Of a stretch of 64,000 bases of DNA, positions 1-64,000 are shown piece by piece (positions within the stretch are counted from its first letter, which is position 1; every line of letters begins with the position of its first letter). The DNA lies in the sequence record OR896837.1; one strand, 5' to 3'. This DNA is from Escherichia phage vB_Eco_mar004NP2. Under the pieces are notes generated by a model. The model saw only the letters and a program-made list of their open reading frames with translations, did no database searches and was not told where the DNA came from. A program made the translations under genes and the position numbers.

Positions 1-218
1 TTATATTAAATTACTTATTAACTTGTCCTGTCGCTCCGTATACTCCGCTACAAGTTAGTAATTTTAAATTACTGAACCACCACACCTTCTGTGTGGCAAC
101 TCTAAATGGTTAATTCTATTAACTCATAGAGTTATGATAACATACATTTAGCTATCTGTCAACGAGAGTTTGTATTTGAGTCTCGGTACAGGTATTGTGC
201 ACCGAGACATGCAGAATA

Positions 219-1103
219 TTATAATAACTCTTGGTATGCTTTTTGATACGCCTCAGTGTCAGTAGGTGTATCTTTTGCTAACGCAATTAATTCATCCGTT
301 ATCTGAATATTCGTATTATAACGTTGGTGGAACTCATCTGGGATTTCTAGGTATCTATTTATGAACGCTGCAGCAAGCGGTGTAACTAACCCAATTTCTA
401 GGGATAACTTAACTTGTTTCTCATAAATTAAATATTGAGAATCAGATTGGATTGGTGGGGTTACATCAATTTTCTCTGGTTCTTTTTCTGGAAGCAATGG
501 ATTGCTATACAATGCTTCATCTGGAAGTACAGATTTACGCTCTTTAAATATATAAGTTTCTAGATCCGATGCTTTAGATCCTGAGTAAACAGCAAAAACG
601 CTAGCTTTACCTTGAGATGCCCTAACTGGTAAGTAACTAGTAGGGTAGCTTCTTAATGCATCGTGGAATGGACTTCCTGAGTATTTGTACGTATCCCCAT
701 AGAGATCATCAATATTCATTCGTTCATCTTCAAAGATATGGAAAGAGCTAAATGATGGGATGGTGAAGTATTCCATTTGCAATCCATAAACTAAGAAACG
801 ATGTGCATATGCGCTAATCTTTAAGACTGTAAATGCTTTTTCACCTTCTTTATAAGAATTGCCCTTTGAAGTAACTTGGTAACGTTTACAGAACATCTCT
901 ACTAGACGTTTCTCATTAATATTGAGTGAGGAATATAAACGTCCACTTAGCCCTAGAAGAGCATCAAACATAAATGCTAACTTATCTTTTTCTTCTTGAG
1001 ACAGTTCTGGAAATGGTAATACTTTGGCATTAGGAACATTATTATTCTCTTTAGGTTTTGTTTTACCAGCATTTTGTCTTAGTTTATCTTTAAAGTTATA
1101 CAT
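219..1103 (-). CDS. hypothetical protein (294 aa)
   Basis: Long ORF in the leftward gene array; no motif recognised. Confidence 0.5.
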   Translation of the reverse strand: MYNFKDKLRQNAGKTKPKENNNVPNAKVLPFPELSQEEKDKLAFMFDALLGLSGRLYSSLNINEKRLVEMFCKRYQVTSKGNSYKEGEKAFTVLKISAYAHRFLVYGLQMEYFTIPSFSSFHIFEDERMNIDDLYGDTYKYSGSPFHDALRSYPTSYLPVRASQGKASVFAVYSGSKASDLETYIFKERKSVLPDEALYSNPLLPEKEPEKIDVTPPIQSDSQYLIYEKQVKLSLEIGLVTPLAAAFINRYLEIPDEFHQRYNTNIQITDELIALAKDTPTDTEAYQKAYQELL

Positions 1104-1183
1104 TATTATCTCCCGTTTTTAAGGTCTGGATGACCTTCTTTTTATTTTAGAGCCTCCGTAGAGGCTCATGTATTAGGAAATTA

Positions 1184-1786
1184 TTAATCCTTTTTACTCT
1201 CATTAAGAGCAGCTCCCAACGCCTCAAGGATAGTATCATTTATACTCCCAGGTCTAAGATTATTAAAGTGAGTAACATAGATGGGACTTCTAAAACCTTC
1301 AGTATCCGCAGGCGCTACGCTTTTCATGTCAGATTCAAGAGCTTCTTGGGTATGCTTTAACTGTACAGAAGGCCCATAATCTTCACCAAACTTATATGAC
1401 TTCGTACTACTTACCACACCCCCACAAGGAACATTGTGCAAATCCGACGTTATTTTAGGGCTGTTCCACATTGTATTTGGCCCTGACTGCCACGGATCTC
1501 GAATAGTCACTGGAGTACTAGGGCGGTTCACCTCAGTCTTCACAAGTTTGTATCCTGCATCGATTAATGTGTTAATCAGGTTATCAGCCGGGATGCGAGC
1601 CGTGCCAAAAATCTTACGAGCATCTTCTAGTTTACCTTCAAGATCTTTACATGCTTTAAGGTCAGTGTGTACAAATGTTAGCTTCATAGATTTGAATTGT
1701 ACAGTAGCAGTTAAATCTTTAAAGCTATAATCCCATGTGTTCAGTTCATGGTCTGGTACTACTTGAATAGGTTGTTGTGTAAACAT
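1184..1786 (-). CDS. hypothetical protein (200 aa)
   Basis: Long ORF; no motif recognised. Confidence 0.5.
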   Translation of the reverse strand: MFTQQPIQVVPDHELNTWDYSFKDLTATVQFKSMKLTFVHTDLKACKDLEGKLEDARKIFGTARIPADNLINTLIDAGYKLVKTEVNRPSTPVTIRDPWQSGPNTMWNSPKITSDLHNVPCGGVVSSTKSYKFGEDYGPSVQLKHTQEALESDMKSVAPADTEGFRSPIYVTHFNNLRPGSINDTILEALGAALNESKKD

Positions 1787-1971
1787 TATTTATTCTTCAG
1801 TTTGTCTAACAGTTTATGGGCTGCTAGGTTATATTGCTCAAGTTCACGATTAAGGATTTGGTTTTCACACTTTAGCTCTAGATTCTTATTATTAAGAATA
1901 TTGCAGATCAGTAGAAGTGCTAATATAACTAGCAAGGAACCTACGAGCATTAAAAGAAAAAGAGTTTCCAT
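1786..1971 (-). CDS. small membrane protein (61 aa)
   Basis: N-terminal hydrophobic helix LLMLVGSLLVILALLLI; start abuts upstream stop. Confidence 0.4.
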   Translation of the reverse strand: METLFLLMLVGSLLVILALLLICNILNNKNLELKCENQILNRELEQYNLAAHKLLDKLKNK

Positions 1972-2204
1972 TATTTAACTCCCATGTAACGTTTGAGATA
2001 TACGATGAAGTCTTCTGCGGTATGCTCTACGCTACCTTGAGCTACAAATAGTTTGAGGGCTTCACGTTGTAGTTTAAGGGCATCCAATTCACCTCGTAAT
2101 TTTACTACATCTTCCGCTAGTTCTATAGCTCTGCGCATAATAGCAAACGATACAAATGTTACAATAAATAACATAACTGCTAAAATAATTACTATGATCT
2201 CCAT
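1971..2204 (-). CDS. small membrane protein (77 aa)
   Basis: N-terminal TM helix IIVIILAVMLFIVTFVSFAI; coupled to neighbours. Confidence 0.4.
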   Translation of the reverse strand: MEIIVIILAVMLFIVTFVSFAIMRRAIELAEDVVKLRGELDALKLQREALKLFVAQGSVEHTAEDFIVYLKRYMGVK

Positions 2205-2482
2205 ATTAACATCCAGCTCTTATCGTATATTTGGGCATGTTCTACTAATTCATTTATCGATGTAGAATTATCGTAGATACCCTCTAGTAAACGTTTTCTG
2301 TCAAATTTATTAACCAAATACTCTGTGTCATTTATTACTACCCTATACAGCTCTGGAACTAAGGGATGTTTGTTTGGTATTGGGCGACTACCTAAGTCTA
2401 TTTCATTATATCCCCACGTTGTTTTAAATAGTTTGTTACTAAGTGCTGCTAGTGGGTTTGACCATACAATATAGCTACTCAC
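2192..2482 (-). CDS. hypothetical protein (96 aa)
   Basis: ORF in operon context. Confidence 0.4.
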   Translation of the reverse strand: MSSYIVWSNPLAALSNKLFKTTWGYNEIDLGSRPIPNKHPLVPELYRVVINDTEYLVNKFDRKRLLEGIYDNSTSINELVEHAQIYDKSWMLIWRS

Positions 2483-3023
2483 TACTTATCTCCATTCTTA
2501 GCTTTGAAAACTTATTATACCAAACTATATGATTATCGTCAATTACAAATTTATGGTAACATGCTGGTACGGTATAAGTTCCATAATCCGTGACACGCTG
2601 CACAACCTTGTGTGCGCACAGTCGACATCCATGACCTTCTAAATGAGATCTAGCAGTTTGCCAGTAATAACCATCGTGATCTGGACAATAGATCTCAACT
2701 TGCTGTTGCATTGTCTTATAATTTACACGCTCATACCCGAAGAAAGCTCCATGAGCTGCAACAGCTTTCTTGATAAATATAAGGTTTAGTGCTTCTTGTT
2801 GGAAGTCGGGATGTAGCTGCTTAATTTTAGTTCTATTAATAGATCCATCCGATTTGATGAACCTATTTATTGGAAAGTTGTTAGCTTCCTCGATTAATAA
2901 TTCATTTACTTTCTCTCTCATATTAAATAGTCTCACAGTTAAGGTAGAAACATTCGTAAGCATCCCCGGTAAACTCTTTATCTTGTAGTATACACTTAGC
3001 CTGGCCTTCGGGTACCCCCGCAT
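2475..3023 (-). CDS. hypothetical Cys/His-rich protein, possible Zn-binding nuclease-like fold
   Basis: CPDHDGYYW...HLEGHGCRLCAHK cluster; true start may be an internal Met. Confidence 0.35.
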   Translation of the reverse strand: MRGYPKARLSVYYKIKSLPGMLTNVSTLTVRLFNMREKVNELLIEEANNFPINRFIKSDGSINRTKIKQLHPDFQQEALNLIFIKKAVAAHGAFFGYERVNYKTMQQQVEIYCPDHDGYYWQTARSHLEGHGCRLCAHKVVQRVTDYGTYTVPACYHKFVIDDNHIVWYNKFSKLRMEISSE

Positions 3024-3126
3024 CTAATAATTGTTGTTTACTTGGCTTTTCAGCGAATACTTTTACAAAATACTCACCATCCTGATTATACTCATTTATA
3101 TCTCTAGTAAGGACGTATACTTGCAT
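2923..3126 (-). CDS. hypothetical small protein (67 aa)
   Basis: ORF; overlaps the N-terminal extension of the downstream ORF. Confidence 0.3.
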   Translation of the reverse strand: MQVYVLTRDINEYNQDGEYFVKVFAEKPSKQQLLDAGVPEGQAKCILQDKEFTGDAYECFYLNCETI

Positions 3127-3139
3127 TTGAAGTTCCTTG

Positions 3140-3175
3140 AAAACATAAAAGGCCAGAACAACTAAGTCCTGGCCT
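3140..3175 (-). terminator. rho-independent terminator candidate
   Basis: Hairpin AGGCCAG...CTGGCCT followed on the minus strand by a T-rich run. Confidence 0.45.
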
Positions 3176-3182
3176 CCTAAAA

Positions 3183-3620
3183 TTAATGAAGTTGTTTACC
3201 ACTTCTTAACATAGTGGCCGTTTCCATAAGACCTAGCGTAGCATCACGCTTATTGATCTGTTTACCAAGTTCATCAGTACGTTTACCGATGTAAGCATTA
3301 ATAGCCATATTCATAGCTGTAGCGAGATCTTCTTTGGTTATCTCTTCATCGTCTAAAGCTAATTTAGCCAAAGAATCAAATGTGCTAGAGAGTCCTATAA
3401 GATCTGAGGTTTCTCCAGCCAAAATAGGATTAATATTATCTACTGTTACTTCTAGCATGGAGTTGACAATATCTTCACCGTCTATTAGACCAGTTTCAAT
3501 ATTACTCTCCCACTCCTTCATCTGCTCCAATAATGGATTTTTCTTTTCTGTCATGGTAGAGGTTTCCTGTGTCAGTCGGTAAGAAGGATGATTGCGTTTT
3601 AGGTGGATGTTGCTTAGCAA
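3183..3620 (-). CDS. hypothetical acidic protein
   Basis: ORF; real start probably internal (MTEKKNPLL...). Confidence 0.4.
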   Translation of the reverse strand: MLSNIHLKRNHPSYRLTQETSTMTEKKNPLLEQMKEWESNIETGLIDGEDIVNSMLEVTVDNINPILAGETSDLIGLSSTFDSLAKLALDDEEITKEDLATAMNMAINAYIGKRTDELGKQINKRDATLGLMETATMLRSGKQLH

Positions 3621-3963
3621 TCCAGTTAAGAATCAGCACGCGACTAGGGACAATATCGGTGTTGTACCAGAAATCATGAACCCATTGACGAGCATCCTCA
3701 AACTTACCAAATTTATACGCTTTCTTAAACAATTCAAACCCAAAACAATCTGGTGTGAAGTCTACTTCACGATACTGAATTACTTTAGAACCAGTTAGGT
3801 CTTGGATTGCTGCATTAATTTCTGTATGTGAGAATTTTGTTTCGTGAAACTTATTAAAGAATCGGTAGTTGAAGCGTCCGTTCGTTTCGACAAACAACTG
3901 GATGAAGAGATCGTTAAATTGGCTATCAAACCAGTAATTCTGTAGTTGTTGTAGTGCTGTCAT
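3502..3963 (-). CDS. hypothetical protein (153 aa)
   Basis: ORF. Confidence 0.45.
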   Translation of the reverse strand: MTALQQLQNYWFDSQFNDLFIQLFVETNGRFNYRFFNKFHETKFSHTEINAAIQDLTGSKVIQYREVDFTPDCFGFELFKKAYKFGKFEDARQWVHDFWYNTDIVPSRVLILNWIAKQHPPKTQSSFLPTDTGNLYHDRKEKSIIGADEGVGE

Positions 3964-4160
3964 TTACTAACTCCGTTAATTGCCACGATGATGCCTTCGT
4001 ACATAAAAGGAAGTAGCCCAGAAGTGTAGAAGATATTTTCCGTTATTCCTAGATGTCGAAAAAGTATATTAAATAATGCTGTTAGAAATACAATCTGAGG
4101 CAGTAATACAAAATACTCAGTTACAATCTTTGGTGCCTGATAAACAAGACGTTTTACCAT
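3960..4160 (-). CDS. small hydrophobic protein (66 aa)
   Basis: Hydrophobic segments; start/stop coupling. Confidence 0.3.
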   Translation of the reverse strand: MVKRLVYQAPKIVTEYFVLLPQIVFLTALFNILFRHLGITENIFYTSGLLPFMYEGIIVAINGVSK

Positions 4161-4259
4161 TGTTTTTAAGTCTCCTTATTACTTTGGCCTGCTCCACAAT
4201 AATGAAAACTGCGAGCACTAATAGTGCTATTAGCCCCGCAGTAATTGGTACTAAATCAA

Positions 4260-4586
4260 TCATGGGAGACGCCATACATAATTAGCTGTCTGTAGAGTCT
4301 TAGCGGTATCATCATGGTACATTACTACAGACTTTGGTGAATAGCTATCAGCTAGTTCTTTACGAATCATTTCACACTCTTCACCAGTATCAATATTTTT
4401 AACTATCACTTTCATATTAAGTGGTGTTAATACAGAAAGTGGTTTCCAAGAATCCTCAATTTCAATTCCTACCTTTTTCTCGATTAACATGAGAACTTCT
4501 AGCGTGTCATCTGGAATGCTAATATTATTATTCACAAACTGTAGTATCTCATGTAAGGTATTTAATTCATTAAAATTAAGCTTCAT
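4260..4586 (-). CDS. hypothetical protein (108 aa)
   Basis: ORF. Confidence 0.4.
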   Translation of the reverse strand: MKLNFNELNTLHEILQFVNNNISIPDDTLEVLMLIEKKVGIEIEDSWKPLSVLTPLNMKVIVKNIDTGEECEMIRKELADSYSPKSVVMYHDDTAKTLQTANYVWRLP

Positions 4587-4821
4587 CTTTAAGAATATCC
4601 TCTACCATATCACAAGACTGTTGCAATTCATCAGCAATGCGTTTAATATCGGTCTTCGTCACTTTACCAATTAACATCACCAGTAACATAGAAAGTATAA
4701 TAAGTGGGACTGGAATAACAAATAGTGCTACCTTAACTACATTCTTTGGTGCCCATGTATGGTACTTAGTAACTAGAACTCCCACCACGATTAGATAAAA
4801 TGCTAGAATAAATATCATCAT
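4576..4821 (-). CDS. small membrane protein (81 aa)
   Basis: Two predicted TM helices. Confidence 0.4.
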   Translation of the reverse strand: MMIFILAFYLIVVGVLVTKYHTWAPKNVVKVALFVIPVPLIILSMLLVMLIGKVTKTDIKRIADELQQSCDMVEDILKDEA

Positions 4822-5099
4822 TTTTTAATCTCCGTGATTATCTGTGTACGCATTACTTTAGCGGGTAATTTATTATTCCCAATTATTGCTTCTATATTAT
4901 TTAATTTTTCTTTAAGAATATCTGAGCGTCTTTGTGCTAATTCAATATCTTGCTCTTGCTCTAGCAAACGGTGGTGTAATCCATCATTAGTAATGAGCAT
5001 ACTTTCCATGTTTTTTCGTGCGTTTACAACCCCAATAACTCCACCAATCGCTACTAGCGTAGTAAGAATTAGTAACCCAATAAGAATTTCAACCAACAT
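4818..5099 (-). CDS. small membrane protein (93 aa)
   Basis: N-terminal TM helix, then coiled-coil-like segment. Confidence 0.4.
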   Translation of the reverse strand: MLVEILIGLLILTTLVAIGGVIGVVNARKNMESMLITNDGLHHRLLEQEQDIELAQRRSDILKEKLNNIEAIIGNNKLPAKVMRTQIITEIKK

Positions 5100-5101
5100 T
5101 A

Positions 5102-5263
5102 AATATCCTTACATTTTTCATTATTTGGAACTAGTTTACACACCTCCACATTTAACTCGTGGATAGAATTGTCTAGTTCTGCTAAACGTGTGTGAAGAGA
5201 AACTATACTATATATTAACACTCCTAAAAGGAGTGATAGCATAAAAATGGATATTCTTTCCAT
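5102..5263 (-). CDS. small membrane protein (about 53 aa, not in ORF track)
   Basis: Hand translation MERISIFMLSLLLGVLIYSIV...; RBS-like AAAGGAG upstream. Confidence 0.3.
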
Positions 5264-5532
5264 TATTTCTTACCTTTCAGTTGCTTAACTTCACGCTCAA
5301 AAGATGCTGCACGACGTTCGGCAGTTGCCTGATGCTCTTTAGCAAAACGTGCTTCTTGTTTTGCAAGGTTGAACGCCATAGCATTCTTATTCAGGGAATC
5401 GTACATCTTTTTCATTGCCGGAATAGACATCTTCATGAGCTGGCCTTCAAAACCCTGCATGTCGAGGAGAATTGCCAGAACGTTAGCCATTTCATTTTTA
5501 GTCATGTTTTCCATTAGAATTTCCTCTCTCAT
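5263..5532 (-). CDS. hypothetical protein (89 aa)
   Basis: ORF. Confidence 0.4.
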   Translation of the reverse strand: MREEILMENMTKNEMANVLAILLDMQGFEGQLMKMSIPAMKKMYDSLNKNAMAFNLAKQEARFAKEHQATAERRAASFEREVKQLKGKK

Positions 5533-5592
5533 TAATTTATGAACTTATTATACAGAATTTTAAGGCTTAAAGCAACTGAATTTTTTAATTAC

Positions 5593-6024
5593 TTACCAAT
5601 CGTTAACAACGCCGGAGAACTCAGAAGCAAAAACTTTTTCAAATTTCTCTGCAATTTCAGGATGATCTTTGCAGATCAGCTCAATGCATGCTTCTGGAGT
5701 CATTCCTTCATCTTCAGGATCACCATAGTATTTATCCCAAAGATCATCGGGAATGATATGCTCTGCCAAATCTTGGAAAGAGATTAACTGATAACGTTCT
5801 GCCTCCTCAGCGATAAAAATTTCGCACAGATCTTTATCTATATCGCTACGATAATCAGCAATTAATAAGGCATTGCATGCATGACATTCCCAGACCATCA
5901 AACGTTCAGAGATAGGATTAGACTTATCCTGAACGTAAGACTGGAACAAGGTTCGGAAAGTTGCCTTAACTTGTTCAAACTTATCTGCTGCTGCGAAAAC
6001 TAGAGCTTTATCAACTTTGTTCAT
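5593..6024 (-). CDS. hypothetical protein (143 aa)
   Basis: ORF. Confidence 0.45.
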   Translation of the reverse strand: MNKVDKALVFAAADKFEQVKATFRTLFQSYVQDKSNPISERLMVWECHACNALLIADYRSDIDKDLCEIFIAEEAERYQLISFQDLAEHIIPDDLWDKYYGDPEDEGMTPEACIELICKDHPEIAEKFEKVFASEFSGVVNDW

Positions 6025-6191
6025 TTTGATTCCTTCTCATCAATTTATAAAGTAATTATACAGAAACTTAGGCATTTTAGCAAATAAAACTTTCAATTAA
6101 AATGCCTAATCCTGTGCCAATAGTAATACAAATGATTATAAGTATTGCTATCGCCTGTATAATTCGTTTAATAATAACCTCAGCTATATAC

Positions 6192-6713
6192 TTAGACATT
6201 TAACATCCAGCTAGTTTTATCATGAGAAGTGTACTTACCATTCATGATGTCTTCCAGGCGTACTGGTGATTTTGCATACTCTACACAAACGTTAATATAA
6301 CGGGGGTCCCCCATTAACTCAAAGTGAGTATGCCCATGTAAGTTCTTCTTGCCCCTTAACTCTTCTGGATGTACTGGAGCATGGGAAAGCCAAAAGTTTT
6401 TATACTTAACTAGGGATTGTACGTTATCCACAACTCCCACTAAGTCTTTGAAAGATAACCCTTCTCGTTCTAAGTCGTGGTTCCCCAAAACTAATGTAGT
6501 TCTAACATTACTAAAGAGTTTTTCGAATTTCTCCAAACCATTTCTAGATACAAATGCATCCCCTAAAATATAAAATACTGTACGCTTATCTTTCATGGAT
6601 GTAATAGTATCCATAATAAATTCATCATGCTCTTCCATAGTAGAGAAGATTGGTCTGAATTTAGTAATATTTGCATGCCCTAAGTGTAGATCGCTCCAAA
6701 AGCAGACTTTCAT
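6192..6713 (-). CDS. calcineurin-like metallophosphoesterase
   Basis: Motifs DLHLGH, GDAF, GNHD typical of the metallophosphatase fold. Confidence 0.7.
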   Translation of the reverse strand: MKVCFWSDLHLGHANITKFRPIFSTMEEHDEFIMDTITSMKDKRTVFYILGDAFVSRNGLEKFEKLFSNVRTTLVLGNHDLEREGLSFKDLVGVVDNVQSLVKYKNFWLSHAPVHPEELRGKKNLHGHTHFELMGDPRYINVCVEYAKSPVRLEDIMNGKYTSHDKTSWMLNV

Positions 6714-7588
6714 TAAAGAATCCTCTGTATGCCACAGCTATCTTCGCGAAGCGTGGTAAATGTTGTGATTTTGCCAGTTTCATCATTAACTTGCGCAACC
6801 GTCAACTGCCCGTTGAAAACACCGCCAGTATCTAAGTAAACACGATTTTGGTGTAAAATAGGGTAAGGTACTCCAGTATGCCCATGAAACACAAAGTCTA
6901 CCCCACTAACTGGAGGTATTTCTACCATGTATTTTTCTTTAAACCCAGAATAACGCTGGAAATACGGGTGTTCCTCACCATTTTTGGACAAATGGAAGCC
7001 TATTTCTTGTATTACATCTCGATCCCATAAATATGGTTCAACATGGTATCCAGGATGGTCATGTGGGTCTTCCTTAGCTGCTTCTACTTGTGCAATAAGG
7101 TTATCCCATACTGGAGTTTCTACTTCGTTACCACATTCTTTGTATGTAAAAGGTACACCACCATGAACAACACCATACTTCTTGCCACGATGCAGCACAG
7201 TCATAAATACTGGAAGTTTTTCAGCCATGTCTTCGGCAATATTTTTAATGGTATCTGCGTCCAGCTCATTCATAGCCCACATACCTCCATTATACATCCA
7301 GTTAGCCCAATCTCCTACAATCATAAACTGGTCATGATTTCCACGAACGCTACAAAAACGTGGATTATATAAGAATTTAGCTAAAACTTGTAAGTTTTGT
7401 GTGCCCCGGTCAATTAAGTCACCAACACATACTACGCAATCTTTCTTGCTATTATACCCAGCTAATTTCAACGCATCTTCCAGCAAATCATTGCATCCAT
7501 GAATATCACCAACGAAAAACAAGTTGGCATCATCTGGCACTACTAGAGTTTTATGTACATTAAATTCTTTTTTCATAATTATTCCCAA
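6713..7588 (-). CDS. serine/threonine protein phosphatase (PPP family)
   Basis: GDIHGC, GDLIDRG, GNHD motifs. Confidence 0.8.
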   Translation of the reverse strand: MGIIMKKEFNVHKTLVVPDDANLFFVGDIHGCNDLLEDALKLAGYNSKKDCVVCVGDLIDRGTQNLQVLAKFLYNPRFCSVRGNHDQFMIVGDWANWMYNGGMWAMNELDADTIKNIAEDMAEKLPVFMTVLHRGKKYGVVHGGVPFTYKECGNEVETPVWDNLIAQVEAAKEDPHDHPGYHVEPYLWDRDVIQEIGFHLSKNGEEHPYFQRYSGFKEKYMVEIPPVSGVDFVFHGHTGVPYPILHQNRVYLDTGGVFNGQLTVAQVNDETGKITTFTTLREDSCGIQRIL

Positions 7589-7824
7589 ATAACAGTTAAA
7601 ATAGTTGTGCCATACTCATTAGATAGTTGGAGAGTATAACCCTCTTTATAGAGGGCTTTTATAGCTTCATAACTAATTTCATCACGATTAAACTGTACAA
7701 AAGAACCTCCAATCTCCACAGAAGAAACTATTCTCTTTTTAACATACTTATATGGTTTCTTTCTGCTCTTAAGAATTGCAGCTCTATTTATCCTAGCTAA
7801 ACGTTTTGCTTGTTCCGCTAACAT
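7579..7824 (-). CDS. hypothetical protein (81 aa)
   Basis: ORF overlapping phosphatase start. Confidence 0.4.
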   Translation of the reverse strand: MLAEQAKRLARINRAAILKSRKKPYKYVKKRIVSSVEIGGSFVQFNRDEISYEAIKALYKEGYTLQLSNEYGTTILTVIWE

Positions 7825-7945
7825 TTAATTATCACCAGTGGTTAGTATGCTTCTCAGCTTCCTCATCGTTAGGCTCAAAGACAACATGGCAGTCAACTGC
7901 TTCCCAAAAAGCCTCACGGATTAAAGAGTTTTTAGCTGAAATGTC

Positions 7946-8206
7946 TTATTCTCCCCACTCTTCTAAAGTCTCTAGGTCTGTATCAACTTCGGTATCACAG
8001 CCAACCAGCCCCAAAGAGACAACAATAGTAACGCGATCTTCACGCTGTTCGGGATAAACATCAGCATATTCCCAAGCAGCTTCTTCAACATAATATTGTT
8101 GTTCCTTTTCTGGAAGTGACTTATACTTTTCTTCTGTAATACCCATCTCAACGGCGCGAGTACCACAAACTACGTTATTATTAATAATTAGATATGCATA
8201 GTTCAT
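7946..8206 (-). CDS. hypothetical acidic protein (86 aa)
   Basis: ORF; an alternative overlapping frame also exists. Confidence 0.35.
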   Translation of the reverse strand: MNYAYLIINNNVVCGTRAVEMGITEEKYKSLPEKEQQYYVEEAAWEYADVYPEQREDRVTIVVSLGLVGCDTEVDTDLETLEEWGE

Positions 8207-8294
8207 TGGAATACCCCTATTTCTTGTAGTGTGTAGATAGCCTTTTCATCAATTTATATAAGTATTATACCAAAATTTTTAGCAAAAAGCAAGT

Positions 8295-8328
8295 AAAATA
8301 AAAGCCTGATCAGCTAAGATCAGGCTTT
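8295..8328 (-). terminator. rho-independent terminator candidate
   Basis: Perfect hairpin AAAGCCTGATC-AGCTAA-GATCAGGCTTT flanked by T/A runs. Confidence 0.55.
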
Positions 8329-8333
8329 GTTTA

Positions 8334-8624
8334 TTAGTCCTCTGGATTATCATCCAGGAAATTTTTAATAGCTTCGTGAATAGTTTCTTTACGAAGCTGA
8401 CGTCCAATCAGAATATGATTAGCTTCTACTCGACCATTAGGTAAGCGATCCGCCAGAACTACTACAGGAACTTGGCGCACACCAAATTTCTGCATTAATT
8501 CTGTATTATCAGTCTCTTTATGGATTTCCAAATTATAGTCACTGACTACTTTATCAAATACTGGCTCGAAAAGTTTACACGGGTTACAGGTGGAACCTTT
8601 TAATAGATAGACTAATTTACTCAT
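8334..8624 (-). CDS. thioredoxin/glutaredoxin-fold protein
   Basis: CNPC redox motif near N-terminus; about 96 aa. Confidence 0.55.
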   Translation of the reverse strand: MSKLVYLLKGSTCNPCKLFEPVFDKVVSDYNLEIHKETDNTELMQKFGVRQVPVVVLADRLPNGRVEANHILIGRQLRKETIHEAIKNFLDDNPED

Positions 8625-9048
8625 AGTTATTAATGGCCTCTAAGAAGTTTTTCATAGTTTTTACGGTTGCGGTGCTCAGATCAAGATTTACACCCAAACA
8701 CTCGGTTAATGCTTCCTGATAAGGAGCCTTTAATCTGCCCTCTGGGACTTCTACCTTCTTATATTCTTTATTTTTGACCTTTTTAATCATAGTCTCTAGT
8801 ACAAGAAGTGGTAATTTAGCACCTTCAATATCAGTACCCAAAAGTTCAGTTAAAATTTTATTAAGATCAAGACGAGTTAACTTTTTGCCCTTAGACATAG
8901 ATGCACCTACCTTTGTATCAATAGATTTTTCCGCTTTCTTTTCGAGCTTTTTGTACTCAGGAGAGTCATGATCACGGAGTGCAATGTTTAGCTCGTAATG
9001 TGGTATACGAAAATGTTCCGCCATTTGAGTGTAGAAACGATCAGACAT
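8617..9048 (-). CDS. hypothetical protein (143 aa)
   Basis: ORF. Confidence 0.45.
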   Translation of the reverse strand: MSDRFYTQMAEHFRIPHYELNIALRDHDSPEYKKLEKKAEKSIDTKVGASMSKGKKLTRLDLNKILTELLGTDIEGAKLPLLVLETMIKKVKNKEYKKVEVPEGRLKAPYQEALTECLGVNLDLSTATVKTMKNFLEAINNYE

Positions 9049-9123
9049 AATATATACCTCTCTTAACTAATTTATGTATATATTATATAATAACTAGGGC
9101 TAAAAGTCAACTACTTTTTTATC

Positions 9124-9540
9124 TTAATCTACTGCATGTATAAATCTTTTCCTAACTAGATACATAGTTATTGGGTAAATTGAGTACATAAGTATCGGGT
9201 AGAAAAGGGTGAAATACGCTGTAACTCCCCCAGCTAACATTAAAGGTATTAATGCTAGAGTAAGGGCCATAAGAATCATACCGAATGAAACAGCCAAAGC
9301 TATGGATATGGGATTCTCTAGTTCCATCCATAACCAACAATATTTCGTATCTCTATGGCAATTGCATTTACAAACTCCGAATGAACCCATAATTATATAC
9401 TCTAGTCCGTGAATAACCTTTATTAATAAGCTATTTCGGGTAGTTAATGCAATGATAGTAAAGACTATCATTAAAACGAATACTACTAGACTTATTTTCC
9501 AGATACCTAGCAGCATCATAGTGAATAGTTCTGCAAACAT
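9124..9540 (-). CDS. integral membrane protein (138 aa)
   Basis: 3-4 predicted TM helices. Confidence 0.45.
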   Translation of the reverse strand: MFAELFTMMLLGIWKISLVVFVLMIVFTIIALTTRNSLLIKVIHGLEYIIMGSFGVCKCNCHRDTKYCWLWMELENPISIALAVSFGMILMALTLALIPLMLAGGVTAYFTLFYPILMYSIYPITMYLVRKRFIHAVD

Positions 9541-9617
9541 GGCTTTCTCCTATCTTCAAAAATTATTAAAGCCCACTTTGCCTAAAAAGGCGGGAATATT
9601 CCCGCCTCAGTTATTAA

Positions 9618-10031
9618 TTAAACTAGTTCGACATGACCTCCATCATAGGTACCACGTTTTATTTCATCGTGATAGTCTCCTGAAGCATTCCAATCAGCAC
9701 CAAAACGAAGTTTAATGCCTAGTTCTTTACCAGCTTGTTCAAAAGCCTTTTTAACCGCCCAAAATGCTTCTAAGTCATTCCAATCAATTTTGCCATTAAT
9801 ATATGGAGCAAAATCAATAGCATCCCCAGTAATATGTTTGCTTTTACTAGGATCTTTTAGAAATGAAGTACCATTAGCAATGTTCTGGGCACTTTGTGCT
9901 ACTGTACGAATACCTTGCACGATTGTGAAATCATACGGAGATAATTCTAAAGCCCTACGAGCTACTTTTTGTAGCTCGGGCTTAACGGTAGCTAATTGTT
10001 TTTCGCTATTTTTACCAAATTTAAAACTCAT
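9618..10031 (-). CDS. endolysin, L-alanyl-D-glutamate peptidase (M15-like)
   Basis: 137 aa; HITGDAIDF...GADW...DYHD...GGHVE metal-binding pattern; sits just downstream of the putative holin. Confidence 0.8.
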   Translation of the reverse strand: MSFKFGKNSEKQLATVKPELQKVARRALELSPYDFTIVQGIRTVAQSAQNIANGTSFLKDPSKSKHITGDAIDFAPYINGKIDWNDLEAFWAVKKAFEQAGKELGIKLRFGADWNASGDYHDEIKRGTYDGGHVELV

Positions 10032-10738
10032 ATTGACCTACCTAAAGATCTCTGTTGTGTGGAACAGAGCTTTGCTAAATATTCCTTGAACTGTTCAGAA
10101 TCAGCTGTATCTACCGGATTATCTTTCCAAGCAATACCAATGTACCCAGCATAGATATTTTTTAGATTGAAGTATGGACAAGTGTATATGTAATTAAAAG
10201 TAACGTTTTTAAACGCAGGTATATTTAACCCCATATATTTATTTACTCTTACACTTAAATCCGATGCGTAGTTAAAGCCCTCTAAATGACGTCTGTATAA
10301 TTCAGACGTTTTATTTACCGCTTTATCGGCCAAGTCAGCCCTATCTAATTGCGCATTACTTTCCCATGCAATAATATTGGAATAATCATTGATAGCATCT
10401 GGTTTATACTTGACTACAAAAACAGCATCTGCACCCGTCTGAGAGAAGAGAACCATGCTCTTTTCCCTCGCCACATTAGGGAAGTTATCTATCCTCTGGG
10501 TTTGTAAATCCTGTAAAACTGCAGACGTGGAAAAAGTCTTTAAGAATGACATTACTTCACTAGTATTACTAACAAATAAGAAAATAATGACAGCAACTAA
10601 GATAGTTAGCAGACGTTTAAGAAGCGATGCTGGGTCTTTCGCTTCTTGGAGCAGTACTGTTAATAATTGTAAGAACTTTTCCAATTTGTAACCTCCTCTA
10701 ACCAGTACCATTATACTAATTTTGGAGGAAAATTTCAA
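10028..10738 (-). CDS. putative holin
   Basis: TM segment LLTILVAVIIFLFV; position immediately upstream of and overlapping the endolysin. Confidence 0.5.
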   Translation of the reverse strand: MKFSSKISIMVLVRGGYKLEKFLQLLTVLLQEAKDPASLLKRLLTILVAVIIFLFVSNTSEVMSFLKTFSTSAVLQDLQTQRIDNFPNVAREKSMVLFSQTGADAVFVVKYKPDAINDYSNIIAWESNAQLDRADLADKAVNKTSELYRRHLEGFNYASDLSVRVNKYMGLNIPAFKNVTFNYIYTCPYFNLKNIYAGYIGIAWKDNPVDTADSEQFKEYLAKLCSTQQRSLGRSI

Positions 10739-10840
10739 TGGGTTTTTAAATGTTACACTTGGAGCATAAAATTATGTCGTTGTCAAGAAGAATTTTAGAT
10801 AAAAGAAAAGCCAGGGTACTTAACCCTGGCTTAAAATTAC

Positions 10841-11323
10841 TTACTCTTCGTTGTGCTCCTCAGATTGAGTTAACTGCATTTTATTATATTGCTCAGATCT
10901 ATATTTCGCCAAGATTTCAATACGCTTATGGATTTCCTTGCTATCTAGATAGATATTTTTGTTGTCTTTTACCATCTCGTCTATTTCATCTATTGAGAAG
11001 AACGGATAGTAGACATCTAGCATCATATCTTCTACGAACTTGTTGTAAGATTCATAGGCTTTCTTGATTTCTTGACCTTTCTCACAGAATCCGCCAGAGA
11101 ACGTGTGTCCCATTAGCGTAGCATGTGGATGTACTACCCATCCATGACAGGATAGGAAAATTGTGCAGTAAGCAGAAGCACTAGGACCAACCAGATGTCC
11201 TATAACTGTTCCACGGCAATTAGCAATTAAGTTAGATAACTGTGCAGCAGTATCAACATAACCACCTGGACCATTAATCATCAGATTAATTTCGTCGTCC
11301 TCATTTGCTTGCATAAGTACCAT
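10841..11323 (-). CDS. ClpP-like (S14) serine peptidase, N-terminally interrupted
   Basis: INGPGG, GPSASA and VHPHATLMGH segments align with ClpP catalytic regions; N-terminal part lies in another frame (see findings). Confidence 0.5.
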   Translation of the reverse strand: MVLMQANEDDEINLMINGPGGYVDTAAQLSNLIANCRGTVIGHLVGPSASAYCTIFLSCHGWVVHPHATLMGHTFSGGFCEKGQEIKKAYESYNKFVEDMMLDVYYPFFSIDEIDEMVKDNKNIYLDSKEIHKRIEILAKYRSEQYNKMQLTQSEEHNEE

Positions 11324-11451
11324 TGATAAATCACGGTATTCATCCGGCGGACCGAGTTCTTCATCAAAGAAAAAGGTATACTCATTAGATTGGCGAATGG
11401 AGTGAAACAGGTTAGTCTTTTCTTCTTTTTATTAGTCATAGCGATCCTTGA

Positions 11452-12204
11452 TTATCCAACTAGTGGTTCTAGCTCTAAGTCACAGAAGTTATAAACTTCT
11501 AGTTTAAGGTTATTGATACCATCGAATTTATTAACTAATTCGTGAGTAATATATTTTGCAGGAATACCACTTTCAGATGGATGATCTGATTTAATAGTGA
11601 ACTTCTGCTCAGCTGGTACTACATTTACTATCAAAGAATCCATATCTAAATGGTTTGTTTCTCTGAGTAGCTCTCCTTCATTGAGGAATCTAACATCTGT
11701 TATTACGGCGACATCTGGGTCGTCTTTAGCGATGGATTGCTCCAGAATTATGAGCCAAATGCGTTCATGTACCAGCTGCCTTCCTAGCTCTGTCCCTACG
11801 AGCTGTAACATTTTTCTCGGAGAAATAAATAAACTATAAAGTCCGTCTTCTTTATTCTCTGAGATAAGTTGTTGAGGATTAAGATATTTTTCCTCAAAAA
11901 TCGGCCAAACGTACGAGAAGTCTTCAAACTTATCGATACCGTATTTAAACCATACGTCTCTAGCTCGCTCCAATTGAGATTGTGTGACCGTAAACCATTG
12001 GTCAATCTCTTTTCCCCTGCGCTCTCCTAGAAACTCTGGAGTTACACCGAGGATTACAGATGCAAGTTCATAAACGGGCTTGGCAAAACTGTAACGACGG
12101 GGTAAACACGTTGGATACGTGTCATTACACCAATCGATAATTAATTTTGCAACGGTATCTTTTCCCGAACCAGCTTCACCATGTAAACCGACTAATACTG
12201 ACAT
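11452..12204 (-). CDS. deoxynucleoside monophosphate kinase
   Basis: P-loop GEAGSGKDT at N-terminus; about 250 aa; phage dNMP kinase family. Confidence 0.7.
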   Translation of the reverse strand: MSVLVGLHGEAGSGKDTVAKLIIDWCNDTYPTCLPRRYSFAKPVYELASVILGVTPEFLGERRGKEIDQWFTVTQSQLERARDVWFKYGIDKFEDFSYVWPIFEEKYLNPQQLISENKEDGLYSLFISPRKMLQLVGTELGRQLVHERIWLIILEQSIAKDDPDVAVITDVRFLNEGELLRETNHLDMDSLIVNVVPAEQKFTIKSDHPSESGIPAKYITHELVNKFDGINNLKLEVYNFCDLELEPLVG

Positions 12205-12557
12205 TAATCTTTCCTATTGTTAATTGGTGGATAATATACTAAACAACGTTTTTCTTGCAAATCTTGGCGGTAGAAGCAAACCATACTTGTCAGTCGTAAG
12301 ATATATGAATATTCTGCCTCGCGGCATTTTGCCAACATATTCCAATCTTTATATGGTACGACTACTACTACGCCATCTTCACCGTTTGTAGCTAATTTCT
12401 TTTCAAATTTGAAATCAAAGCTACAAGGTTGAAGTTCTTTAGGCCAGTCCACATGAGCTGTTGGTAGTTCATGGGTAGGTTCTGGCTTTATTTCTTGTGC
12501 ACAGCCTGTGATTGTGATTGCGGCTGCGAGCAGTATTCCAAGTTTCCAGTTAAACAT
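12204..12557 (-). CDS. outer-membrane lipoprotein, putative o-spanin
   Basis: Signal peptide with lipobox LAAAITITGC; overlaps the upstream i-spanin-like gene. Confidence 0.5.
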   Translation of the reverse strand: MFNWKLGILLAAAITITGCAQEIKPEPTHELPTAHVDWPKELQPCSFDFKFEKKLATNGEDGVVVVVPYKDWNMLAKCREAEYSYILRLTSMVCFYRQDLQEKRCLVYYPPINNRKD

Positions 12558-12937
12558 GCTAATCTTTCCTCGAACTCCTTACTCTGCTTTTTAGCAATTA
12601 ATGTAACCAATCCAGGCTTTGCAGCTATAATATCTTGACAACTAAGTGCTTTATCAAGCTGATTAATTTTCTTGTCTAGATCTGCTTGCGAAACATTATT
12701 CATTGTGAAATACTGATTCATTCGAGTCTCACGAAGTTCACTCTCAGCCCTCACATTATTAAGGGAGGTTTCTAGAGAAGAGATCTTTTTAGTAGCTACT
12801 GCAAGATCACCTGCTAGAGTCTCAACCTTATTAACTAAGTGATAAGCACCGAATCCGATGCCTATCGCTAGACCTGCTCCCAGGATATACCACTTACCTT
12901 GCCATATTCCTGAAAGAAGTTTTTGTATCAAATCCAT
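12488..12937 (-). CDS. putative i-spanin
   Basis: N-terminal TM helix then coiled-coil periplasmic region; overlapping lipoprotein partner. Confidence 0.5.
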   Translation of the reverse strand: MDLIQKLLSGIWQGKWYILGAGLAIGIGFGAYHLVNKVETLAGDLAVATKKISSLETSLNNVRAESELRETRMNQYFTMNNVSQADLDKKINQLDKALSCQDIIAAKPGLVTLIAKKQSKEFEERLACLTGNLEYCSQPQSQSQAVHKK

Positions 12938-13592
12938 GTGCTGCTAACCTGTCTTTATCTGATACTTTAATCATATCAGGCTCACCAGTTCCCAGTACAC
13001 CGAAGATATACTGTTCAAGAACTTGGTGTAAACGGTATAAGTTACTTTCAATTTCCTGCCACGGAATACCTGACTGATGGAAACGAATGTTAGTCTGAAT
13101 CACGAAGTTACGAACATCATCGTTATCGTTCTTCTTAATACCTTTCACATATGCAATCGGTACACGCAGTTCGGACAAGATACGTTCTGCTTTAGGTTTT
13201 GCTTCAACGAGCAAATCACGCATTGTTTCACGAACATCTCCACGACTCTTATCCATTAAGTAGGAGCGAGCATGCAATCCCATCTCTTCCATTTTATCGA
13301 ACATAGTGTCGAGGTTGAACGTTTTGAAACTAAATGCTGGGTGCCAGCAGTACAGCTCGTGTAGCCAGTAAACTTCACCTGCAATAAACAGTGGGTTTAC
13401 GAAGTATTCGAAGTCACCACGGAAAGATAGTGAACCCTCACGAAATACTTGGCGAGTATGCACAATGTTCTTTTCTGCATCATCAGTTACCTTAACTAGT
13501 AACTCTTCAGTTTTACGCTCCCAAACACGATCGGGATCAAACAAACTGTTCTGCAAATCATACACATCTGCGAATTTAGAAATGATTCTCAT
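12894..13592 (-). CDS. hypothetical protein (232 aa)
   Basis: ORF. Confidence 0.5.
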   Translation of the reverse strand: MRIISKFADVYDLQNSLFDPDRVWERKTEELLVKVTDDAEKNIVHTRQVFREGSLSFRGDFEYFVNPLFIAGEVYWLHELYCWHPAFSFKTFNLDTMFDKMEEMGLHARSYLMDKSRGDVRETMRDLLVEAKPKAERILSELRVPIAYVKGIKKNDNDDVRNFVIQTNIRFHQSGIPWQEIESNLYRLHQVLEQYIFGVLGTGEPDMIKVSDKDRLAAHGFDTKTSFRNMAR

Positions 13593-13746
13593 ATTTAATC
13601 CTATTGCCTCAATCTATGAGTATGTTATACAAAAGTTTGGGCATCTATGCAACTAAAATTTTATTACAAAAATAGCCCAGTCGCAAAAGTGCAGGCTGGG
13701 CTTTGTCATTATTTGCTTTTGCTAGTAAGTTGACTTAGTGTCAATC

Positions 13747-14127
13747 TTATGTAATATTAGTTTCTCTAGCTTTGCGTAGTACCCCTGCATTTCTCCATAA
13801 TTTGATGTCAGCAACTGTTTCTTTGTACGGAGCAATAGTAGAACCAATTGGGCCAGCAATTAATAACCCAAAGAATCCTATAATACGCATGTAGAATAAA
13901 CATTCTTTGACTGTCATTTTCTCTACTGCCTTTTTCTGCTTTTCATCTTTAAATTCATGTTCCTTGTTGTCGATACGAAGGTATTTGATGAACCATTCAG
14001 CAGAATATTCGTCTAAATGTCTAAGTACAGCTACTGCATACCCAGCACCAATTAAAAACCAAGTGGTAACAAGAATTAATACTATAGTCATATCATCTCC
14101 AGTTAAGGTCAGCGACCAACTCACCAC
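13747..14127 (-). CDS. membrane protein (126 aa)
   Basis: Multiple TM helices. Confidence 0.45.
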   Translation of the reverse strand: MVSWSLTLTGDDMTIVLILVTTWFLIGAGYAVAVLRHLDEYSAEWFIKYLRIDNKEHEFKDEKQKKAVEKMTVKECLFYMRIIGFFGLLIAGPIGSTIAPYKETVADIKLWRNAGVLRKARETNIT

Positions 14128-14201
14128 TTACCGCACTAAGGGGCACGACTCCCTTATCCGTAACAGTTGCAGGTGACGCAACTCGGTCCTACGCGAGTTC
14201 T

Positions 14202-14486
14202 TTAATTATTCTGCATTTCTGCTTTAAATTTTTTCATATTACGAGTTTTTCGGTAATAGAAAAATACAGATGCTGGTCCTAGCAGAATATCCATAATAAA
14301 TAGCACAGACATACCACATCTTAATAGTGTTTTATTGTCAAGAGGTGCTAGATCTAGTGGACGTGTTTTATGTATAACATATAAAAGTACATCTTTGTTC
14401 TTAGAGATATACAGATCATCAATCAAGCTGTAAATAGCAACTATAGACCCAATGACGAACCAAAGAGCAAATGGAGAGATAATCAT
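14202..14486 (-). CDS. membrane protein (94 aa)
   Basis: TM helices; ATGA overlap with an unlisted upstream small ORF. Confidence 0.45.
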   Translation of the reverse strand: MIISPFALWFVIGSIVAIYSLIDDLYISKNKDVLLYVIHKTRPLDLAPLDNKTLLRCGMSVLFIMDILLGPASVFFYYRKTRNMKKFKAEMQNN

Positions 14487-14756
14487 TTCAGATCCTTTTC
14501 CTTAATTAGAATATCAGTAAACAGAGGGGCAAATCCTAAACTCATAGTAGGTCCAAATGTTTTCATAGCTATCCATAACTGCATAGTAATCATGCCATCT
14601 TTAATTTCTGGATCTTTGTATTCCCCAATACGGGTTTTGGCAAAAGCCACTATATCTGGATTATTTTTATTTTCCTGAATATAGTCGTGTCAAAACTGAG
14701 TGTTTTCACTACGTAGGAATGTTAAAATATCCTTAGTTGCTGGAATCTGCACTGTG

Positions 14757-15176
14757 CTATTGATGTTTAGCTTTTTCACGTTCTTCTCTCCGACGTTTGC
14801 ATTCTTTCATCATATGAGCTGCTACTACTTCATGGTAGTGGTCATTAATGTTATCTTCTGGTAAGAAGTGTTTAATAGTCTCTAGTTGACAAATAACTCG
14901 ATGAAGATGGTTATTTGGTAGACACAATTTCATACCTGCAACAAATCCAGAGAAGCCTGGAATACTAAACATAGGTTGGGCTTCTACTCTACCTTCAGAG
15001 TTGATATTAAGCTCAATTGAGATACCCATTTTCATGCTATAAAGCTGGCAATATTCTCCATTACCAGACCTTGACCAAACAGTGAAGTCCTCATCAATTT
15101 GATCTTGGATTTCTGTAATTGCAAATTTAATTCTAGGGTCTAAATTATTCATCTTCACCTTCAAAGTCGCAATCAT
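14757..15176 (-). CDS. hypothetical protein (139 aa)
   Basis: ORF. Confidence 0.45.
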   Translation of the reverse strand: MIATLKVKMNNLDPRIKFAITEIQDQIDEDFTVWSRSGNGEYCQLYSMKMGISIELNINSEGRVEAQPMFSIPGFSGFVAGMKLCLPNNHLHRVICQLETIKHFLPEDNINDHYHEVVAAHMMKECKRRREEREKAKHQ

Positions 15177-15555
15177 AACGACAAGTAAAAGAACTAGAGC
15201 TATTAGTACGTTGAGTAGTTATCTCACCACGTTTGCTAACAGTAACAGCCGGAGTAGAGAAGTTTTTATTAGTATATATTTCTACTTTGCCGTTACGTTC
15301 CTTAACATCACGAACTTTACCATACTCGGTAATAATGCCGTTCTGTTGTACTTTAACATTGCCATTTTTCATAAAAACTTTGGTAGATGCTAGAGAACCG
15401 AAACTAACTGCCGAAACCATCAATGCAATAATAAACTTATTCATCAGTATCTTCCTCATTACAGTCACGGCATACATCATAATCATTGAAGGAATGTTCG
15501 TGAGCTTCACACCACCAAGAACAAGAATCACAGAGGAATATTTCGGTTTTCTCAA
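15145..15555 (-). CDS. secreted/periplasmic hypothetical protein
   Basis: Signal-peptide-like N-terminal hydrophobic stretch. Confidence 0.4.
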   Translation of the reverse strand: MRKPKYSSVILVLGGVKLTNIPSMIMMYAVTVMRKILMNKFIIALMVSAVSFGSLASTKVFMKNGNVKVQQNGIITEYGKVRDVKERNGKVEIYTNKNFSTPAVTVSKRGEITTQRTNSSSSFTCRYDCDFEGEDE

Positions 15556-15718
15556 GTGCTTGGCCTAAAAGATCATCAGCTTCCTCAGCAGTAATCTTCA
15601 ATCCACATACATCTGCCACACGTTCTTTAATTAAGCGACCTGCCTCATGGTAAGACATACAGGTTCCAACAACACTATGCTCGACAACGTGGATAGCACA
15701 GTCTAGACGAGTTTTCAT
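15437..15718 (-). CDS. Cys-rich small protein, possible zinc ribbon
   Basis: CDSCSWWC...CRDC pairs. Confidence 0.4.
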   Translation of the reverse strand: MKTRLDCAIHVVEHSVVGTCMSYHEAGRLIKERVADVCGLKITAEEADDLLGQALEKTEIFLCDSCSWWCEAHEHSFNDYDVCRDCNEEDTDE

Positions 15719-15795
15719 TTCAAACCTCTCCCATCAATTTATATAAATATTATAACAAGAAATTAAGCATCAAGCAACTGCGTTTTTCTTGAAAT

Positions 15796-15874
15796 TGGTA
15801 GATCGCCTGGGACTCGAACCCAGAACCTTCCGATTAAAAGTCGGATGCTACTAAACCTATTGAGCTAGCGATCT
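15796..15874 (-). tRNA. tRNA-Lys (anticodon UUU)
   Basis: Hand fold: acceptor AGATCGC/GCGATCT, T-arm CTGGG-TTCGAGT-CCCAG, anticodon loop CTTTTAA, CCA encoded. Confidence 0.7.
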
Positions 15875-16063
15875 ATTAGTAACCATTATATACTTCTTTA
15901 ATAGAGTGAACTTTCAAGTAAGGGTGATTAATCCCAAACTCCGCCATTACTTCTTTCTCATCTTTTCCATAATGAGCAAGTAAGGATTTTGAGGTATTCT
16001 TACCTAAACGTTTGTCACTTACTACTAATCGAAATACTTTCATTTCGAAATCCTCTATTAAAG

Positions 16064-16140
16064 TGGAAGCGGGTGCAGGAATCGAACCTACCTCTTTCTA
16101 GCTTATGAGACTAGCGATCTCTACCAGAGATCTAACCCGC
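16064..16140 (-). tRNA. tRNA with CAU anticodon (Met or Ile2)
   Basis: Anticodon arm CTAGT-CTCATAA-GCTAG; T-loop TTCGATT; imperfect acceptor stem. Confidence 0.55.
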
Positions 16141-16147
16141 AATTGTT

Positions 16148-16225
16148 TGGTCTCCGTGGGAGGATTTGAACCCACGACCCTATCGCCCCAAACGAAACGC
16201 TCTGGCCAAACTGAGCTACACGGAG
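16148..16225 (-). tRNA. tRNA-Pro (anticodon UGG)
   Basis: Perfect acceptor CTCCGTG/CACGGAG + A + CCA; D-arm GCTC/GAGC; loop TTTGGGG; T-stem imperfect. Confidence 0.55.
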
Positions 16226-16600
16226 AATATTATTTCTTTAACCACAGCAAAGATAAGCCCAGCATACTAAAACCGCTAACTAATCCGATACATTTTTCTT
16301 CTATAGTAAAAGTATCTAGATTAAATGCTGTTATAGCTATTGGTATACACCATAATGCCATAAAAACTTGAGCTATCTTGTGTTTCATTTTGCTTTCCTT
16401 CTCTTCACTTTATAAAATATATTATACAGATAATAAAGCAGAATAGCAAATGAATTTTTAATAAATTTACTTATTGTGTAGGCCACCTGGAGGCTACCAA
16501 CCCCACGGCTGACAAAGAAGTTTGCGAGACCTCTCTTAAATGCCAGAATAGACCCGGCGGGTCTATCGGAACCTACATAATAAGTAAACTTTATAGTGTC

Positions 16601-16720
16601 ATTCTAGACAGGACTCGAACCTATTATCACTTGTGCGGACTTACGAGAACCATTCTTTCACTCGAATCGAACGAGCTTCTGCCCTCGCCAAGCTGGTTTC
16701 CCCATCAACCACGCTAGAAT
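16601..16720 (-). ncRNA. tRNA-like structured RNA, about 120 nt
   Basis: Terminal 7-bp pairing ATTCTAG/CTAGAAT, D-like stem GGTT/AACC, T-arm ATAGG-TTCGAGT-CCTGT, but about 70 nt of extra internal sequence and no canonical anticodon arm. Confidence 0.3.
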
Positions 16721-16842
16721 GTTTGATTGTTTTCAGTGCAAGAGTCCGAGTCTTGGACACGACCGCTTCGCAAGTACATAGGCAGCTTATCATGAGTCAG
16801 CACTTCCGAATTGCTAGCTCCGTGTTCTGCACTGAAATTTTG

Positions 16843-17190
16843 TTAATTTAATAGTAAAGTACGATCTACTTCACCATTAATTGTTCGGCATTCTTCTGGG
16901 ATTGCTGGTGTAGTCTTATATTCCCACCATTCAGAACCATCATATTCACCACGTTCTAACCAAGTTCCATCGGTAAACCATACGTTACCATAAAGCAATT
17001 GTCCGCCGAAACCAGAATCATGTTTAAAGTCTAGATTATCTAGAAAATCTTCAATATCTTTTTCTGTATAACCTACGGGTAATACCCAAACTTCTTTATC
17101 CCCATAATAACCGAATTCTATCTTAATACACTTAACTTCAGAATTAGTATTCTTTAGGGCAAGTAACAATTCTTCTTTAGCATTAATCAT
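16843..17190 (-). CDS. hypothetical protein (115 aa)
   Basis: ORF inside the tRNA region. Confidence 0.45.
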   Translation of the reverse strand: MINAKEELLLALKNTNSEVKCIKIEFGYYGDKEVWVLPVGYTEKDIEDFLDNLDFKHDSGFGGQLLYGNVWFTDGTWLERGEYDGSEWWEYKTTPAIPEECRTINGEVDRTLLLN

Positions 17191-17216
17191 AGCATATTTC
17201 TCGTGCTAGTTTAATT

Positions 17217-17291
17217 TGGTACACCCTGTTCGTATCGAACGAACCTCTCAAGCTCTTCAGGCAAGCGCTAATCCATCTCAGCTAAAGGTGC
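17217..17291 (-). tRNA. tRNA-Phe-like (GAA) candidate, possibly defective
   Basis: 75 nt; acceptor GCACCTT/AGGGTGT with 2 G-U pairs; T-arm GTTCG-TTCGATA-CGAAC; loop CTGAAGA; anticodon stem has two T-T mismatches. Confidence 0.4.
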
Positions 17292-17445
17292 AAATTTTGG
17301 CAGGGGTAAAGGTATTCGAAAGCTTGGGCTTCAGAAGTAGCTCTGGCTAACCTATATCCTTTTTTATATTCATCAGGGTATTCTCTATCTTGAATAAACA
17401 CAACATAAACTATGTATAATTCCACTTGTAATCCCCTAATTAAGT

Positions 17446-17523
17446 TGGTGGCTCCCCGAGGATTCGAACCTACGTACCTTCCGGTTATGAGCCGGGTGCT
17501 CATACCATATGAGCTTGAGAACC
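17446..17523 (-). tRNA. tRNA with CAU anticodon (Met/Ile2), second copy
   Basis: Acceptor GGTTCTC/GGGAGCC + A + CCA; D-arm GCTCA/TGAGC; loop CTCATAA; weak T-stem. Confidence 0.5.
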
Positions 17524-17529
17524 AGAATT

Positions 17530-17619
17530 TGGCGGAAGAAGTGGGAATCGAACCCACAAGGCTATATTTCAAACCGACAGATTAGCAATCTGCTGCAATA
17601 CCGTTATGCTATTCTTCCG
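17530..17619 (-). tRNA. tRNA-Ser (anticodon GCU)
   Basis: Acceptor GGAAGAA/TTCTTCC + G + CCA; loop TTGCTAA; long variable arm; perfect T-arm GTGGG-TTCGATT-CCCAC. Confidence 0.65.
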
Positions 17620-17638
17620 AATTTATAAATATATTATA

Positions 17639-18157
17639 TTAGAAATTTAGCTTCATAGCAAGAAAATTTTTCAAGTTTTCGGTAGACATCTCATCCACAT
17701 CTACAGGAGAAACAAATCCATTTAATTGTCTAGCAAATTTTTCACCAGCAGGATCATTATCCCCAACAGCTACCAATTTAAAAGGTAGTAATTTCAATTG
17801 CTTTAACAACGCTTTTCCGGGGGAAGAACCCAACATTGCCAGGGCTGGATAACCAGCGTTATGTAACGCAACTGCCTTAAATACAGATTCAGCAATCAAT
17901 ACTACTTTTTCGTCTCCATTGAGAGTTTCTAGTCCCCGTACACACTGTGTAGTAGAATAAGTAAAATATCTAGCTTCAAAGGGGCATTTACCATGACCTT
18001 TTGGAGCAGAAGGATTATAAGTCTGATAGCCTCTCAACATCCCAGAGAAGTCATACAATGGGACTGTTAGCCATCCTTCTGGGCTTAGCCAGCAGTGATA
18101 TTTATCTGTATCAAACCCTCTAGATAAGAGATGTTCTGTTAGTTCATCAACAGTCAT
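17639..18157 (-). CDS. Toprim-domain protein
   Basis: Conserved Glu in VVLIAESV and acidic cluster VAVGDNDPAGEKFA resemble the Toprim fold. Confidence 0.45.
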   Translation of the reverse strand: MTVDELTEHLLSRGFDTDKYHCWLSPEGWLTVPLYDFSGMLRGYQTYNPSAPKGHGKCPFEARYFTYSTTQCVRGLETLNGDEKVVLIAESVFKAVALHNAGYPALAMLGSSPGKALLKQLKLLPFKLVAVGDNDPAGEKFARQLNGFVSPVDVDEMSTENLKNFLAMKLNF

Positions 18158-18254
18158 TATTTGATCCCCTAGTTAGTTGTATAAATACATTATACAGAAA
18201 AGCCCTGCGTTCTCCAGGAAACACAGGGCTTACTTCGAATATTACGCGTGGATA

Positions 18255-19203
18255 TTACTTATTACGCATATCCATAATCATCTGGCCATCGTAACCAGTG
18301 CCAACCACAGTCTGCGGTACACCACCTTGATACTTCTGAGCACGAATCATTTCAACTTCTAGTTGCTTCCAGCGAATCATCTCAGGAGTAATGGTACGTT
18401 GCAGCGCGGCGTTAGCTTCAGCTTCTTTCTTAGCTGCGTACAGTTTAGCATCTGCGTCGCGTTCGTTAGCAATAGCTTGGTTATTACGAGCTTCACGGTC
18501 TGCTTCTGCTTGTTTAACTTTCTGCTGAGCTTCTTGTTCAACGCGAGCCAGTTCAGCTTTTGCAGCATTAACTTGCTCTTCACGAACTTTGGTATTCTGT
18601 ACCTGTTCCATGATTACTGGTGGCAAAGTAATATCCTGAAGAAACATCTGCTTAACTGTGTAGCCATATGGGCGTGCATACTCTTCAACTTCCTGTTGAA
18701 TTGCAGTTTGCAATTGAGCCTGAATTTTAGCATCAAATAAATCTTGTGCTTTAGGTACAGACTTACCAAACTCACGAATAGTAGACAGTAATTTTTCAGT
18801 TACATATTTGTCTAATGCTTGATCCTGAGTACCTGCATTAATACGGTTAATCGGTGCCTTAGAACCATCAAACTGCAACATAACAGTCAGGTCAACAGTG
18901 GATTTAAACTTATCCTGGCTAGGAACCTGAAGTTTATCTAATTTTTACAGCAATATCTTTTGTACTAAAAGTATCGAAAGATGCAAATGGGTTTACAGGA
19001 TGGAAACCAGGTAATACTGGGTTAGGATCTACTTTACCAAGAAATGTTTGGGTTTTAACCGTACCATCAGAAACAATAGTATATGAATTAAAAGCTAGGA
19101 TTAAACCTGCTAAACCAACTACAGCACCAATCCCCCAACGTTTAATAGTACGAATTACTTTCTGCTCAGAAGTTAGTTCTTTCATATTTTTAGTATTAAA
19201 CAT
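18255..19203 (-). pseudogene. SPFH/band-7 membrane protein, reading frame interrupted (two ORFs, 18934..19203 and 18255..18881)
   Basis: Upstream ORF gives TM anchor plus first SPFH segment; downstream ORF gives the rest plus coiled coil; frames differ by +1 across an A5 run. Confidence 0.5.
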
Positions 19204-19237
19204 ATATTTCCTTTGTTTTAGTTACAGTTAATAAAAT

Positions 19238-19312
19238 TGGCCGAGGTGACAGGATTCGAACCTGCATAAAGGAATTTAGAAGACTCCTGCCTATCCCTTA
19301 GACTACACCCCG
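19238..19312 (-). tRNA. tRNA-Arg (anticodon UCU)
   Basis: Acceptor CGGGGTG/CACCTCG + G + CCA; anticodon arm GGAGT-CTTCTAA-ATTCC; T-arm GCAGG-TTCGAAT-CCTGT. Confidence 0.6.
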
Positions 19313-19814
19313 TTTAAGTATTTTTAAGAACTCTCGTAAAAACTCTTAAAAATACAGACGATACCGGGAGAGTCATAAGTCTCACTCATTAAGTATTTCA
19401 AGACAAAATACAGTAACGTCTATTATTTTCCAGTTTAAGTCAGGGTGACTTAGTGGTTATGTCCTGCGGTATATTGAGGACTCGGTTAGGCTTGGGGTCA
19501 TGACTTCCCACCTTTTGCTGCTACTCAACAGGAGTTATCGCGAATTACCTGTGCTATTGTGCACCATTAGTGACATCTCTCATGTCAGCATTTCCCACTT
19601 TGTGGATAGCTTGAAAAACTACTCCGATATGGAGAAAGAACTTCACTACCCTAGAATACCTTCTAAAGTTCTTCTTTAGCCTAGGCATAGTTAAATCGTA
19701 ATAAAACTATTCAGCAGACTGGTTGGTTAGTCTGGAACCAACTACCGCGTGGTTTAGGCAGTGCGCAACTAACCTCGGAAGCTTTTACGTTAAAAGCATC
19801 AGTTATCCAGTTCT

Positions 19815-19890
19815 TACCGACCGTAGGATTCGAACCTACATCTTCCACCAGTTACGGCTTGATAATACCAATTATACTAGGACGGCAGTG
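19815..19890 (-). ncRNA. tRNA-like element, possible tRNA pseudogene
   Basis: Perfect T-arm GTAGG-TTCGAAT-CCTAC and partial acceptor pairing; no anticodon stem could be folded; no CCA. Confidence 0.3.
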
Positions 19891-20161
19891 TTACTACATA
19901 AGTGATTTCCACACCCCACTATTTATAAATTAGAGAAGAGTTTAGGGGAGAGGTTTCAGACGCCTCATTTTACACGTTCTAGCCACTAACCGGGATTGCC
20001 GCCCCCTGTGTACTAGTTTTACAACTAACCCACCGACTCTATTCAACGAATCTTAGTGCTTGACGCATCTTACATTAAGACAAGTTCAGCGTAATCGGCT
20101 CGCTGTTCTCTAATTTATGAATATATTATACAGAATTTATAAGCATTTAGCAAATAAATTT

Positions 20162-20605
20162 TTAATTAAATTCGCCAGCAATCTGAGCAGCAGTACCACC
20201 ATCATAACGCCCAGGAAATTCTTCCTTAATCGCTTTCATTAGCATACCTTTTGTAATTCCAGGGTTTAGCTTAACTAATTCTGCAAAGTATTTACGAATC
20301 TCAGTATCAGATAACTGAGGAGGCAGATACTCCTGCAACCACTTATTTAGAATGTATTCATACTGAGCGGACTGCAAGCTATAACTATCAAGATCTTGAC
20401 CATGAAGTTTAGCTTTCATCTGGTTAATGCTTTTTAGTTGAGCTTTGAGATAAGACACAAATTGTTCAGAAGTGATGAAATCTTTATTAATACGCTGAAG
20501 ATCCCCGATTATGGTCTGATAGCTTTTAGCGACTTCTTTATCAGAACCATTAAACTTAGAATCCTGCAAAGCTCTACGCAAAACATCTAAAATATTCTCT
20601 TCCAT
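20162..20605 (-). CDS. GatB/YqeY-domain protein
   Basis: C-terminal GMLMKAIKEEFPGRYDGGTAAQI matches the YqeY/GatB C-terminal signature. Confidence 0.55.
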   Translation of the reverse strand: MEENILDVLRRALQDSKFNGSDKEVAKSYQTIIGDLQRINKDFITSEQFVSYLKAQLKSINQMKAKLHGQDLDSYSLQSAQYEYILNKWLQEYLPPQLSDTEIRKYFAELVKLNPGITKGMLMKAIKEEFPGRYDGGTAAQIAGEFN

Positions 20606-20843
20606 TATTTCATTCCTAACGCTTGGTTAAAAGATCGTTCTGTCATAACTGCTGAGACTTTGGCGAAATCAAACTTTTTAGGGTTCGTAGTGATCTCAGC
20701 AACGTTAGAAGTTTTAACAGTTTTCGTAGTACGAATACCGCGAGTGTTAACACCAATAATTACAACTGATTTCATATTTCGCTTCCTCTCATTAATTTAT
20801 GGAAGTATTATACTGAAATTTAAGTATTTAAGCAAGTAAATTT

Positions 20844-21311
20844 TTAAGTTTTAGTGACAACAGGTTTATAAAACGTATGTCCCTTAATCTTAGTTGTTTT
20901 CTTAAACTTCTTTGTCCAGTAAGGTTTATCTTTACCACTATGGAAGTATAGTGCTCCATGTGTAGGATCTTGTGGTAAATCAACGTAGTATATCACTCTA
21001 GCTAAATTCTTGGCGGTTTGCCAAGCCTCATCAGTTTTATCAACTTTTGGTCTCTTAGATACCCAAGAGAACTGGTTAGACTGATATACTACTTTACAGT
21101 AGGAATCTGGGAATTTACCGGAGTTTACACGGTTTTTAGTAACATGTGCAATCGCCGTCATTCCCTTTATGCCCTCACCACGACTTTCGAAATAGATATT
21201 TTTAGCAATGCAATCTATTTCTTTTGCATCGTGCGATGCCTGACTACTAAAGCTGAAGGTAAGGGCAGCTACTAAAAGCAAAGCTGCCTTCATTCTTTTT
21301 ACTCCTGCCAA
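20844..21311 (-). CDS. secreted cell-wall hydrolase (SleB-like)
   Basis: Signal peptide AALLLVAALTFSFSSQA; NIYFESRGE...VTKNR motif. Confidence 0.6.
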   Translation of the reverse strand: MAGVKRMKAALLLVAALTFSFSSQASHDAKEIDCIAKNIYFESRGEGIKGMTAIAHVTKNRVNSGKFPDSYCKVVYQSNQFSWVSKRPKVDKTDEAWQTAKNLARVIYYVDLPQDPTHGALYFHSGKDKPYWTKKFKKTTKIKGHTFYKPVVTKT

Positions 21312-21616
21312 TCATATTCAACACGATTGGGATTTTCTTTATACCCTAAGTCAAGCAAATCATTACGCATATTTTGCTTAGCTACTGGGTTCGAGGTTAC
21401 TAGTACCACTTTCTTTGGTCTCTGCCCAAATTCTAAGAGTAAACGAAGAATTTGATAACCTTCCATACCATCTACAGCCAAGTCATTATCCATATAAACG
21501 AAATGGCCTGTGGTATCAGTTTTATTCAGAAACTCTACAGCGGCTTCTGGGGTTCGAATGATAATGTCCATTCCATGAAGATTACGCACATCATCAATCA
21601 AAATATGAAAAGTCAT
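21299..21616 (-). CDS. hypothetical protein, possible receiver-like fold
   Basis: Weak resemblance only. Confidence 0.35.
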   Translation of the reverse strand: MTFHILIDDVRNLHGMDIIIRTPEAAVEFLNKTDTTGHFVYMDNDLAVDGMEGYQILRLLLEFGQRPKKVVLVTSNPVAKQNMRNDLLDLGYKENPNRVEYDWQE

Positions 21617-21802
21617 AATAGCCTCGTTTCATCAATTTAAAAATATATTATACATATAATTTAGTGGATTAGCAAATACATTTTTAAATTGTGAAACTAG
21701 TAAACCGATAAACAGCCTAGAGGCGCCACAGGCCATATCTTATGAGCCATGTACCTTTGATCTAGGGTTTGAATCATCAACGAATACTTTGCATCTTTTA
21801 GC

Positions 21803-21818
21803 TTTAGAAGTTTAGAAG
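21803..21818. repeat. tandem 8-mer TTTAGAAG x2 in a long non-coding spacer
   Basis: Direct reading of sequence. Confidence 0.8.
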
Positions 21819-22058
21819 TTTGAGTTCTTTAAACTTTTCAGCTTTCATACTTAAATGTTGATCTTTGAAGTTGTGTCGGTAATATCAACGACGCTTTGTT
21901 CTTACGTGTCAGCTTAAAAGGCTGGTGTAATAAACATAATCTCCAATAGATTATACTTTATAGTATGGTCAGCGGTCTTATTTAACCTCGTATTTCAACC
22001 GCTGCTGCGAGGTAAGATGCTTGGGCTTTCGTCTACCGATTTACTAGCTTTTAAATTA

Positions 22059-22697
22059 TTACTCTACTTCAATGAAGGTAGAGGCGTTAGACTCGGACAG
22101 AACAAAGTCAACATTTGTTGCAAAGTCCTGGTATTCCTCGTCATGCTGCTTAATCAGCTTCTCCAGTTCCAGCGGATCAATCAAGAATGGAGTATTCTTG
22201 AGTTCCAGCAGGTTGAGCTGCATTTTAACTTCATCTTCGGAAGTTTTCTTATCGCGGGTAGCCATGCTATCCTGCAAACGCTCATATTTAGCATCAAACT
22301 GTGCTTTCTGCGTATTAAATTTAACCGTAGCGGCATGGAACTGCTTACGCATGTTAGCCAGCAGTTGAGCTTTAAGCTCCATAGAACGCTTAGCTTCAAT
22401 TGCTTCCGCAACAGTCATCTTACGAGAGCCAATCTCAACTACTGTTTCCGCATTGCTCTTAATCAGAGCAGCTTTGATACGATCACGCTGAGACATCATA
22501 TCCAGCAGAGACTGGAAATCTGTCTTAATACGCTCAGATAAATCATCTACTTCGATTGCAGCGCCAACTACAACCTTATTTTTATCCTTACCTTCACCAA
22601 CAGCGATCAGAAGCTGTTGTTCAGTAGCTTTACGGATTTTAGCTTCCAGAGATTTGATAGTTGCTAGAGCGCGAGTTTTAGAGATACGAGTAGTCAT
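22059..22697 (-). CDS. hypothetical coiled-coil protein (212 aa)
   Basis: ORF. Confidence 0.5.
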   Translation of the reverse strand: MTTRISKTRALATIKSLEAKIRKATEQQLLIAVGEGKDKNKVVVGAAIEVDDLSERIKTDFQSLLDMMSQRDRIKAALIKSNAETVVEIGSRKMTVAEAIEAKRSMELKAQLLANMRKQFHAATVKFNTQKAQFDAKYERLQDSMATRDKKTSEDEVKMQLNLLELKNTPFLIDPLELEKLIKQHDEEYQDFATNVDFVLSESNASTFIEVE

Positions 22698-22750
22698 TAT
22701 TTGCTTCCTTATATGAAGTTTGAGATTTGAATTTGTTTAAATTTGGTCTA

Positions 22751-22933
22751 TTACAGACCAATTGCCAGCAGAGTGCGCAGAACAGTATCATTACTGTTAT
22801 CAATTTTAGGATTAGCACGATTTAGCAGATCAAAGATTTTCTGGATACCTGATTGACGTTCAGCCATACGACGGATACCCAGATTACGAGTAGCTTTCTT
22901 ACCATTTTTACGAACATTTTTAGATACTGGCAT
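22751..22933 (-). CDS. small basic protein (60 aa)
   Basis: Lys/Arg-rich N-terminus. Confidence 0.35.
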   Translation of the reverse strand: MPVSKNVRKNGKKATRNLGIRRMAERQSGIQKIFDLLNRANPKIDNSNDTVLRTLLAIGL

Positions 22934-23003
22934 ATTTGTTTTCCTTTTATTGTTTTCTCAAATTTATGAATATATTATACAGAATTTTGGAGCCGGAAGC
23001 AAA

Positions 23004-23705
23004 TCAAATTTTCATTTTTTCGATCATAGCTGCAACACAATAACTCTCAACTAGGGCATCGAATGCTGGGTCGTGCTTAACCGGATAGATCCCATAACGA
23101 ATGGTGTCCATCTTCTCCATTTTAGCTATTGCCCAGCTAATACCTTCGGTCTCTAGAGCCTTATAACTGTATCCAGCTTGCATCCAGAGATTACGAAGAG
23201 ATCGAACATTACCCAAATTCCAGAATTTCCATGGAACTACCTCTTCATTGGTTCCAGCATGGAACGTGTTTGCAGAGTAGATAGTCATATCAAACTCTGG
23301 GCCATTGCCATAATACAAAGCATTTTCGCCTAGAGCCAACTCCATAATATTTTGAGCCATAGAGAAGGCAGCATAGTTTGAGCCTAATTTATTAGTGCAA
23401 TGATGTTTACCATTTTGGAAGGCAATCAGTTTTGTATTACGTTCCTTCATAGCTTCCATAATGTGGATAGCAGATGGGCTATTTTTAGCTTGATCCATCC
23501 AGAATGCTAGAGTAGATGCTGTAACTTTGGCACCAGAATTAAGCTGATCCTGCACATCCAAAGTAACAAATACTAGATCAGGGTCTTTATCAACCCCATG
23601 CATAGCCACAAAAGCGAAAGAAGGCATTACGATATGAGTAGTACCACAATCTCCTGGAGTTCCTAGAGATTCAATATCTAGCATACCAAATGGTTTTACT
23701 TTCAT
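23004..23705 (-). CDS. DEDDh-type 3'-5' exonuclease
   Basis: N-terminal FGMLDIESLG (DxE) and C-terminal HDPAFD motifs. Confidence 0.55.
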   Translation of the reverse strand: MKVKPFGMLDIESLGTPGDCGTTHIVMPSFAFVAMHGVDKDPDLVFVTLDVQDQLNSGAKVTASTLAFWMDQAKNSPSAIHIMEAMKERNTKLIAFQNGKHHCTNKLGSNYAAFSMAQNIMELALGENALYYGNGPEFDMTIYSANTFHAGTNEEVVPWKFWNLGNVRSLRNLWMQAGYSYKALETEGISWAIAKMEKMDTIRYGIYPVKHDPAFDALVESYCVAAMIEKMKI

Positions 23706-23733
23706 AACTTATCCTTTACTGTGTAGAAAACTA

Positions 23734-23970
23734 TTAAAGAGCTGTCTCTTTAATAGACTCCCACTTCTTGGGGTCTTTAAAGCCAGGAAGCATATCCTCA
23801 CTGACATCCCAGTTCTCTTCCATAGAGAAGTCGGGCCATTCATTCCAGCTACCTTCCAGCTCTTCATAACAGGTGTCCATTACCTCATGACTAGAAAGTC
23901 GTGTATAATCTCTAGCGGACTTATGAGTGCTAGCACGGTTAAAATCATTCTTTGCTACAAAATTACGCAT
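23734..23970 (-). CDS. hypothetical acidic protein (78 aa)
   Basis: ORF. Confidence 0.4.
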   Translation of the reverse strand: MRNFVAKNDFNRASTHKSARDYTRLSSHEVMDTCYEELEGSWNEWPDFSMEENWDVSEDMLPGFKDPKKWESIKETAL

Positions 23971-24011
23971 AGTTTCTCCAAATAAGAGTGGCTTTCGCCC
24001 CCTGATTTAAA

Positions 24012-24227
24012 TCACTTGCCCAGCAGTTTAAGGATATTTTCCATAATAGTTTGGGCAGATTTTTCACTCTTGTTGGTTTCAGCCAACTTTAAAGCGAGTT
24101 CTTCCTGCTGTTTCTGAATATCCGCCGCAATTTTTTGATCAGCCTCAATACGAGCTTGAAGCTCATCAGTGATAGTGGTAAAGGAAGCAACGATTTCAGT
24201 AACGGAACGTGGTTTCTTAGAGAACAT
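24012..24227 (-). CDS. hypothetical protein (71 aa)
   Basis: ORF. Confidence 0.4.
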   Translation of the reverse strand: MFSKKPRSVTEIVASFTTITDELQARIEADQKIAADIQKQQEELALKLAETNKSEKSAQTIMENILKLLGK

Positions 24228-24291
24228 AAAAAATATCCTTGATTAGTTAGAGAATTAGTAGATTGTAGGGGCTTCTGCCCCTATTTATCTA

Positions 24292-24807
24292 TTACTTCGC
24301 TTTACGTTTACGAGCTGGTTTAGCAGATTTACGAGCAGAATCACCCGTGAACTTAATGCCTACACCGTAACATAGAGCACGAACATTATCTTTGCTATAC
24401 TCTACACCGAAGATATTTGGCTTAACAGAACCAAACTGTCCACGAGTATCACGAAATACATCTGCCGTTGGTTTGCGTTTCTGGTTAACTGCTTTCTCGT
24501 AATCTTTCATGGCCATGCCATTACGAGGGAACAATTCTGCTCCAGCATTGAAACTCAGTGCTACTGGAACAGATTTGTGACCATAACCCTGTACATAGGT
24601 CACAAGGCGGGCTACAGAACGAGTGGTATTCTTAGCCTTCGGCTTTTGACGAATCGAAGCCGGACGATTCAGTGCCTGTGCAGCTTGAGCATCAGTAGGG
24701 TGCTTGCGCAGGTGGCGTTCCAGACGAGCTTTGCGGTTAGCCTCAGTCTGAGGGAAAGTTTTAACTGCCGGGGCTGCTTGAGTTTTTGCGTTTTTCTGCT
24801 TAGCCAT
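24292..24807 (-). CDS. basic, probably nucleic-acid-binding protein (171 aa)
   Basis: Lys/Arg-rich termini. Confidence 0.45.
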   Translation of the reverse strand: MAKQKNAKTQAAPAVKTFPQTEANRKARLERHLRKHPTDAQAAQALNRPASIRQKPKAKNTTRSVARLVTYVQGYGHKSVPVALSFNAGAELFPRNGMAMKDYEKAVNQKRKPTADVFRDTRGQFGSVKPNIFGVEYSKDNVRALCYGVGIKFTGDSARKSAKPARKRKAK

Positions 24808-24890
24808 TATTTATTTTCCTTTTTGTTTATCAATTTATGAAGTATATTATACGAGAATTTGAAGCGTTTAGCAAATGAATTTTTTAAAAA

Positions 24891-25169
24891 TTATCTACCA
24901 ACCATCTTGGCTTGTTCTGCATCGGAAACATATTGATACGCTCCTTTATTATATGCTGGAGCAGTACACATTTTCTTACGCTCAATCTCTTCTTGAGCTT
25001 TTCTTTCGCGTTCAGCTAATTCTTCATCCAGATAAACTAAACGTTGTTCCGGAGGAGGTGGAAGACGTGTTTCTGGCTCACCAATATTAGCCTTTCTTAT
25101 TTGACGAGGTGATTGTGCACGTTTTCTCAACGGTTTAAATCCTAATGAATTTGAGTTATAAATTCTCAT
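24891..25169 (-). CDS. hypothetical protein (92 aa)
   Basis: ORF. Confidence 0.4.
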   Translation of the reverse strand: MRIYNSNSLGFKPLRKRAQSPRQIRKANIGEPETRLPPPPEQRLVYLDEELAERERKAQEEIERKKMCTAPAYNKGAYQYVSDAEQAKMVGR

Positions 25170-25246
25170 AAAGCCCTCCTCACTTTCAATACGAATATTA
25201 TACTAAATTAGAGGGCTTTAAGCAAGAAAATTTTTTAATTTATTTA

Positions 25247-25723
25247 TCACATCTCAGCCATTTCAGCTTCAGTAATAACTGTGTTACATAAGGCGTCTAC
25301 AGCTTCATTACCACTAATACCAGAATGTCCTTTAACCTTAATAAAGGTAGGGTTAGTATTATGAAAGTTGATATACTGCTGTGTTAATTTAAATGCTTCC
25401 TGCCAAAGTTCTAGATTAAGAGGAACTTCACCATCTGCTTTCTTCCAGCCTTTCCTTTGCCAAGAAAACATCCAACTTTCCATACCATTTTTGCAATAAG
25501 CAGAATCAGTATAGATAACAATTGGTCTATTATCTTTTTTAACTGACCAACGTAGAGCCTCTACAATAGCCGTGAGTTCCATCTCATTATTTGTAGTTTT
25601 AGGACTATATCCAGATTTAGAACCTAAACGATCATCGTTATCATCATAGACAATAAATCCCCAAGCACCTGGACCTGGGTTAGACTTACAAGCACCATCT
25701 GTGTAAATGTGGAAAACCGACAT
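25247..25723 (-). CDS. rnhA: ribonuclease H
   Basis: IYTDGAC...NEMELTA...YTDS...GHSG...NE.VD RNase HI signature. Confidence 0.8.
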   Translation of the reverse strand: MSVFHIYTDGACKSNPGPGAWGFIVYDDNDDRLGSKSGYSPKTTNNEMELTAIVEALRWSVKKDNRPIVIYTDSAYCKNGMESWMFSWQRKGWKKADGEVPLNLELWQEAFKLTQQYINFHNTNPTFIKVKGHSGISGNEAVDALCNTVITEAEMAEM

Positions 25724-25992
25724 TATTTGCTCCAGTCAATTTCAAGCCAAAAACCTTCACGCTGCTCATACTTAGCTTCTACGACGTAGCCTAGTTTAGT
25801 GAGTCGTTGCATAACGCTGTTTCTGGCGTTTTCTGAATATTCAGTTAATCCCTGAATATGGCAGTTAAATTCTTTTTCTTTGATTGCTTTATCAATCTCT
25901 ACGGCAATAAGTGACTCTAGATTAAGTACTTCCTGTTTAATAACAGCAATAGTATTTTGTTTTGCTTCTAAAGCAGATAAAAGAATAGACAT
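25723..25992 (-). CDS. hypothetical protein (89 aa)
   Basis: ORF, start/stop coupled. Confidence 0.4.
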   Translation of the reverse strand: MSILLSALEAKQNTIAVIKQEVLNLESLIAVEIDKAIKEKEFNCHIQGLTEYSENARNSVMQRLTKLGYVVEAKYEQREGFWLEIDWSK

Positions 25993-26288
25993 TAGTTTTC
26001 GCCTTCTATAATTACCCTAGTCGCTGGAGGAATTGGCGGCATAGGAGAAATACATGGTTGACCTCTCTGTGCATCATTTAGTACTCTTGGCGGTTCAGGT
26101 CTAATTGCCTTTAATTCCTTTTCTAGGAATTGTTCTAACGCCCGTTCTACAAAATGATCGAAAGGTAAGTGATAATACTGAGACAGAGCTAAGAACCTAC
26201 GTTCTTGACTTTGTGTTAAATAAACTTTCTTTTTAAATAGTCCCATAGTTGTCTCCGATTTATAAAATATATTATATCTAAATTTCAC
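25992..26288 (-). CDS. hypothetical protein (98 aa)
   Basis: ORF. Confidence 0.4.
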   Translation of the reverse strand: MKFRYNIFYKSETTMGLFKKKVYLTQSQERRFLALSQYYHLPFDHFVERALEQFLEKELKAIRPEPPRVLNDAQRGQPCISPMPPIPPATRVIIEGEN

Positions 26289-26338
26289 TCAGTAAGCAAA
26301 TGAAATTTAAATATAATAGCCCCGAAGGGCTATTTGAG

Positions 26339-27178
26339 TTAAGAAGACATCTTAGCTTTAAGAGCTGGGTGAGGATCGTACCCCTCTAAATGGAATGACC
26401 AAGCTGCAGTATTATTCTCCAGTAAATCGTAGAGATCTACAAATTCTGGCATTACTAGAGTTGGTAAAGAACGAGGTTTACGTTTTACCTGTTCTTCTAC
26501 CTGTTCCATATGGTCATTATAGATATGAGTATCACCGCCACTAAAGATAAGGTAGCGAGGTTTTAATCCAGTCAGTTTTGCCAGGATATGTGTTAATAAA
26601 GCATAACTAGCAATATTGAAAGGTAAACCGAGGAAACAATCCACAGAGCGTTGTGTCCATTTAAGATCTAGGTATCCATCGTTACTTACATAGCACTGGA
26701 AGCCGTAGTGACAAGGTGGTAATGCCATTTTATCAAGTTCAGCTACGTTCCACGCAGAAACTAGATGTCTGCGGCCATGAGGATTATTCTTGAGTCCTTC
26801 AATAAGTTCTAGAATCTGATCTCGCCCACCAAAGTTACGCCACTGTTTACCATATACCGGTCCTAGATTACCCTTATCATACCCCATACTTATAGCTTGA
26901 TCTTCATAATTTGGAGTCCAGATGGTCCACTGTCCTTCGTCACGACCAAATGTGAATACACGTAGATCATGGAGATTTGTGGAACCAGACAAGAACCATA
27001 AGAGTTCTCCTACTACGGATTTCCAAGCTAGACGTTTGGTAGTTACAGCCGGAAACCCCTCACGTAGGTCGAATTTAGCATAGGAATCAAAAATTGAAAC
27101 TGTGCCTGTTCCTGTACGGTCATTACGGGGTTCACCTAGTAAAATTACATCTGTCAAAATTTTTAAGTATTGTTGCAT
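26339..27178 (-). CDS. thyA: thymidylate synthase
   Basis: Active-site region LPPCH and overall ThyA-like sequence. Confidence 0.9.
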   Translation of the reverse strand: MQQYLKILTDVILLGEPRNDRTGTGTVSIFDSYAKFDLREGFPAVTTKRLAWKSVVGELLWFLSGSTNLHDLRVFTFGRDEGQWTIWTPNYEDQAISMGYDKGNLGPVYGKQWRNFGGRDQILELIEGLKNNPHGRRHLVSAWNVAELDKMALPPCHYGFQCYVSNDGYLDLKWTQRSVDCFLGLPFNIASYALLTHILAKLTGLKPRYLIFSGGDTHIYNDHMEQVEEQVKRKPRSLPTLVMPEFVDLYDLLENNTAAWSFHLEGYDPHPALKAKMSS

Positions 27179-27711
27179 TAATAAGTAACCAATTCCTGTA
27201 CAAATCGCAGGCTGTTATCACTGTTTGCGCCAACTGCATAGACTAATCGAGTGGATTCGTAGTTATAATCCAGTATCATACTATCTAGGTGTATATCCGC
27301 CTCTAGCTTCTGCTCGCTAAAGATTGTAGATACAAAAGCACTTTCTATATGTCCATGCTGATACATTTCTAGGAGAAGATTAGCTCCGCCTAGAACTACT
27401 GTTTGCTGATCTTTTAAGAACGTAGGTAATGTATCCCCAATCTTAGAAATTGGGGTATAGATACCATGTTTAATATCATCAGGCAGAGGACGATCCGCAC
27501 GAATAAAGAGGTCAGATTCTCCAATCATACGTTGCCGAATAACTTCTGGAAGTGCTAAATAAGTACCCGCACCAATGATGATGTTATCTGGGTTCAACAC
27601 GTCCAGTTGAGAGTAGAAAGCATCTAGTTCTTCTTTGAAGGAACCCCAAGGGAGTTTACCTCGGAGGCCGAACTCCCCATTCGGCCCAACTGCATATAAT
27701 GCCGTTATCAT
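27178..27711 (-). CDS. frd: dihydrofolate reductase
   Basis: DHFR-like N-terminus and GGA glycine motif; stop overlaps thyA start. Confidence 0.8.
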   Translation of the reverse strand: MITALYAVGPNGEFGLRGKLPWGSFKEELDAFYSQLDVLNPDNIIIGAGTYLALPEVIRQRMIGESDLFIRADRPLPDDIKHGIYTPISKIGDTLPTFLKDQQTVVLGGANLLLEMYQHGHIESAFVSTIFSEQKLEADIHLDSMILDYNYESTRLVYAVGANSDNSLRFVQELVTY

Positions 27712-28853
27712 AAGAAATCTCCAAATTCATTACCCAGATCTTTCAGAGTATCAGTAGAGGTCTCAGTTACCTGACCCACACGGTAGGCTGCACCAATCTG
27801 GATTTCTTGTGGAGCAGGCTGTAAAGAAGTGGTATCCAACCAGTTCATGATCCACGGAATAGGGTTTTTGGTGATTACTGGTAAATGACTAGGCCATTCT
27901 ACACCAATGTGCATAAACGCATTACGCCCCACAAAATATAGATACTCTTCTAGAAGTTCTGCGTTCAAACCAATCAGACTACGACCTTTGAAAATGAAAT
28001 GACCCCATTCAATTTCAGTTTTCAGAGTTTTCAGGAGCTGTGCTGGTGCTTTAGCCACTGCTTCATCTACCAGATCTTTGTCAAATTGTTGAAACATAAT
28101 CTGGATGATTGCTTTGGACATCTGAGTGTGCAGAGCTTCATCTTTAGCGATTAATTGCAGATTTTTAGCAATACCTTGCAGAATATCGTTCTCTGCTAAT
28201 GCAAAGGTACATGCAAAGGATGCGTAAAACTGCATTGCTTCCAGACCATAGATCGCAAAGTAAGCATCTAATAGCTTAGCCTGAGTTTCACGTTTAACTT
28301 CAGGGAACTCAGTTTCTGGATATGTATTGTCGCCACGATGATCGCGTACTGCGATGAAATACTGACCTAACTGGTACAGTTCATCGAATAGTTCAACAGA
28401 ATCAGCGATGCGTGCGAATGCTTCTTGGTTTTTGGTTACAGAATCAATAAATTCTGCTGGATCAGTCAGCACATTACGAATAATATTACTATATGCACGG
28501 CTATGCAGATCTTCGAAGTAGCTCCACTGCTTGAGCATACCTTCCAACTCTGGACGACTTACAAGCGGCATAATAGCTGCTTCAGGGGCACGACTGATAA
28601 AGGAATCTGTTTGAGTCTGCCATGCTAAGTTCAGGAGTGTAATTTCCTGAATTTCACGCGGGAGATTAGGCCACTGTTTCTTATCTGCTTCCAGACTAAT
28701 TTCAGTTTCAGTCCAAAATTGAGAGCGTTGCAGAAGTGCCAGACGTTCTAGTTCTGGATGTGCTACACGTACATAATCTGCGATACCGAGAGAATCTCCC
28801 AGGAAAAGGTCAGCGTTAGTATGATCCCAATTCAGGTTTAGTAAAGTAGTCAT
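27708..28853 (-). CDS. nrdB: ribonucleotide reductase small subunit
   Basis: R2 iron/radical site helices (EAMQFYASFA, LIAKDEALH); ATGA overlap with frd. Confidence 0.9.
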   Translation of the reverse strand: MTTLLNLNWDHTNADLFLGDSLGIADYVRVAHPELERLALLQRSQFWTETEISLEADKKQWPNLPREIQEITLLNLAWQTQTDSFISRAPEAAIMPLVSRPELEGMLKQWSYFEDLHSRAYSNIIRNVLTDPAEFIDSVTKNQEAFARIADSVELFDELYQLGQYFIAVRDHRGDNTYPETEFPEVKRETQAKLLDAYFAIYGLEAMQFYASFACTFALAENDILQGIAKNLQLIAKDEALHTQMSKAIIQIMFQQFDKDLVDEAVAKAPAQLLKTLKTEIEWGHFIFKGRSLIGLNAELLEEYLYFVGRNAFMHIGVEWPSHLPVITKNPIPWIMNWLDTTSLQPAPQEIQIGAAYRVGQVTETSTDTLKDLGNEFGDFL

Positions 28854-28920
28854 TGATTTTCCTCTTTCTCACTATTTCAGGAATATTATAGCAAATCTGG
28901 TAGCGATTAGCAAGTAAAAT

Positions 28921-28951
28921 TTCAAAGAAAAAGGAGACCCGAAGATCTCCT
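28921..28951 (-). terminator. hairpin/attenuator between nrdA and nrdB
   Basis: AGGAGA-loop-TCTCCT hairpin with T-rich flanks on both strands. Confidence 0.4.
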
Positions 28952-28959
28952 TGTTTTTA

Positions 28960-31290
28960 TTAAATAGTACAACCACCGGATGCACAACCGGCTGCTTCTT
29001 CTCCAGCACCTCCACCATTTGCGGTATTGAAGTTAGCATAATACCAAGTTTTCCACCCATACTTAACAGCAGTCATGAAATCACGAACTACTACTGGGCC
29101 AGGAATGATTTCATTCTCAAACTTGGTGTAGTCATAGTACATATTAGTACTGATAGACTGACTGAAGAATTTCTGCATAGTTGCTACCCACTTGATCCAC
29201 TCGATACGATCTACATCATAGGCCAGTTTATAGCTCATTAACGTTTCCCAATCGGTTGCACCTGGAGCAATTGCAATTACTTTATTTACTGCACTACCCT
29301 TGATAGATACAATCTTACGAGGTGGTTCAATAGAGTTAGTAACACCTAACAGAACAGAAGAACTTTCTCCCGGCATCTGAGCAGTCAGAACAGAGTTACG
29401 CATACCATATTTCAGAATATCTGCACGTAGAGACTCCCAATCCATTTCTAGACCTACGGATACCAGTTCATCAACAGTTTTCTTGTACGTGTCGATTACC
29501 AGAATTCCTTTAGATGGTTTAGTACGATCAAACCACTCACATGCACCCTGTTCTTTAGCTAGGCGTACAGAGGCTTTATGCAGGAAGTAAGACAGTTTTT
29601 CAGCCTCACGGTGAATCCAGTTACGGGCTTCAATACCTTCATAAGCCAGACCTTCTGCTGCCATTGCACCTGCTGCGTTCATCAGTCCAATACCAACATT
29701 ACGACGTTTCTTAGCCGTATATTCCATAGTTGGGAACGGATAATCCTGGATTTCAATAATTGTATCAACGAATTTCAGGAGGATGTAGCAAGTTTTTTCC
29801 CACTCAGCCAGAGATTCCATGCGTCCAAGTACAACACCACCTAAGTTACACAGAGATACTTCACCAATATCCTCCGGCTTCATTTGATCAAGTTGTTCTT
29901 TTGTTTTATACAGTTCCGTGATATGGTGGAACGGGCGTGTAGGCTGAGTAATCTCAACACAAAGGTTTGTCATACGGATCGGATCAAGGAAATTACCGTG
30001 ACGATTAGATTCCCCGATGTGATGCGCATACATACGTCCTGTTTCCATTCGGATACGTAGCCAAGTATCTAGGATTTCTTTTGCAGAGACTTTAGGAGCT
30101 GCTGGAACTGTTTTTCCTTCGTGGTCGATCTTTGTAAGAGATGCCACACGTTTCTCCGCTGCCACGTAGATTTCTTCAAATTTAGCCTCGTCATCACTAT
30201 AAAACGCTTCATGAACTTCTGGAGCATAGAAGTATGACATTAGCGTAATATCTTCGTTTTTAAGATAACGTTTTAACAAAAGATTGTTAAAGCTCAGAGA
30301 ATAATCCATCTTATCGATTTTATTCTCATCTGTAGCACGTTGTTGCTTAACCTGCATCAATTGAATGATTTCAGGGTCGAAGTACGGATAAGACACTGTG
30401 GCAGAACCACCACGAGTTTGCTGAGTATTGGCCTTTACTGAGCGGTCAATGTGTCGATAATATGGCAGTTTTCCGGAATGCGGGAATGCCCCATTTCGCA
30501 CCGGATCAGCAATTGATCGGCTTTCAAGATGATACCCGATTCCCGCTCTGGCTGCGACCATTTTGAAGACGATGTGCTCGGCGGTGTCGATTGAATCCAA
30601 CGTGTCAGTGGAATCCACGAGGCAGCAACTAGCAAATCCACGGTCACTAGAGCGCAGACCAACCAGTGGCGGCGTAGGAACGTTGATTTTGTGGAGTGAC
30701 ATTGCGTTGTAGAGGTCGATTGCATCTAGAATTGTCCAGCTAGGTTGAGATAACATCGCCATTGCCATACCCATGTAGGCAAACTGCGGAGTTTCATAAA
30801 TTTCACCAGTGGCTATGTTACGACGGGAATACTTATCAAAGAACTGTTTCAGTCCACCACTAGTAAAAAGACGGTCACGATCATGGTCGATAACCTGATT
30901 CAGAGCTTCGAACTGCTCATCGGTAATCCATGCACTCATGTCTTCCCATGCACCTACGCTAACCATATGGTCATGGAAGAAGCGTAGAGAAGGTGGTTCG
31001 AAAGAGTCGTAAAGGCGTTTACGCATTTGCGCAAGACGTAATTCCTTTGCTGGCACATCGTATGCTGGGTTATCTTTGATAAGACTTTCAGCAGCTTTAA
31101 TTAATGCGTCCATCAGAGTGTCGGAATCTACAACCCCCTTAGGCAGAGTTTTTTGAGCAGCCATAGTAATGGCTGACCAACTTACATCAACTGTTTTGCA
31201 ACCATACTCTGCCCAACCATTGAGTTTTTCAGGAGCAAAGTCTTCTACAGTACCGTCACGTTTAATTACTTTTTCAATGCGATGGCTCAT
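28960..31290 (-). CDS. nrdA: ribonucleotide reductase large subunit
   Basis: ATP-cone N-terminus MSHRIEKVIKRDG, class I catalytic motifs, C-terminal Cys pair; start set at ATG 31290 with RBS rather than track start 31395. Confidence 0.9.
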   Translation of the reverse strand: MSHRIEKVIKRDGTVEDFAPEKLNGWAEYGCKTVDVSWSAITMAAQKTLPKGVVDSDTLMDALIKAAESLIKDNPAYDVPAKELRLAQMRKRLYDSFEPPSLRFFHDHMVSVGAWEDMSAWITDEQFEALNQVIDHDRDRLFTSGGLKQFFDKYSRRNIATGEIYETPQFAYMGMAMAMLSQPSWTILDAIDLYNAMSLHKINVPTPPLVGLRSSDRGFASCCLVDSTDTLDSIDTAEHIVFKMVAARAGIGYHLESRSIADPVRNGAFPHSGKLPYYRHIDRSVKANTQQTRGGSATVSYPYFDPEIIQLMQVKQQRATDENKIDKMDYSLSFNNLLLKRYLKNEDITLMSYFYAPEVHEAFYSDDEAKFEEIYVAAEKRVASLTKIDHEGKTVPAAPKVSAKEILDTWLRIRMETGRMYAHHIGESNRHGNFLDPIRMTNLCVEITQPTRPFHHITELYKTKEQLDQMKPEDIGEVSLCNLGGVVLGRMESLAEWEKTCYILLKFVDTIIEIQDYPFPTMEYTAKKRRNVGIGLMNAAGAMAAEGLAYEGIEARNWIHREAEKLSYFLHKASVRLAKEQGACEWFDRTKPSKGILVIDTYKKTVDELVSVGLEMDWESLRADILKYGMRNSVLTAQMPGESSSVLLGVTNSIEPPRKIVSIKGSAVNKVIAIAPGATDWETLMSYKLAYDVDRIEWIKWVATMQKFFSQSISTNMYYDYTKFENEIIPGPVVVRDFMTAVKYGWKTWYYANFNTANGGGAGEEAAGCASGGCTI

Positions 31291-31411
31291 TTGGCTTTCC
31301 TTTTTATAGTTATCAGGATTTAAGGAATATTCTACTTTATTATCTGTCATTAGGCAAATAAAATTTTCTGATAGAAAAGGCCCGAGTATTTTCATACCCA
31401 GGCCCTGTATA

Positions 31412-31723
31412 TTACCAGTCTAGCTTTTTAGCTTGTTCAATTACTTTAGCTCTAGCTACTTCTTTTAATAGAATATCTATAGAGGTGCTCAGCTCGTTAT
31501 AATTGAATGGTTTATTTGGATTTGAGGTTACAATTTTCCACGCTAGGGTTGTCTTAGGACTTTCTTTCCCTTCCTTACGTGTAATCATATTAGCAGCACT
31601 CAGTGAAGTACGATGTATTTTAGTTTTACGGCTCAGATGAACGACGTTTCCCATATTACACCTTTCCCATATCTTTAAAAATATCATAGAATGCTTTAGA
31701 CTCAACAGAACGAACGTTATCAA
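31412..31723 (-). CDS. hypothetical small protein
   Basis: ORF; overlaps phoH 3' end so true start is probably internal. Confidence 0.3.
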   Translation of the reverse strand: MITFVLLSLKHSMIFLKIWERCNMGNVVHLSRKTKIHRTSLSAANMITRKEGKESPKTTLAWKIVTSNPNKPFNYNELSTSIDILLKEVARAKVIEQAKKLDW

Positions 31724-32408
31724 TCAATTCGATCATTGAGAATGGGGCATTTTCATATTTCTCATAGACTTCCATAAGGAGTGCTAGACCTGAGTCACCT
31801 TTAATGTCTTTCTGAGCTATATCTCCGCAGATAATTAAACGGCAGTCTTGCCCTACACGAGTTAGGAGACAAATCATTGCCTCAACGGAAATATTCTGAG
31901 CTTCATCGACAATTACATAGGAGTTGTTGAAAGTTCTGCCACGAGCATGTTCGACAGCCAAAAATTTAATTTTCTGACGTTCGACATATCCCTTATAGGC
32001 ATGATCGCCGATGGCCCATTTCATACCATCAGCTATTGGCTCTAACCAAGGCTCTAGCTTTTCCGCCAGATCACCAGGAAGCATACCAAGAGACTTACCT
32101 AGAGGTTCATTAGGACGTACGAGAATCACTTGCTCAATATCTGAGTGAATGTCTACGAGTTCCTGAGCTGCAAGAACGGACGGAATAAAGGTTTTACCAG
32201 TACCTGGCTCACCGATACCCACAGTCACTGTGTTGTTCTTGATCATATTGATATATGATTTTTGCTCGCGGTTTTTACCTACTAGGGATTTAGCAACTGG
32301 GTTAGCGTAATCATTAGAAAAATTAGTCTGAATTACGTTATTCTCATATTTGTTGCCACGCTTTCTTGAACCATTGCGGTTCTCTCTTTTTTGACGTGCT
32401 TTTCCCAT
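31656..32408 (-). CDS. phoH: PhoH-like ATPase
   Basis: Walker A GEPGTGKT and Walker B VIVDEAQN; start set at ATG 32408 after AGGAG RBS. Confidence 0.8.
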   Translation of the reverse strand: MGKARQKRENRNGSRKRGNKYENNVIQTNFSNDYANPVAKSLVGKNREQKSYINMIKNNTVTVGIGEPGTGKTFIPSVLAAQELVDIHSDIEQVILVRPNEPLGKSLGMLPGDLAEKLEPWLEPIADGMKWAIGDHAYKGYVERQKIKFLAVEHARGRTFNNSYVIVDEAQNISVEAMICLLTRVGQDCRLIICGDIAQKDIKGDSGLALLMEVYEKYENAPFSMIELIDNVRSVESKAFYDIFKDMGKV

Positions 32409-32481
32409 AAATAACACTCCTATAGTGTACTTCGCTAACAGAGGATCAACAAAAAGATCTTGTTTATCAACTTACAAATAT

Positions 32482-32510
32482 ATTATACCAATATATACAG
32501 TAAAAAGCAA
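32482..32510 (-). promoter_or_regulatory. sigma70-like promoter reading leftward toward phoH
   Basis: Reverse complement gives TTGCTT, 17-bp spacer, TATAAT. Confidence 0.45.
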
Positions 32511-32622
32511 CTACAATTTTAAATAAGCCTATGATATTGCATTTAAATAAAAAATTTGCTTGCTTTTAACGTGAGATGTGTGATACTAGATAATCATTTT
32601 ATATCGCGTGTACGAGTGCGTG

Positions 32623-32651
32623 ATTATACAATTTTTAATAGAGATTGGCAA
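32623..32651 (-). promoter_or_regulatory. second leftward sigma70-like promoter
   Basis: Reverse complement TTGCCA, 17 bp, TATAAT. Confidence 0.4.
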
Positions 32652-32702
32652 ATAAAATTTTTTGACTCAGATCATGTTACAGAACTTTATAGTAAAATAT
32701 TG

Positions 32703-32731
32703 TTGACATCTGCCCTCGAATGAGTTATAAT
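32703..32731 (+). promoter_or_regulatory. consensus sigma70 promoter for nrdD
   Basis: TTGACA, 17-bp spacer, TATAAT, then GGAGAG RBS and ATG at 32761. Confidence 0.65.
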
Positions 32732-32760
32732 AGTAGTCTTAGTTATAGAAGGAGAGTATA

Positions 32761-34635
32761 ATGAATCGCAATGAAGAACTAAAGTATAAAGAAATGCAGG
32801 CGTTAATTAGAAACTGCAAAGAGATTATCGAAGGGTCAGCAGATGAAGAGCTGCTGTTTAATAATGCCAATAAACCCTCAGAACGTTTCCCTACACAAAG
32901 GGATATGCTTGCAGGTGAATTGAGTAAGTATCTGATTCTAGAAGAAATGCCAATTCAGATTCGAAATGCTCATATGATTGGGGATATTCATTTCCATGAT
33001 GCTGATTATGCTGCATTAGGCATGACTAACTGTTGCCTGGTAGCTCTGGAAGATATGTTGAAGAATGGTATGAAGGTTGGTAATGCTGAAATTAGCACTC
33101 CAAACTCTATCACTACTGCGGCGGCTATCACTGCTCAGATTATCACTCAAGTTAGCTCCCATCAGTATGGTGGTACTTCTGTAGATCGCCTTGATGAAGT
33201 ATTAGCACCTTATGTTCGTAAATCCTATGACAAAAATCATGCGTTTGCAAAACGTTGGACTAAGGATGAAGCCAAAGCATCCGTAATGGCTACGGAGATG
33301 ACTGAAAAAGAAGTCTATGACGCTTGTCAGGGTTTAGAATATGAAATCAATACCATGTTCAACTCTAATGGTCAGAGTCCGTTTATTACCTTTGGTTTTG
33401 GTCTAGGAACTTCTTGGGAAGCACGTCTAGTACAGAAAGCAATACTGAAAGTACGCATGGATGGTTTAGGTATCAATAAGCGTACAGCTATCTTCCCGAA
33501 ACTGGTATTTGTACTCCGTGATGGCGTTAACATGAAACCAGGAGATGTTAATTATGACATCAAGAAGTTAGCTATGAAATGTACTGCTGAACGTATGTAT
33601 CCAGATTATATCAGCTATGATAAGGTTGTGGAAGTTACTGGAGACTATAAAGTTTCTATGGGCTGCCGTTCATTCCTAGCTGCTACAGAAGATGGTGAAA
33701 CTGCCGGTCGTAATAACTTAGGTGTTGTTTCTGTAAACTTGCCTAGAATTGCTATCGAAGCTGAAGGAAATATTGACCTATTCTTTGATTTGCTTGAGCT
33801 ACGTGTGGATACAGCGTTAAAAGCATTGGAGTGGAGAGTTGATCGCTTAAAATACATCCAAGCTAAAGCTGCGCCCATCCTCTATATGTCAGGAGCCTTT
33901 GGACTGCGCTTGGAGCCTGATGAATATGTATTCGATCATTTCTATAACCGTGCTTCTGTATCTCTAGGGTATATTGGTTGCCATGAAATGCTACAGTTCA
34001 TGTTTGGCAAAGATGTAGACACAATGTCCGAGACCTGCATCAAGTTTGTTCAGCGTGTATTGCAGTACATGCGGGATAGAGTCGATCAGAAGAAGGAAGA
34101 AACTAAGTTAGGTTATAGCCTGTATGCTACACCATCAGAATCCCTATGTGACCGTTTTTGTCGTCTAGACCGCGAATATTTCCCGGAGCATGAAGATATT
34201 CTGTCTAAAGGATACTACACTAACTCGCACCACCTTGATGTAGAACGTAAGGTTGCTCCCAATGTGAAATTTGATTATGAATCTAACTTTACGCCTATTG
34301 CTTCTGGTGGGTGCATTTCCTATGTAGAACTACCAGATATGAAACGATTCCCAGATGCACTGGAATGGGTTATTAATTATGCTGCTAGTAAAGTTCATTA
34401 CTTCGGTATTAATACTCCAGTGGATTCTTGCGGTAAATGTGGATTCTTAGGTGAAACAGTAGCATCCGAAGATGGGTTTAAGTGCCCTATCTGTGGTAAT
34501 CATGATCCCGAAACTCTTGAAGTAACTCGCCGAGTTTGTGGGTATCTTGGAAATCCAGGTGCTCGTCCATTTAACCCTGGTAAACAGCACGAGGTTATGG
34601 GCAGGGTGAAACATCAGGATATTCGAGCTAAATAA
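32761..34635 (+). CDS. nrdD: anaerobic ribonucleoside-triphosphate reductase
   Basis: C-terminal glycyl-radical motif RVCGYLGNP; Zn-ribbon cysteines CGKCG...CPICG. Confidence 0.9.
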   Translation: MNRNEELKYKEMQALIRNCKEIIEGSADEELLFNNANKPSERFPTQRDMLAGELSKYLILEEMPIQIRNAHMIGDIHFHDADYAALGMTNCCLVALEDMLKNGMKVGNAEISTPNSITTAAAITAQIITQVSSHQYGGTSVDRLDEVLAPYVRKSYDKNHAFAKRWTKDEAKASVMATEMTEKEVYDACQGLEYEINTMFNSNGQSPFITFGFGLGTSWEARLVQKAILKVRMDGLGINKRTAIFPKLVFVLRDGVNMKPGDVNYDIKKLAMKCTAERMYPDYISYDKVVEVTGDYKVSMGCRSFLAATEDGETAGRNNLGVVSVNLPRIAIEAEGNIDLFFDLLELRVDTALKALEWRVDRLKYIQAKAAPILYMSGAFGLRLEPDEYVFDHFYNRASVSLGYIGCHEMLQFMFGKDVDTMSETCIKFVQRVLQYMRDRVDQKKEETKLGYSLYATPSESLCDRFCRLDREYFPEHEDILSKGYYTNSHHLDVERKVAPNVKFDYESNFTPIASGGCISYVELPDMKRFPDALEWVINYAASKVHYFGINTPVDSCGKCGFLGETVASEDGFKCPICGNHDPETLEVTRRVCGYLGNPGARPFNPGKQHEVMGRVKHQDIRAK

Positions 34636-34642
34636 GCTAATC

Positions 34643-34679
34643 AGCCGGGTTGCTAGTCGACCTGGCTTTTATTTTATTT
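34643..34679 (+). terminator. rho-independent terminator after nrdD
   Basis: GC hairpin (AGCCGGG...CCTGGCT) followed by TTTTATTTTATTT. Confidence 0.5.
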
Positions 34680-34706
34680 GCTTTCAGCCAAAAATTTATG
34701 TATAAT
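34678..34706 (+). promoter_or_regulatory. sigma70-like promoter
   Basis: TTGCTT, 17 bp, TATAAT, followed by the conserved ATAAATTTGAGAGGAG leader. Confidence 0.55.
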
Positions 34707-34734
34707 TGATTTATAAATTTGAGAGGAGAAAGCT

Positions 34735-34947
34735 ATGAGAGTTCACAAGGTAGATAAAGAACGTATCTATTTTATTATGGATTCTGGGGCGTATGGTTCC
34801 ATTCTCCGTGGGGATATAGCTAAATTATGTTTAGTAAATACTTGGATGGACGAAGGGAAGATTGATCCTAGGGTGGGATTGTGCTTATCTGGGCCCGCCC
34901 TTTATATTGCTAGTGCAGAAATTGAAATGTTTGAGGAACAAGAATGA
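34735..34947 (+). CDS. hypothetical protein (70 aa)
   Basis: ORF with RBS GAGAGGAG. Confidence 0.45.
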   Translation: MRVHKVDKERIYFIMDSGAYGSILRGDIAKLCLVNTWMDEGKIDPRVGLCLSGPALYIASAEIEMFEEQE

Positions 34948-35147
34948 AGAACGTAAAACATCTTAAATATCGCTTAATTTACAACGGACGTATGGAAACA
35001 GAAGACCTGGCCCAGTTAGCTATTAATTCTAATGAGGTTACAGTGCGTGCGCTGGCAATTGAAAAGTTGCGTGCTTCTTATGAAAATCGTGTTATGGAAC
35101 TAGAGGAGAAACTTTATGGCATTCTCGAAGCCGATGCTACCAGATAA
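34944..35147 (+). CDS. hypothetical protein (67 aa)
   Basis: ATGA-coupled ORF. Confidence 0.4.
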   Translation: MKNVKHLKYRLIYNGRMETEDLAQLAINSNEVTVRALAIEKLRASYENRVMELEEKLYGILEADATR

Positions 35148-35337
35148 GGGTTTAAATGCCGCTTTGGAAAACGCATTAATGCAGCATTGGGAAACTGGCT
35201 ATAAGGATGGTGTTGAATCCTGCGCTAATATGCTAGAAGTTATTGCTAATACCTTAATGGAGAAAGGCAATAAAGAATTAGCTGAGCTATTAGACAGTAT
35301 TGGGCAAAACTTCAGAGAACAGGTGGAAAATGCGTAG
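35116..35337 (+). CDS. hypothetical protein (73 aa)
   Basis: ORF. Confidence 0.4.
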   Translation: MAFSKPMLPDKGLNAALENALMQHWETGYKDGVESCANMLEVIANTLMEKGNKELAELLDSIGQNFREQVENA

Positions 35338-36148
35338 ATTAATTATTATTAGCGGTGCGGGTTTGAGTGTTGAAAGTGGTGTACGAGCTTTTCGTACTGA
35401 TACTGCTAGTGGTAAAGCACTGTGGGATGATTATGATCTAGAAGAAGTATGTAATATTCATGCCTTTCGTAGTAATTTTTACCATAAAACCCATATGTTT
35501 TACAACAAACGTCGTGAAGAGCTAAAAACTGTTGAACCCAATCTTGCACATTTGCGTATTGGTGAATGGTATAAACAATATCCAGGTCAGGTAGTAAACT
35601 TGACTACCAACGTTGATGACCTTATTGAGCGTGCTGGCGTTCCACATAGTGACATTCTGCACATTCACGGATATTTAAAAGAGGTTATTGTAGCTGATAG
35701 CTACAATAGTAGCAATAAACGGATTATTGATGTAGGGTACAATTCTATTGATCCAGATGATTATAAATGGGTTAAACCTAATGTAATCTTCTTTGGGGAG
35801 CATGCTCCAGCGTATGCAGAAATGTACAATATTTTTGATGGTATTACCAGTCAAGATATGATCATTGTGGTTGGTTGCTCTAACCAAGTAATTAACTTCT
35901 ACTGGGAATTATTTCCTGTTCTTAATTTGACTGCTGCGAAACTTATGGTTGTTAACTACTATGATAGTGCCCTCGCAGCGGAACCGGGCTATCAAGGTAT
36001 GACTCGTAGTGAGATGTACCAGCTGGAAGAACGTGGTATCCCTTACTGGAGTAAAGGTGCGGTAGATGCTTTCAACGACCCTGATTTTATTGCTCGTGTA
36101 GAAGCCCATTTAGAGGGTAGACCTTATGTGTCGAGAAGCAAGAAATAA
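35330..36148 (+). CDS. Sir2-family (sirtuin-like) NAD-binding protein
   Basis: GAGLSVESGVRAFR, NVDDLIERAG, HIHG, FFGE motifs; no Zn-binding Cys tetrad visible; start set at ATG 35330. Confidence 0.65.
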   Translation: MRRLIIISGAGLSVESGVRAFRTDTASGKALWDDYDLEEVCNIHAFRSNFYHKTHMFYNKRREELKTVEPNLAHLRIGEWYKQYPGQVVNLTTNVDDLIERAGVPHSDILHIHGYLKEVIVADSYNSSNKRIIDVGYNSIDPDDYKWVKPNVIFFGEHAPAYAEMYNIFDGITSQDMIIVVGCSNQVINFYWELFPVLNLTAAKLMVVNYYDSALAAEPGYQGMTRSEMYQLEERGIPYWSKGAVDAFNDPDFIARVEAHLEGRPYVSRSKK

Positions 36149-36240
36149 TGAATGGGATATTTTTATAGCTTAGTCTGGCACTTGGTGTTATATATATGTT
36201 GATACGGTTGAGTATGATACGTTCTTAGAAAGGAACAAAA

Positions 36241-36747
36241 ATGGAAATAAGTAATACTCCAATTATTTTTCTAGACATTGATGGGGTGCTCAATTCGAGC
36301 ATCTCCCATCATCATGCACCTGATAATGAAAAGATTTTCTTTGGAAGTGACTGGGTTTTCAAACCGCTTCTCAAGGCTTTTCAGGATTTTATTCGTCCTT
36401 CTCCGATAATGATTGTTGGAGTATCCTCATGGTTCTCTGTTAGGAATGAGATGGAGAACGTTCAGATTATGACCGGATTAGGTCTTATCGATCGTTTTCT
36501 TGGTACAACTGATTTTACTGGGGGTGGGCTATCTAGAGGTAATTCTGTTCTCCGTTTCGTTGAAAAGCATAAGCTCAAACATTGGTGTGTGCTTGATGAT
36601 GCTGGTGCTACGATGTATCAGTATCCAACGGTTATAGTCAACGGTAGGACTGGGATAAATCTTCAAGATTTAAAAGCTGTTAGCTATATGCTAGAATTTA
36701 GCCCAGATATTGAAATGTGTAAATCCTTACAACAATTTAAGGTGTAA
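36241..36747 (+). CDS. HAD-superfamily phosphatase (nucleotidase-like)
   Basis: N-terminal FLDIDGVLN (DxDG) motif. Confidence 0.55.
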   Translation: MEISNTPIIFLDIDGVLNSSISHHHAPDNEKIFFGSDWVFKPLLKAFQDFIRPSPIMIVGVSSWFSVRNEMENVQIMTGLGLIDRFLGTTDFTGGGLSRGNSVLRFVEKHKLKHWCVLDDAGATMYQYPTVIVNGRTGINLQDLKAVSYMLEFSPDIEMCKSLQQFKV

Positions 36748-36749
36748 AT

Positions 36750-37178
36750 ATGTTCAATAATGTATTCTCTAAAGAAGCTAACCCAATTTTGGTTAACTTT
36801 TGGCGTACTCTCCCAGCTAGCCTGTATAATGAGGCTATTAACTCTTTGAAAATATGGTGTGAGAATAACGAAATCTCCTTTGCTTTTAAGGATGATATTG
36901 ATGAGGCCCCCTGTATTGGTTTAATTGTGCAGGTAGAGGATGGTCTTGAAGAGATTGTGGGCTGGAAAGAGTTAGACGAAATGGGCTTAGTTTTTGCGTT
37001 AAACTATAAGCTGTTTATGCCTGCTAAGCATCGCCTAGTTGTTAACTATAAAACTAGTGAATCTCCTGGTTTTCAGGTTAATGAACGTTATGGTTGGTCT
37101 TACTCACCGGAAGAAGTGAATGAGGGGATTCAGAAACTTCGCCGTTTCGGGTATATGATCCCAGGTTTAACTGCTTAA
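36750..37178 (+). CDS. hypothetical protein, paralog A of tandem pair
   Basis: Shares SF(A/T)F...(D/P)C.G...W.EL..MGL...LN..LF...PGL with the next ORF. Confidence 0.5.
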   Translation: MFNNVFSKEANPILVNFWRTLPASLYNEAINSLKIWCENNEISFAFKDDIDEAPCIGLIVQVEDGLEEIVGWKELDEMGLVFALNYKLFMPAKHRLVVNYKTSESPGFQVNERYGWSYSPEEVNEGIQKLRRFGYMIPGLTA

Positions 37179-37187
37179 GGAGGCAGA

Positions 37188-37580
37188 ATGGAACAAGTAT
37201 ATTGGCGTCAGATTGATCCTAGTTTGGTGAAGCGTGCTGAGAAGCTGCTACAACGTTGGTTGGGGGTAAAGCAAGCCTCCTTCACTTTTCCAGAGCAGCA
37301 AATAGATGATCCCTGCACTGGCGTTTTCCTGTCTGGATATGCCGGGGAATGGGAGATGGACTGGAATGAATTGTCCTCTATGGGTTTAATTGTTTCCCTA
37401 AATTTCTCTTTGTTCCATCCACGTGGTTTTGCCATATGTCGTGTGCCTGATGACGGTTGTTCGCCCCATCTTTTACAGGTGAAAGATGATATTTGGGAGT
37501 ACACTCCAGATATTCTCAAAGAAGCTAAAGAACAATTAAACCGTGTTGGGATTTATGTTCCAGGCCTAAATGATGAATGA
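37188..37580 (+). CDS. hypothetical protein, paralog B of tandem pair
   Basis: Similarity to preceding ORF. Confidence 0.5.
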   Translation: MEQVYWRQIDPSLVKRAEKLLQRWLGVKQASFTFPEQQIDDPCTGVFLSGYAGEWEMDWNELSSMGLIVSLNFSLFHPRGFAICRVPDDGCSPHLLQVKDDIWEYTPDILKEAKEQLNRVGIYVPGLNDE

Positions 37581-37671
37581 TTTTTACTAGCTGAACTCTG
37601 ATTACCGAGTCATTTTGGCTCGGTTTTCTCTGTACTCAAAGACACTGATAGCACCTTTGGGAAAAATTTAC

Positions 37672-37700
37672 TTGCACGGTGCTCAAAATCTTGATATAAT
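37672..37700 (+). promoter_or_regulatory. sigma70-like promoter at start of a 0.6-kb non-coding region
   Basis: TTGCAC, 17 bp, TATAAT. Confidence 0.55.
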
Positions 37701-38199
37701 ATTTATATTGAATTGAGAGACATTAGTAAAAATTGATTTTGCTAATTTTTCTTGTTTACAATCCGCGATACGGAACAGTTAGGCTGCCCCATTAAGGGTT
37801 GTTTTAACTGTTACGTGTTAGTTTTTAAACAAATAGTTAATAGAATACTTAGCGATCTGCGTCCCGTAGGAACCCTGGTAAGGCCTCGAAGCAACCTAGA
37901 TAGAGGTGGTTGTGAAGTGAGACGGGAGGAGTGAAAAACTCCGAGACGTGATTCTGTAAGTTATATTGCATCTAGTATGAGCTAGTATATGAAGCATTAG
38001 GTGAGCAAATCTGGCTTAGCGGCCATCCTCAAGGATTTGTGCGGTATAGCAAAGCAGCAGCGCAGCGTGAAAGTGGAAGTTGCCACCCCACTTCAGTATT
38101 TGCGATTAATTTGTTGAGAAATTGACAGTAACAGTTGTTCTATTCTTTCTGAATAGTCCTAAAGAAAACTTATTTCATTTCCAACACAGGAGTATTGTT

Positions 38200-40989
38200 G
38201 TGTTTTCAATCCTACAAGGTCATGCAGGATTTCATCGCGATTTAGCCACAGGCAATTGGCGAGAAGTTAAAGCAGAAGATTATCTTTTTGCTAAAAGATT
38301 TTCCTCAAAGCATCCTGAAGGTAAACCAGCTTCAATGCCCTTCAAGTTTGATGTAATTGACGAAGTTGATCCTCAAACCCTAGTAGAAATGCTTCCTCTT
38401 ATGAGACGTTTAACGTCTGACCCTCATATCGTTGCGGTACGAGGTCGATGTCTTGCACCTAAAAATAATGTGCGGCGTAAGAATGGCAACTTTAATGTAT
38501 CTAACCCAAGTCATATAATTGCAATGGATGTGGATGGTATTGTAGATACAGGTGGTTGTAACAAGTTTGATCTTGTTGGCATGGCTCGACATATTATTAG
38601 AATGTTAAATAGTATTAGTGAGGATATGTTTCCTCTTGATGCAGGGTTTATCGCTCATGCATCGTCTTCGGCTGGGCTAAAACCAGGTATCCGAATGCAC
38701 TTAATACTAGAATCTAATGTTAAAGTAACTCAGGGTCAAATCAAATTCTTATTTACATCTATCAACGAAAGTAGTAGACAAAAGTATGGCTTTGATATTG
38801 CCGACTTAGCTTATTACTCTTCCGTACAGCTCCATTATTTTGCAGATCCGTTATTTACCGATGGTATAGTAGATCCGTTTAAAGAGGAGGGTGCTTCACG
38901 TCTGGTATTTGTTAAGGGTTCTAAAGTAAATTTACCCAATAATCTGGTTGACTATGAAACAACTAGAGGTGAGTTTAAAGAAGAGTTCTACTCTTTACTA
39001 GACCAAATTAAGGGTAAAAAAGCTGCCTCTGATAAAGTAGAAGAAACCATCAGCGAACTAGAAGAAGCTGAGGATGGAGTGTATCTACGTATTATTCCTA
39101 AACTCTATCACAGGGCTTTAGAGGATGGTGTTGATTTTGCATGGCTAGAAAAAGAAATCCGTCCAGCCTTATCAGAATATATTGCAACTAAAGATAATAG
39201 TCGTAATATTCAAGACTACTTTAATAATGGTCGTAAACAGGCTCTAAAAGCATTTGTTAATAATTCTAAACGTTATATACCGGATGTTTTAAAAGGTATT
39301 CCACTCAAAAAGCTAGAAACTAACTCTTTAGAGACTGATAACTTCTTGAAATTAAATACTGTGCCACCAGAAGGTTATATGACTTTTGTAAAAGCGAGTC
39401 TAGGTACAGGTAAAACTACAGCGGTTGTGCGTTGGTTAGATTCAGGAGTTATTAAAGGTAATTTCTTAGCAATTACCAATACTCGAGCACTGGTATCTTC
39501 CAATGCTAAGAAATTTAGTGCAGGACAATATGATAAGTCTGTAGATATGCTTAATTTTAAGCGTGGTGCTATTGACCGTATGTCCACAACTATTCACTCT
39601 TTGCATAAGTTCAAGAGTTTTATTGGTCAAATTGATGCAATCTTTATCGATGAATGTGATGCAGTAATGAACGACCTATTATTCGCCCCGGTTGTTAAAC
39701 AACGTCGTGAATGTATTCAGGTTCTTCGGGATATTCTTGCAACTGCAAAAATCATTATATTATCAGATGGTGATATTAGTGCAGAAACAATTGAAGCATA
39801 TGGTTCTTTGATCGAGTTTGATAAACCGGTTGCATTTTATAATCATCACCGTAAAATGCTGTCAAAAGCTCATGCTTATGAGTTTCCTGATGAATCCAGT
39901 ATTTGGGTTGCACTTCAGACTTCTCTAGAGATGGGTGAGAAATCTATTCTGGTATCTGATTGTGGCCCTGATGAGCTGAATGAGAAGGGTATGGCATTAC
40001 GTCGTAATACGGGTGCGTTAGTTAAGGAAATCCACTCAAATTCTACGTCTGATGTGGATATTAGACGTATTCTGGATTACACAACTAATGAGCTGATTGA
40101 TCAACAAATTGATTGCTTATTATGTAGTCCATCCGTAACGAGTGGAGTTGACTTCAACTATTTTGATAACGTATTCGTTATTACTAGAACCAGTAACCAA
40201 GCGCCAAACATGCGTTTTCAAGCAATCAGGCGCGACCGTGGTGCTCAGAATATCTATTATTTTATTGATAAATCTACGAGTGGATTCTCTGCAGGTTCTG
40301 AACAATATAATATTGATGAGGGCTGGCTGGAGTTAGCACAGCAATTATATGCACGTCGTAGAGAGCTGGAATCTAGAAATTATACTAGTACTTTACGTTA
40401 TTACTTGCTTGATCAGGGTGCAACTATTGATATTTTCAGCGAAAGCTGGGGAACTATTGAAGGTGCAGGGAAAGAATATATGGAAGAGCGAATCAAAGCT
40501 ATTCTACATTCAACTCCTGATTATTGTGCTCCACGTCATGCGGATGCGTATGAAGCTAAACTACTTCTTGTTCGCTATTATCATCTTGAGTCTATTAAAG
40601 ATGTAACAGTTGAGCATGTTGAACAATATATCAAGGATAAACCTAATGATCGAGCGGCATTCTTCCATAAAATGCACGAGATGTTTTGGGAAGATATTAA
40701 GAAGTGTTCAAACGTCACTATCAAACCATTCATAGAAGCTCTGAAAGGTAAGAAGAAGGACTTCTTCCTTAAAACAGGTCAGAGTGCTAACCCAAAATAT
40801 GCTAGAATGTATCTTGGTATGATGGGTATTGGTAAGGATATGAACACTGAAAATATTGTAGACTGGTACAGAACCTATTGTAAAATCGAGTGTATGCCAA
40901 TTCCTTATAAGTTTATGACTGATGAGGAGAAACATATGCATGATGAAGCAATGGCAGAGCTAGGTGCTAGAAATGACAGTGAAGAATAA
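38200..40989 (+). CDS. replication initiation / origin-binding-type protein with P-loop NTPase domain
   Basis: Walker A SLGTGKTT and Walker B IFIDECD in a 929-aa protein at the head of the replication module; start set at GTG 38200 after ACAGGAG RBS. Confidence 0.5.
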   Translation: MFSILQGHAGFHRDLATGNWREVKAEDYLFAKRFSSKHPEGKPASMPFKFDVIDEVDPQTLVEMLPLMRRLTSDPHIVAVRGRCLAPKNNVRRKNGNFNVSNPSHIIAMDVDGIVDTGGCNKFDLVGMARHIIRMLNSISEDMFPLDAGFIAHASSSAGLKPGIRMHLILESNVKVTQGQIKFLFTSINESSRQKYGFDIADLAYYSSVQLHYFADPLFTDGIVDPFKEEGASRLVFVKGSKVNLPNNLVDYETTRGEFKEEFYSLLDQIKGKKAASDKVEETISELEEAEDGVYLRIIPKLYHRALEDGVDFAWLEKEIRPALSEYIATKDNSRNIQDYFNNGRKQALKAFVNNSKRYIPDVLKGIPLKKLETNSLETDNFLKLNTVPPEGYMTFVKASLGTGKTTAVVRWLDSGVIKGNFLAITNTRALVSSNAKKFSAGQYDKSVDMLNFKRGAIDRMSTTIHSLHKFKSFIGQIDAIFIDECDAVMNDLLFAPVVKQRRECIQVLRDILATAKIIILSDGDISAETIEAYGSLIEFDKPVAFYNHHRKMLSKAHAYEFPDESSIWVALQTSLEMGEKSILVSDCGPDELNEKGMALRRNTGALVKEIHSNSTSDVDIRRILDYTTNELIDQQIDCLLCSPSVTSGVDFNYFDNVFVITRTSNQAPNMRFQAIRRDRGAQNIYYFIDKSTSGFSAGSEQYNIDEGWLELAQQLYARRRELESRNYTSTLRYYLLDQGATIDIFSESWGTIEGAGKEYMEERIKAILHSTPDYCAPRHADAYEAKLLLVRYYHLESIKDVTVEHVEQYIKDKPNDRAAFFHKMHEMFWEDIKKCSNVTIKPFIEALKGKKKDFFLKTGQSANPKYARMYLGMMGIGKDMNTENIVDWYRTYCKIECMPIPYKFMTDEEKHMHDEAMAELGARNDSEE

Positions 40990-41206
40990 AAAATGGGAAA
41001 CAAGGAAGTTCCCAGTAAAAGAGCGTAAAGTTCCTGTTTACGATACTTCGGAAAAGCTATGTAGGGTGGTTCCTGCTAGATTAGCTGGCATCCCTAACAT
41101 ATCCGAGTGGTTACTTAAACAACGGAAAACAAACGTGTCTCTTCGCATCGGCTTTGAATTAGATAAAGTCTATGCTGAACTTGCTTCTTTGCTCAAGGAA
41201 TCGTAA
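40973..41206 (+). CDS. hypothetical small protein
   Basis: ORF overlapping end of preceding gene. Confidence 0.35.
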   Translation: MTVKNKKWETRKFPVKERKVPVYDTSEKLCRVVPARLAGIPNISEWLLKQRKTNVSLRIGFELDKVYAELASLLKES

Positions 41207-41214
41207 AAATTTAT

Positions 41215-41243
41215 TTGCATAGTGCAAAAAATTTCTGTATAAT
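41215..41243 (+). promoter_or_regulatory. sigma70-like promoter
   Basis: TTGCAT, 17 bp, TATAAT, then ATAAATTTGAGAGAGGAG leader. Confidence 0.55.
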
Positions 41244-41274
41244 AGATTCATAAATTTGAGAGAGGAGTTTAAAT

Positions 41275-41979
41275 ATGGCTGGTTCTCGTAGAAAGAAACA
41301 TATCCATGAAATCCCGGATGAAGTCTTTAAAAAGGTTATAGAGCATCTGGAGAACGGTGGTACTAAGAAAGCAGCATGTGAAATGCTCGGCGTATCATCT
41401 AATCCAACTATGGAAAGAATGATTGAAGAATGGCAAGACCGCCAGATTCAAGTTGCCGAAATGAAGAAAAAGAAACGTGGCACACTCATTGAAGGCATTG
41501 AGTTAGCTAACGTTATTGAGCAGTATTTATCTGGTGATTCTTTTGAAGAAATTGCCGATCGTAATTACCGCTCTGTAGCAATGGTTAAATCTGTTCTGGA
41601 ACGATATGGTGCTCTACTTCGTTTGAACGATATTGTAGATCCATTGAATCCTCCAATTATTCCTGATGATGCTGTAGCAGAAGAATTTGCAGTTGGTGAG
41701 CTTGTTTGGGTTCCTGGATACCAGTGTATCGGTGAAATCAAAAAAGCAATGGATAATCCTGTTGGTTGTTACCGTGTATGGCTTCTATCGGAAGGCAAAC
41801 AACAGAACGTCCATTATATGAATTACGAGTTGGCCTCTGTTAAGCATCTAGAAAAGTTAGGGGTTGACGTAAAATCTCTAGGGTACAAGTGGACTCGTGA
41901 AGAAATTATTACGTTGATTAACGAAGCTGTTAAGGCCGCCCTGAAGCTTGATAAAGAAAAAGGAAAACGCCGTGAGTAA
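41275..41979 (+). CDS. putative HTH DNA-binding protein
   Basis: N-terminal GGTKKAACEMLGVSSNPTMERMIEEW helix-turn-helix-like segment. Confidence 0.45.
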   Translation: MAGSRRKKHIHEIPDEVFKKVIEHLENGGTKKAACEMLGVSSNPTMERMIEEWQDRQIQVAEMKKKKRGTLIEGIELANVIEQYLSGDSFEEIADRNYRSVAMVKSVLERYGALLRLNDIVDPLNPPIIPDDAVAEEFAVGELVWVPGYQCIGEIKKAMDNPVGCYRVWLLSEGKQQNVHYMNYELASVKHLEKLGVDVKSLGYKWTREEIITLINEAVKAALKLDKEKGKRRE

Positions 41980-42235
41980 GCTAACAGATTTGCTTAAAGA
42001 TGGAGATGTAAAATATCTCCAGCGGGATAGCTGGGGTAATTGGGACGCTCGTACTTATTACTCTACTATTATAAAAGTAGATGTTGATAATAATGATATT
42101 GTCGAGTTTACCTGGTGGCTCAATGAAGGTGGGTATACCAAGTTCGATATAAAAGACGCAACATGGAAAACCTCCTCCCTAACCCTAGAAGAAGCTCTGG
42201 CGGATGATTGGGAGATCGTTGAGCTAGATGTGTAG
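41971..42235 (+). CDS. hypothetical protein
   Basis: ORF; probable GTG start after AAAAAGGAAAA. Confidence 0.4.
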
Positions 42236-42256
42236 CAATTACAGAAAAAATTTCAG

Positions 42257-42285
42257 TTGCTTAATCCTATAATTCTTGATATAAT
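42257..42285 (+). promoter_or_regulatory. sigma70-like promoter
   Basis: TTGCTT, 17 bp, TATAAT. Confidence 0.5.
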
Positions 42286-42342
42286 ATTCTCATAGTTTGA
42301 AAGAACTATTCTGTTTAATTATTAATTAAGGAAATATAAAAT

Positions 42343-42753
42343 ATGACTACTCCAACTCAGTGGACTGATGAACTGTTCGAAAAAATGTCTTCCGAATACG
42401 TTGCTCGTATGGAGCAATTCCCAGAGGATGAACGTCCGGGTGTTAGCATGGAAATTGTTAGCGAAATTGCCCAGGAAAATGGTGTAACTCCGAACGGTTT
42501 TCGTATGAAGCTAACTAAAGCAGGTGTGTATATCAAGAAAGCTGCTGGCTCTGCTTCTAAATCTAGCGCATCTACTGGAGAAAAAGCTTCTGGTGGTTCT
42601 CGTACTTCCAAAGCCCAAGCTCATGCCGATCTTCGTTCAGCATTCTCTGATGCTGGCTTAGCACCAGATTTTCTGGATGATGCAATTATCGACAAACTGA
42701 CCGGTAAAGCGGCTGCTCATCTGGCAGAAGCAATCCGAGCTATCACTAAGTAA
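42343..42753 (+). CDS. hypothetical protein (136 aa)
   Basis: ORF with RBS AAGGAAA. Confidence 0.5.
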   Translation: MTTPTQWTDELFEKMSSEYVARMEQFPEDERPGVSMEIVSEIAQENGVTPNGFRMKLTKAGVYIKKAAGSASKSSASTGEKASGGSRTSKAQAHADLRSAFSDAGLAPDFLDDAIIDKLTGKAAAHLAEAIRAITK

Positions 42754-42789
42754 TTTCTAGATAAATCCACCAACAAAAGGAACACAGTT

Positions 42790-43083
42790 ATGACCAAAGC
42801 TGAAATTATCGCACAATGTGAAAAATTTGGTGAGTTTTATCTTCATTACGAGAAACTTCGTCAGAAAGGAACCACGTACCTTCAGGGTACGATGGAATTT
42901 GATCCAGCCCAAGATAAATATCTGGCTGAGCGTATTAAACGTGAACGTATTCGTAAAGCGAAAGATGATGAGATCCTTGTCTTCTCTCGTACTAATGATA
43001 GCTTCCGTTTTATTCCTGTCGAGAAAGTCCGTCGTGTGACTAGCCTCCAATCAGAGTTAGATCGTGCTTCTCCAGTAGGCTGA
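42790..43083 (+). CDS. hypothetical protein (97 aa)
   Basis: ORF. Confidence 0.45.
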   Translation: MTKAEIIAQCEKFGEFYLHYEKLRQKGTTYLQGTMEFDPAQDKYLAERIKRERIRKAKDDEILVFSRTNDSFRFIPVEKVRRVTSLQSELDRASPVG

Positions 43084-43095
43084 TAAGAAACCAAT

Positions 43096-43118
43096 TAGCC
43101 CCTATATGGGGCTTTTTG
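43096..43118 (+). terminator. rho-independent terminator
   Basis: AGCCCC-TATA-TGGGGCT hairpin + TTTTTGTG. Confidence 0.55.
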
Positions 43119-43136
43119 TGTATTTGGGATATGTAA

Positions 43137-43445
43137 ATGAGCGAACAGGTAAATCAAAACTATGAAGGACACGTTGATGACCAGTCCATCATACTCTGGG
43201 AGAAGGAGGGAGAACAAGTAAGATTAACAGTATCTGAATTTCGTGGGAATCTATACATGGGTATTCGTTACTGGCTTCTTGATATTAATGATGAATGGTT
43301 TCCAACGAAATCTGGCTTCTCTTTTCCTTACACCCTAGAAACAACATCGCAGCTTTTCTATGCGTTTACACAGATTCTTAGCGAATCTGAGGTTTTACAT
43401 GAAGTACAGAAACGAGCTGAAGAACTCAAAGCCAAGAATGCCTAG
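43137..43445 (+). CDS. hypothetical protein (102 aa)
   Basis: ORF. Confidence 0.45.
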   Translation: MSEQVNQNYEGHVDDQSIILWEKEGEQVRLTVSEFRGNLYMGIRYWLLDINDEWFPTKSGFSFPYTLETTSQLFYAFTQILSESEVLHEVQKRAEELKAKNA

Positions 43446-43472
43446 TTCTTGGCTTTTTCTTTATAAATGTAT

Positions 43473-43501
43473 TTGCTTTCAACTCAGTTTTGTTATATAA
43501 T
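43473..43501 (+). promoter_or_regulatory. sigma70-like promoter
   Basis: TTGCTT, 17 bp, TATAAT. Confidence 0.55.
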
Positions 43502-43532
43502 ATTTATATAAATTAATGAGAGATACAAATAA

Positions 43533-44504
43533 ATGACTAATGTAAAAGACTTTATTAAACGTTGCCAAGAAGCATATTACCAGGGAATGTCTTTAATCTC
43601 TGACGAAGAATATGATCGTCTGATTAAAAGATTTCCGTTAGAAGAAGAGATCGGGCCTAAGGGCGATATTCCACATCTGTATCGTATGTATTCTTTACAG
43701 AAAGTTTATTATAATCGTGGAGATAAACCTCCGTTTAACCCATTAGGTCAGGTAGAAACTGATAAGTTAGATGGTTGTGCGATTTCTCTGTTATATATTA
43801 ATGGCGAATTTGTTCAAGCATTAACTCGTGGTAATGGCATTCTAGGGAATGATGTCACAAGCAACGTAAGATTGCTGAACATCCCTAAAAAGATTTCCCA
43901 AAAAGTACCTACTCAAATCACTGGTGAAGTTCTAATTACAAAAGAAGTAGAAAATAAACGTAACTTTGCCTCTGGTGCTATTAACCTCAAGGATAGAGAT
44001 GATTTCGTACAACGTATCGGGGAAGGTGGTTTAATCTTCGTTGCATATGGTATCCAGTGTTCTGCTGAATCTGTAGGTATTACAGAAGCGTATTTAAAAG
44101 ATATGCTTTGGCTGGAGAATGAGAACTTCTTAACAGTTGTTAATGTGCGTTCCTTCTTTAAATGGATTCCGACGGACGGTAAAGTTGTTCGTATCAATGA
44201 CAATAACAAATTCTTCCGAGAAGGCTGGACTAATAAATTCCCTCGTGGAGCATTCGCTATTAAAGAGGATGAAGAAGGCGAAATTACAACTCTTACTAAA
44301 GTTGAATGGCAGGTAGGGGCTTCTGGTAAAGTAACTCCAGTTGGTTATTTTGAACCGGTAATTATTGATGATGCTACAATTGTTAAAGCGACTCTTAATA
44401 ACGTTGATTATATTAACTCTCTCGATCTAGAGATCGGTTGCCAGATTCGAGTGATTCGTGCTGGTGGTGTAATCCCGTGTATAGTAGAGCGAGTATACGA
44501 TTAA
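43533..44504 (+). CDS. NAD-dependent DNA ligase, adenylation-domain subunit (split ligase, part A)
   Basis: KLDG adenylation motif and OB-like region; C-terminal Zn/HhH/BRCT modules are in the next gene. Confidence 0.7.
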   Translation: MTNVKDFIKRCQEAYYQGMSLISDEEYDRLIKRFPLEEEIGPKGDIPHLYRMYSLQKVYYNRGDKPPFNPLGQVETDKLDGCAISLLYINGEFVQALTRGNGILGNDVTSNVRLLNIPKKISQKVPTQITGEVLITKEVENKRNFASGAINLKDRDDFVQRIGEGGLIFVAYGIQCSAESVGITEAYLKDMLWLENENFLTVVNVRSFFKWIPTDGKVVRINDNNKFFREGWTNKFPRGAFAIKEDEEGEITTLTKVEWQVGASGKVTPVGYFEPVIIDDATIVKATLNNVDYINSLDLEIGCQIRVIRAGGVIPCIVERVYD

Positions 44505-44554
44505 TACATAACCCTTTGCTACCCATCTACCATATCGGAATTATAAAGTGGTTA

Positions 44555-44583
44555 TTGACATTTTCGCCGCTTAGGTATATACT
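44555..44583 (+). promoter_or_regulatory. sigma70-like promoter in ligase intergenic region
   Basis: TTGACA, 17 bp, TATACT. Confidence 0.5.
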
Positions 44584-44646
44584 ATTATCATTCAGTTGAG
44601 GGATAGAAAGTTATGGCGAGGGTAAGCAAAGTTAGTTAAAATTGTA

Positions 44647-44676
44647 GTTGCTAAATGCTTAAATACTTGCTATAAT
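44647..44676 (+). promoter_or_regulatory. sigma70-like promoter
   Basis: TTGCTA, 18 bp, TATAAT. Confidence 0.45.
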
Positions 44677-44703
44677 ATTTATATAAATTGATAAGGAAGA
44701 AAT

Positions 44704-45486
44704 TTGATGAAAATCGAAATTCCAACACAATGTCCCTCTTGTGGTTCTAAGCTAGATCTTGTCAACGGACAATTATTCTGTCGGAATAAGTCCAACTGTC
44801 CAGCGCAATCAAGTAAGTTAATTGAGAACTTCTGTTCAAAAATGAAGTTAAAGGGCTTTGGCCCAAAAACTATTGAGAAGCTGGAGCTGACGAAGATTTC
44901 AGAACTATTTTACCTAACCGAAGAAGATTTGGTTAGAGCCGTGGGTAGCAAGGTTGCCGCTAAGTTAATTAGCGAATTAAATACTAAAGTTCGCGGAGAC
45001 ATTGACTTTGGTTCAGTTCTCGGTTCTTTAGGAATCCCTCTAATTGGAGAGGTTGCAGCAAAGAAATTATCCCAAAATTACACTAGCTTCCATGATGTGA
45101 AGGCTGACGGCAAGGCTGGAGAAAATTACAAAGCCTGGCTAAATTCCCCACAAGGCAAGGATGTTATCGAACTACCGTGGAAATTTTCAACTGGTATTAA
45201 GGGCACTAAAGCTGACGTCATCATTACAGATGAATTAGTTGCCCAGCCAAATGGAATCGCGGTATGTATTACCGGATCTTTGCAAGATTTTGCAAATCGA
45301 ACGGATGCAACAAACTATTTAGAAGGTCTAGGGTATACGGTTAAGAAATCCGTTACTAAAGACGTCAAATACCTAATCTGTGAGGATGAATCAAAACGTT
45401 CTTCCTCATCTTATAAGAAAGCCGAAACGAATGGGATAGAAATCCTGTCGATTAAAGAACTATTGGAGAAAAATAATAATGTCTAA
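44704..45486 (+). CDS. NAD-dependent DNA ligase, Zn-finger/HhH/BRCT subunit (split ligase, part B)
   Basis: CPSCGSKL...CRNKSNCPAQ zinc finger, helix-hairpin-helix-like GFGPKT, C-terminal BRCT-like region. Confidence 0.7.
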   Translation: MMKIEIPTQCPSCGSKLDLVNGQLFCRNKSNCPAQSSKLIENFCSKMKLKGFGPKTIEKLELTKISELFYLTEEDLVRAVGSKVAAKLISELNTKVRGDIDFGSVLGSLGIPLIGEVAAKKLSQNYTSFHDVKADGKAGENYKAWLNSPQGKDVIELPWKFSTGIKGTKADVIITDELVAQPNGIAVCITGSLQDFANRTDATNYLEGLGYTVKKSVTKDVKYLICEDESKRSSSSYKKAETNGIEILSIKELLEKNNNV

Positions 45487-46246
45487 ACTGAACTGGAACG
45501 TAGAAGGTGTAACCGAGTCTCTGAAAGCAAAAGCCACTGCTCTGGGTGTTGCTGTAATCTCTCAAGAACAAGTAGCTGCTATCGCTGCTGAACTGGCTGC
45601 TGAAACTGGCAAAGACGTTACCGCTCGCTCTGTTGGCTCTAAGCTGCGTAAAGAAGGTTTTGAAGTACAAAAAGCTAACGAAGTACAGAAATCCCCGTGG
45701 ACTCCTGAGCAGGAAGCTGAACTGGTTGATTTCCTGAACGCTCATGCTGGTCAGTATACCTATGCTGAAATCGCTGCTGCTGTAGCTGGTGGTCAATTTG
45801 GTGCTAAGCAGGTACAGGGTAAGATCCTGAGTCTGGAAATGACCGCCTCTGTTAAACCAACTGAAAAAGCTGCTGCTGTTCGTTCCTTCACTCCTGATGA
45901 AGAAACCGATTTTGTTAATCAGGTTGTTGCTGGGGCTACTATTGAAGCTATCGCTGCTCACTTCGGTCGTAATATCAAGCAGATCCGTGGTAAAGCTCTG
46001 AGCCTGCTTCGTGAAGGTCGTATCGCTGCTATGCCGGTACAGGAAACTTCAAGTGCTAAAACTCGTGAAGATCTGTTAGAAGGTCTGGATCTGGCTAACA
46101 TGACTGTTGCTGAGATCGCTGAGAAAACTGGTAAATCTGAGCGCGGTGTTAAATCTATGCTGTCTCGTCGTGGTCTAGTTGCTAAGGACTATGATGGTGC
46201 TGCTAAGCGTGCTAAACTGGATGCAAAAGCTGCGGCTGCTGAATAA
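45479..46246 (+). CDS. Ala-rich protein with four internal repeats, putative abundant DNA-binding protein
   Basis: Repeated ~50-aa units ending in basic helices; codon usage strongly biased to host-preferred codons unlike neighbours. Confidence 0.45.
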   Translation: MSKLNWNVEGVTESLKAKATALGVAVISQEQVAAIAAELAAETGKDVTARSVGSKLRKEGFEVQKANEVQKSPWTPEQEAELVDFLNAHAGQYTYAEIAAAVAGGQFGAKQVQGKILSLEMTASVKPTEKAAAVRSFTPDEETDFVNQVVAGATIEAIAAHFGRNIKQIRGKALSLLREGRIAAMPVQETSSAKTREDLLEGLDLANMTVAEIAEKTGKSERGVKSMLSRRGLVAKDYDGAAKRAKLDAKAAAAE

Positions 46247-46264
46247 TCTGGTAAATTAAACCTA

Positions 46265-46297
46265 AGGGGAGGGGGCTATGCTCCTTCCCCTTTTTTG
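46265..46297 (+). terminator. rho-independent terminator
   Basis: GGGGAGGGGG...CCTTCCCC hairpin + TTTTTT. Confidence 0.5.
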
Positions 46298-46329
46298 CAT
46301 TTAGAAGGCACGAAAGCGTGCAAAGGAGA

Positions 46330-47802
46330 ATGACCTTGTTTAACGTGCAAGCTGTAGTGTTGAAGATGCTTCTTGCTTCTGAACAGAAGCAAATAGCATT
46401 GGAAACATTCTCAAAACTGCATAAAGATCATTTTAATGACGCTTTCTCCTCAATTTACCAAGCCGTCCAGAATTATTATAAAAAATATAACACAATGCCG
46501 TCCATTGACGCACTTATGCTTGAAGCTAATAGGAACGCCCGCCTTTCTCAAGCTCTAGTCGTCTTAGCTAACACTCAAATTCCAGAAGTGAGCATGGAAC
46601 AGGCACTTGAAGTCCTAGAGGCCGAATATACACAAGATTTATTCCTAAAGCTTCTAGAAACAGATGTGCTTCAAGATTTAACAATGCTGGATCAGGGAGA
46701 AATTCTCAACCGAGTTGCCTCCCTTCACTTAAAATTAGAAGAGAAAGTAACGAATACTGGAAAAGTATTCAACGCAGATAACATGCGTATTTTCCAGAGA
46801 GAAGAAGATACCAAACTGAACTTAATCGCTCTTGGTATTTGTAATGAGTTCGACGCTCAAATTGGTTTAGCTCGCACAGAAACGTTACTGCTTGGTGGTT
46901 GGCGTGGTACTGGTAAATCCATTATCTGTTCAAACATACAGGTTCAGCAATATTTGAATGGAGATATTGCTCCATACTTCTCAATTGAGATGAAAGAACA
47001 TGAAGTATTTAGACGTAATCTAGCCATGTTAGCTGGTGTATCAGCATTAGCAATGCGTAATAATACTCTAGAAGGTGCAGCTCTGTTGAGATTGGCCAGA
47101 ACTAGAGCTAGGATGTTCAACGGGGGTGAGGAGCTTTTCGATAACTTCGTTAAACAGTATACAATGGCTAAGATGAGTGATTTCTACGATATGGAGAGTA
47201 AGCTAATAGAAGGATATGAGCTACATACTCCTATGATTATTGTTTATGACCCTGAGCTGTCCATTACAACAGTTGACGTAGAATTAAATAAATTAGTTGC
47301 TAGATACGGAGATAAAGTTACAGTAGCTTTACTGGACTATATTAACCAAACCCGACTTCCAGACTCTAAAACCATTGATATGTATGACTGGAAAGAACAG
47401 ATGGTTGTCAGCTCGTCTTTCAAATCTATCTGCCAGAAACATAACGTGGCTGGTGTAGCTCCTTACCAGATTGATCAAGATGGTAGAACACGTATGTCAA
47501 AGGGGATTCTTGATTCCGCAGACATGGCTGCTAATCTTAATGCTGCAAAAGCTGATAATGGTCAAGGTGCTATTATGTTTGACTTCGTTAAGACCCGTTC
47601 TTCTGATAGCGTGAAGTTTATGCCTAAAATGAACTGGGAAACCCTGCGGATGGATAACACTATCAACCTAGCAATGGAAGATATATCTCAAATGGAAGCT
47701 GAGTTCGTTATCCCTATTGAGAAGGATAAGCCGGCTCAATCTAAACGTGCTAAGAAAGACAAAGCTGAAAATTCAACAGGTGAACAGGCCAGCGATATAT
47801 GA
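46330..47802 (+). CDS. RecA-fold replicative helicase-like ATPase (DnaB-like)
   Basis: Walker A GGWRGTGKS; directly upstream of and coupled to the primase; start uncertain (ATG 46330 or TTG 46336). Confidence 0.5.
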   Translation: MTLFNVQAVVLKMLLASEQKQIALETFSKLHKDHFNDAFSSIYQAVQNYYKKYNTMPSIDALMLEANRNARLSQALVVLANTQIPEVSMEQALEVLEAEYTQDLFLKLLETDVLQDLTMLDQGEILNRVASLHLKLEEKVTNTGKVFNADNMRIFQREEDTKLNLIALGICNEFDAQIGLARTETLLLGGWRGTGKSIICSNIQVQQYLNGDIAPYFSIEMKEHEVFRRNLAMLAGVSALAMRNNTLEGAALLRLARTRARMFNGGEELFDNFVKQYTMAKMSDFYDMESKLIEGYELHTPMIIVYDPELSITTVDVELNKLVARYGDKVTVALLDYINQTRLPDSKTIDMYDWKEQMVVSSSFKSICQKHNVAGVAPYQIDQDGRTRMSKGILDSADMAANLNAAKADNGQGAIMFDFVKTRSSDSVKFMPKMNWETLRMDNTINLAMEDISQMEAEFVIPIEKDKPAQSKRAKKDKAENSTGEQASDI

Positions 47803-48689
47803 GTAGAATAACAGAACTACTTGATCTGAAAGGCATTGAGTATAAAGACACAGGTGGGGACATCCTCATCTGTTGTCTCAATCCAGATCATGACGATAAA
47901 CATCCAAGTTTGCGTATTGATCCTGAAACAGGTATTATGCACTGCTTGAGTTGTGGCTTCGGTAAAGGTATACCGAGCATTTACCATTATTTTAATGAGA
48001 CTCAGTACCGACAGTCTCCAAGACTATCGCAGGTACGTAAAAAGATTTCAGAGATTAGGAATGGATCTACGAATCTTGCAATTCCTGAATCTGCTTACCT
48101 TTTCGAAGGTGATTTCCGAGGTATAAGTTCTAAGACCTTGAAGAAATATTTTGCTTTCCAACACCAAGCAGATTGGGAGGGCAGAATTGTATTCCCAATC
48201 ACAGATGCTGTTGGACGCAATATCCTATTTTTGGGTCGTTCTATAAACAGTTCTGCCCCTCCTAAATACTTAGTAAAACCAAAACAAGTTTCACCACCGA
48301 TTTTCCCTGTACGATATAATACTCCAGTTCTTATTCTAGTTGAAGGTATCTTTGATATGCTGAACCTAGAGGATAATGGTATAGACTATGCTTCTTGCTG
48401 CTTTGGTACACATCAGTTTACTTCGGATAACATTGCAGATAAGTTCAGTCCTTATATTATTGCTGGTGTAAAAGTTGTTGTTATCTTACTAGATAATGAT
48501 GCTTCTGGTAATAAAACTGCACAAGCATTGGCTAAGCTAATTCGTACAAAAACGCGTTTAACACCTGTAGTTGCTAACTTTCTCCTACCTGAAGGCAAAG
48601 ATCCAGGTGATTTAAACAAAGATGAAATTGATATGTTAGCAAAACGTATTGAAATTTTAGTTGCTGAATCGCTTAAAGATTTGGTATAA
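47799..48689 (+). CDS. DNA primase (DnaG-like)
   Basis: Zn-finger CLNPDHDDKHPSLRIDPETGIMHCLSCG; Toprim EGIFDMLNL...DNDASG. Confidence 0.75.
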   Translation: MSRITELLDLKGIEYKDTGGDILICCLNPDHDDKHPSLRIDPETGIMHCLSCGFGKGIPSIYHYFNETQYRQSPRLSQVRKKISEIRNGSTNLAIPESAYLFEGDFRGISSKTLKKYFAFQHQADWEGRIVFPITDAVGRNILFLGRSINSSAPPKYLVKPKQVSPPIFPVRYNTPVLILVEGIFDMLNLEDNGIDYASCCFGTHQFTSDNIADKFSPYIIAGVKVVVILLDNDASGNKTAQALAKLIRTKTRLTPVVANFLLPEGKDPGDLNKDEIDMLAKRIEILVAESLKDLV

Positions 48690-48715
48690 TAGTCCTAAAT
48701 AACTGAGGAGCTACT

Positions 48716-49045
48716 ATGGAATATGTATATATTTATGCGGATGTTCCAGTGTATGATAGTGTAACACACAAAGAGGTTAAACTAGAGCGGTTTACAACAC
48801 TGGAGTCCCTTAATAAACGAAAGAATTTCCATTTATTTGGTGATCCTAAATTACCTGCATCTTATATTTACTTTAAAGTAAAAGATACAGGTCAAGAGGT
48901 ATACCTAACATATGATTGGGCTGTTGTAGAAAATACTGAGCAATCTATGAAAGCGCTAGATGCTTTTCTGCGTATAGATGAAGAATTTCGGGTACTAGAA
49001 AAGCAGCGCAATGAAATGCGTAAATTACTTCACACCTATAAATAG
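48716..49045 (+). CDS. hypothetical protein (109 aa)
   Basis: ORF with RBS GAGGAG. Confidence 0.45.
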   Translation: MEYVYIYADVPVYDSVTHKEVKLERFTTLESLNKRKNFHLFGDPKLPASYIYFKVKDTGQEVYLTYDWAVVENTEQSMKALDAFLRIDEEFRVLEKQRNEMRKLLHTYK

Positions 49046-49048
49046 TAT

Positions 49049-49077
49049 TTGCTATTATCCCAATATTTTGATATAAT
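49049..49077 (+). promoter_or_regulatory. sigma70-like promoter upstream of DNA polymerase
   Basis: TTGCTA, 17 bp, TATAAT. Confidence 0.55.
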
Positions 49078-49138
49078 ATATTGGTAAGTTAGAGAAGAAA
49101 CACTGAAGTTATACTTACTTACCAAGAGGAGATTAAAT

Positions 49139-51706
49139 TTGAAAATCGCAGTAGTTGATAAAGCTCTAAATAACACTCGTTATGATAAACATTTCCAGCT
49201 ATACGGCGAGGAAGTTGATGTATTCCATATGTGTAACGAGAAGTTATCCGGTCGTTTGCTCAAAAAGCATATTACTATCGGGACTCCGGAAAACCCATTT
49301 GACCCGAATGATTATGATTTTGTTATACTGGTAGGTGCCGAGCCTTTCCTGTACTTTGCAGGTAAGAAAGGCATTGGTGACTATACTGGTAAACGTGTAG
49401 AGTATAATGGATATGCTAACTGGATTGCGAGTATCAGCCCCGCCCAGTTACACTTTAAGCCTGAAATGAAACCAGTTTTCGATGCAACAGTAGAGAATAT
49501 CCACGATATTATCAATGGTCGTGAGAAGATTGCAAAAGCTGGTGATTACCGTCCTATTACTGACCCTGACGAGGCGGAAGAATATATCAAGATGGTGTAT
49601 AATATGGTTATCGGACCTGTCGCATTCGACTCCGAAACCTCAGCACTATACTGTCGAGATGGTTATCTGCTTGGTGTTTCTATGTCTCACCAAGAGTATC
49701 AGGGTGTATATATCGATTCTGATTGTCTCACAGAGGTTGCAGTATATTATCTCCAGAAAATTCTGGATAGTGAAAACCACACTATTGTTTTTCACAACTT
49801 GAAGTTTGATATGCACTTTTATAAGTACCATCTGGGACTTACTTTTGATAAAGCACATAAAGAACGCAGGCTCCATGATACCATGTTGCAGCATTATGTT
49901 CTAGATGAGCGTCGTGGTACTCATGGCTTGAAATCTCTAGCAATGAAGTATACCGATATGGGCGACTATGACTTTGAACTAGATAAGTTCAAGGAGGATT
50001 ACTGCAAAGCACATAAAATCAAGAAAGAAGATTTCACCTATGATTTAATTCCGTTTGATATTATGTGGCCTTACGCTGCAAAAGATACCGATGCCACCAT
50101 ACGTTTGCACAACTTCTTCTTATCAAAAATTGAGAAGAATGAAAAACTTTGCAGTCTGTATTATGATGTCCTAATGCCTGGTTGTGTATTTCTCCAGCGT
50201 GTTGAGGATCGTGGTGTACCTATTTCTATTGATCGTTTAAAAGAAGCTCAGTACCAGTTAACCCATAATCTGAATAAGGCTCGTGAGAAACTGTATACTT
50301 ATCCAGAAGTCGTTCAGCTAGAAAAAGACCAGAACGAGGCGTTTAACCCAAACTCTGTTAAGCAACTGCGTGTTCTTCTGTTTGATTATGTTGGCTTAAC
50401 TCCAACAGGTAAATTGACGGATACTGGGGCAGACTCTACAGATGCAGAAGCTCTGAATGAACTGGCTACGCAGCATCCAATTGCTAAGACTCTACTAGAG
50501 ATTCGTAAGCTGACTAAGCTGATCTCTACTTATGTTGAGAAGATTCTTCTGAGTATTGATGCAGATGGTTGCATTCGTACTGGTTTCCATGAACATATGA
50601 CTACTTCTGGTCGTCTGAGTTCTTCTGGTAAACTGAACCTGCAACAGTTACCTCGTGATGAATCTATTATCAAGGGTTGTGTAGTAGCTCCTCCCGGGTA
50701 TCGTGTAATTGCATGGGACTTAACAACTGCGGAAGTTTATTATGCTGCTGTTCTATCTGGTGATAGAAATATGCAACAAGTATTTATCAACATGAGAAAT
50801 GAACCTGATAAATACCCTGACTTCCACTCTAACATCGCACACATGGTATTTAAACTCCAATGCGAGCCTCGTGATGTTAAAAAGTTATTCCCAGCTCTGC
50901 GTCAGGCTGCTAAAGCAATCACCTTTGGTATTCTGTATGGTTCTGGCCCGGCTAAAGTAGCTCATTCTGTTAACGAAGCTCTTCTGGAACAGGCTGCTAA
51001 GACAGGTGAACCGTTTGTAGAGTGTACTGTTGCGGATGCGAAGGACTATATCGAAACTTACTTCGGTCAGTTCCCGCAGCTTAAGCGTTGGATTGATAAG
51101 TGTCACGACCAGATCAAGAATCATGGATTTATCTATAGTCACTTTGGTCGTAAACGTCGTCTGCATAATATCCATTCCGAAGACCGTGGTGTTCAGGGTG
51201 AAGAAATCCGTTCTGGATTTAACGCAATCATTCAGTCTGCTTCTTCCGACAGTCTCCTTTTAGGTGCTGTAGATGCAGATAATGAGATCATTTCTCTTGG
51301 CCTAGAACAAGAGATGAAGATTGTTATGCTAGTTCATGACTCCGTAGTTGCTATTGTTCGTGAAGACTTGATCGACCAATACAATGAAATCCTGATTCGT
51401 AATATTCAGAAAGACCGTGGTATTAGTATTCCTGGCTGTCCGATTGGTATTGATTCAGATTCTGAAGCAGGAGGTTCTCGTGACTATTCTTGTGGTAAGA
51501 TGAAGAAACAGCACCCATCAATCGCTTGTATTGATGATGATGAATATACTCGTTATGTCAAGGGTGTATTACTTGATGCAGAGTTCGAGTATAAGAAACT
51601 AGCTGCAATGGATAAAGAGCATCCAGATCATAGCAAGTACAAGGATGATAAGTTTATTGCTATATGTAAAGATTTGGATAACGTGAGAAGGATTCTCGGT
51701 GCTTAA
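49139..51706 (+). CDS. DNA polymerase, family A, with 3'-5' exonuclease domain
   Basis: Exo motif AFDSETSALY, motif B RQAAKAITFGILYG, motif C LVHDS; TTG start after AAGAGGAG RBS. Confidence 0.9.
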   Translation: MKIAVVDKALNNTRYDKHFQLYGEEVDVFHMCNEKLSGRLLKKHITIGTPENPFDPNDYDFVILVGAEPFLYFAGKKGIGDYTGKRVEYNGYANWIASISPAQLHFKPEMKPVFDATVENIHDIINGREKIAKAGDYRPITDPDEAEEYIKMVYNMVIGPVAFDSETSALYCRDGYLLGVSMSHQEYQGVYIDSDCLTEVAVYYLQKILDSENHTIVFHNLKFDMHFYKYHLGLTFDKAHKERRLHDTMLQHYVLDERRGTHGLKSLAMKYTDMGDYDFELDKFKEDYCKAHKIKKEDFTYDLIPFDIMWPYAAKDTDATIRLHNFFLSKIEKNEKLCSLYYDVLMPGCVFLQRVEDRGVPISIDRLKEAQYQLTHNLNKAREKLYTYPEVVQLEKDQNEAFNPNSVKQLRVLLFDYVGLTPTGKLTDTGADSTDAEALNELATQHPIAKTLLEIRKLTKLISTYVEKILLSIDADGCIRTGFHEHMTTSGRLSSSGKLNLQQLPRDESIIKGCVVAPPGYRVIAWDLTTAEVYYAAVLSGDRNMQQVFINMRNEPDKYPDFHSNIAHMVFKLQCEPRDVKKLFPALRQAAKAITFGILYGSGPAKVAHSVNEALLEQAAKTGEPFVECTVADAKDYIETYFGQFPQLKRWIDKCHDQIKNHGFIYSHFGRKRRLHNIHSEDRGVQGEEIRSGFNAIIQSASSDSLLLGAVDADNEIISLGLEQEMKIVMLVHDSVVAIVREDLIDQYNEILIRNIQKDRGISIPGCPIGIDSDSEAGGSRDYSCGKMKKQHPSIACIDDDEYTRYVKGVLLDAEFEYKKLAAMDKEHPDHSKYKDDKFIAICKDLDNVRRILGA

Positions 51707-52196
51707 TTTCAAATTGCCCGTATATGCTTTACGGGCGTTTGTATCAATTGAGCAAGAAGGTGATTATTCCGTAATTACAACAAGATATAATAAATATGTG
51801 CTAGATAACAGGAAGTTGCCTGGCACGTTTTCTCAACGTAGACTTATTCTATTTGAGAAACGGAAAGAATTACCATACAAGCTCTACCCTATTAGAGGTA
51901 GAATATCAATGTTGTCTCAATTAGTTGGGTCAAAGCGTAGCCAATTTATAGATTCTGATGGAAATCTTATTAACTGGAAGAAAACTACGTTCTATGATGT
52001 TGTCACCTCTAAAGTTTTGCATTCAGCTAGAATTTATAATGGAAAATACCAATGCTATGTGGCTAAAGTTCCTTATCCATTTGTATTATCCTATGTTCCA
52101 GCTTATATAAGCTATATTCTGGTAAATAATAGCCCTGTTATTTATCAAGTCCATCAAGAGGAGCCTGAAATTCCTAGACTTAGAATAAAATTATGA
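51699..52196 (+). CDS. hypothetical protein (165 aa)
   Basis: ORF coupled between polymerase and helicase. Confidence 0.4.
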   Translation: MLNFKLPVYALRAFVSIEQEGDYSVITTRYNKYVLDNRKLPGTFSQRRLILFEKRKELPYKLYPIRGRISMLSQLVGSKRSQFIDSDGNLINWKKTTFYDVVTSKVLHSARIYNGKYQCYVAKVPYPFVLSYVPAYISYILVNNSPVIYQVHQEEPEIPRLRIKL

Positions 52197-53545
52197 AGGT
52201 TGTTATATCTAATAAAGCCTATTTCAAGCCCGATGATGAACTTTGGGATTATTGTAGTAAGCAAACCACTTATCACATTGAGACAATGACTAGTAAATAC
52301 CCTATTATGTATAAGAATAGTGGTGTTGTTGCCAAAGAGATTAAGTGGATTCCTATTACGCGTCTGGACTTACTAGATGCTAAAGGAGTAAAATACGAAT
52401 TAGTCGATAAACGCACATTAGCTCCGGTAGATATACCAAAACCTAAGTTCAAGCTGCGTGAAGAAGACCAGCTCCCAATATATGAAGAGTGTGATGATAC
52501 CTGTATTATTAATGGTAAGCCTGGATTTGGCAAAACTATCCTAGCCCTTGCACTTGCGTATAAATTTGGCCAGAAAACTCTGGTAATTTGTACTAACACA
52601 TCTATTCGTGAGATGTGGGCAGCAGAAGTTCGTAAATGGTTTGGATTTGAGCCAGGTATTATAGGTTCTGGGAAATACAATATTGATCCACCAATTGTAG
52701 TCAGTAATATTCAAACAGTGAATAAACATGCGAATAATCTTTCTAAAGTATTCGGTACTGTTATAGTTGATGAAGTTCACCATTGTGTGGCTACAACTTT
52801 CATTAACTTCCTAGAAATATCATGTGCTCGCTATAAGATTGGGCTATCTGGAACATTAAAACGTAAAGATGGTCTACAAGTTATGCTCAAAGATTTCTTT
52901 GGATATAAGATCTTTAGCCCACCGGTTAATAATACTGTTGCACCTACAATCCACAGGTACTCCGTACCAGTTGAGTTGTCTGGAAACCAAAACGTACCGT
53001 GGGCATTACGTGCTAATGATGTGTATAATCATCCTGAATATCGAGAAACTATTATAAACCTAGCACATTTATATGTGAATATGGGACATAAAGTACTCAT
53101 TGTAAGTGATAGAACAGAGTTAATCCAAACAGTACTAGAAGCTCTTGCACAACGTGGTGTTACAACATATGAAATTATAGGGTCAACTCACTTGGATGAC
53201 CGATTAAAAATTCAGGAAGATATAGCAAAAGGTGGGCCTTGTGTACTTGCAGCAGCTCAAAGTATCTTCTCTGAAGGTATTTCCCTTAATGAGCTGTCTT
53301 GTTTAATAATGGGAAGCCTCATTAATAATGAATCTCTCATTGAACAGCTTGCAGGACGTGTTCAACGTATTGTCGATGGTAAACTCGACCCTATTGTTGT
53401 AGATCTAATTATGAAAGGTGGCACTGGACTAAGGCAGGCTTCTGGACGTATGGCAGTATATCATAACAATGGGTGGAAAACTATTACCATGACTCCTGAG
53501 AAAGCAGTTCAATTAGCTAAAATTGCATTTGGCAACAGCTCATAA
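52193..53545 (+). CDS. SF2 DNA helicase
   Basis: Walker A GKPGFGKT, Walker B VIVDEVHH, C-terminal helicase domain. Confidence 0.75.
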   Translation: MKVVISNKAYFKPDDELWDYCSKQTTYHIETMTSKYPIMYKNSGVVAKEIKWIPITRLDLLDAKGVKYELVDKRTLAPVDIPKPKFKLREEDQLPIYEECDDTCIINGKPGFGKTILALALAYKFGQKTLVICTNTSIREMWAAEVRKWFGFEPGIIGSGKYNIDPPIVVSNIQTVNKHANNLSKVFGTVIVDEVHHCVATTFINFLEISCARYKIGLSGTLKRKDGLQVMLKDFFGYKIFSPPVNNTVAPTIHRYSVPVELSGNQNVPWALRANDVYNHPEYRETIINLAHLYVNMGHKVLIVSDRTELIQTVLEALAQRGVTTYEIIGSTHLDDRLKIQEDIAKGGPCVLAAAQSIFSEGISLNELSCLIMGSLINNESLIEQLAGRVQRIVDGKLDPIVVDLIMKGGTGLRQASGRMAVYHNNGWKTITMTPEKAVQLAKIAFGNSS

Positions 53546-53558
53546 ATGATGTATAATA
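53530..53558 (+). promoter_or_regulatory. sigma70-like promoter
   Basis: TTGGCA, 17 bp, TATAAT, then conserved ATAAATTTGAGAGAGA leader. Confidence 0.45.
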
Positions 53559-53629
53559 ATATACATAAATTTGAGAGAGAAAGTTTCGGATTGATAAGAA
53601 AGTCCGAAGCAGAAAAATAAAAATTTTAG

Positions 53630-53659
53630 TTGCTAAATTCTCTCGAAATCTAGTATAAT
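53630..53659 (+). promoter_or_regulatory. sigma70-like promoter
   Basis: TTGCTA, 18 bp, TATAAT. Confidence 0.45.
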
Positions 53660-53766
53660 ATATACATAAATTCGAGGAGAAAACAAAAATTAAATTCTTC
53701 GATTATGAAAAGCTATACTTACTAGCTAGAGGAAATTCCGACCTAATTATTAAGTTATTCAAAAGA

Positions 53767-54051
53767 ATGCTCATAGAGCCTGATGCTCACCAATTATTGG
53801 TCGGTTCCTCATTCATTTTGAATGAGTCAACAATAGTTGATAATCCAAATAAATTGTCTAATAGACAACTGGCAGAATATCTAGGAATTTTAAGTCTACG
53901 AAATTATGCCGAATACAAGTTTACAAACGATCCTAGTTTGAACATACAATATGTTCCAGTATGGATACCACGTTTAGTAATCGACACTAACCCACTAATC
54001 GCAATTAACAAATCGAAATTAATCTTTAAAGAGGAAATAAAATATGGCTAA
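53767..54051 (+). CDS. hypothetical protein (94 aa)
   Basis: ORF. Confidence 0.35.
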   Translation: MLIEPDAHQLLVGSSFILNESTIVDNPNKLSNRQLAEYLGILSLRNYAEYKFTNDPSLNIQYVPVWIPRLVIDTNPLIAINKSKLIFKEEIKYG

Positions 54052-54817
54052 GTCTTGGGGCGAAACTACTGGCGGTTCTAACGATAAAATCGAATTCCTG
54101 AAGTTCAACAACGGTATCACTCGTGTCCGTATCGTTTCTGGTGTTCTTCCACGTTATGTCTATTGGCTGACTAATAAAGAGGGTAACGTAGCTCCTTTTG
54201 AATGTCTCCGTTTTAACCGTGACAAAGAGAGCTTTGTTCGTGGTAAAGCTGATCCGGTTCATGAGATGGGCTTCTTCGAGAAAGAGCTGGATAAAGACGG
54301 TAATCGTGTTCCGCTGAAACCGAAGAAAAACTATATCGCTTTTGTTATCGACCGTTCTGATAACAAACTGAAAGTAATGGAAGTCAAGGCTACTATTCTG
54401 AAAGGCATCCAGTCTATCATGAAGCAGTTGAATCTGGCAACTCCGTTTGATATTGATATTTCTATCGAGAAAAAAGGTAAAGGTTTCGATACTGAGTATG
54501 ATGTACAGCAGATTGCTGCTATGCAGTTCCAGATTAAGCTGCAAGATCCTAACAGTGCAGAATCTAAGCAATATGCTGCAGATGTAGATCTGATCGGTGA
54601 AGCTATGTGTGATGAAGATGGCGACATCATTAAGTTCGAAAAAGTTCCTTCTCTGGAACAAACCTATCCGGTTCCTACCTATGAAGAGCAGAAAGAAGCA
54701 ATTCAAGCCTTCATGGAGGGTCGTGAGAATAAAGATGATGATGCCAAATCTGGTAATAGCAATGCAGGCTCCCAGAAAGGTATTGACACAGAAGCTGCAA
54801 GCGATCTGGACGACTAA
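54044..54817 (+). CDS. putative ssDNA-binding protein with acidic C-terminal tail
   Basis: Highly expressed-type codon usage; acidic tail ...EAASDLDD; sits inside the replication/recombination module. Confidence 0.4.
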   Translation: MAKSWGETTGGSNDKIEFLKFNNGITRVRIVSGVLPRYVYWLTNKEGNVAPFECLRFNRDKESFVRGKADPVHEMGFFEKELDKDGNRVPLKPKKNYIAFVIDRSDNKLKVMEVKATILKGIQSIMKQLNLATPFDIDISIEKKGKGFDTEYDVQQIAAMQFQIKLQDPNSAESKQYAADVDLIGEAMCDEDGDIIKFEKVPSLEQTYPVPTYEEQKEAIQAFMEGRENKDDDAKSGNSNAGSQKGIDTEAASDLDD

Positions 54818-54822
54818 TAAAT

Positions 54823-54849
54823 AGAGGGGCTTCGGCCCCTTTCTTTTTA
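54823..54849 (+). terminator. rho-independent terminator
   Basis: AGGGGC-TTCG-GCCCCT hairpin + TTTCTTTTT. Confidence 0.65.
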
Positions 54850-54853
54850 ACTT

Positions 54854-55831
54854 ATGAGAATATTATTTAGTGCTGATCATCATATTAAGCTGGGCCAAGA
54901 TAAGATACCCAAAGAATGGCAGAAGCGTCGCTTCCTGATGCTAGGAGAACGGTTAAATGATATATTCCATAATCATAACTGTGATTTGCATATTATTGGT
55001 GGTGATTTATTTGATCATTCCGACCCGTCGTCGGAAGAAGTAGAACTTCTAGAAAAATTTATGTCTAGGCTAGATCATATAGGAATGGTATTTACAGGTA
55101 ATCATGAATTAATAACTAAGACTATTTCATGCCTATATCATTATGCAGGAGTTATTAATAAAGTAACGAGTGGTAAGTGGGAAGTAATTACCAAACCATA
55201 TCGTTCCCCTGAATTTGATATTGTTCCATATGACGAAATCCATAAATCTAAGTGGAAACCTCCTGTATCAAAACTATGTTTCACGCATGTTCGTGGTGAA
55301 ATCCCTCCACATGTAAAACCAGAAATTGATCTAACTAAGTACAACTGTTATGATACTGTAATTGCTGGCGATTTACATTCTTATACTAATAGCCAGACTA
55401 TCGGATCTACTAGACTTCTCTACCCAGGATCTCCATTAACTACATCGTTCCATAGAGAACGCACAAAAGGTACAAATGGTTGCTTTATCATTGATACCGA
55501 CACATTAAAAGTAGAATGGATTGAACTAGGTGATTTACCACAACTGATTCGTAAAACAATCGGAGCAGGTGAAGAGATGGAACCTAGTGATTATGATCGT
55601 GTAGTCTATGAAGTTACTGGTGACGTTGTTCAATTAAAGTCTATTAAAGACTCTGATTTGTTAGATAAGAAGATTAACCATCGAGTTACTAAAGACGCTA
55701 AGTTAAATCTTGTTGATCTTGATATGTTAGGGGAACTTGAACTTTACTTCCGTGAAGTCGAGAAGCTGTCTCAAGGCGACATTGATAGAATCTTGGCTAG
55801 AGCTGCGAAATATGTCAAAGATTACAATTAA
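54854..55831 (+). CDS. SbcD/Mre11-like nuclease
   Basis: Metallophosphoesterase motifs DHH, GGDLFD, GNHE. Confidence 0.8.
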   Translation: MRILFSADHHIKLGQDKIPKEWQKRRFLMLGERLNDIFHNHNCDLHIIGGDLFDHSDPSSEEVELLEKFMSRLDHIGMVFTGNHELITKTISCLYHYAGVINKVTSGKWEVITKPYRSPEFDIVPYDEIHKSKWKPPVSKLCFTHVRGEIPPHVKPEIDLTKYNCYDTVIAGDLHSYTNSQTIGSTRLLYPGSPLTTSFHRERTKGTNGCFIIDTDTLKVEWIELGDLPQLIRKTIGAGEEMEPSDYDRVVYEVTGDVVQLKSIKDSDLLDKKINHRVTKDAKLNLVDLDMLGELELYFREVEKLSQGDIDRILARAAKYVKDYN

Positions 55832-57650
55832 GACACTAAAATTTAGTAACGTTATGTCTTACGGTAGGGACATCGTAATTCATTTCGATAAGAATCCAGT
55901 TACTCAGTTAATCGGAGGAAACGGTCTAGGGAAGTCCACTATTGCTACTGTTATTGAGGAATTGTTTTATAGCAAGAACTCACGTGGTATCAAGAAGGAC
56001 GCCCTATTCTCTTGGGGTTCTCCGAAGAAAGAGTATGATATGCATGCTTACTTCTCGAAAGATGAAGATGAGTATGAATTGCATAAAGTAGTTAAATCAA
56101 CTGCTAAGGTTACACTGATTAAGAATGGAGAAGATATCAGTGGACACACAGCAACTCAAACGTACAAGATGATTGAAGAGATTATGGGTGGTGACTTCCA
56201 AACATTCACTAAACTAATCTATCAATCTGTTGGTTCCAATCTAGACTTCCTCAAAGCAACAGATGCAACACGTAAGGCTTTTCTTGTTAACTTGTTCAAT
56301 CAAGAACAGTATAAAGAAATGTCAGAAACTATTAAGGCTGACCGTAAAGAAATAGCAAATACCTTAAATAATTTGCAGGGCCAAATGGCTGTAATTACAA
56401 AAATCCTTAATGGAAAGAATAACTTGGGAACCTTACAAGAACCAGTCGAAGTACCAGAATTTGATGAAGAACCATTAGCACAAGAACTTACAGAATCGAA
56501 AATTAAGGCGGCATTAGCCAAGTCTCAAGAGGCTAATATTACTAAATTGCGTAATTTGGACAAAGCTGTACAAGTTGCCGAACAATCTTTCGAGCCTTTC
56601 AAAAATTTGCCTGCGCCCACCGACCAAAATGAAGAGATCTCGAGTGTTACGCGTGACCTAACGATTGTGACCTCACGTGCGGGCGAAGTCAAGAAACGTT
56701 ATCAGAAGTTCAAGCAAGAGGCTTCAAATACTGAATGTCCTACTTGTGGTACTCACCTGGATACAACTGCTGCTCAAAAAGCAATGGATATGGCTAGAAC
56801 AGAATATGATCCTCTGTTCAAAGAGAAGCAATCTCTTGAAACCAAGCTAGAACAGCTGAAGAAAGAACAACTTGAGTACACTACGTATATTAGAGCAAAG
56901 GATGCTTTGGATAAAGCAGTAGCAGCTAGAGACGAGTTCAAAAATTCAATGAGTGATGCTTCTTTTGAAGAACTCAATGTGCAAAACCTACAGGTGCAAA
57001 TACGACAATTAGAACAGGAAATTGCTGATGGACGTTCTAAGGTTGCAATTGCCAAAGAGCATAATGCAAATGTTGAATTAGCCAATGCAAAATATAAAGC
57101 GAAACTAGAACAGATTGAGAAAGCTGAGGCAGAAATGTCTGAGATTACTTCCAAACTGGATGAAGTATCAGAAGCTGTTGCTGATCTCGATATTCTGATC
57201 GCCGCATTGAAAAATCTGGTAGGGTATAAGCTAGAGCATAGTGTGAAAGTATTTGAAGAACTAATTAATAAATACCTTTCCATTATGACTGGTGGTAAGT
57301 TCGCACTTGGATTTGAACTTGATGAAACAAAATTACAAGTAGTAATCTTCAATGATGGAAACCGTACCAGTATGGAGAACTGCTCTACTGGTCAGCAAAG
57401 TCGAATCAACCTAGCAACTCTGTTAGCTATTCGAATGCTACTAACATCTATTAGTAAAGTTAATATTAATCTTCTATTCCTTGATGAAGTAATTAGCTTT
57501 ATTGATACGAAAGGACTTGACACCCTTGTTGAATTATTAAATGAGGAAGAAAGTCTAAACTCTATCATTGTTTCTCATGGGCATACGCATCCATTGGCCC
57601 ATAAGATTACTGTCAAAAAAGATGCAGAAGGATTTTCCTACTTAGAATAA
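55812..57650 (+). CDS. SbcC/Rad50-like ATPase
   Basis: Walker A GGNGLGKST, long coiled coil, C-terminal LLFLDEVISFID; start set at ATG 55812. Confidence 0.8.
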   Translation: MSKITIKTLKFSNVMSYGRDIVIHFDKNPVTQLIGGNGLGKSTIATVIEELFYSKNSRGIKKDALFSWGSPKKEYDMHAYFSKDEDEYELHKVVKSTAKVTLIKNGEDISGHTATQTYKMIEEIMGGDFQTFTKLIYQSVGSNLDFLKATDATRKAFLVNLFNQEQYKEMSETIKADRKEIANTLNNLQGQMAVITKILNGKNNLGTLQEPVEVPEFDEEPLAQELTESKIKAALAKSQEANITKLRNLDKAVQVAEQSFEPFKNLPAPTDQNEEISSVTRDLTIVTSRAGEVKKRYQKFKQEASNTECPTCGTHLDTTAAQKAMDMARTEYDPLFKEKQSLETKLEQLKKEQLEYTTYIRAKDALDKAVAARDEFKNSMSDASFEELNVQNLQVQIRQLEQEIADGRSKVAIAKEHNANVELANAKYKAKLEQIEKAEAEMSEITSKLDEVSEAVADLDILIAALKNLVGYKLEHSVKVFEELINKYLSIMTGGKFALGFELDETKLQVVIFNDGNRTSMENCSTGQQSRINLATLLAIRMLLTSISKVNINLLFLDEVISFIDTKGLDTLVELLNEEESLNSIIVSHGHTHPLAHKITVKKDAEGFSYLE

Positions 57651-57653
57651 AAC

Positions 57654-58136
57654 ATGGCTGTAGATAGTAGAGAGAAAGGTAAACGTGGTGAATATCAGGT
57701 AAGAGATATTCTACGCGAGCGTACAGGTCTTGAGTGGGAACGTGTTCCTGGCTCTGGTGCTTTTGGCCAGAGCCACGGACTGAAAGGTGACATCTACCTT
57801 CCACCACAAAGCGGACACATTAGTAAATACTGCTTCGAAGTTAAGTGGTATAAAGATGATAATATATCAAGTAATTTATTTAATGTCGGTGAATCCACTC
57901 TAGAGAAGTGGTGGCAGCAATGCTCACGTGAAGGTGAGCAGATGAACTCCAAGTCTGCATTAATATTCAAAAAAGACAGAGGACAGTGGTTAATAGCTTT
58001 GGATAGCGCAGACCCGATGGTTGACAACTTAATGAGTCGTACCCATATGGTGTTAAATAAGAAAGACATGGAAATCGTAATTGGTTTATTTGAACCGTGG
58101 CTACATCATGCATCTGTTGAGGACTTAATTAAATAA
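57654..58136 (+). CDS. PD-(D/E)xK-type nuclease-like protein (resolvase-like)
   Basis: GDIY...EVK motif pattern; position between SbcC-like gene and flap endonuclease. Confidence 0.4.
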   Translation: MAVDSREKGKRGEYQVRDILRERTGLEWERVPGSGAFGQSHGLKGDIYLPPQSGHISKYCFEVKWYKDDNISSNLFNVGESTLEKWWQQCSREGEQMNSKSALIFKKDRGQWLIALDSADPMVDNLMSRTHMVLNKKDMEIVIGLFEPWLHHASVEDLIK

Positions 58137-59011
58137 TGAGTAAATCCTGGGGAAAATTTATTGAAGAAGAGGAAGCTGAAATGGCTTCCCGTCGTAACCT
58201 AATGATTGTTGATGGAACTAACTTAGGCTTCCGCTTCAAACATAACAATAGTAAAAAACCATTTGCCTCAAGTTATGTTTCCACTATTCAGTCTCTAGCA
58301 AAATCTTATTCTGCTAGAACTACAATAGTTTTAGGGGATAAAGGAAAGTCTGCATTCCGCCTAGAGCATCTTCCAGAGTATAAAGGGAATCGAGATGAGA
58401 AATACTCTCAGCGTACGGAAGAGGAAAAAGCGTTAGATGAGCAGTTTTTCGAGTATTTGAAAGATGCTTTCGAACTATGTGAAACTACATTCCCAACCTT
58501 CACTATTCGTGGTGTAGAAGCAGATGATATGGCAGCTTATATTGTTAAGCTGATTGGGCATCTATATGATCATGTTTGGCTAATTTCTACCGATGGTGAC
58601 TGGGATACTTTATTAACTGATAAAGTTTCTCGCTTCTCTTTTACAACACGTCGTGAATATCATCTTCGTGATATGTATGAGCACCATAATGTTGACGATG
58701 TAGAGCAGTTTATCTCTCTGAAAGCAATTATGGGTGATTTAGGGGATAATATCCGTGGTGTTGAAGGTATTGGGGCAAAACGCGGGTATAATATTATTCG
58801 TGAATTTGGTAACGTTCTGGATATTATTGATCAGCTTCCACTACCTGGAAAACAGAAATATATACAGAATTTAAATGCTTCGGAAGAATTGCTTTATCGA
58901 AACCTAATTTTAGTTGATTTACCTACCTACTGTGTGGACGCTATTGCTGCTGTAGGTCAAGATGTATTAGATAAGTTTACAAAAGATATTTTGGAGATTG
59001 CAGAACAATGA
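58136..59011 (+). CDS. 5'-3' exonuclease / flap endonuclease
   Basis: FEN signatures MIVDGTNLGFR, EADD, STDGD, GD.GDN.RGVEGIG. Confidence 0.85.
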   Translation: MSKSWGKFIEEEEAEMASRRNLMIVDGTNLGFRFKHNNSKKPFASSYVSTIQSLAKSYSARTTIVLGDKGKSAFRLEHLPEYKGNRDEKYSQRTEEEKALDEQFFEYLKDAFELCETTFPTFTIRGVEADDMAAYIVKLIGHLYDHVWLISTDGDWDTLLTDKVSRFSFTTRREYHLRDMYEHHNVDDVEQFISLKAIMGDLGDNIRGVEGIGAKRGYNIIREFGNVLDIIDQLPLPGKQKYIQNLNASEELLYRNLILVDLPTYCVDAIAAVGQDVLDKFTKDILEIAEQ

Positions 59012-59454
59012 TTAAAATTAAATTAACTCATCCAGATTGTATGCCTAAGATTGGTTCCGAAGATGCCGCAGGTATGGATCTGCGAGCATTCTTTGGTACA
59101 AACCCTGCTGCAGATTTACGTGCTATTGCGCCAGGCAAATCCCTAATGATTGACACCGGTGTCGCGGTAGAAATTCCGCGAGGTTGGTTCGGTTTGGTGG
59201 TTCCTCGTAGCTCTTTAGGTAAGCGCTATTTGATGATTGCAAACACCGCAGGGGTGATCGACTCAGACTATCGTGGTACTATTAAGATGAACCTCTATAA
59301 TTACGGTTCTGAAATGCAAACTCTGGAGAATTTCGAGAGACTTTGTCAGCTAGTGGTATTGCCACATTACTCAACTCATAATTTTGAAATCGTTGATGAG
59401 TTAGAAGAGACTGTACGTGGAGAAGGAGGATTTGGAAGTTCAGGAAGTAAGTAA
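59008..59454 (+). CDS. dut: dUTPase
   Basis: Motifs AGMDLRA, GVIDSDYRG, GGFGSSG. Confidence 0.9.
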   Translation: MIKIKLTHPDCMPKIGSEDAAGMDLRAFFGTNPAADLRAIAPGKSLMIDTGVAVEIPRGWFGLVVPRSSLGKRYLMIANTAGVIDSDYRGTIKMNLYNYGSEMQTLENFERLCQLVVLPHYSTHNFEIVDELEETVRGEGGFGSSGSK

Positions 59455-59478
59455 TCTACATATAAAATAAATAATAAA

Positions 59479-59513
59479 CCCCAGTGGATTTTGTCCACTG
59501 GGATTTTCTTTTA
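59479..59513. terminator. bidirectional rho-independent terminator between early and late genes
   Basis: CCCAGTGGA-TTTTG-TCCACTGGG hairpin flanked by A-rich and T-rich runs. Confidence 0.65.
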
Positions 59514-61283
59514 TTGTGATACTAATTGTACCTTTAATTGCTCAAGCTCTTTCTCTAGATCTTCAATCCGTTTAATAAGATCTTGCACAACATGCATAGT
59601 GTCAAGAAGCATTGGAGTTGTATCTAATTCCTTTTGCTCCTGCTCTATTCCGTCATCATTATAAAATTTTCTAGTTTTTACATAAAGTGGTTCTATAGTC
59701 TCTACTTGCTGAGCAATAACCCCACGTCGGACACGAGATTTTTCATCGTTATTATATACAAAGGATTGGAATTCTAATCCTTTTAATACCTCGATGGACT
59801 TAGTTGCGTCTATAGCCTTAATATCATGCTTTAAGCGAGAATCAGATACAGCATTTAATTGCAAAGTATAGGTTGCTGAAGCACCTGGCCACCAAGAATA
59901 AAAATAAATACTATTATTATTCGGCTGAATTTTTAAACGCACACCAAATTTATTATCATCATCTCCCGCTACCTGCCAACAAGAATCTGCAAATGAGCCT
60001 AAGTCATTATGAATTAATCCAAAATGTGCAGATGTCTTATACCCTGCGGAAGAAGACTGGGAACCGCTCAATATACTATTAAAGTTAAATGTACTACCTA
60101 TATTGACCTCGTTCTGAGAAAGAGTACCTTGTACCCAGCCAGTCTGAGACCACGCCATGCCAGTAACTAATCTAGCTTTAAAACGATCCGTTACAAAATC
60201 CCCATTTATCTACAAGCTGGGCGGAATTCGATTTACCGGTAGATTTATTGTCTATTAGTAGTTCAGTAGAGTAGGTGCCACCAATAGTAGCTTTAGCTCG
60301 TAGTGTACTTACAGCCTCACTACTAGTACCTACTTTATACTCAGATAGTACACTCCCGCCATAAACAGTAGTACCAGTATTAGGTTTGACAGCATCACCA
60401 CTAATAACACTCCACGAAGTCTTTGCAGCCACGAACCCACCAGAAGCACGGATTACCCAGACACCTATAAAGCTGTTTGGAATAATAGTACCTTTTATTC
60501 CATAACGCCCATAAACAGGGTCCGCTAAGTTTGCATCAAAACTAAATCCGTATTGGTTATCAGGATTAACTACGGCGAATGATTTAGATGCACCTCCAGG
60601 AGCGGCACCTAAGCCGTTTTCACCACCAATCGCCCCAATAAGACCAAATCTAGATGAATATCTATTAAGCGCTTCTTCATATGCACCAGCAATAGCGCCA
60701 GGAAAACTACCAGTAATATTGGGTGCTGCAGCTTCTGATATTGAACCAGCTTGACCAGCATCCCCCCCCCCCCCACCGTCACCACGAGCGAATAACCCTT
60801 TGATTGAATTTAGTTGCACACCATTACGATCTGGGACGCGGAAAGTAGTGGTACCATCTCCCGTAGAATATTTCCCACGTTGTCCTACATCTGCTAACCA
60901 AACTGAATCATCTATAGCTCCAACCATTTGTGCATACGCCCAAAGTTCAGGCCAGTCAGCCCTGTTAAGAAGCTGCCCATCAGAAACTACCTCATAAGGT
61001 TGAATATACGCACGGCTATCTCGAAGATGAAAATCCCCACCCCGTAGTTCATAACACCATTCATTGTGGGTCCTACTGTGCCAGTATTAAGTTTGTTCTC
61101 CACCCAACGCTTAGTTGCGGCATCATAGTCACTAACAGGATCTCCAGCAAGAGGGGTAGATCCAATAGGACGCACATTTAGCCATGCTGCACGGTCTGCT
61201 AAGTCACTCAGGTTATTATTTTTATTAAGTGACTCATTTTTAAGTTTTGTAATATCCGTAGGAATTACTGTTTTAGTTACCAT
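59511..61283 (-). pseudogene. tail fiber protein with C-terminal intramolecular chaperone/autoprotease domain, split into three ORFs by two frame breaks
   Basis: N-terminus MVTKTVIP...PLAGDPVSDYDAATKRWV; open frame continues in another phase (HNEWCYELRGGDF...); C-terminal ORF carries the SDSRLK autocleavage-type motif. Confidence 0.55.
60762..60774. repeat. 13-nt C/G homopolymer inside the tail fiber coding sequence
   Basis: Read directly; encodes the Gly run GDGGGGGD on the minus strand. Confidence 0.9.
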
Positions 61284-61292
61284 TATAAAACC

Positions 61293-61571
61293 TTATGCCC
61301 ATACTCTAAGAGGCTGTTCTAGCTGAACTATAAAAGGCTCGAAGGATTCGTAAGTAAAGGATTCATCAAGAATCCTTACATTAATATAATACCCTTCATT
61401 ACGGATGCATCTAGGTTCCTCATCACCTAGCGGAGAGATTTCAGTATAAGTATATCCAATTTCGTCAAGCATTATTTGGTTTTGCAAATTTTCATTAGTA
61501 TCCCACTCTATTTTTAAGAGAAAATCTTTATATGCTGATTTATCCGTGAATTTTAGGATTATATCTCTCAT
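61293..61571 (-). CDS. hypothetical small protein between the two fiber genes
   Basis: ATGA overlap with upstream fiber gene stop. Confidence 0.4.
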   Translation of the reverse strand: MRDIILKFTDKSAYKDFLLKIEWDTNENLQNQIMLDEIGYTYTEISPLGDEEPRCIRNEGYYINVRILDESFTYESFEPFIVQLEQPLRVWA

Positions 61572-63625
61572 ACATACTCCTTCATTTGTCTATCAGTTAG
61601 TTCCTTATGCCAGATTCTAAAGTTTCTAACGTGCCCGAAAAGATGACGTTCGCCCCTAGTTGTTTGTCCTCCAATCCTTATAGTAGCCGTTGATTGTATG
61701 TATCTCCATTCCGTTTTTGTTTCGCTTGATATTCTGGCATTACTTACACAGCAAGTATTGTAATCACTCTTTACTCTCATTCCCATGATCATCTTTTTTA
61801 GTTTTGCATTCTCGTAAACCCTTCTGTTTGATTTACCTATATCGCAATAAGGGAAACCATCATTATCGCCTTCGGCAGATCCGAAAGCAAGAATAATAGC
61901 CGCTTCGGTTTGATGACCTCTGGTATCAAAAACACGTGGCGCTGCACTTGGCGTTATACTCCAGTTTTTATGAGCTTCCACAAGTACTGTAAACGGCAAA
62001 TTGTAAAGGTTGTTTTTTATTGGTAATGTGACCATATCGCTTGCCCGTGTTACTGGAGTCTCTTCTGTAATAATAAACGATGAAGCGCACGCCCCGCCTT
62101 CAACTTGAGGGGTAGCTACCTGTAAGTACTCTCCACCAGAATAAGTGCCAGGTGAAACAGGTGGAGCAATTTGGATCTGAGAGCTAACCATATTATCAAT
62201 AGCTTCAGATTGATATGTAACCTCGAAATAAATCCATCCATTAGATTCTTTCTCCGCTCGGGCGGTTATTCTTGCAGCCCCTACTTCCGTTTTTCTAATG
62301 GACATATCTGTTATATTAAGATATGCATCTGCTAGATAAAAATATGCGGATCCGTCATATCTTTCAAATCTTATACGACATTGTATATTAGCACTATCGC
62401 TTTTTACACGACATGATGTTGTAACATACTTTTCAGTTCCGGTAACATCGACACCTCTTCCTCCTGAAATCGCAGCGATATTCATTGCCGTATTTGTCCC
62501 AATTTTTTCGTCCTTTATTTGAAACCGCCCATAAGTAAATCCAAACTCATCAACACCACTTTCTGTTATAGTTACACTTGTTGTAGCTTCCCACTTAGAT
62601 GGCGTAAGTGAGTTAAGATGATAGTTAGTTCTTTGCCCCTCAATGAGCAAACCATCCTTTTCAAATCTAGGTTCATTAATCCCCGCAACAGTTAATACAC
62701 CTGATTTATTAATATATGTCGCAGTTGATGCACGTGTAAAGCTAACAATCTTGTCACTGGGCAGTGTTATTTCCTCATCACCGACTGTTATTTTTTTTTT
62801 ATAGTCTGGCGCAAAGCCGGTGATCATATCTAGAGAATCGTTAAACGGTATCCATACATCTGGAAGAGGTTGAATGTCGGGGGTAGAATTAGCAGCAGCT
62901 TCTGATCTATCAGCCTCAGTTTTTGAACGATCGGCTTCAGTTTTAGCAGTATTAGCACTATTAGCAGCATTAGTAGCTTGTTTTCCTGCTTCAGTAGCAG
63001 AATTAGCAGCACTAGTTGCAGAATTAGCAGCTTGGTTTTTTAGCGTGGTAGTTTCTGTTATCGCGCTATTCTTAATGCCTTGTGTGTCTGTTTTTAACTG
63101 CGCAACATCTGCCTTTATAGCTGTTGTCTCTGTTACAGCACTGTTTTTAATGGCCTGAGTATCTGATTTTAGCTGCTCAACATCTGATTTTAAGCCTTGA
63201 ATAGTAGTTACTGACTGACTAGCTGAAGTTGCGGAACTAGCTGCGTTATTCTCACTAGCTTTGGCTTTAGTCTCACTAGCTTTGGCTTTAGTCTCACTAG
63301 CTTTTGCATTAGTCTCGGATACTTTAGCAGCGGATGCAGATGTTGCAGCTTGTCTAGCGAATGTTTCTGCTTCATCCCTAAAACCTTTAGAATTGGCAGC
63401 AGACGCAGCAGCATTAGTCTCACTAATTTTAGCGTTAGTTTCGCTAATTTTTGCAGCCGCAGCAGATTTAGCAGCAGCCTCTATAGAAGATACTAACTCA
63501 TTAGCAGTAATAGAGCTAATAGAATTTCCAAGAGTTACTGTGTATCTAGGAAATTTACTAGCAGTAGCTTTAGTATCATCAATATTTAATATTTGTTGTA
63601 CAATAATCTTAGTAGTTATTGCCAT
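61568..63625 (-). CDS. L-shaped/side tail fiber protein (685 aa)
   Basis: N-terminus [18 protein letters not shown]..., repetitive SETNAKASETKAKASE coiled-coil repeats typical of side tail fibers. Confidence 0.7.
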   Translation of the reverse strand: MAITTKIIVQQILNIDDTKATASKFPRYTVTLGNSISSITANELVSSIEAAAKSAAAAKISETNAKISETNAAASAANSKGFRDEAETFARQAATSASAAKVSETNAKASETKAKASETKAKASENNAASSATSASQSVTTIQGLKSDVEQLKSDTQAIKNSAVTETTAIKADVAQLKTDTQGIKNSAITETTTLKNQAANSATSAANSATEAGKQATNAANSANTAKTEADRSKTEADRSEAAANSTPDIQPLPDVWIPFNDSLDMITGFAPDYKKKITVGDEEITLPSDKIVSFTRASTATYINKSGVLTVAGINEPRFEKDGLLIEGQRTNYHLNSLTPSKWEATTSVTITESGVDEFGFTYGRFQIKDEKIGTNTAMNIAAISGGRGVDVTGTEKYVTTSCRVKSDSANIQCRIRFERYDGSAYFYLADAYLNITDMSIRKTEVGAARITARAEKESNGWIYFEVTYQSEAIDNMVSSQIQIAPPVSPGTYSGGEYLQVATPQVEGGACASSFIITEETPVTRASDMVTLPIKNNLYNLPFTVLVEAHKNWSITPSAAPRVFDTRGHQTEAAIILAFGSAEGDNDGFPYCDIGKSNRRVYENAKLKKMIMGMRVKSDYNTCCVSNARISSETKTEWRYIQSTATIRIGGQTTRGERHLFGHVRNFRIWHKELTDRQMKEYV
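62791..62800. repeat. 10-nt T/A homopolymer inside the tail fiber coding sequence
   Basis: Read directly; encodes KKK on the minus strand. Confidence 0.9.
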
Positions 63626-63987
63626 TATCTAGTTACCCCATCACTGATAAATACTTTACCCTCCATTATACGAAAAGAGCTAATAGCTGATCCTATGACA
63701 TCTCGTGTCATAATTATATCATAGTATCCTGCAAAACGTTGGCGAGGGTTATACTTATCTCTCTCTTTGGTAGCTTTTTCACCAATATTATCTACCGCCT
63801 CTACAGGTAAACTTATAGCTATAGCACCTTGAGCAGCATCAATAATTTTAGTAGTAAAAGATGCCAAAGTTTCCGCGTTCTCATCAAGCCCCGCCTTTAT
63901 AGTACCCCTTAGGGAATACCCTGTTAAGTTAACAGGGGTATTTGTAGGTGGATAAGTACTATCATCAACATCTAAGAATTGCATCAT
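63625..63987 (-). CDS. hypothetical late (virion-associated?) protein, possibly truncated by window end
   Basis: ORF directly upstream of the fiber gene; its 5' end lies within 13 bp of the window edge. Confidence 0.35.
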
Positions 63988-64000
63988 TAGACCATAAGGT

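What the first reader, a model, noticed from the sequence alone, without database searches (positions are those of the whole stretch)
19320..20160. About 0.8 kb with no credible ORF but several hairpins and a tRNA-like T-arm
Between tRNA-Arg and the GatB/YqeY gene there is no ORF over 60 aa on the coding strand. The region contains a perfect T-arm (19815..19890) lacking an anticodon stem and inverted repeats such as CAGACT...AGTCTG (about 19712..19731). It may hold divergent tRNAs I could not fold by hand or small stable RNAs.
Basis: seen in the sequence. Interest (0 to 1): 0.45.

Follow-up and report, generated by a model that had tools for sequence, protein, structure and literature searches.

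The report
Large structured phage RNA (T5 RNAX)
The gap is not empty: it is the gene for a roughly 0.8-kb folded non-coding RNA of T5-like phages (marked "RNAX, function unknown" in the T5 record) with a tRNA look-alike in its middle; it is conserved in hundreds of phages and has never been characterised.

Summary
Window 19313-20161 has no conserved ORF. Its only tRNA-type feature is an anticodon-less tRNA-like element at 19815-19886 (-), which Rfam scores at 35.5 bits and ARAGORN does not call.

The window is a T5-like phage (Tequintavirus). In the T5 record AY543070 the same interval is annotated rnaX, "stable RNA with unknown functions". It starts at a promoter and abuts tRNA-Arg.

I collected 45 distinct versions, 644-1332 nt long, from four Demerecviridae genera. 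All share a near-consensus sigma-70 promoter and a modular set of helices with compensatory changes:
- 3' domain: 93.9% of cells paired, 13 of 34 pairs changed on both sides.
- tRNA-like plus the next hairpin: 9 of 22 pairs.
- 5' closing helix, hairpin and pseudoknot: 5 of 25 pairs.
With partners slid by 1-3 columns, only 34-53% of cells pair.

No Rfam family other than tRNA matches, and I found no paper on it.

Best reading: one large structured ncRNA, co-transcribed with tRNA-Arg and probably released by RNase P. In context it resembles GOLLD and ROOL, but it is not detectably a member of either. Its function is unknown.

The parts
20125..20153 (-). Sigma-70 promoter TTGCTA-17 nt-TATAAT. It overlaps the 3' end of the YqeY-like CDS. 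The equivalent T5 feature is 'promoter P 16-17'.
   Evidence: The consensus scan gives 10 of 12 matches. The promoter is retained with few changes in nearly all relatives examined. The T5 annotation lists it.
19313..20118 (-). RNAX-type non-coding RNA, about 805 nt. The 5' end is inferred to lie about 7 nt after the -10 box. The 3' end is inferred to be the RNase P site at the first base of tRNA-Arg.
   Evidence: It is orthologous to T5 misc_RNA rnaX 40848-41566. No conserved ORF is present. No Rfam family other than tRNA matches.
19925..20118 (-). 5' domain (194 nt), closed by helix P1 (20118-20106 pairing with 19937-19925). T5 itself has lost the interior of this domain and keeps only a short hairpin.
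   Evidence: The 164-nt 'insertion' relative to T5 is ancestral, because it is present in four genera. On alignment A5, 96.9% of cells pair against 34-45% with slid partners. The MFE structure contains P1 and P2, with z = -1.92.
20087..20105 (-). Hairpin P2 (CAGCG-AGCCGAUUA-CGCUG). Its loop (20099-20093) is complementary to 20038-20032, a proposed pseudoknot.
   Evidence: DU_PP_V carries compensatory changes in both: G-C to A-U in P2 and C-G to A-U in the pseudoknot. RNAalifold on the 5'-domain alignment picks the loop-to-downstream pairing.
20032..20038 (-). 3' partner (AGUCGGU) of the proposed P2-loop pseudoknot.
   Evidence: helix 3: 98.3% of cells paired, with one pair changed on both sides.
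19950..19966 (-). Hairpin P5 (GAGG-CGUCUGAAA-CCUC). Other lineages carry an alternative version (CGGGA-GCUG-UCCCG, or CUCAGU-GCUG-ACUGAG).
   Evidence: This rests on sequence comparison. GAGG/CCUC becomes GUGG/CCAC in L050, CGGGA/UCCCG becomes CCGGA/UCCGG in EK80, and DU_PP_V has a different stem with the same loop. It was read by eye and not formally counted.
19887..19920 (-). Conserved segment AGUGGGGUGU...AACACU just before the tRNA-like element. It includes a small hairpin (GUG/CAC here, GUC/GAC in Stitch) and a conserved U at position -1.
19815..19886 (-). tRNA-like module. Acceptor, D and T arms are conserved. There is no functional anticodon arm and no encoded CCA. Pair 1:72 is G.U, and pair 5:68 is a U.U mismatch.
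   Evidence: Rfam tRNA scores 35.5 bits with the anticodon arm skipped, and ARAGORN is negative. Covariation is shown. The anticodon arm varies in length and shape. In STG2, L021 and Kp150049 the whole module is replaced by a 45-nt non-tRNA stem-loop.
19781..19797 (-). Hairpin H1 (GCUUUU-AACGU-AAAAGC), downstream of the conserved trailer AAGAACUGGAUAACUG.
   Evidence: helix 4: two of six pairs change on both sides (C-G/U-A/A-U at one pair, C-G/G-C at another).
19722..19742 (-). Hairpin GUUGGUU-CCAGACU-AACCAAC.
   Evidence: It is conserved in bastian, and SB13 has GUUGAUU/AAUCAAC, a compensatory change. The AGUCUG arm is absent in those two phages.
19496..19507 (-). Nearly invariant motif G(A/G)AGUCAUGACC. 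It contains the palindrome GUCAUGAC and is the 5' strand of a long-range helix with 19438-19450.
   Evidence: RNAalifold and the single-sequence MFE both predict the helix. DU_PP_V keeps it with a rearranged partner. The helix does not vary, so there is no covariation for or against it.
19438..19450 (-). AGUCACCCUGACU, the 3' strand of the long-range helix, with a 3-nt bulge.
19318..19442 (-). 3' terminal domain. Helix Z pairs 19431-19424 with 19355-19348. Helix Pa pairs 19421-19413 with 19364-19356 and encloses two hairpins. The terminal hairpin spans 19355-19318.
   Evidence: Model R1 was built without window-type or DU_PP_V sequences, yet it finds them at 68.4 and 49.2 bits. On the resulting alignment 93.9% of cells pair, and 13 of 34 pairs change on both sides against 7.9 +/- 1.4 in shuffles and 1-4 with slid partners. 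The MFE z-score is -2.36.
19318..19355 (-). A 17-bp A/U-rich terminal hairpin with conserved G.U pairs. It is the most conserved piece of the RNA. Its 5' strand can pair with 19431-19424 (helix Z) instead.
   Evidence: It is 92-100% identical even in Pectobacterium phage DU_PP_V. It occurs once in the window. The Z pairing covaries, A-U to G-C (columns 16/113). In Epseptimavirus the full hairpin has a C.A mismatch.
19238..19312 (-). tRNA-Arg(UCU) with encoded CCA, 5 nt after the terminal hairpin. Its 5' processing would create the 3' end of RNAX.
   Evidence: In T5 the rnaX feature ends exactly where tRNA-Arg begins.

Best explanation
Window ~20118-19313 (minus strand) is the gene for a large, modular, highly structured non-coding RNA of T5-like phages. 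It is the ortholog of T5 rnaX ('RNAX, stable RNA with unknown functions').

Shown here:
- It begins a few bases after a near-consensus sigma-70 promoter.
- It has no conserved ORF.
- It consists of a 5' domain closed by a 13-bp helix that sequesters the 5' end, an embedded anticodon-less tRNA-like module, and a roughly 500-nt 3' domain ending in a very conserved hairpin.
- Many of its helices keep pairing through compensatory changes across four phage genera.

Inferred:
- It is co-transcribed with the downstream tRNA-Arg(UCU).
- RNase P cleavage at the tRNA-Arg 5' end releases the RNA with a hairpin-protected 3' end, so it accumulates as a stable RNA.
- The tRNA-like module is a peripheral element that can be swapped out. 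It may also be an RNase P or tRNA-enzyme recognition site.

Most likely mode of action (speculative): a trans-acting RNA scaffold or sponge made early in infection. It would work like the GOLLD and ROOL RNAs of phage tRNA islands, by binding or enclosing a partner or by self-assembling, rather than by base-pairing to a target or coding for anything.
For: - Identity: the region is 99.8% identical to Tequintavirus genomes. T5 annotates the same interval as misc_RNA rnaX 40848-41566, flanked by promoter P16-17 and tRNA-Arg. Alignment to T5 is 91-98% over shared segments.
- Promoter: TTGCTA-17-TATAAT at 20153-20125, conserved in nearly all relatives examined. No terminator-like site lies on the minus strand.
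- Non-coding: no ORF is conserved across clades, and indels are not multiples of three.
- 3' domain structure: the model was built from other genera, and held-out window-type sequences align to it. 93.9% of cells pair, 13 of 34 pairs change on both sides (0 of 500 shuffles reach this), and slid controls give 1-4 such pairs.
- tRNA-like plus H1: 87.5% of cells pair and 9 of 22 pairs are compensatory.
- P1/P2/pseudoknot: 96.9% of cells pair against 34-45% with slid partners, with 5 compensatory pairs.
- Strand: conserved G.U pairs place the structure on the minus-strand RNA.
- Further hairpins show two or three alternative stem sequences with the same loop.
- Context analogy: GOLLD and ROOL are phage or prophage RNAs near tRNA islands, and tRNAs sometimes sit in the GOLLD linker (PMC12286853; PMC5737381).
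Against: - No expression or end-mapping data are available for this phage. The experimental basis of the T5 label 'stable RNA' could not be read.
- The MFE z-score of the whole RNA is only -1.41, and the domains score -1.9 to -2.4.
- The sequences fall into only four or five lineages, so compensatory counts are not independent events. All five in P1/P2/pseudoknot come from DU_PP_V.
- Alignment A4 was fitted to the model, which favours the structure.
- Parts are dispensable. T5 and several isolates lack the 5' domain. Three Epseptimavirus members lack the tRNA-like module. Homing-endonuclease ORFs sit inside the locus in others.
- In Sugarlandvirus and S124-type phages a CDS, not tRNA-Arg, follows the hairpin. 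RNase P cannot be the universal 3'-end maker, and a leader role for downstream genes is possible.
- No sequence or covariance-model similarity to GOLLD or ROOL was found.
Confidence: 0.72

Rival explanations
1. The transcript is a precursor for several separate stable RNAs rather than one long RNA. RNase P and 3' processing would excise the tRNA-like element. That would leave a 5'-domain RNA of about 240 nt, a 72-nt tRNA-like RNA and a 3'-domain RNA of about 500 nt, each acting on its own.
For: - The 5' and 3' domains are each closed by their own helices, and I found no helix bridging them.
- The tRNA-like element keeps acceptor and T stems with covariation, and has a conserved U at -1 before G1. 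From general knowledge, such a U favours bacterial RNase P.
- The domains are lost independently in nature.
- T5 annotates other 'tRNA-like stable RNAs', RNA1, RNA2 and RNA3, in the same tRNA region.
Against: - The T5 record annotates one 719-nt RNA across the tRNA-like element.
- The acceptor stem is defective: pair 1:72 is G.U or G.A, pair 5:68 is mismatched in 12 of 16 variants, and no CCA is encoded.
- Some members replace the module with a plain stem-loop that RNase P would not be expected to cut, while keeping the flanks.
Confidence: 0.2
2. It is a long structured 5' leader (UTR) that acts in cis. It would control or stabilise expression of what follows: tRNA-Arg and the SPFH gene here, or a CDS in other genera. 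One possible route is the alternative pairing at its 3' end.
For: - No terminator lies between the promoter and the downstream genes.
- In Sugarlandvirus and S124-type phages an RBS and ATG follow the terminal hairpin within 10-20 nt.
- The 5' strand of the terminal hairpin has two mutually exclusive, conserved partners: helix Z or the full hairpin.
Against: - 0.65-1.3 kb of conserved multi-domain structure is far more than known bacterial leaders need.
- The downstream gene differs between genera while the RNA is kept.
- T5 annotates it as a stable RNA.
Confidence: 0.12
3. It is evolutionary debris with no function of its own: decayed tRNA genes and homing-endonuclease scars in the plastic tRNA region, transcribed only as a spacer ahead of tRNA-Arg.
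For: - The region is mosaic, with many module swaps, indels and HNH endonuclease insertions.
- One recognisable tRNA relic is present.
- The whole-RNA folding z-score is weak.
Against: - Debris would not keep helices through compensatory changes across genera.
- Debris would not keep near-invariant unpaired motifs and a 92-100% conserved hairpin in phages whose flanking DNA has diverged beyond blastn detection.
- No other tRNA remnant is detectable at E<=10.
Confidence: 0.04
4. It encodes one or more small proteins. Some genome records annotate 34-60 aa 'hypothetical proteins' here.
For: Baret, SB13, TrudiGerster and others annotate short CDSs on either strand. The window has ORFs of 59-60 aa on the plus strand.
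Against: - No ORF is kept in length, frame or position across clades.
- The only cross-clade peptide similarity lies over the tRNA-like segment or other nucleotide-conserved blocks.
- The annotated ORFs differ from record to record.
Confidence: 0.02
5. It is a cis-acting replication element: a promoter-driven structured primer RNA or R-loop origin, in the manner of ColE1 RNA II or the T4 origins.
For: The only support is a strong conserved promoter followed by a long non-coding structured transcript.
Against: - There is no inflection of cumulative GC skew across the region.
- The transcript runs straight into a tRNA gene.
- The most conserved features, the G.U-containing hairpin and the tRNA-like fold, point to RNA-level recognition rather than DNA unwinding.
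Confidence: 0.03

Closest known systems
Phage T5 rnaX ('RNAX, stable RNA with unknown functions'; misc_RNA 40848-41566 in AY543070 / NC_005859)
   Same: Same locus and strand, between the YqeY-like gene with promoter P16-17 and tRNA-Arg. Identity is 91-98% over the shared segments. It has the same tRNA-like module, 3' domain and terminal hairpin.
   Different: The window RNA carries the 164-nt interior of the 5' domain (20106-19943), which T5 has lost. It lacks an 87-nt T5-specific insertion that is flanked by a direct repeat of the AGUCACCUUGAC-UAAACUGGAA motif. Nothing about structure or function is recorded for RNAX.
GOLLD RNA (giant ornate RNA of phages and prophages)
   Same: It is a phage-encoded, non-coding, multi-domain structured RNA of more than 600 nt. 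It is located in or next to a tRNA island and has 5' and 3' domains separated by a linker that can hold a tRNA (PMC12286853). The 5' part is less conserved than the 3' part, as in RNAX.
   Different: No match to the Rfam GOLLD model at E<=10 in the window or at E<=5 in four relatives. Host range differs: RNAX is in Enterobacterales T5-like virulent phages. The embedded element here is not a functional tRNA. Multimeric cage formation is untested.
ROOL RNA (rumen-originating ornate large RNA)
   Same: It has a similar size class (mean 581 nt), a phage or prophage and tRNA-proximal context, high abundance without known protein partners, and unknown function (PMC5737381; PMC12286853).
   Different: No covariance-model match. 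The helices, junctions and motifs appear unrelated.
tRNA (Rfam RF00005) and tRNA-like processing modules (for example mascRNA at the MALAT1 3' end, or the tmRNA tRNA-like domain; recalled from general knowledge)
   Same: The 72-nt module has acceptor, D and T arms with a canonical T-loop (GGUUCGAAUCC) and scores above the tRNA gathering threshold. Like mascRNA-type elements, it sits inside a long non-coding transcript and could recruit RNase P.
   Different: There is no 5-bp anticodon stem or 7-nt loop. The arm is hypervariable. No CCA is encoded. The acceptor stem carries conserved mismatches. Cleavage at this site is not shown.
Other T5 'stable RNAs' of the tRNA region (RNAI, RNAIII, RNAIV, RNA1, RNA2, RNA2H, RNA3)
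   Same: They lie in the same genome region and strand and have the same annotation class. Some are called tRNA-like. Homologs of RNAIV and RNA2 are also in this window.
   Different: They are 73-172 nt long, whereas RNAX is four to ten times longer. They share no sequence modules with RNAX other than T-arm-like similarity.

Membership tests
T5 RNAX (rnaX) orthologs | Position between the YqeY-like gene and tRNA-Arg, on the same strand | tested here: met
T5 RNAX (rnaX) orthologs | Nucleotide homology to T5 40848-41566 | tested here: met
   Identity is 91.5% over 516 nt and 98.6% over 138 nt. Differences are one 164-nt and one 87-nt indel.
T5 RNAX (rnaX) orthologs | Own promoter (T5 'P 16-17') directly upstream | tested here: met
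   TTGCTA-17-TATAAT at 20153-20125, identical to T5.
T5 RNAX (rnaX) orthologs | Accumulates as a stable RNA in infected cells | not testable with these tools
   This rests only on the wording of the T5 GenBank annotation. No transcript data could be found.
tRNA (RF00005) | Covariance-model score at or above the gathering threshold | tested here: met
   35.5 bits against 29 for 19815-19886(-).
tRNA (RF00005) | Anticodon arm with a 5-bp stem and a 7-nt loop carrying an anticodon | tested here: not met
   The Rfam alignment skips 18 nt there. The MFE gives a 3-bp stem with the 6-nt loop GUAACU. ARAGORN makes no call. The arm differs in length and shape among relatives.
tRNA (RF00005) | Regular 7-bp acceptor stem and a 3' CCA (encoded in the neighbouring phage tRNA-Arg) | tested here: not met
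   Pair 1:72 is G.U or G.A, pair 5:68 is mismatched in 12 of 16 variants, and the trailer is AAGAAC, not CCA.
tRNA (RF00005) | Aminoacylation and use in translation | not testable with these tools
   No data. It is unlikely, given the missing anticodon arm.
GOLLD RNA | Match to the family covariance model (conserved 3' domain) | tested here: not met
   No GOLLD hit at E<=10 in window 19100-20400, or at E<=5 in four divergent relatives.
GOLLD RNA | Large (over 600 nt) multi-domain structure supported by covariation | tested here: met
   Lengths are 644-1332 nt. Covariation is shown.
GOLLD RNA | Phage or prophage location next to tRNA genes, with a tRNA sometimes in the linker | tested here: met
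   It lies in the T5-like phage tRNA region, is followed by tRNA-Arg, and has a tRNA-like element between its two domains. The comparison comes from PMC12286853.
GOLLD RNA | Homo-oligomeric nanocage assembly | not testable with these tools
   This needs in vitro transcription plus cryo-EM or SEC-MALS.
ROOL RNA | Match to the family covariance model | tested here: not met
   No ROOL hit.
Protein-coding gene | An ORF conserved in frame and extent among relatives | tested here: not met
   Module swaps and indels that are not multiples of three are seen.

The most novel reading that the evidence does not exclude
RNAX is a third, independent class of giant 'ornate' phage RNAs alongside GOLLD and ROOL. 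It would be a 0.65-1.3 kb RNA made early by T5-like phages from their tRNA island that self-assembles or sequesters a host or phage tRNA-binding factor, for example through its tRNA-like elbow and the invariant palindromic GUCAUGAC motif. That would give this enigmatic kind of RNA a genetically tractable E. coli model, with natural domain-deletion variants already in hand: T5 lacks the 5' domain, and STG2-type phages lack the tRNA-like module.
Probability: 0.3. Interest if true: 0.8.

Novelty: new member of a known kind. Interest (0 to 1): 0.6.

Why it matters
T5 is a classic model phage, and its relatives are among the most frequently isolated coliphages and Salmonella phages. Yet nearly every genome record leaves this 0.65-1.3 kb conserved RNA gene blank or fills it with spurious 'hypothetical proteins' and 'tRNA-OTHER/Sec/Ser/Pro' calls.

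Very large structured bacterial and phage RNAs are rare. According to PMC5737381, only rRNA, group II introns and GOLLD exceed ROOL in size and complexity. The function of the phage tRNA-island RNAs GOLLD and ROOL is an open question, despite recent cryo-EM structures (PMC12286853).

An analogous RNA in an E. coli phage would make that question approachable by ordinary phage genetics, because natural variants lacking individual domains already exist. Recognising the locus would also correct the annotation of several hundred genomes.

Tried and rejected
- Rfam. Scans of the whole window at gathering thresholds, of 19100-20400 at E<=10, and of four divergent relatives at E<=5 found only tRNA hits plus chance-level miRNA, sRNA and snoRNA matches.
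- ARAGORN. No tRNA or tmRNA is called in the region.
- More distant loci. The YqeY-like protein retrieved only close relatives. tblastn with the SPFH protein led to T4-like phages without this locus. The single metagenome scan, using the terminal-hairpin pattern, gave only 5 T5-like contigs.
- Bacterial genomes. My pattern for genome contigs was too loose. The 80 loci listed were chance matches, and model R1 found nothing in them. That scan was wasted.
- Literature. I found no paper on RNAX or on large RNAs of T5-like phages. An apparent 'RNAX' hit in PMC6563131 was not in the main text.
- Plain MAFFT alignment A1 of the 3' domain across all clades. The two strands of helix Pa came out in different registers, so RNAalifold recovered only the terminal hairpin. 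I replaced this with a model built on two clades and tested on the others.
- Coding hypothesis. Rejected.
- Repeats of RNAX modules elsewhere in the window. None were found beyond T-arm similarity.
- Link to the upstream YqeY-like gene. YqeY is a possible tRNA-binding domain, but the Pfam hit is below the cutoff, and the gene is absent upstream of RNAX in Sugarlandvirus and DU_PP_V. I kept this only as a weak idea.
- Whole-RNA MFE z-score. It is uninformative at -1.41.
Full report
**What the window is.** The region is 99.8% identical to Escherichia phage vB_Eco_mar004NP2 and other Tequintavirus (T5-like, Demerecviridae) genomes. Genes here run on the minus strand. tRNA-Arg(TCT) is at 19238-19312. 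A 147-aa CDS at 20162-20605 has a sub-threshold Pfam YqeY match of 25.4 bits against a cutoff of 27.

**Check of the observation.** Between those two genes the longest minus-strand ORFs are 45, 44 and 34 aa, and the longest plus-strand ORFs are 60 and 59 aa. Rfam finds a tRNA match at 19815-19886(-) scoring 35.5 bits against a gathering score of 29, but only by skipping 18 nt where the anticodon arm should be. ARAGORN does not call it. The CAGACT/AGTCTG inverted repeat exists at 19715-19720 and 19729-19734. G+C is 0.41-0.44 in the gap against 0.32-0.37 beside it.

**What is already recorded.** The curated T5 record AY543070 annotates the orthologous interval as misc_RNA rnaX, 'RNAX, stable RNA with unknown functions', at 40848-41566. 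It is preceded by 'promoter P 16-17' and ends exactly where tRNA-Arg starts.
- Pairwise alignment shows 91-98% identity with two large differences. The window has 164 nt (20106-19943) that T5 lacks. T5 has an 87-nt insertion flanked by a direct repeat that the window lacks.
- Almost all other genome records leave the interval blank. Others fill it with differing short 'hypothetical proteins' and a 'tRNA-OTHER', 'tRNA-Sec', 'tRNA-Ser' or 'tRNA-Pro' call.
- I found no paper on RNAX in the library.

**Family.** blastn finds the region in 526 phage records. Identity is 99% in close relatives and falls to about 74%, with mosaic coverage, in more distant ones.
- I extracted the promoter-to-hairpin interval from isolate genomes, IMG/VR loci and five metagenome contigs. 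This gave 45 distinct versions; excluding two that contain endonuclease ORFs, they are 644-1332 nt long.
- They come from Tequintavirus, Epseptimavirus, Sugarlandvirus and, in another subfamily, Hongcheonvirus (Pectobacterium phage DU_PP_V).
- Nearly all have a near-consensus promoter, TTGC(T/C)-N-TATAAT, a few bases before the conserved start CAUAAAUUA.

**Architecture.** Alignments show conserved blocks separated by modules that can be swapped.
- The 164 nt 'extra' in the window are ancestral. The same 5' domain occurs in all four genera, whereas T5 and a few isolates keep only its closing hairpin. In two phages an HNH endonuclease ORF sits there instead.
- After the 5' domain comes a conserved segment ending AACACU, then the tRNA-like module, then the conserved trailer AAGA(A/G)..GAUAACU and hairpin H1.
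- A variable middle follows, with motifs such as CUAAACCACG and AGUGGGAAA.
- Next is the nearly invariant G(A/G)AGUCAUGACC, which pairs with AGUCACCYUGACU.
- A three-way junction and an extremely conserved terminal hairpin end the RNA.
- That hairpin is 92-100% identical even in DU_PP_V, where most of the RNA is beyond blastn detection. It occurs once in the window.

**Is it RNA structure?** Three formal tests were run.
1. *3' terminal domain (window 19318-19442).* A plain MAFFT alignment of all clades put the strands of one helix out of register. I therefore aligned only Epseptimavirus and Sugarlandvirus sequences, wrote the structure, and built model R1.
   - The held-out window-type and DU_PP_V sequences matched at 68.4 and 49.2 bits.
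   - On the resulting alignment 93.9% of cells form standard pairs.
   - 13 of 34 pairs show changes on both sides. Shuffles give 7.9 +/- 1.4, and 0 of 500 reach 13.
   - With partners slid by 1-3 columns, 36-53% of cells pair and 1-4 pairs change on both sides.
   - Helix Pa has 9 of 11 compensatory pairs.
2. *tRNA-like module plus H1.* 87.5% of cells pair, and 9 of 22 pairs change on both sides (shuffles 4.1 +/- 1.1; slid controls 1-4).
3. *P1, P2 and a proposed pseudoknot in the 5' domain.* This was counted on mini-constructs with the variable middle cut out. 96.9% of cells pair against 34-45% with slid partners. Five pairs change on both sides, but all five come from DU_PP_V.

Several other hairpins show two or three different stems under the same loop. 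Examples are UAGAA/UUCUA, UAGGC/GCCUA and UAGUC/GACUA under GGUA, and CGGGA/UCCCG, CCGGA/UCCGG and CUCAGU/ACUGAG under GCUG. These were read by eye.

Conserved G.U pairs would be C.A mismatches on the other strand, so the folded molecule is the minus-strand RNA. Thermodynamic z-scores are modest: -1.41 for the whole RNA, -1.92 for the 5' domain and -2.36 for the 3' domain. No ORF is conserved across clades.

**The tRNA-like module.**
- Acceptor, D and T arms are kept. T-stem pair U-A changes to C-G in 6 of 16 variants.
- Pair 1:72 is G.U or G.A, and pair 5:68 is mismatched in 12 of 16 variants. It is repaired from either side in a few variants. No CCA is encoded.
- The 'anticodon arm' is a 3-bp stem with a 6-nt loop in the window, a 5-bp stem with a 9-nt loop in bastian, a 6-bp stem with a 3-nt loop in DU_PP_V, and a long two-part arm in Sugarlandvirus.
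- In STG2, L021 and Klebsiella phage 150049 the whole module is replaced by a 45-nt non-tRNA stem-loop between the same flanks.

It is therefore a maintained tRNA-shaped module that does not decode and is not indispensable to the family.

**The 3' end.** The 5' strand of the terminal hairpin (GUAU(U/C)UUU) can pair either with the hairpin's 3' strand or with the upstream GGAA(A/G)AUA (helix Z). The upstream pairing covaries, A-U to G-C. In Epseptimavirus the full hairpin has a C.A mismatch at that position.

In the window the hairpin is 5 nt from tRNA-Arg. T5's annotation ends RNAX at that junction. This fits release by RNase P, but that step is an inference. In Sugarlandvirus and S124-type phages an RBS and ATG follow the hairpin instead. 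So another end-forming route, or a leader role, must exist there.

**How it most likely works.**
- *Shown:* a promoter-driven, non-coding, multi-domain RNA with conserved structure. Its 5' end lies in a 13-bp helix, and its 3' end lies next to a strong hairpin.
- *Inferred:* it is co-transcribed with tRNA-Arg, cut free by tRNA processing, and accumulates.
- *Speculative:* it acts in trans as a scaffold, sponge or self-assembling particle.

The closest parallel in kind is GOLLD and ROOL. These are large ornate RNAs of phages and prophages next to tRNA islands, with tRNAs sometimes in the GOLLD linker and with unknown function (PMC12286853; PMC5737381). RNAX is not a member of either, because no covariance-model match is found. 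Rival readings are scored separately: several separate small RNAs, a cis-acting leader, debris, small proteins, and an origin primer.

**Novelty and verdict.** The existence of the gene is on record for T5, so the window's copy is a new member of an annotated but uncharacterised RNA. What is new here is the family-level picture: its range across four genera, its modular anatomy, the ancestral 5' domain missing from T5, covariation support, the competing 3' pairings, and the analogy to GOLLD and ROOL.

Limits:
- The sequences fall into few independent lineages.
- One alignment was fitted to the model.
- No expression data are available.
- The function is unknown.

Noticed in passing
window 18934-18945 (minus-strand gene 18255-19203): The SPFH/band-7 'lipoprotein' gene (T5.080 homolog, 315 aa in T5) is split into 89-aa and 208-aa ORFs. 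The cause is one extra A in a homopolymer run (A5 here, A4 in T5 and Baret). This could be a real frameshift or a sequencing error. Phage bastian also has this gene annotated in two pieces.
   Followed up: partly
window 17449-17523 (-) and 17220-17291 (-): Rfam calls two further tRNAs (40.3 and 40.0 bits) that ARAGORN missed. In Baret the corresponding genes are annotated tRNA-Met and tRNA-Leu. In T5 the gene next to tRNA-Ser(GCU) is tRNA-Ile2(CAU).
   Followed up: no
window 16475-16578 and 16597-16721 (minus strand): These are homologs (95-96% identity) of two other T5 'stable RNAs with unknown functions', RNAIV and the 'tRNA-like' RNA2. They coincide with a local G+C rise to 0.46-0.48. Like RNAX, they are unannotated in most relatives.
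   Followed up: partly
L059 717-1199 (Citrobacter phage CitS1); L019 (IMG/VR 2974662754); L025 1667-2176 (Salmonella phage S124): Free-standing ORFs are inserted in the RNAX locus. An HNH_3 endonuclease replaces the 5' domain in CitS1, and a similar ORF does so in L019. A 169-aa ORF with no Pfam hit sits between the terminal hairpin and tRNA-Arg in S124, CitS1 and STG2.
   Followed up: partly
window 19496-19507 and 19438-19450: The nearly invariant motif G(A/G)AGUCAUGACC contains an 8-nt perfect palindrome, GUCAUGAC. Its predicted intramolecular partner is a near-copy with a 3-nt bulge. The motif could therefore mediate RNA-RNA dimerisation instead.
   Followed up: no
L003 (T5) 15973-16059, i.e. 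T5 40972-41058: T5's own RNAX carries an 87-nt insertion made of a long imperfect hairpin. It is flanked by a duplication of the AGUCACCUUGAC(U/A)UAAACUGGAA motif and is absent from the window and all other relatives examined.
   Followed up: no
window 20162-20605 and L029, L030 upstream regions: The gene upstream of RNAX differs between genera. It is a YqeY-like protein in Tequintavirus and Epseptimavirus, an endolysin in Sugarlandvirus, and a DUF4326 protein in DU_PP_V. The promoter and the start of the RNA stay the same throughout.
   Followed up: partly

What the first reader, a model, noticed from the sequence alone, without database searches (positions are those of the whole stretch)
20162..20605. 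GatB/YqeY-domain protein encoded next to the tRNA cluster
The YqeY/GatB C-terminal domain is linked to tRNA-dependent amidotransferase function in cells. A phage copy beside its tRNA genes hints at a role in charging or protecting phage tRNAs.
Basis: partly seen in the sequence, partly recalled or inferred. Interest (0 to 1): 0.4.

Follow-up and report, generated by a model that had tools for sequence, protein, structure and literature searches.

The report
Phage YqeY-like protein beside tRNA genes
This gene of a T5-like phage encodes a small, non-enzymatic YqeY-family protein already present in public annotations; its function is unknown, but across many unrelated large phages such genes sit unusually close to tRNA genes, which points to a role in handling phage tRNAs.

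Summary
Window 20162-20605 (-) is a 147-aa ORF, the ortholog of T5 gene T5.081. It is 100% identical to a protein of Salmonella phage PMBT29.

The YqeY assignment holds:
- One sequence against Pfam scores just under threshold.
- A family profile hits B. subtilis YqeY at E=2e-16.

It cannot be an amidotransferase. It matches only the non-catalytic tail of GatE and has no catalytic domain, so the common database label "tRNA amidotransferase" is an over-annotation.

The co-occurrence test is positive. In 108 non-T5 viral contigs, 33% of YqeY-like genes lie within 2 kb of a tRNA and 53% within 10 kb. Two control genes gave 0-5% and 8-29%. Almost all tRNAs share the gene's strand.

One new detail: among T5-like phages the N-terminal domain occurs in at least 9 discrete types (31-63% identity). 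In the comparisons with T5 and two relatives, the neighbouring genes stay mostly 88-100% identical and the C-terminal domain 80-82%.

Best reading, inferred and not shown: a non-catalytic adaptor for phage tRNAs. The gene and domain are already known; the function is open. Interest is moderate.

The parts
20162..20605 (-). YqeY-family protein gene, 147 aa plus stop; ortholog of T5 gene T5.081
20321..20605 (-). Codons 1-95: N-terminal helical domain, hypervariable among T5-like phages
   Evidence: Only 37-46% identical to T5, L087 and L088, while most flanking genes are 88-100% identical (the cRec protein of L088 is the exception at 52%). DNA homology to T5 is lost between 20318 and 20571. At least 9 discrete allelic types exist. 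Helices H5-18, H23-39, H46-66, H69-74 and H77-93.
20165..20320 (-). Codons 96-147: C-terminal three-helix tail domain, the part homologous to the GatE/GatB tail. It carries the conserved motif G120..M123..K127..G132-x-Y134-D135-G136..A139.
   Evidence: Pfam YqeY match covers residues 90-142. GatE (1zq1_C) tail aligns here. Near-invariant columns are listed. 80-82% identical to T5.
20605..20775 (-). 56-aa DUF7616 gene (T5.082 ortholog). Its TAA stop overlaps the YqeY ATG by one base (TAATG), so the two genes are probably translationally coupled.
   Evidence: Pfam PF24592 E=1e-32; sequence read directly; T5 annotation.
20807..20835 (-). Promoter-like TTGCTT-17 nt-TATAAT upstream of the DUF7616-YqeY pair; corresponds to T5 promoter P-D/E 33
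   Evidence: Sequence read directly; promoter annotated at the syntenic site in T5. It falls below the threshold of the consensus scan.
20125..20153 (-). Promoter-like TTGCTA-17 nt-TATAAT immediately after the YqeY stop; corresponds to T5 promoter P16-17, which drives rnaX and tRNA-Arg
   Evidence: 10 of 12 matches; T5 annotation.
19313..20124 (-). Homolog of T5 rnaX ('stable RNA with unknown functions'), lying between the YqeY gene and tRNA-Arg
   Evidence: T5 misc_RNA T5s08 sits at the syntenic position. Window 19428-19942 is 91.5% identical to the T5 rnaX region, and 18192-19450 (95% identical) extends into its tRNA-Arg-proximal end; the promoter-proximal 19943-20105 did not align. No convincing ORF.
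19815..19886 (-). tRNA-like element inside the rnaX region, with a degenerate anticodon stem; not called by ARAGORN
   Evidence: Rfam RF00005 35.5 bits (gathering score 29), E=4.6e-6.
19238..19312 (-). tRNA-Arg(UCU), the nearest canonical tRNA
   Evidence: ARAGORN; Rfam 49.3 bits.
15796..17618 (-). Rest of the (shortened) tRNA cluster: Lys(UUU), Met, Pro, a hybrid Phe at 17220-17291, a CAU-anticodon tRNA at 17449-17523, and Ser(GCU)
   Evidence: ARAGORN; Rfam; alignment of the hybrid tRNA.

Best explanation
The gene encodes a stand-alone, non-catalytic YqeY-family protein that probably works as an accessory adaptor for the phage's own tRNAs.

Proposed mechanism:
- The conserved C-terminal three-helix tail is the same module that GatB and GatE use to dock on the D-loop/elbow of tRNA. 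Here it would contact the tRNA.
- The N-terminal helical domain, which varies in discrete allelic types, would engage a partner. Candidates are a host synthetase, a processing or repair enzyme, or the ribosome.
- The result would be that phage tRNAs are matured, charged or used efficiently during early infection.

Shown here:
- family and fold;
- absence of any catalytic amidotransferase part;
- an early-region operon directly upstream of a stable RNA and the tRNA genes, on the same strand;
- statistically strong clustering of this family with tRNA genes in many unrelated phages.

Inferred, not shown: tRNA binding, the identity of the partner, and the physiological effect.
For: Family and fold:
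- Profile against 1ng6, 8xjg and 8xje gives E=2e-16 to 1e-9. The GatE tail aligns to residues ~96-147.
- The tail motif lMkaiK....G-x-Y-D-G aligns with the motif vMg......G-K-A-D-G of YqeY and GatE. In GatB the corresponding region forms the pocket proposed to hold the tRNA D-loop (PMC2811023).

Context in the window:
- The gene is co-oriented with the tRNA genes. No terminator-like site was found on its strand before rnaX and tRNA-Arg.

Across IMG/VR viral contigs:
- tRNA within 1 / 2 / 10 kb of the YqeY-like gene in 25 / 33 / 53% of 108 non-T5 contigs.
- ThyA control loci: 0 / 0 / 8%. RNase H control loci: 2 / 5 / 29%.
- Fisher test for <=2 kb, contigs of at least 30 kb: p=6e-7.
- The result survives dereplication at 45% identity: 15-17 of 39 clusters within 2 kb.
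- 676 of 678 tRNAs are on the gene's strand.

Other support:
- Other neighbours are not conserved; the next largest family occurs in 9 of 115 loci. Those that recur are RNA repair or maturation genes: RNA ligase, RlaP, CCA-adding enzyme, RF-1 domain, AAA_33 kinase.
- Bacterial relatives found in metagenome-assembled genomes lack nearby tRNAs in 22 of 24 loci, so the linkage is specific to phages.
- Of the known host genera, E. coli has no yqeY of its own (PMC13374519).
Against: - The isolated YqeY domain of D. radiodurans GlnRS did not shift tRNA and did not work in trans (PMC1865053).
- The protein is mildly acidic overall, pI 5.9.
- 47% of phage loci have no tRNA within 10 kb. Caulobacter phage CcrSwift and Cronobacter phage GAP32 have none annotated within 4 kb.
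- There is no preference for a particular tRNA isotype, so specificity cannot be read off.
- The control loci come from partly different phage populations, and loci are not phylogenetically independent.
- No experimental data exist for any phage YqeY.
Confidence: 0.45

Rival explanations
1. Translation or ribosome factor. Like cellular YqeY, which is encoded with ribosomal protein bS21, the phage protein would act on the ribosome or on translation initiation. It would sit near tRNAs only because phages group translation genes together.
For: - Cellular yqeY is most often in an operon with rpsU and is co-regulated with it (PMC1865053; PMC13374519).
- There is preliminary evidence that YqeY joins bS21 in the OLE RNA-protein complex (PMC12054373).
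- In phage GAP32 the gene lies near a ribosome hibernation factor and a CCA-adding enzyme.
Against: - No bS21 gene was detected in any of the 115 viral YqeY loci. This was a tblastn with E. coli S21, so sensitivity is limited.
- The linkage is tight and specific to tRNA genes: 19% of the 108 non-T5 loci are within 500 bp (21% of all 115), often inside the cluster.
- No ribosome binding of any YqeY has been published.
Confidence: 0.2
2. Counter-defence protein. The conserved tail would bind tRNA, or mimic a tRNA-binding surface. The hypervariable N-domain would neutralise host tRNA-targeting nucleases or shield phage tRNAs from them.
For: - The N-domain is a local divergence hot spot: 37-46% identity against mostly 88-100% for neighbouring genes. 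At least 9 discrete types exist among T5-like phages. This pattern is typical of conflict genes.
- Recurring neighbours in other phages are RNA-repair genes. A cRec cyclic-phosphate phosphoesterase gene lies two genes upstream in the window (PMC7824862).
- Phage tRNAs have been proposed to serve as replacements for host tRNAs cleaved by defence systems (PMC10264068, seen by abstract only).
Against: - No similarity to any PADLOC model. An Acr protein appears only as a chance-level hit, AcrIF14 at E~0.1.
- Mosaic exchange is common in this genome region in general; for example the cRec protein is 52% identical in L088.
- Related genes exist in bacterial metagenome-assembled genomes without any conflict context.
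Confidence: 0.15
3. Passenger gene. The tRNA regions of large phages are dumping grounds for small accessory ORFs, and YqeY is simply one widespread resident with a function unrelated to tRNA.
For: - The tRNA regions of T5-like phages are packed with small hypothetical ORFs and homing endonucleases, and they tolerate deletions. The window itself lacks about 7.8 kb of this region.
- Nearly half of the phage loci have no tRNA nearby.
- The two controls used were replication or nucleotide-metabolism genes, not small accessory genes.
Against: - YqeY is the only protein family shared by these otherwise unrelated tRNA neighbourhoods: 115 of 115 loci against at most 9 for any other family.
- Its homologs in GatB and GatE are established tRNA-recognition modules.
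- The motif is strongly conserved across 145 divergent representatives.
Confidence: 0.15
4. Genuine tRNA-dependent amidotransferase activity, as the common database label says.
For: Only the label: PHROG_1460 and RefSeq annotations.
Against: - The protein is 147 aa and homologous only to the non-catalytic tail or helical module.
- It gives no hit to the GatB catalytic domain or to GatB_Yqey PF02637.
- No GatA or GatC is annotated in the syntenic T5-like regions inspected.
- Enterobacterial hosts make Gln-tRNA and Asn-tRNA directly (established knowledge).
- There is no Gln/Asn tRNA bias next to the gene.
Confidence: 0.02

Closest known systems
Stand-alone bacterial YqeY (B. subtilis 1NG6; C. 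jejuni 8XJE; V. parahaemolyticus 8XJG; Pfam PF09424)
   Different: Phage-encoded. Linked to tRNA genes instead of rpsU. The pocket Ala of G-K-A-D-G is replaced by a near-invariant Tyr or Phe, giving G-x-Y-D-G-K-x-A-S. The N-domain is hypervariable among close relatives. The function of the cellular proteins is itself unknown.
C-terminal tail domain of GatB/GatE, the tRNA-dependent amidotransferase subunits
   Same: Residues ~96-147 align with the GatE tail, E=0.0034. In GatB this tail is the three-helix bundle proposed to bind the tRNA D-loop (PMC2811023).
YqeY domain appended to Deinococcus radiodurans GlnRS
   Same: A homologous module that raises the enzyme's affinity for tRNA(Gln). This shows that a YqeY module can serve tRNA handling outside the amidotransferase (PMC1865053).
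   Different: It works only when covalently attached to the enzyme. The free domain neither binds tRNA nor acts in trans. The phage protein is free-standing.
T5 gene T5.081 / PHROG_1460 and other phage YqeY-like proteins (e.g. pf16 gp65, GAP32_189, CcrSwift gp147)
   Same: The window gene is the syntenic ortholog of T5.081 and a full-length PHROG_1460 member. pf16 gp65 was already noted as lying next to tRNA genes (PMC5587285).
   Different: The window allele is only 49% identical to T5.081 despite ~95% identical flanks. None of these proteins has been characterised. The label 'tRNA amidotransferase' is not justified.
Aim41 / NUQM, a mitochondrial YqeY-fold protein
   Different: It acts as a protein-protein bridging subunit of Pichia complex I (PMC12487887, title and abstract only). 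This shows that the fold can serve as a protein adaptor and is not necessarily an RNA binder.

Membership tests
YqeY family (Pfam PF09424) | Significant match to the family profile | tested here: met
   The single sequence scores 25.4 bits against a gathering score of 27, so it is borderline. However, 30 of 35 relatives match, best 3.6e-23. A 99%-identical protein carries a precomputed PF09424 hit. A family profile hits 1ng6 at E=2e-16 over the full length.
YqeY family (Pfam PF09424) | Stand-alone ~150-aa protein with an N-terminal helical domain and a C-terminal three-helix tail | tested here: met
YqeY family (Pfam PF09424) | Tail motif G..vM....kG-K-A-D-G | tested here: inconclusive
   G120, M123, K127, G132, D135 and G136 are conserved. 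The Ala position is Tyr134; it is Tyr in 133 and Phe in 10 of 145 representatives.
YqeY family (Pfam PF09424) | Operon linkage with rpsU (bS21). This is typical of the family, not strictly defining. | tested here: not met
   No S21 homolog in 115 viral loci or in 24 bacterial loci from metagenome-assembled genomes. The test was a tblastn with E. coli S21 and has limited sensitivity. In the window the upstream gene is DUF7616.
GatB/GatE tRNA-dependent amidotransferase | Catalytic cradle domain (GatB_N) | tested here: not met
   The 147-aa protein gives no Pfam hit other than YqeY, even at a permissive E-value cut-off of 10 (HMMER's filters drop most matches above about 0.1).
GatB/GatE tRNA-dependent amidotransferase | Partner subunits GatA and GatC (or GatD) encoded in the genome | not tested
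   None is annotated in the syntenic 9-23 kb regions of T5, mar004NP2 and PMBT29 that were inspected. The whole genome was not scanned.
GatB/GatE tRNA-dependent amidotransferase | Tail domain homologous to YqeY-C | tested here: met
   The GatE 1zq1_C tail (550-625) aligns to profile positions 70-138, E=0.0034.
tRNA-binding protein (functional class) | Direct binding to tRNA | not testable with these tools
   Only genomic association is available. The literature on an isolated YqeY domain is negative.

The most novel reading that the evidence does not exclude
Phage YqeY proteins would be a widespread, uncharacterised class of tRNA-directed counter-defence or escort factors. A conserved tail would recognise the tRNA elbow. 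A rapidly exchanging N-terminal domain would match or neutralise variable host tRNA-targeting nucleases, or variable host enzymes, and so keep the phage tRNA pool usable. If true, this would also give the first physiological function for the YqeY family.
Probability: 0.15. Interest if true: 0.75.

Novelty: already known. Interest (0 to 1): 0.36.

Why it matters
YqeY is a widespread protein with crystal structures dating from 2003 but no known function. T5-like phages offer a clean genetic system for it. E. coli has no yqeY of its own, and the phage gene is a conserved early gene sitting just upstream of the phage tRNA genes.

Two results here give concrete hypotheses for experiments: the quantitative link to tRNA clusters across unrelated large phages, and the domain-limited hypervariability of the N-terminal domain.

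The work also shows that the propagated label 'tRNA amidotransferase' (and in some records 'recombination related exonuclease') is misleading and should read 'YqeY-like protein'.

Tried and rejected
- NCBIfam gave no hit. PADLOC gave none for YqeY, DUF7616 or the cRec protein.
- The diverse alignment A2 was too divergent for the search for related loci. The narrower A6 worked but used an N-terminal pattern and mostly returned bacterial copies from metagenome-assembled genomes.
- The listing of cluster members on ten distant representatives gave almost no names or sources.
- I looked for a conserved partner gene next to YqeY across 115 viral loci and found none; the best family occurs in 9 loci.
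- I looked for a preferred tRNA isotype, especially Gln or Asn, and found none.
- I looked for bS21 next to viral and bacterial copies and found none.
- AcrIF14 appeared as a weak sequence hit (E~0.1). I judged it chance, because it received no support from the structure searches.
- Literature searches found no functional study of any phage YqeY.

Full report
**What is there**

The coordinates 20162-20605 hold a 147-aa ORF with an ATG start on the minus strand. The window is a T5-like phage (Tequintavirus). The surrounding 3 kb is 99.9% identical to Escherichia phages Baret and mar004NP2 and to Salmonella phage PMBT29. The protein is 100% identical to a PMBT29 protein and is found in 454 phage records, nearly all T5-like.

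It is the syntenic ortholog of T5 gene T5.081. Public records label it in several ways: 'tRNA amidotransferase', 'YqeY-like protein', 'hypothetical protein' or, wrongly, 'recombination related exonuclease'.

**Domain assignment**

- The single sequence scores 25.4 bits against Pfam YqeY (PF09424). This is just under the gathering score of 27 and covers only residues 90-142.
- NCBIfam gives nothing. PHROG_1460 matches over the full length at E=4e-47.
- A profile of 22 T5-like homologs (A1) searched against 1.84 billion cluster representatives found 851 proteins. Most of the 150 listed are ~130-155 aa long and match over nearly their full length.
- Of 35 diverse members, 30 hit PF09424, best 3.6e-23.
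- The 35-sequence profile hits the three solved stand-alone YqeY proteins over their full length: 1ng6 at 2e-16, 8xjg at 8e-15, 8xje at 1e-9. It also hits the C-terminal tail of GatE (1zq1_C) at 0.0034.
- An AlphaFold2 model (pLDDT 89.5, eight helices) retrieves YqeY structures first by Foldseek.

The protein is therefore a genuine full-length YqeY-family member. It resembles GatB/GatE only in the roughly 55-residue tail.

**Not an enzyme of the amidotransferase pathway**

- Nothing corresponds to the catalytic cradle domain, and there is no hit to Pfam GatB_Yqey.
- No GatA or GatC is annotated in the syntenic regions inspected.
- Enterobacterial hosts use GlnRS and AsnRS directly (established knowledge).
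- Across phages, the tRNA nearest to the gene is not preferentially Gln or Asn. Met, Cys, Leu and Arg are commonest.

The label 'tRNA amidotransferase' is an over-annotation.

**Local anatomy**

- The gene is the second of a two-gene unit. The 56-aa DUF7616 gene (20605-20775) ends in a TAA that overlaps the YqeY ATG by one base.
- Upstream lies TTGCTT-17-TATAAT, at the site annotated in T5 as promoter P-D/E 33.
- Directly after the YqeY stop comes another strong promoter-like site (20153-20125). It corresponds to T5 promoter P16-17.
- Then follows the homolog of T5 rnaX, a 719-nt 'stable RNA with unknown functions'. It contains a tRNA-like element at 19815-19886 (Rfam 35.5 bits).
- Next come tRNA-Arg(UCU) at 19238-19312 and the remaining tRNAs.
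- Everything is on the minus strand. No terminator-like site was found on that strand between YqeY and the RNA genes.

Two sub-alignments of distant relatives retrieved 115 distinct IMG/VR contigs, with up to 10 kb of flank on each side where the contig allowed. Of these, 108 are not T5-like. ARAGORN was run on all of them. Fractions of loci with a tRNA gene within a given distance:

| Loci | <=0.5 kb | <=1 kb | <=2 kb | <=5 kb | <=10 kb |
|---|---|---|---|---|---|
| YqeY-like, non-T5 (108) | 19% | 25% | 33% | 44% | 53% |
| Thymidylate synthase control (80) | 0% | 0% | 0% | 1% | 8% |
| RNase H control, non-T5 (62) | 2% | 2% | 5% | 24% | 29% |

- 676 of the 678 tRNAs in all 115 loci are on the strand of the YqeY gene; in the 108 non-T5 loci, 573 of 575.
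- For contigs of at least 30 kb, YqeY against the pooled controls at <=2 kb is 27/88 against 3/89, Fisher p=6e-7.
- The effect holds in every contig-size class.
- It also holds after clustering the YqeY proteins at 45% identity: 24 of 39 clusters within 10 kb and 15-17 within 2 kb.
- In 30 loci tRNAs lie on both sides of the gene.
- Bacterial relatives of the same clade, found in metagenome-assembled genomes, have no tRNA within 10 kb in 22 of 24 loci.

Caveats: the controls are not small accessory genes, the phage populations differ in part, and loci are not fully independent.

The association is not universal. CcrSwift and GAP32 have no tRNA annotated within 4 kb, although GAP32 has a CCA-adding enzyme and a ribosome hibernation factor nearby.

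One earlier paper noted the same adjacency in Pseudomonas phage pf16. A broad survey of jumbo-phage RNA systems does not mention GatB or amidotransferases, and it did not turn up in the full-text search for 'YqeY' and 'phage'.

**Neighbourhood content**

No other protein family accompanies YqeY consistently; the next largest occurs in 9 of 115 loci. The families that recur in 5-8 loci include several linked to RNA repair or maturation:
- RNA ligase PF09414;
- RlaP nucleotidyltransferase PF10127;
- CCA-adding enzyme PF01743;
- RF-1 domain;
- AAA_33 kinase;
- Macro;
- DUF2828/DUF7788.

In the window, a cRec (cyclic-phosphate processing receiver) protein lies two genes upstream (21299-21616). Iyer et al. 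predict that family to be a cyclic-phosphate phosphoesterase linked to RNA ligases.

**A domain-limited divergence hot spot (new here)**

- Between the window and T5, DNA is ~95% identical on both sides of the gene. Homology vanishes between 20318 and 20571, that is codons ~12-96.
- At the protein level against T5, L087 and L088: Toprim protein 98-99%, SPFH 99-100%, DUF7616 88-98%, SleB hydrolase 97-99%, cRec 96-97% (52% in L088), and the T5.085-like protein 98%.
- In the same comparisons YqeY residues 1-95 are 37-46% identical and residues 96-147 are 80-82%.
- Among 49 T5-like YqeY proteins the N-domain falls into at least 9 discrete types. Identity between types is 31-63% and the distribution is bimodal. 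The C-domain is unimodal at 60-90%.
- Inside the variable N-domain a short motif stays invariant: T31, G34-D35-L36, R38, K41, K58.

This looks like cassette exchange or diversifying selection on one domain. It fits a constant ligand-binding module combined with a variable partner-binding module.

**Conserved signature**

Across 145 divergent representatives the near-invariant positions are P95 (YLPxQL), G120, M123, K127, G132, Y134, D135, G136 and A139. The stretch aligns with the motif vMg....kG-K-A-D-G of YqeY and GatE. In S. aureus GatB the corresponding region forms the conserved hydrophobic pocket (V449, M452, G457, A459, P461), which in a docking model holds the tRNA D-loop. The correspondence of individual residues is my inference from these alignments; GatB itself was not aligned here. 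The phage-type clade replaces the pocket Ala by Tyr or Phe.

**Mechanism**

The best-supported reading is a non-catalytic adaptor for phage tRNAs. The tail would sit on the tRNA elbow and the variable N-domain on a partner. Arguments against a simple chaperone:
- the isolated Deinococcus YqeY domain does not bind tRNA and does not act in trans;
- the protein is slightly acidic, pI 5.9;
- half of the phage loci lack nearby tRNAs.

Rivals are a ribosome or bS21-type translation role, a counter-defence role, a passenger gene, and true amidotransferase activity (effectively excluded).

**Verdict**

The gene is already in public annotation, with a misleading label. What is not in the literature I could search is the quantitative tRNA linkage across unrelated phages and the hypervariable N-domain. 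These make the old question 'what does YqeY do?' experimentally approachable in T5, whose host E. coli lacks yqeY. Interest is moderate.

Noticed in passing
window 15729-17325 (compared with L002 9264-18701 and L001): The window lacks about 7.8 kb of the tRNA region that the closest relatives listed retain (their matches to this 12-kb stretch span about 20-22 kb). Three deletions of 4.5, 2.0 and 1.3 kb have junctions at short shared sequences of 34, 17 and 5 bp. ARAGORN finds only 5 tRNAs here. By comparison, 20 tRNAs are annotated in a 21-kb stretch of mar004NP2 that only partly covers its tRNA region.
   Followed up: partly
window 17220-17291 (-): Deletion junction 2 lies in the shared 3' ends of tRNA-Lys(CUU) and tRNA-Phe. 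It produced a hybrid gene with the tRNA-Phe body and the tRNA-Lys 3' acceptor strand, giving G1.U72 instead of G1-C72. Rfam scores it 40 bits; ARAGORN does not call it.
   Followed up: partly
window 19313-20124 (-): Homolog of T5 rnaX, annotated as a 719-nt 'stable RNA with unknown functions'. Window 19428-19942 is 91.5% identical to the T5 rnaX region, it lies directly between the YqeY gene and tRNA-Arg, and it contains a degenerate tRNA-like element at 19815-19886. Its function is unknown; it could be a ligand of the neighbouring YqeY protein.
   Followed up: partly
window 20321-20605 (-), compared with L237, L087, L088: The N-terminal domain of YqeY is 37-46% identical between phages whose flanking genes are mostly 88-100% identical. 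At least 9 discrete N-domain types exist among T5-like phages, and the breakpoints coincide with the domain boundary.
   Followed up: yes
window 21299-21616 (-): A 105-aa cRec protein (Pfam cREC_REC, E=3.8e-15; T5.084 ortholog). The family is predicted to be a cyclic-phosphate phosphoesterase linked to RNA ligases and NAD+/ADP-ribose conflict systems. It lies two genes upstream of YqeY. In one relative (L088) it is only 52% identical.
   Followed up: no
window 17639-18157 (-): A 172-aa Toprim-only protein (T5.076 ortholog) embedded between tRNA genes. It is labelled 'DNA primase' in databases but has no primase zinc finger or polymerase domain in the Pfam scan. The label may be another over-annotation.
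   Followed up: no
window 18255-19203 (-): The SPFH/band-7 'lipoprotein' gene is a single 948-nt CDS in T5, mar004NP2 and PMBT29. In the window's ORF list it appears as two ORFs (18934-19203 and 18255-18881). This may be a frameshift or stop, or an artefact of the ORF listing rules.
   Followed up: no
L213-L232, L234 (bacterial contigs from metagenome-assembled genomes): Close relatives of the phage-type F/Y-D-G-K clade occur in metagenome-assembled genomes of UBP6, Sumerlaeota, Leptospirales and rumen bacteria. They have neither tRNAs nor rpsU nearby, so this clade is not restricted to viruses.
   Followed up: partly
window 22059-22697 (-): This 212-aa protein (T5.085 ortholog) is labelled 'tail fiber protein' through PHROG_1491. 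It sits in the early region among replication and nucleotide-metabolism genes and has no Pfam hit, so the label looks doubtful.
   Followed up: no

What the first reader, a model, noticed from the sequence alone, without database searches (positions are those of the whole stretch)
20844..21311. Secreted SleB-like cell-wall hydrolase separate from the endolysin
It has its own signal peptide and lies 10 kb from the lysis cassette, so it is exported independently of the holin. It may act in superinfection, lysis timing or peptidoglycan remodelling rather than canonical lysis.
Basis: partly seen in the sequence, partly recalled or inferred. Interest (0 to 1): 0.4.

Follow-up and report, generated by a model that had tools for sequence, protein, structure and literature searches.

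The report
Secreted second lysin of T5-like phage
This is the well-annotated T5.083 gene of a T5-like phage: a small cell-wall-cutting enzyme with its own export signal. It sits apart from the normal lysis genes, is real and conserved, has already been noted in the literature, and its exact role has never been tested.

Summary
On the minus strand, 20844-21293 (ATG at 21293, not the TTG at 21311) encodes a 149-aa protein with a Pfam Hydrolase_2 (SleB/CwlJ catalytic) domain (E=2e-25). The AlphaFold model (pLDDT 91) matches only the SleB catalytic domains in the PDB. The N-terminus, MKAALLLVAALTFSFSSQA|SHD, has the form of a cleavable Sec signal peptide, and that form is kept in about 95% of homologues.

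The window is a Tequintavirus and the gene is the orthologue of T5.083 (97% identical). It occurs in about as many phage records (about 520) as the T5-type holin (about 526), and dN/dS is about 0.1.

None of this is new. The gene is annotated as "SleB cell wall hydrolase/endolysin" in hundreds of genomes, and papers from 2012 and 2024 note the second, holin-distant lysin of T5-like phages. A 32%-identical homologue with a signal peptide (Aeromonas phage ASG01 Cwh) lyses E. coli without a holin.

The most likely role is a Sec-exported, disulfide-stabilised periplasmic lytic transglycosylase that assists the holin-dependent M15 peptidase. A non-lytic role (superinfection, remodelling) is not excluded and has no supporting evidence. 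In a T5 CRISPRi screen, knockdown had no fitness effect. Interest is low.

The parts
20844..21293 (-). CDS of the 149-aa secreted Hydrolase_2 (SleB/CwlJ-fold) peptidoglycan hydrolase, orthologue of T5.083. The stop codon is 20846-20844.
   Evidence: ORF; Pfam PF07486 E=2.2e-25; phrog_938 'endolysin' E=5.5e-30; 97% identical to T5.083; fold match to SleB catalytic domains.
21237..21293 (-). Codons 1-19, the predicted Sec signal peptide MKAALLLVAALTFSFSSQA. Predicted signal peptidase I cleavage is after A19 (SQA|SHD).
   Evidence: Hydropathy and the -3/-1 rule. An equivalent n-h-c segment is present in nearly all of 81 homologues and in 142 of 151 sequences aligned from the 150 listed 50%-identity cluster representatives, although the sequence itself diverges. 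SignalP-predicted signal peptides are reported for homologues (PMC10975977, PMC7344957). Cleavage has not been shown experimentally.
21186..21188 (-). Codon for Glu36 in the YFESRGE motif, the predicted catalytic acid.
   Evidence: Aligns with the first Glu of YGESRGE in SleB 4F55/4FET. Invariant in 33/33 and 150/150 homologues. E42A in ASG01 Cwh, the equivalent residue, reduces lysis (PMC10975977).
21210..21212 (-). Codon for Cys28, one half of the conserved Cys pair (putative periplasmic disulfide).
   Evidence: C28 and C66 co-occur in 149 of 151 sequences aligned from the 150 listed 50%-identity cluster representatives. Both are absent from Bacillus SleB, where the positions are L and S. 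C34A in ASG01 Cwh abolishes lysis (PMC10975977).
21096..21098 (-). Codon for Cys66, the other half of the conserved Cys pair.
   Evidence: Invariant and 150/151. C72A in ASG01 Cwh reduces lysis (PMC10975977).
21302..21306 (-). Shine-Dalgarno AGGAG, 8 nt upstream of the ATG. It lies inside the 3' end of the upstream gene, whose TAA stop is 21301-21299.
   Evidence: Read directly from the sequence.
21299..21616 (-). Upstream gene, probably co-transcribed (5-nt gap): cREC_REC domain protein, orthologue of T5.084. It is context and probably not functionally linked.
   Evidence: PF20274 E=3.8e-15. The adjacency is not kept in Klebsiella or Serratia T5-like phages.
21647..21675 (-). Sigma-70-like promoter TTGCTA-17-TATAAT upstream of the two-gene unit.
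   Evidence: Consensus scan, 10/12 matches. T5 has an annotated promoter at the equivalent place, 43067-43141. The scan alone is not above background (6 sites found, 9.2 expected).
20807..20835 (-). Promoter-like TTGCTT-17-TATAAT just downstream of the stop codon. It is equivalent to T5 promoter P-D/E 33, which drives the next genes.
   Evidence: Read directly from the sequence; T5 annotation.
9618..10738 (-). Context: canonical lysis pair, M15 L-Ala-D-Glu peptidase endolysin (9618-10031) and T-type holin (10028-10738).
   Evidence: phrog_465 E=1e-54 and phrog_860 E=8e-78; PF11031 E=1e-111.
12204..12937 (-). Context: two overlapping Rz-like spanin genes (12204-12557 and 12488-12937).
   Evidence: phrog_812 E=6e-30 and phrog_739 E=1e-36.

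Best explanation
The gene is the T5.083 orthologue of a Tequintavirus.

Proposed mechanism:
1. It is transcribed from a host-type (sigma-70) early-region promoter together with the upstream cREC_REC gene.
2. It is made as a 16.9-kDa precursor and exported through Sec by a 19-residue cleavable signal peptide.
3. Cleavage releases a basic (pI about 9.7) 15-kDa soluble periplasmic enzyme.
4. The enzyme probably needs a C28-C66 disulfide formed in the periplasm.
5. It cleaves the glycan strands of ordinary peptidoglycan with a single catalytic Glu (E36), most likely as a lytic transglycosylase like SleB.

Its most likely job is accessory, holin-independent wall degradation. It would nick or pre-load the sacculus during infection and complete glycan cleavage when the holin fires and releases the cytoplasmic M15 L-Ala-D-Glu peptidase, so that two bond types are attacked.

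Shown by computation: the ORF, domain, fold, catalytic residue, signal-peptide features, Cys pair, conservation, purifying selection and gene context.

Inferred: actual export and cleavage, the disulfide, lytic-transglycosylase chemistry, the timing of activity, and the accessory-lysis role.

The confidence of 0.55 is for the whole statement. Identity as a secreted Hydrolase_2 muralytic enzyme is about 0.9, and the accessory-lysis role is about 0.5.
For: - Identity: Pfam Hydrolase_2 89.7 bits; SleB catalytic domains by sequence and by fold, with the only significant PDB hits being 4F55 and 4FET; many phage 'SleB' hydrolases in BFVD.
- Catalysis: E36 is invariant and is the only invariant acidic residue, which fits a single-acid lytic transglycosylase.
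- Export: canonical n-h-c signal peptide with SQA|S; the same architecture is kept in nearly all homologues while the sequence diverges. The C28/C66 pair is present in 149/151 aligned homologues and absent from cytoplasm-made Bacillus SleB.
- Functional gene: dN/dS 0.08-0.11; at least 60%-identical copies in about 520 phage records, against about 526 for the T5-type holin.
- Lytic capacity of the subfamily: ASG01 Cwh has a 23-aa SignalP-predicted signal peptide and lyses E. coli when expressed alone. C34A abolishes lysis and E42A and C72A reduce it (PMC10975977). These map to C28, E36 and C66 here. CB7_83 has a signal peptide and was reported toxic in E. coli (data not shown in that paper); it lies next to a putative holin (PMC7344957).
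- The same pairing recurs: CB7 also carries a T5-Lys-like M15 peptidase (PMC7344957).
- Redundancy is compatible with the T5 CRISPRi-ART screen: holin 'Fit', lys 'Not Fit', T5.083 'Not Fit'.
- Functional analogue: Kayvirus Tgl is a secreted lytic transglycosylase-type enzyme with an early promoter that is auxiliary to LysK (PMC7150955).
Against: - No experiment exists on T5.083 or any close orthologue; a full-text search for 'T5.083' found nothing.
- Knockdown gave no fitness defect, so any lysis contribution is dispensable in the laboratory. That screen also scored many known essential T5 genes 'Not Fit', so it is insensitive.
- An active muralytic enzyme exported well before lysis should risk premature lysis. 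How activity is restrained (low dose, membrane energisation, or an inhibitor) is unknown.
- The best experimental homologue is only 32% identical over 84 residues. It was tested in a pLysS strain that also makes T7 lysozyme, and lysis took hours.
- Bacillus SleB needs muramic-delta-lactam, which E. coli lacks, so the bond specificity is extrapolated.
Confidence: 0.55

Rival explanations
1. Non-lytic early periplasmic function. The exported enzyme would remodel peptidoglycan during infection for some purpose other than host lysis. Possibilities are excluding superinfecting phages, tuning lysis timing, changing cell shape or volume, or freeing progeny from wall debris.
For: The gene has a host-type promoter in the early region and is not next to the holin. 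The same placement, a secreted Hydrolase_2 among early and nucleotide-metabolism genes and away from any holin, recurs in two distantly related (41-44% identical) large phage contigs. Knockdown has no effect on fitness in a simple laboratory screen, as would be expected for a conditional or competitive function.
Against: There is no positive evidence for any specific alternative. T5's holin, endolysin and spanins are also early-region genes on the same strand and are themselves dispersed, so position does not discriminate. Homologues cause lysis or toxicity when expressed (PMC10975977, PMC7344957). T5 already has a known exclusion factor, Llp (PMC9586334).
Confidence: 0.2
2. SAR-type endolysin. 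The N-terminal hydrophobic segment would not be cleaved. It would tether an inactive enzyme to the inner membrane until holin-driven depolarisation releases it.
For: Phobius-type predictors often score SAR domains as signal peptides, and 28% of lysins from phages of Gram-negative hosts carry such a signal (PMC8223927). This model would neatly explain the absence of premature lysis. The first catalytic-domain helix follows directly on the hydrophobic helix in the AF2 model.
Against: The h-region is only 13 residues, is Leu-rich and not Gly/Ala/Ser-rich, and is followed by a conserved small-x-small (SQA, SHA, SYA, VQA, AIA) site at the same alignment position. These are the features of a cleaved signal peptide and not of a releasable transmembrane domain. 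T5-like phages carry a large T-type holin and not a pinholin.
Confidence: 0.1
3. Virion-associated lysin used to pierce the wall during DNA entry.
For: Many phages carry a virion muralytic enzyme, and Hydrolase_2 domains occur inside very large, probably structural, phage proteins (BFVD hits of 1076-1278 aa).
Against: A Sec signal peptide sends the protein out of the cytoplasm where virions assemble. The gene is in the early region and not in the late structural block. The limited AKFV33 virion analysis, four SDS-PAGE gel bands identified by mass spectrometry, did not include it (PMC3326045). From general knowledge, T5's tape-measure protein pb2 already supplies the entry muralytic activity.
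Confidence: 0.03
4. Decaying or inactive remnant of a horizontally acquired gene with no current function.
For: Knockdown is neutral. Some records carry truncated annotations, for example a 72-aa EPS7 entry and a 96-aa Klebsiella phage entry.
Against: dN/dS is about 0.1, the catalytic Glu and Cys pair are intact, and the gene is retained in essentially all T5-like genomes.
Confidence: 0.02

Closest known systems
Bacteriophage T5 gene T5.083 (YP_006911.1) and its orthologues in Tequintavirus/Epseptimavirus, annotated 'endolysin', 'cell wall hydrolase SleB' or 'spore cortex-lytic enzyme precursor'
   Same: It is the same gene. The product is 97% identical to T5.083 (4 of 149 residues differ) and 100% identical to proteins in several deposited phages. 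The neighbours are the same (T5.084 cREC_REC upstream; T5.082 and T5.081 downstream) and the promoters are in the same places.
   Different: Nothing of substance differs.
Aeromonas phage ASG01 Cwh (equivalent to pAh6-C gp31), a Hydrolase_2 lysin with a signal peptide (PMC10975977)
   Same: Same domain, N-terminal signal peptide, conserved Cys pair and catalytic Glu at equivalent positions with an offset of 6. It gives holin-independent lysis of E. coli on expression.
   Different: Only 32% identical over 84 residues, and 184 aa long. It is reported as the only recognisable lysis protein of a 54-kb Chaseviridae phage, whereas here the enzyme is additional to a complete holin/endolysin/spanin set.
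Vequintavirinae SleB-like proteins (Pectobacterium phage CB7 gp83, Cronobacter CR3_087, and the CR9 'endolysin')
   Same: Secreted Hydrolase_2 enzyme, 46% identical for CR9. It co-exists with a T5-Lys-like M15 peptidase in CB7 (PMC7344957).
   Different: In CB7 the SleB-like gene is overlapped by a putative class II holin and the M15 peptidase is the remote gene. This is the reverse of the T5 arrangement.
Bacillus SleB / CwlJ germination-specific cortex-lytic enzymes (PDB 4F55, 4FET)
   Same: The catalytic-domain fold and the catalytic Glu motif (Y-x-E-S-R-G-E).
   Different: There is no N-terminal PG_binding_1 domain. The NCBIfam SleB equivalog scores 50 bits against a cutoff of 236.5. The Cys pair is absent from SleB. 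The host has no muramic-delta-lactam cortex, so the substrate must be ordinary peptidoglycan.
Kayvirus Tgl and Oenococcus phage fOg44 Lys44: Sec-exported phage lysins
   Same: The working principle: a muralytic enzyme exported by the host Sec system ahead of lysis. Tgl is also expressed from a host-type early promoter and is auxiliary to the main endolysin (PMC7150955).
   Different: These are unrelated folds (Tgl is of the IsaA/SceD transglycosylase type) and their hosts are Gram-positive.

Membership tests
Pfam Hydrolase_2 (PF07486; SleB/CwlJ catalytic domain) | Profile score above the gathering threshold over the full domain | tested here: met
   89.7 bits against 27; profile positions 1-100 of 100; residues 39-142.
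Pfam Hydrolase_2 (PF07486; SleB/CwlJ catalytic domain) | SleB catalytic-domain fold | tested here: met
   AF2 model pLDDT 91.1. Foldseek against the PDB gives 4F55 and 4FET as the only hits with E below 1e-3; TM (target-normalised) 0.71-0.78, rmsd 2.5-2.9 A.
Pfam Hydrolase_2 (PF07486; SleB/CwlJ catalytic domain) | Conserved catalytic glutamate | tested here: met
   E36 aligns with the Glu of YGESRGE in SleB and is invariant in 150/150 homologues.
Pfam Hydrolase_2 (PF07486; SleB/CwlJ catalytic domain) | Peptidoglycan-cleaving activity | not testable with these tools
   Needs a zymogram or muropeptide analysis. There is indirect support from ASG01 Cwh (PMC10975977).
True SleB (spore cortex-lytic enzyme, NCBIfam TIGR02869 equivalog) | Score above the equivalog cutoff | tested here: not met
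True SleB (spore cortex-lytic enzyme, NCBIfam TIGR02869 equivalog) | N-terminal PG_binding_1 domain | tested here: not met
   The Pfam scan finds Hydrolase_2 only, and only 19+ residues precede the domain.
Canonical holin-dependent (cytoplasmic) endolysin | No export signal; accumulates in the cytoplasm | tested here: not met
   A signal-peptide-like N-terminus is present and conserved.
Canonical holin-dependent (cytoplasmic) endolysin | Gene clustered with the holin | tested here: not met
   The holin ends at 10738 and the hydrolase starts at 20844, 10.1 kb away. This feature is typical of the class but is not strictly defining.
Sec-exported lysin with a cleavable signal peptide (Lys44 / ASG01 Cwh type) | n-h-c signal peptide with small residues at -3 and -1 | tested here: met
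   MK / AALLLVAALTFSF / SSQA|S. The same pattern appears at the same alignment position in homologues. This test is rule-based; SignalP was not available.
Sec-exported lysin with a cleavable signal peptide (Lys44 / ASG01 Cwh type) | Demonstrated export, cleavage, and lysis without a holin | not testable with these tools
   Shown only for a 32%-identical homologue (PMC10975977).
SAR endolysin | Uncleaved, weakly hydrophobic Gly/Ala/Ser-rich N-terminal transmembrane domain of about 16-20 or more residues | tested here: not met
   The h-region has 13 residues, is Leu-rich, has no Gly, and is followed by a conserved AXA-type site.
PHROG 938 / T5.083 orthologous group | High-identity orthology with conserved synteny | tested here: met
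   phrog_938 E=5.5e-30; 97% identical to T5.083 with the same flanking genes.

The most novel reading that the evidence does not exclude
T5.083-type enzymes may not be lysis enzymes at all. They could be a conserved early periplasmic wall-remodelling function of large virulent phages of Gram-negative hosts, for example altering the sacculus to block superinfecting phages or to condition the envelope. This would explain why they sit among early and nucleotide-metabolism genes, away from holins, in T5-like phages and in two distantly related large phage contigs examined. It would also explain why they coexist with a complete canonical lysis set.
Probability: 0.15. Interest if true: 0.45.

Novelty: already known. 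Interest (0 to 1): 0.15.

Why it matters
The practical value is small. The work corrects the start codon, shows that "SleB" is a fold-level label and not an orthology, and shows that "endolysin" is an untested functional label.

The one open question is why T5-like phages, and several unrelated large phages of Gram-negative hosts, keep a Sec-exported glycan-cleaving enzyme under strong purifying selection alongside a holin-dependent peptidase. A simple double-knockout experiment could answer it. The answer would bear on how two-enzyme lysis is coordinated and on choosing self-exporting lysins for engineering.

Tried and rejected
- Full-text search for 'T5.083' found no paper.
- The HIDEN-SEQ preprint holds no T5 essentiality data.
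- Attai et al. 2017, on the Agrobacterium phage PPH (a large protein whose BFVD entry matched my model), is not held in the library, so that parallel stays a lead from memory.
- Ladybird Hydrolase_2 proteins did not inhibit E. coli from outside. This is uninformative because the outer membrane blocks access.
- The promoter/terminator scan is no better than background in this AT-rich region (6 sites found against 9.2 expected). I rely on it only where T5's own annotation has a promoter at the same place.
- The Rfam scan of 19200-21700 found only tRNA-type matches and nothing overlapping the gene.
- The antisense ORF 21018-21275 (+, 85 aa) was ignored as a by-product of the coding strand. No test was run on it.
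- I considered functional coupling to the upstream cREC_REC gene and rejected it, because the adjacency is lost in Klebsiella and Serratia T5-like phages.
- I could not measure the C28-C66 distance because the model coordinates are not exposed.
- SignalP and Phobius are not available in the sandbox.

Full report
**What the window is.** A 4-kb stretch around the finding is 99.9% identical to Escherichia phage Baret and Salmonella phage SPLA5b, and more than 98% identical to many other Tequintavirus genomes. Annotation transfer from phage SIA3lw and from T5 itself shows that the finding lies in the early-gene block, just past the tRNA region. The gene order is that of T5: T5.085, T5.084, T5.083, T5.082, T5.081, RNAX, tRNA-Arg.

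**Checking the observation.**
- The minus-strand ORF 20844-21311 exists, but its listed start is only the first TTG after a stop codon.
- The ATG at 21293 has an AGGAG 8 nt upstream. It gives the 450-bp gene annotated in T5 (42290-42739) and in the other T5-like records examined, and it is where homologues begin to align.
- The 149-aa product matches Pfam Hydrolase_2 over the whole profile (89.7 bits, cutoff 27, E=2.2e-25) and PHROG 938 'endolysin'.
- It aligns with the crystallised catalytic domains of B. cereus and B. anthracis SleB, E about 1e-8, and YFESRGE falls on SleB's YGESRGE.
- An AlphaFold2 model built on 33 homologues has mean pLDDT 91.1. Its only significant PDB neighbours are those two SleB domains, with target-normalised TM 0.71-0.78.
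- In the viral structure library it matches dozens of phage 'SleB cell wall hydrolase' proteins.
- So the 'SleB-like hydrolase' part is solid at the level of domain and fold.
- It is not a SleB orthologue. The NCBIfam SleB equivalog scores 50 bits against a cutoff of 236.5, and the N-terminal PG-binding domain is missing.

**The signal peptide.**
- Residues 1-19, MKAALLLVAALTFSFSSQA, have a basic n-region, a 13-residue uncharged Leu/Ala-rich core (9-residue Kyte-Doolittle windows of 2.1-3.0 over the Leu/Ala-rich start of the core), and a polar c-region ending S-Q-A. Small residues sit at -3 and -1, there is no lipobox cysteine, and there is no other hydrophobic segment.
- I could not run SignalP, so I tested the prediction by conservation.
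- Nearly all of the 81 homologues recovered from the 90%-identity cluster database show an equivalent n-h-c segment directly before the domain, although its sequence is not conserved.
- 142 of 151 sequences aligned from the 150 listed 50%-identity cluster representatives (plus the query) have a strongly hydrophobic 12-mer N-terminal to the domain.
- In the T5-like group the predicted cleavage tripeptide varies (SQA, SHA, AYA, SYA, VQA, AIA, AQA) but stays small-x-small at the same alignment column.
- Published SignalP runs predict signal peptides for two homologues (PMC10975977, PMC7344957).
- The short, Leu-rich, Gly-free core followed by an AXA site argues for a cleaved signal peptide and against a SAR anchor.

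**A periplasm-specific signature.**
- Two cysteines, C28 (eight residues before the catalytic Glu) and C66, co-occur in 149 of the 151 aligned sequences.
- They are replaced by Leu and Ser in Bacillus SleB.
- In the Aeromonas phage homologue, C34A abolished lysis and C72A reduced it, and the authors assign C34 to a disulfide (PMC10975977). These residues correspond to C28 and C66 here with an offset of 6, verified on the pAh6-C orthologue.
- A disulfide that can only form after export would keep any cytoplasmic precursor inactive. This is an inference, because I could not measure the distance in the model.

**Is the gene functional and general?**
- Pairwise dN/dS between the window, T5, Epseptimavirus S116 and a Klebsiella T5-like phage is 0.08-0.11.
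- tblastn finds copies at 60% identity or more in about 520 phage records. The T5-type holin is found at the same threshold in about 526.
- The hydrolase is therefore a near-core gene of T5-like phages.
- More distant copies (41-44% identical) sit in 85-95-kb phage contigs, among phosphatase, RNase H, UvdE and Thy1 genes and again not beside a holin.
- The wider family is very large: 14,485 cluster representatives at E of 1e-3 or better.

**Relation to the lysis cassette.**
The M15 peptidase endolysin is at 9618-10031, the T-type holin at 10028-10738 and the two Rz-like spanins at 12204-12937.
- Distance is weak evidence for a different role, for three reasons.
- First, T5's own lysis genes are dispersed; a Clp-protease and a dNMP-kinase gene lie between the holin and the spanins.
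- Second, all of them, like this gene, lie in the same early-region, same-strand block.
- Third, the hydrolase has a host-type promoter upstream of the two-gene unit cREC_REC-hydrolase: TTGCTA-17-TATAAT at 21675-21647, with a T5 promoter annotated at the same place.

**What is already known.**
- The gene is annotated as 'cell wall hydrolase SleB', 'spore cortex-lytic enzyme precursor' or 'endolysin' in hundreds of records.
- The AKFV33 paper (2012) lists it with the holin and lysozyme as early-region lysis-type genes (PMC3326045).
- A 2024 survey of Salmonella phages explicitly describes two endolysin ORFs, an M15C peptidase next to the holin and a SleB-domain one far from it, and asks which is used (PMC11180984).
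- Hydrolase_2 is listed among the catalytic domains that dominate among lysins of phages infecting Gram-negative hosts (PMC8223927).
- Functional data exist only for relatives. ASG01 Cwh lyses E. coli when expressed alone. CB7 gp83 has a signal peptide, is reported toxic on expression in E. coli (data not shown in that paper) and overlaps a candidate holin, while CB7 also carries a T5-Lys-like M15 peptidase.
- For T5 itself, the only data I found are from the CRISPRi-ART screen. T5.083 is 'Not Fit' (score -3.97, p=0.73), the endolysin lys is also 'Not Fit', and the holin C1 is 'Fit'.
- That pattern is compatible with two redundant muralytic enzymes. However, the screen also scores many known essential T5 genes as 'Not Fit', so it is weak evidence.

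**Most likely mechanism.**
1. The gene is transcribed with the early genes.
2. The precursor is exported by Sec and cleaved after A19.
3. The 15-kDa basic mature enzyme is oxidised in the periplasm.
4. It cleaves glycan strands using E36, which is the only invariant acidic residue. A single acid is the pattern of lytic transglycosylases such as SleB.
5. Overexpressed ASG01 Cwh took hours to lyse cells. Natural levels over a T5 cycle of roughly 40 minutes (from general knowledge) would therefore weaken the wall but not rupture it.
6. Full lysis would follow holin triggering, release of the M15 peptidase and spanin action.

I rate the identity and location (a secreted Hydrolase_2 muralytic enzyme) at about 0.9 and the accessory-lysis role at about 0.5. 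Rivals are a non-lytic early periplasmic role (0.2), a SAR-type tethered enzyme (0.1), a virion lysin (0.03) and a dead gene (0.02).

**Verdict.** The feature is already known and widely annotated, and its physiological role in T5 remains untested. Interest is low.

Noticed in passing
window 18255-19203 (-), around 18946: The SPFH/band-7 gene (T5.080 orthologue, 948 bp in T5 and SIA3lw) is split here into two ORFs, 18934-19203 and 18255-18881. The cause is a single extra A relative to SIA3lw. It is either a real frameshift (pseudogene) or a sequencing error.
   Followed up: partly
window 19815-19886 (-): There is an Rfam tRNA match (35.5 bits, gathering score 29) that ARAGORN did not call. It lies in the roughly 0.85-kb ORF-poor stretch equivalent to T5's annotated 'RNAX', a stable RNA of unknown function.
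   Followed up: no
window 15796-19312: ARAGORN finds only 5 tRNA genes in the window (Lys, Met, Pro, Ser, Arg). The equivalent region of phage SIA3lw annotates about 24. This phage, like its 107-108-kb closest relatives, has a much reduced tRNA block.
   Followed up: no
window 21299-21616 (-): The gene directly upstream of the hydrolase encodes a cREC_REC 'cyclic-phosphate processing receiver' domain protein (PF20274, E=3.8e-15; T5.084). It is separated from the hydrolase ATG by 5 nt. The pairing is not conserved in Klebsiella or Serratia T5-like phages.
   Followed up: partly
window 22059-22697 (-): This ORF is labelled 'tail fiber protein' (phrog_1491, E=4e-82; T5.085), yet it sits in the early-gene region far from the structural genes. 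The name is probably an annotation artefact.
   Followed up: no
T5 genome (literature), equivalent to window 9618-10738 and 20844-21293: In the CRISPRi-ART T5 screen the holin is 'Fit' but both muralytic genes (lys T5.040 and T5.083) are 'Not Fit'. This could reflect mutual redundancy or simply the low sensitivity of the screen.
   Followed up: partly
window 20605-20775 (-) and 20162-20605 (-): The genes downstream of the hydrolase are a 56-aa DUF7616 protein (E=1e-32) and a YqeY-like protein that PHROGs calls 'tRNA amidotransferase'. SIA3lw annotates the second as 'recombination related exonuclease', so the deposited records name it inconsistently.
   Followed up: no
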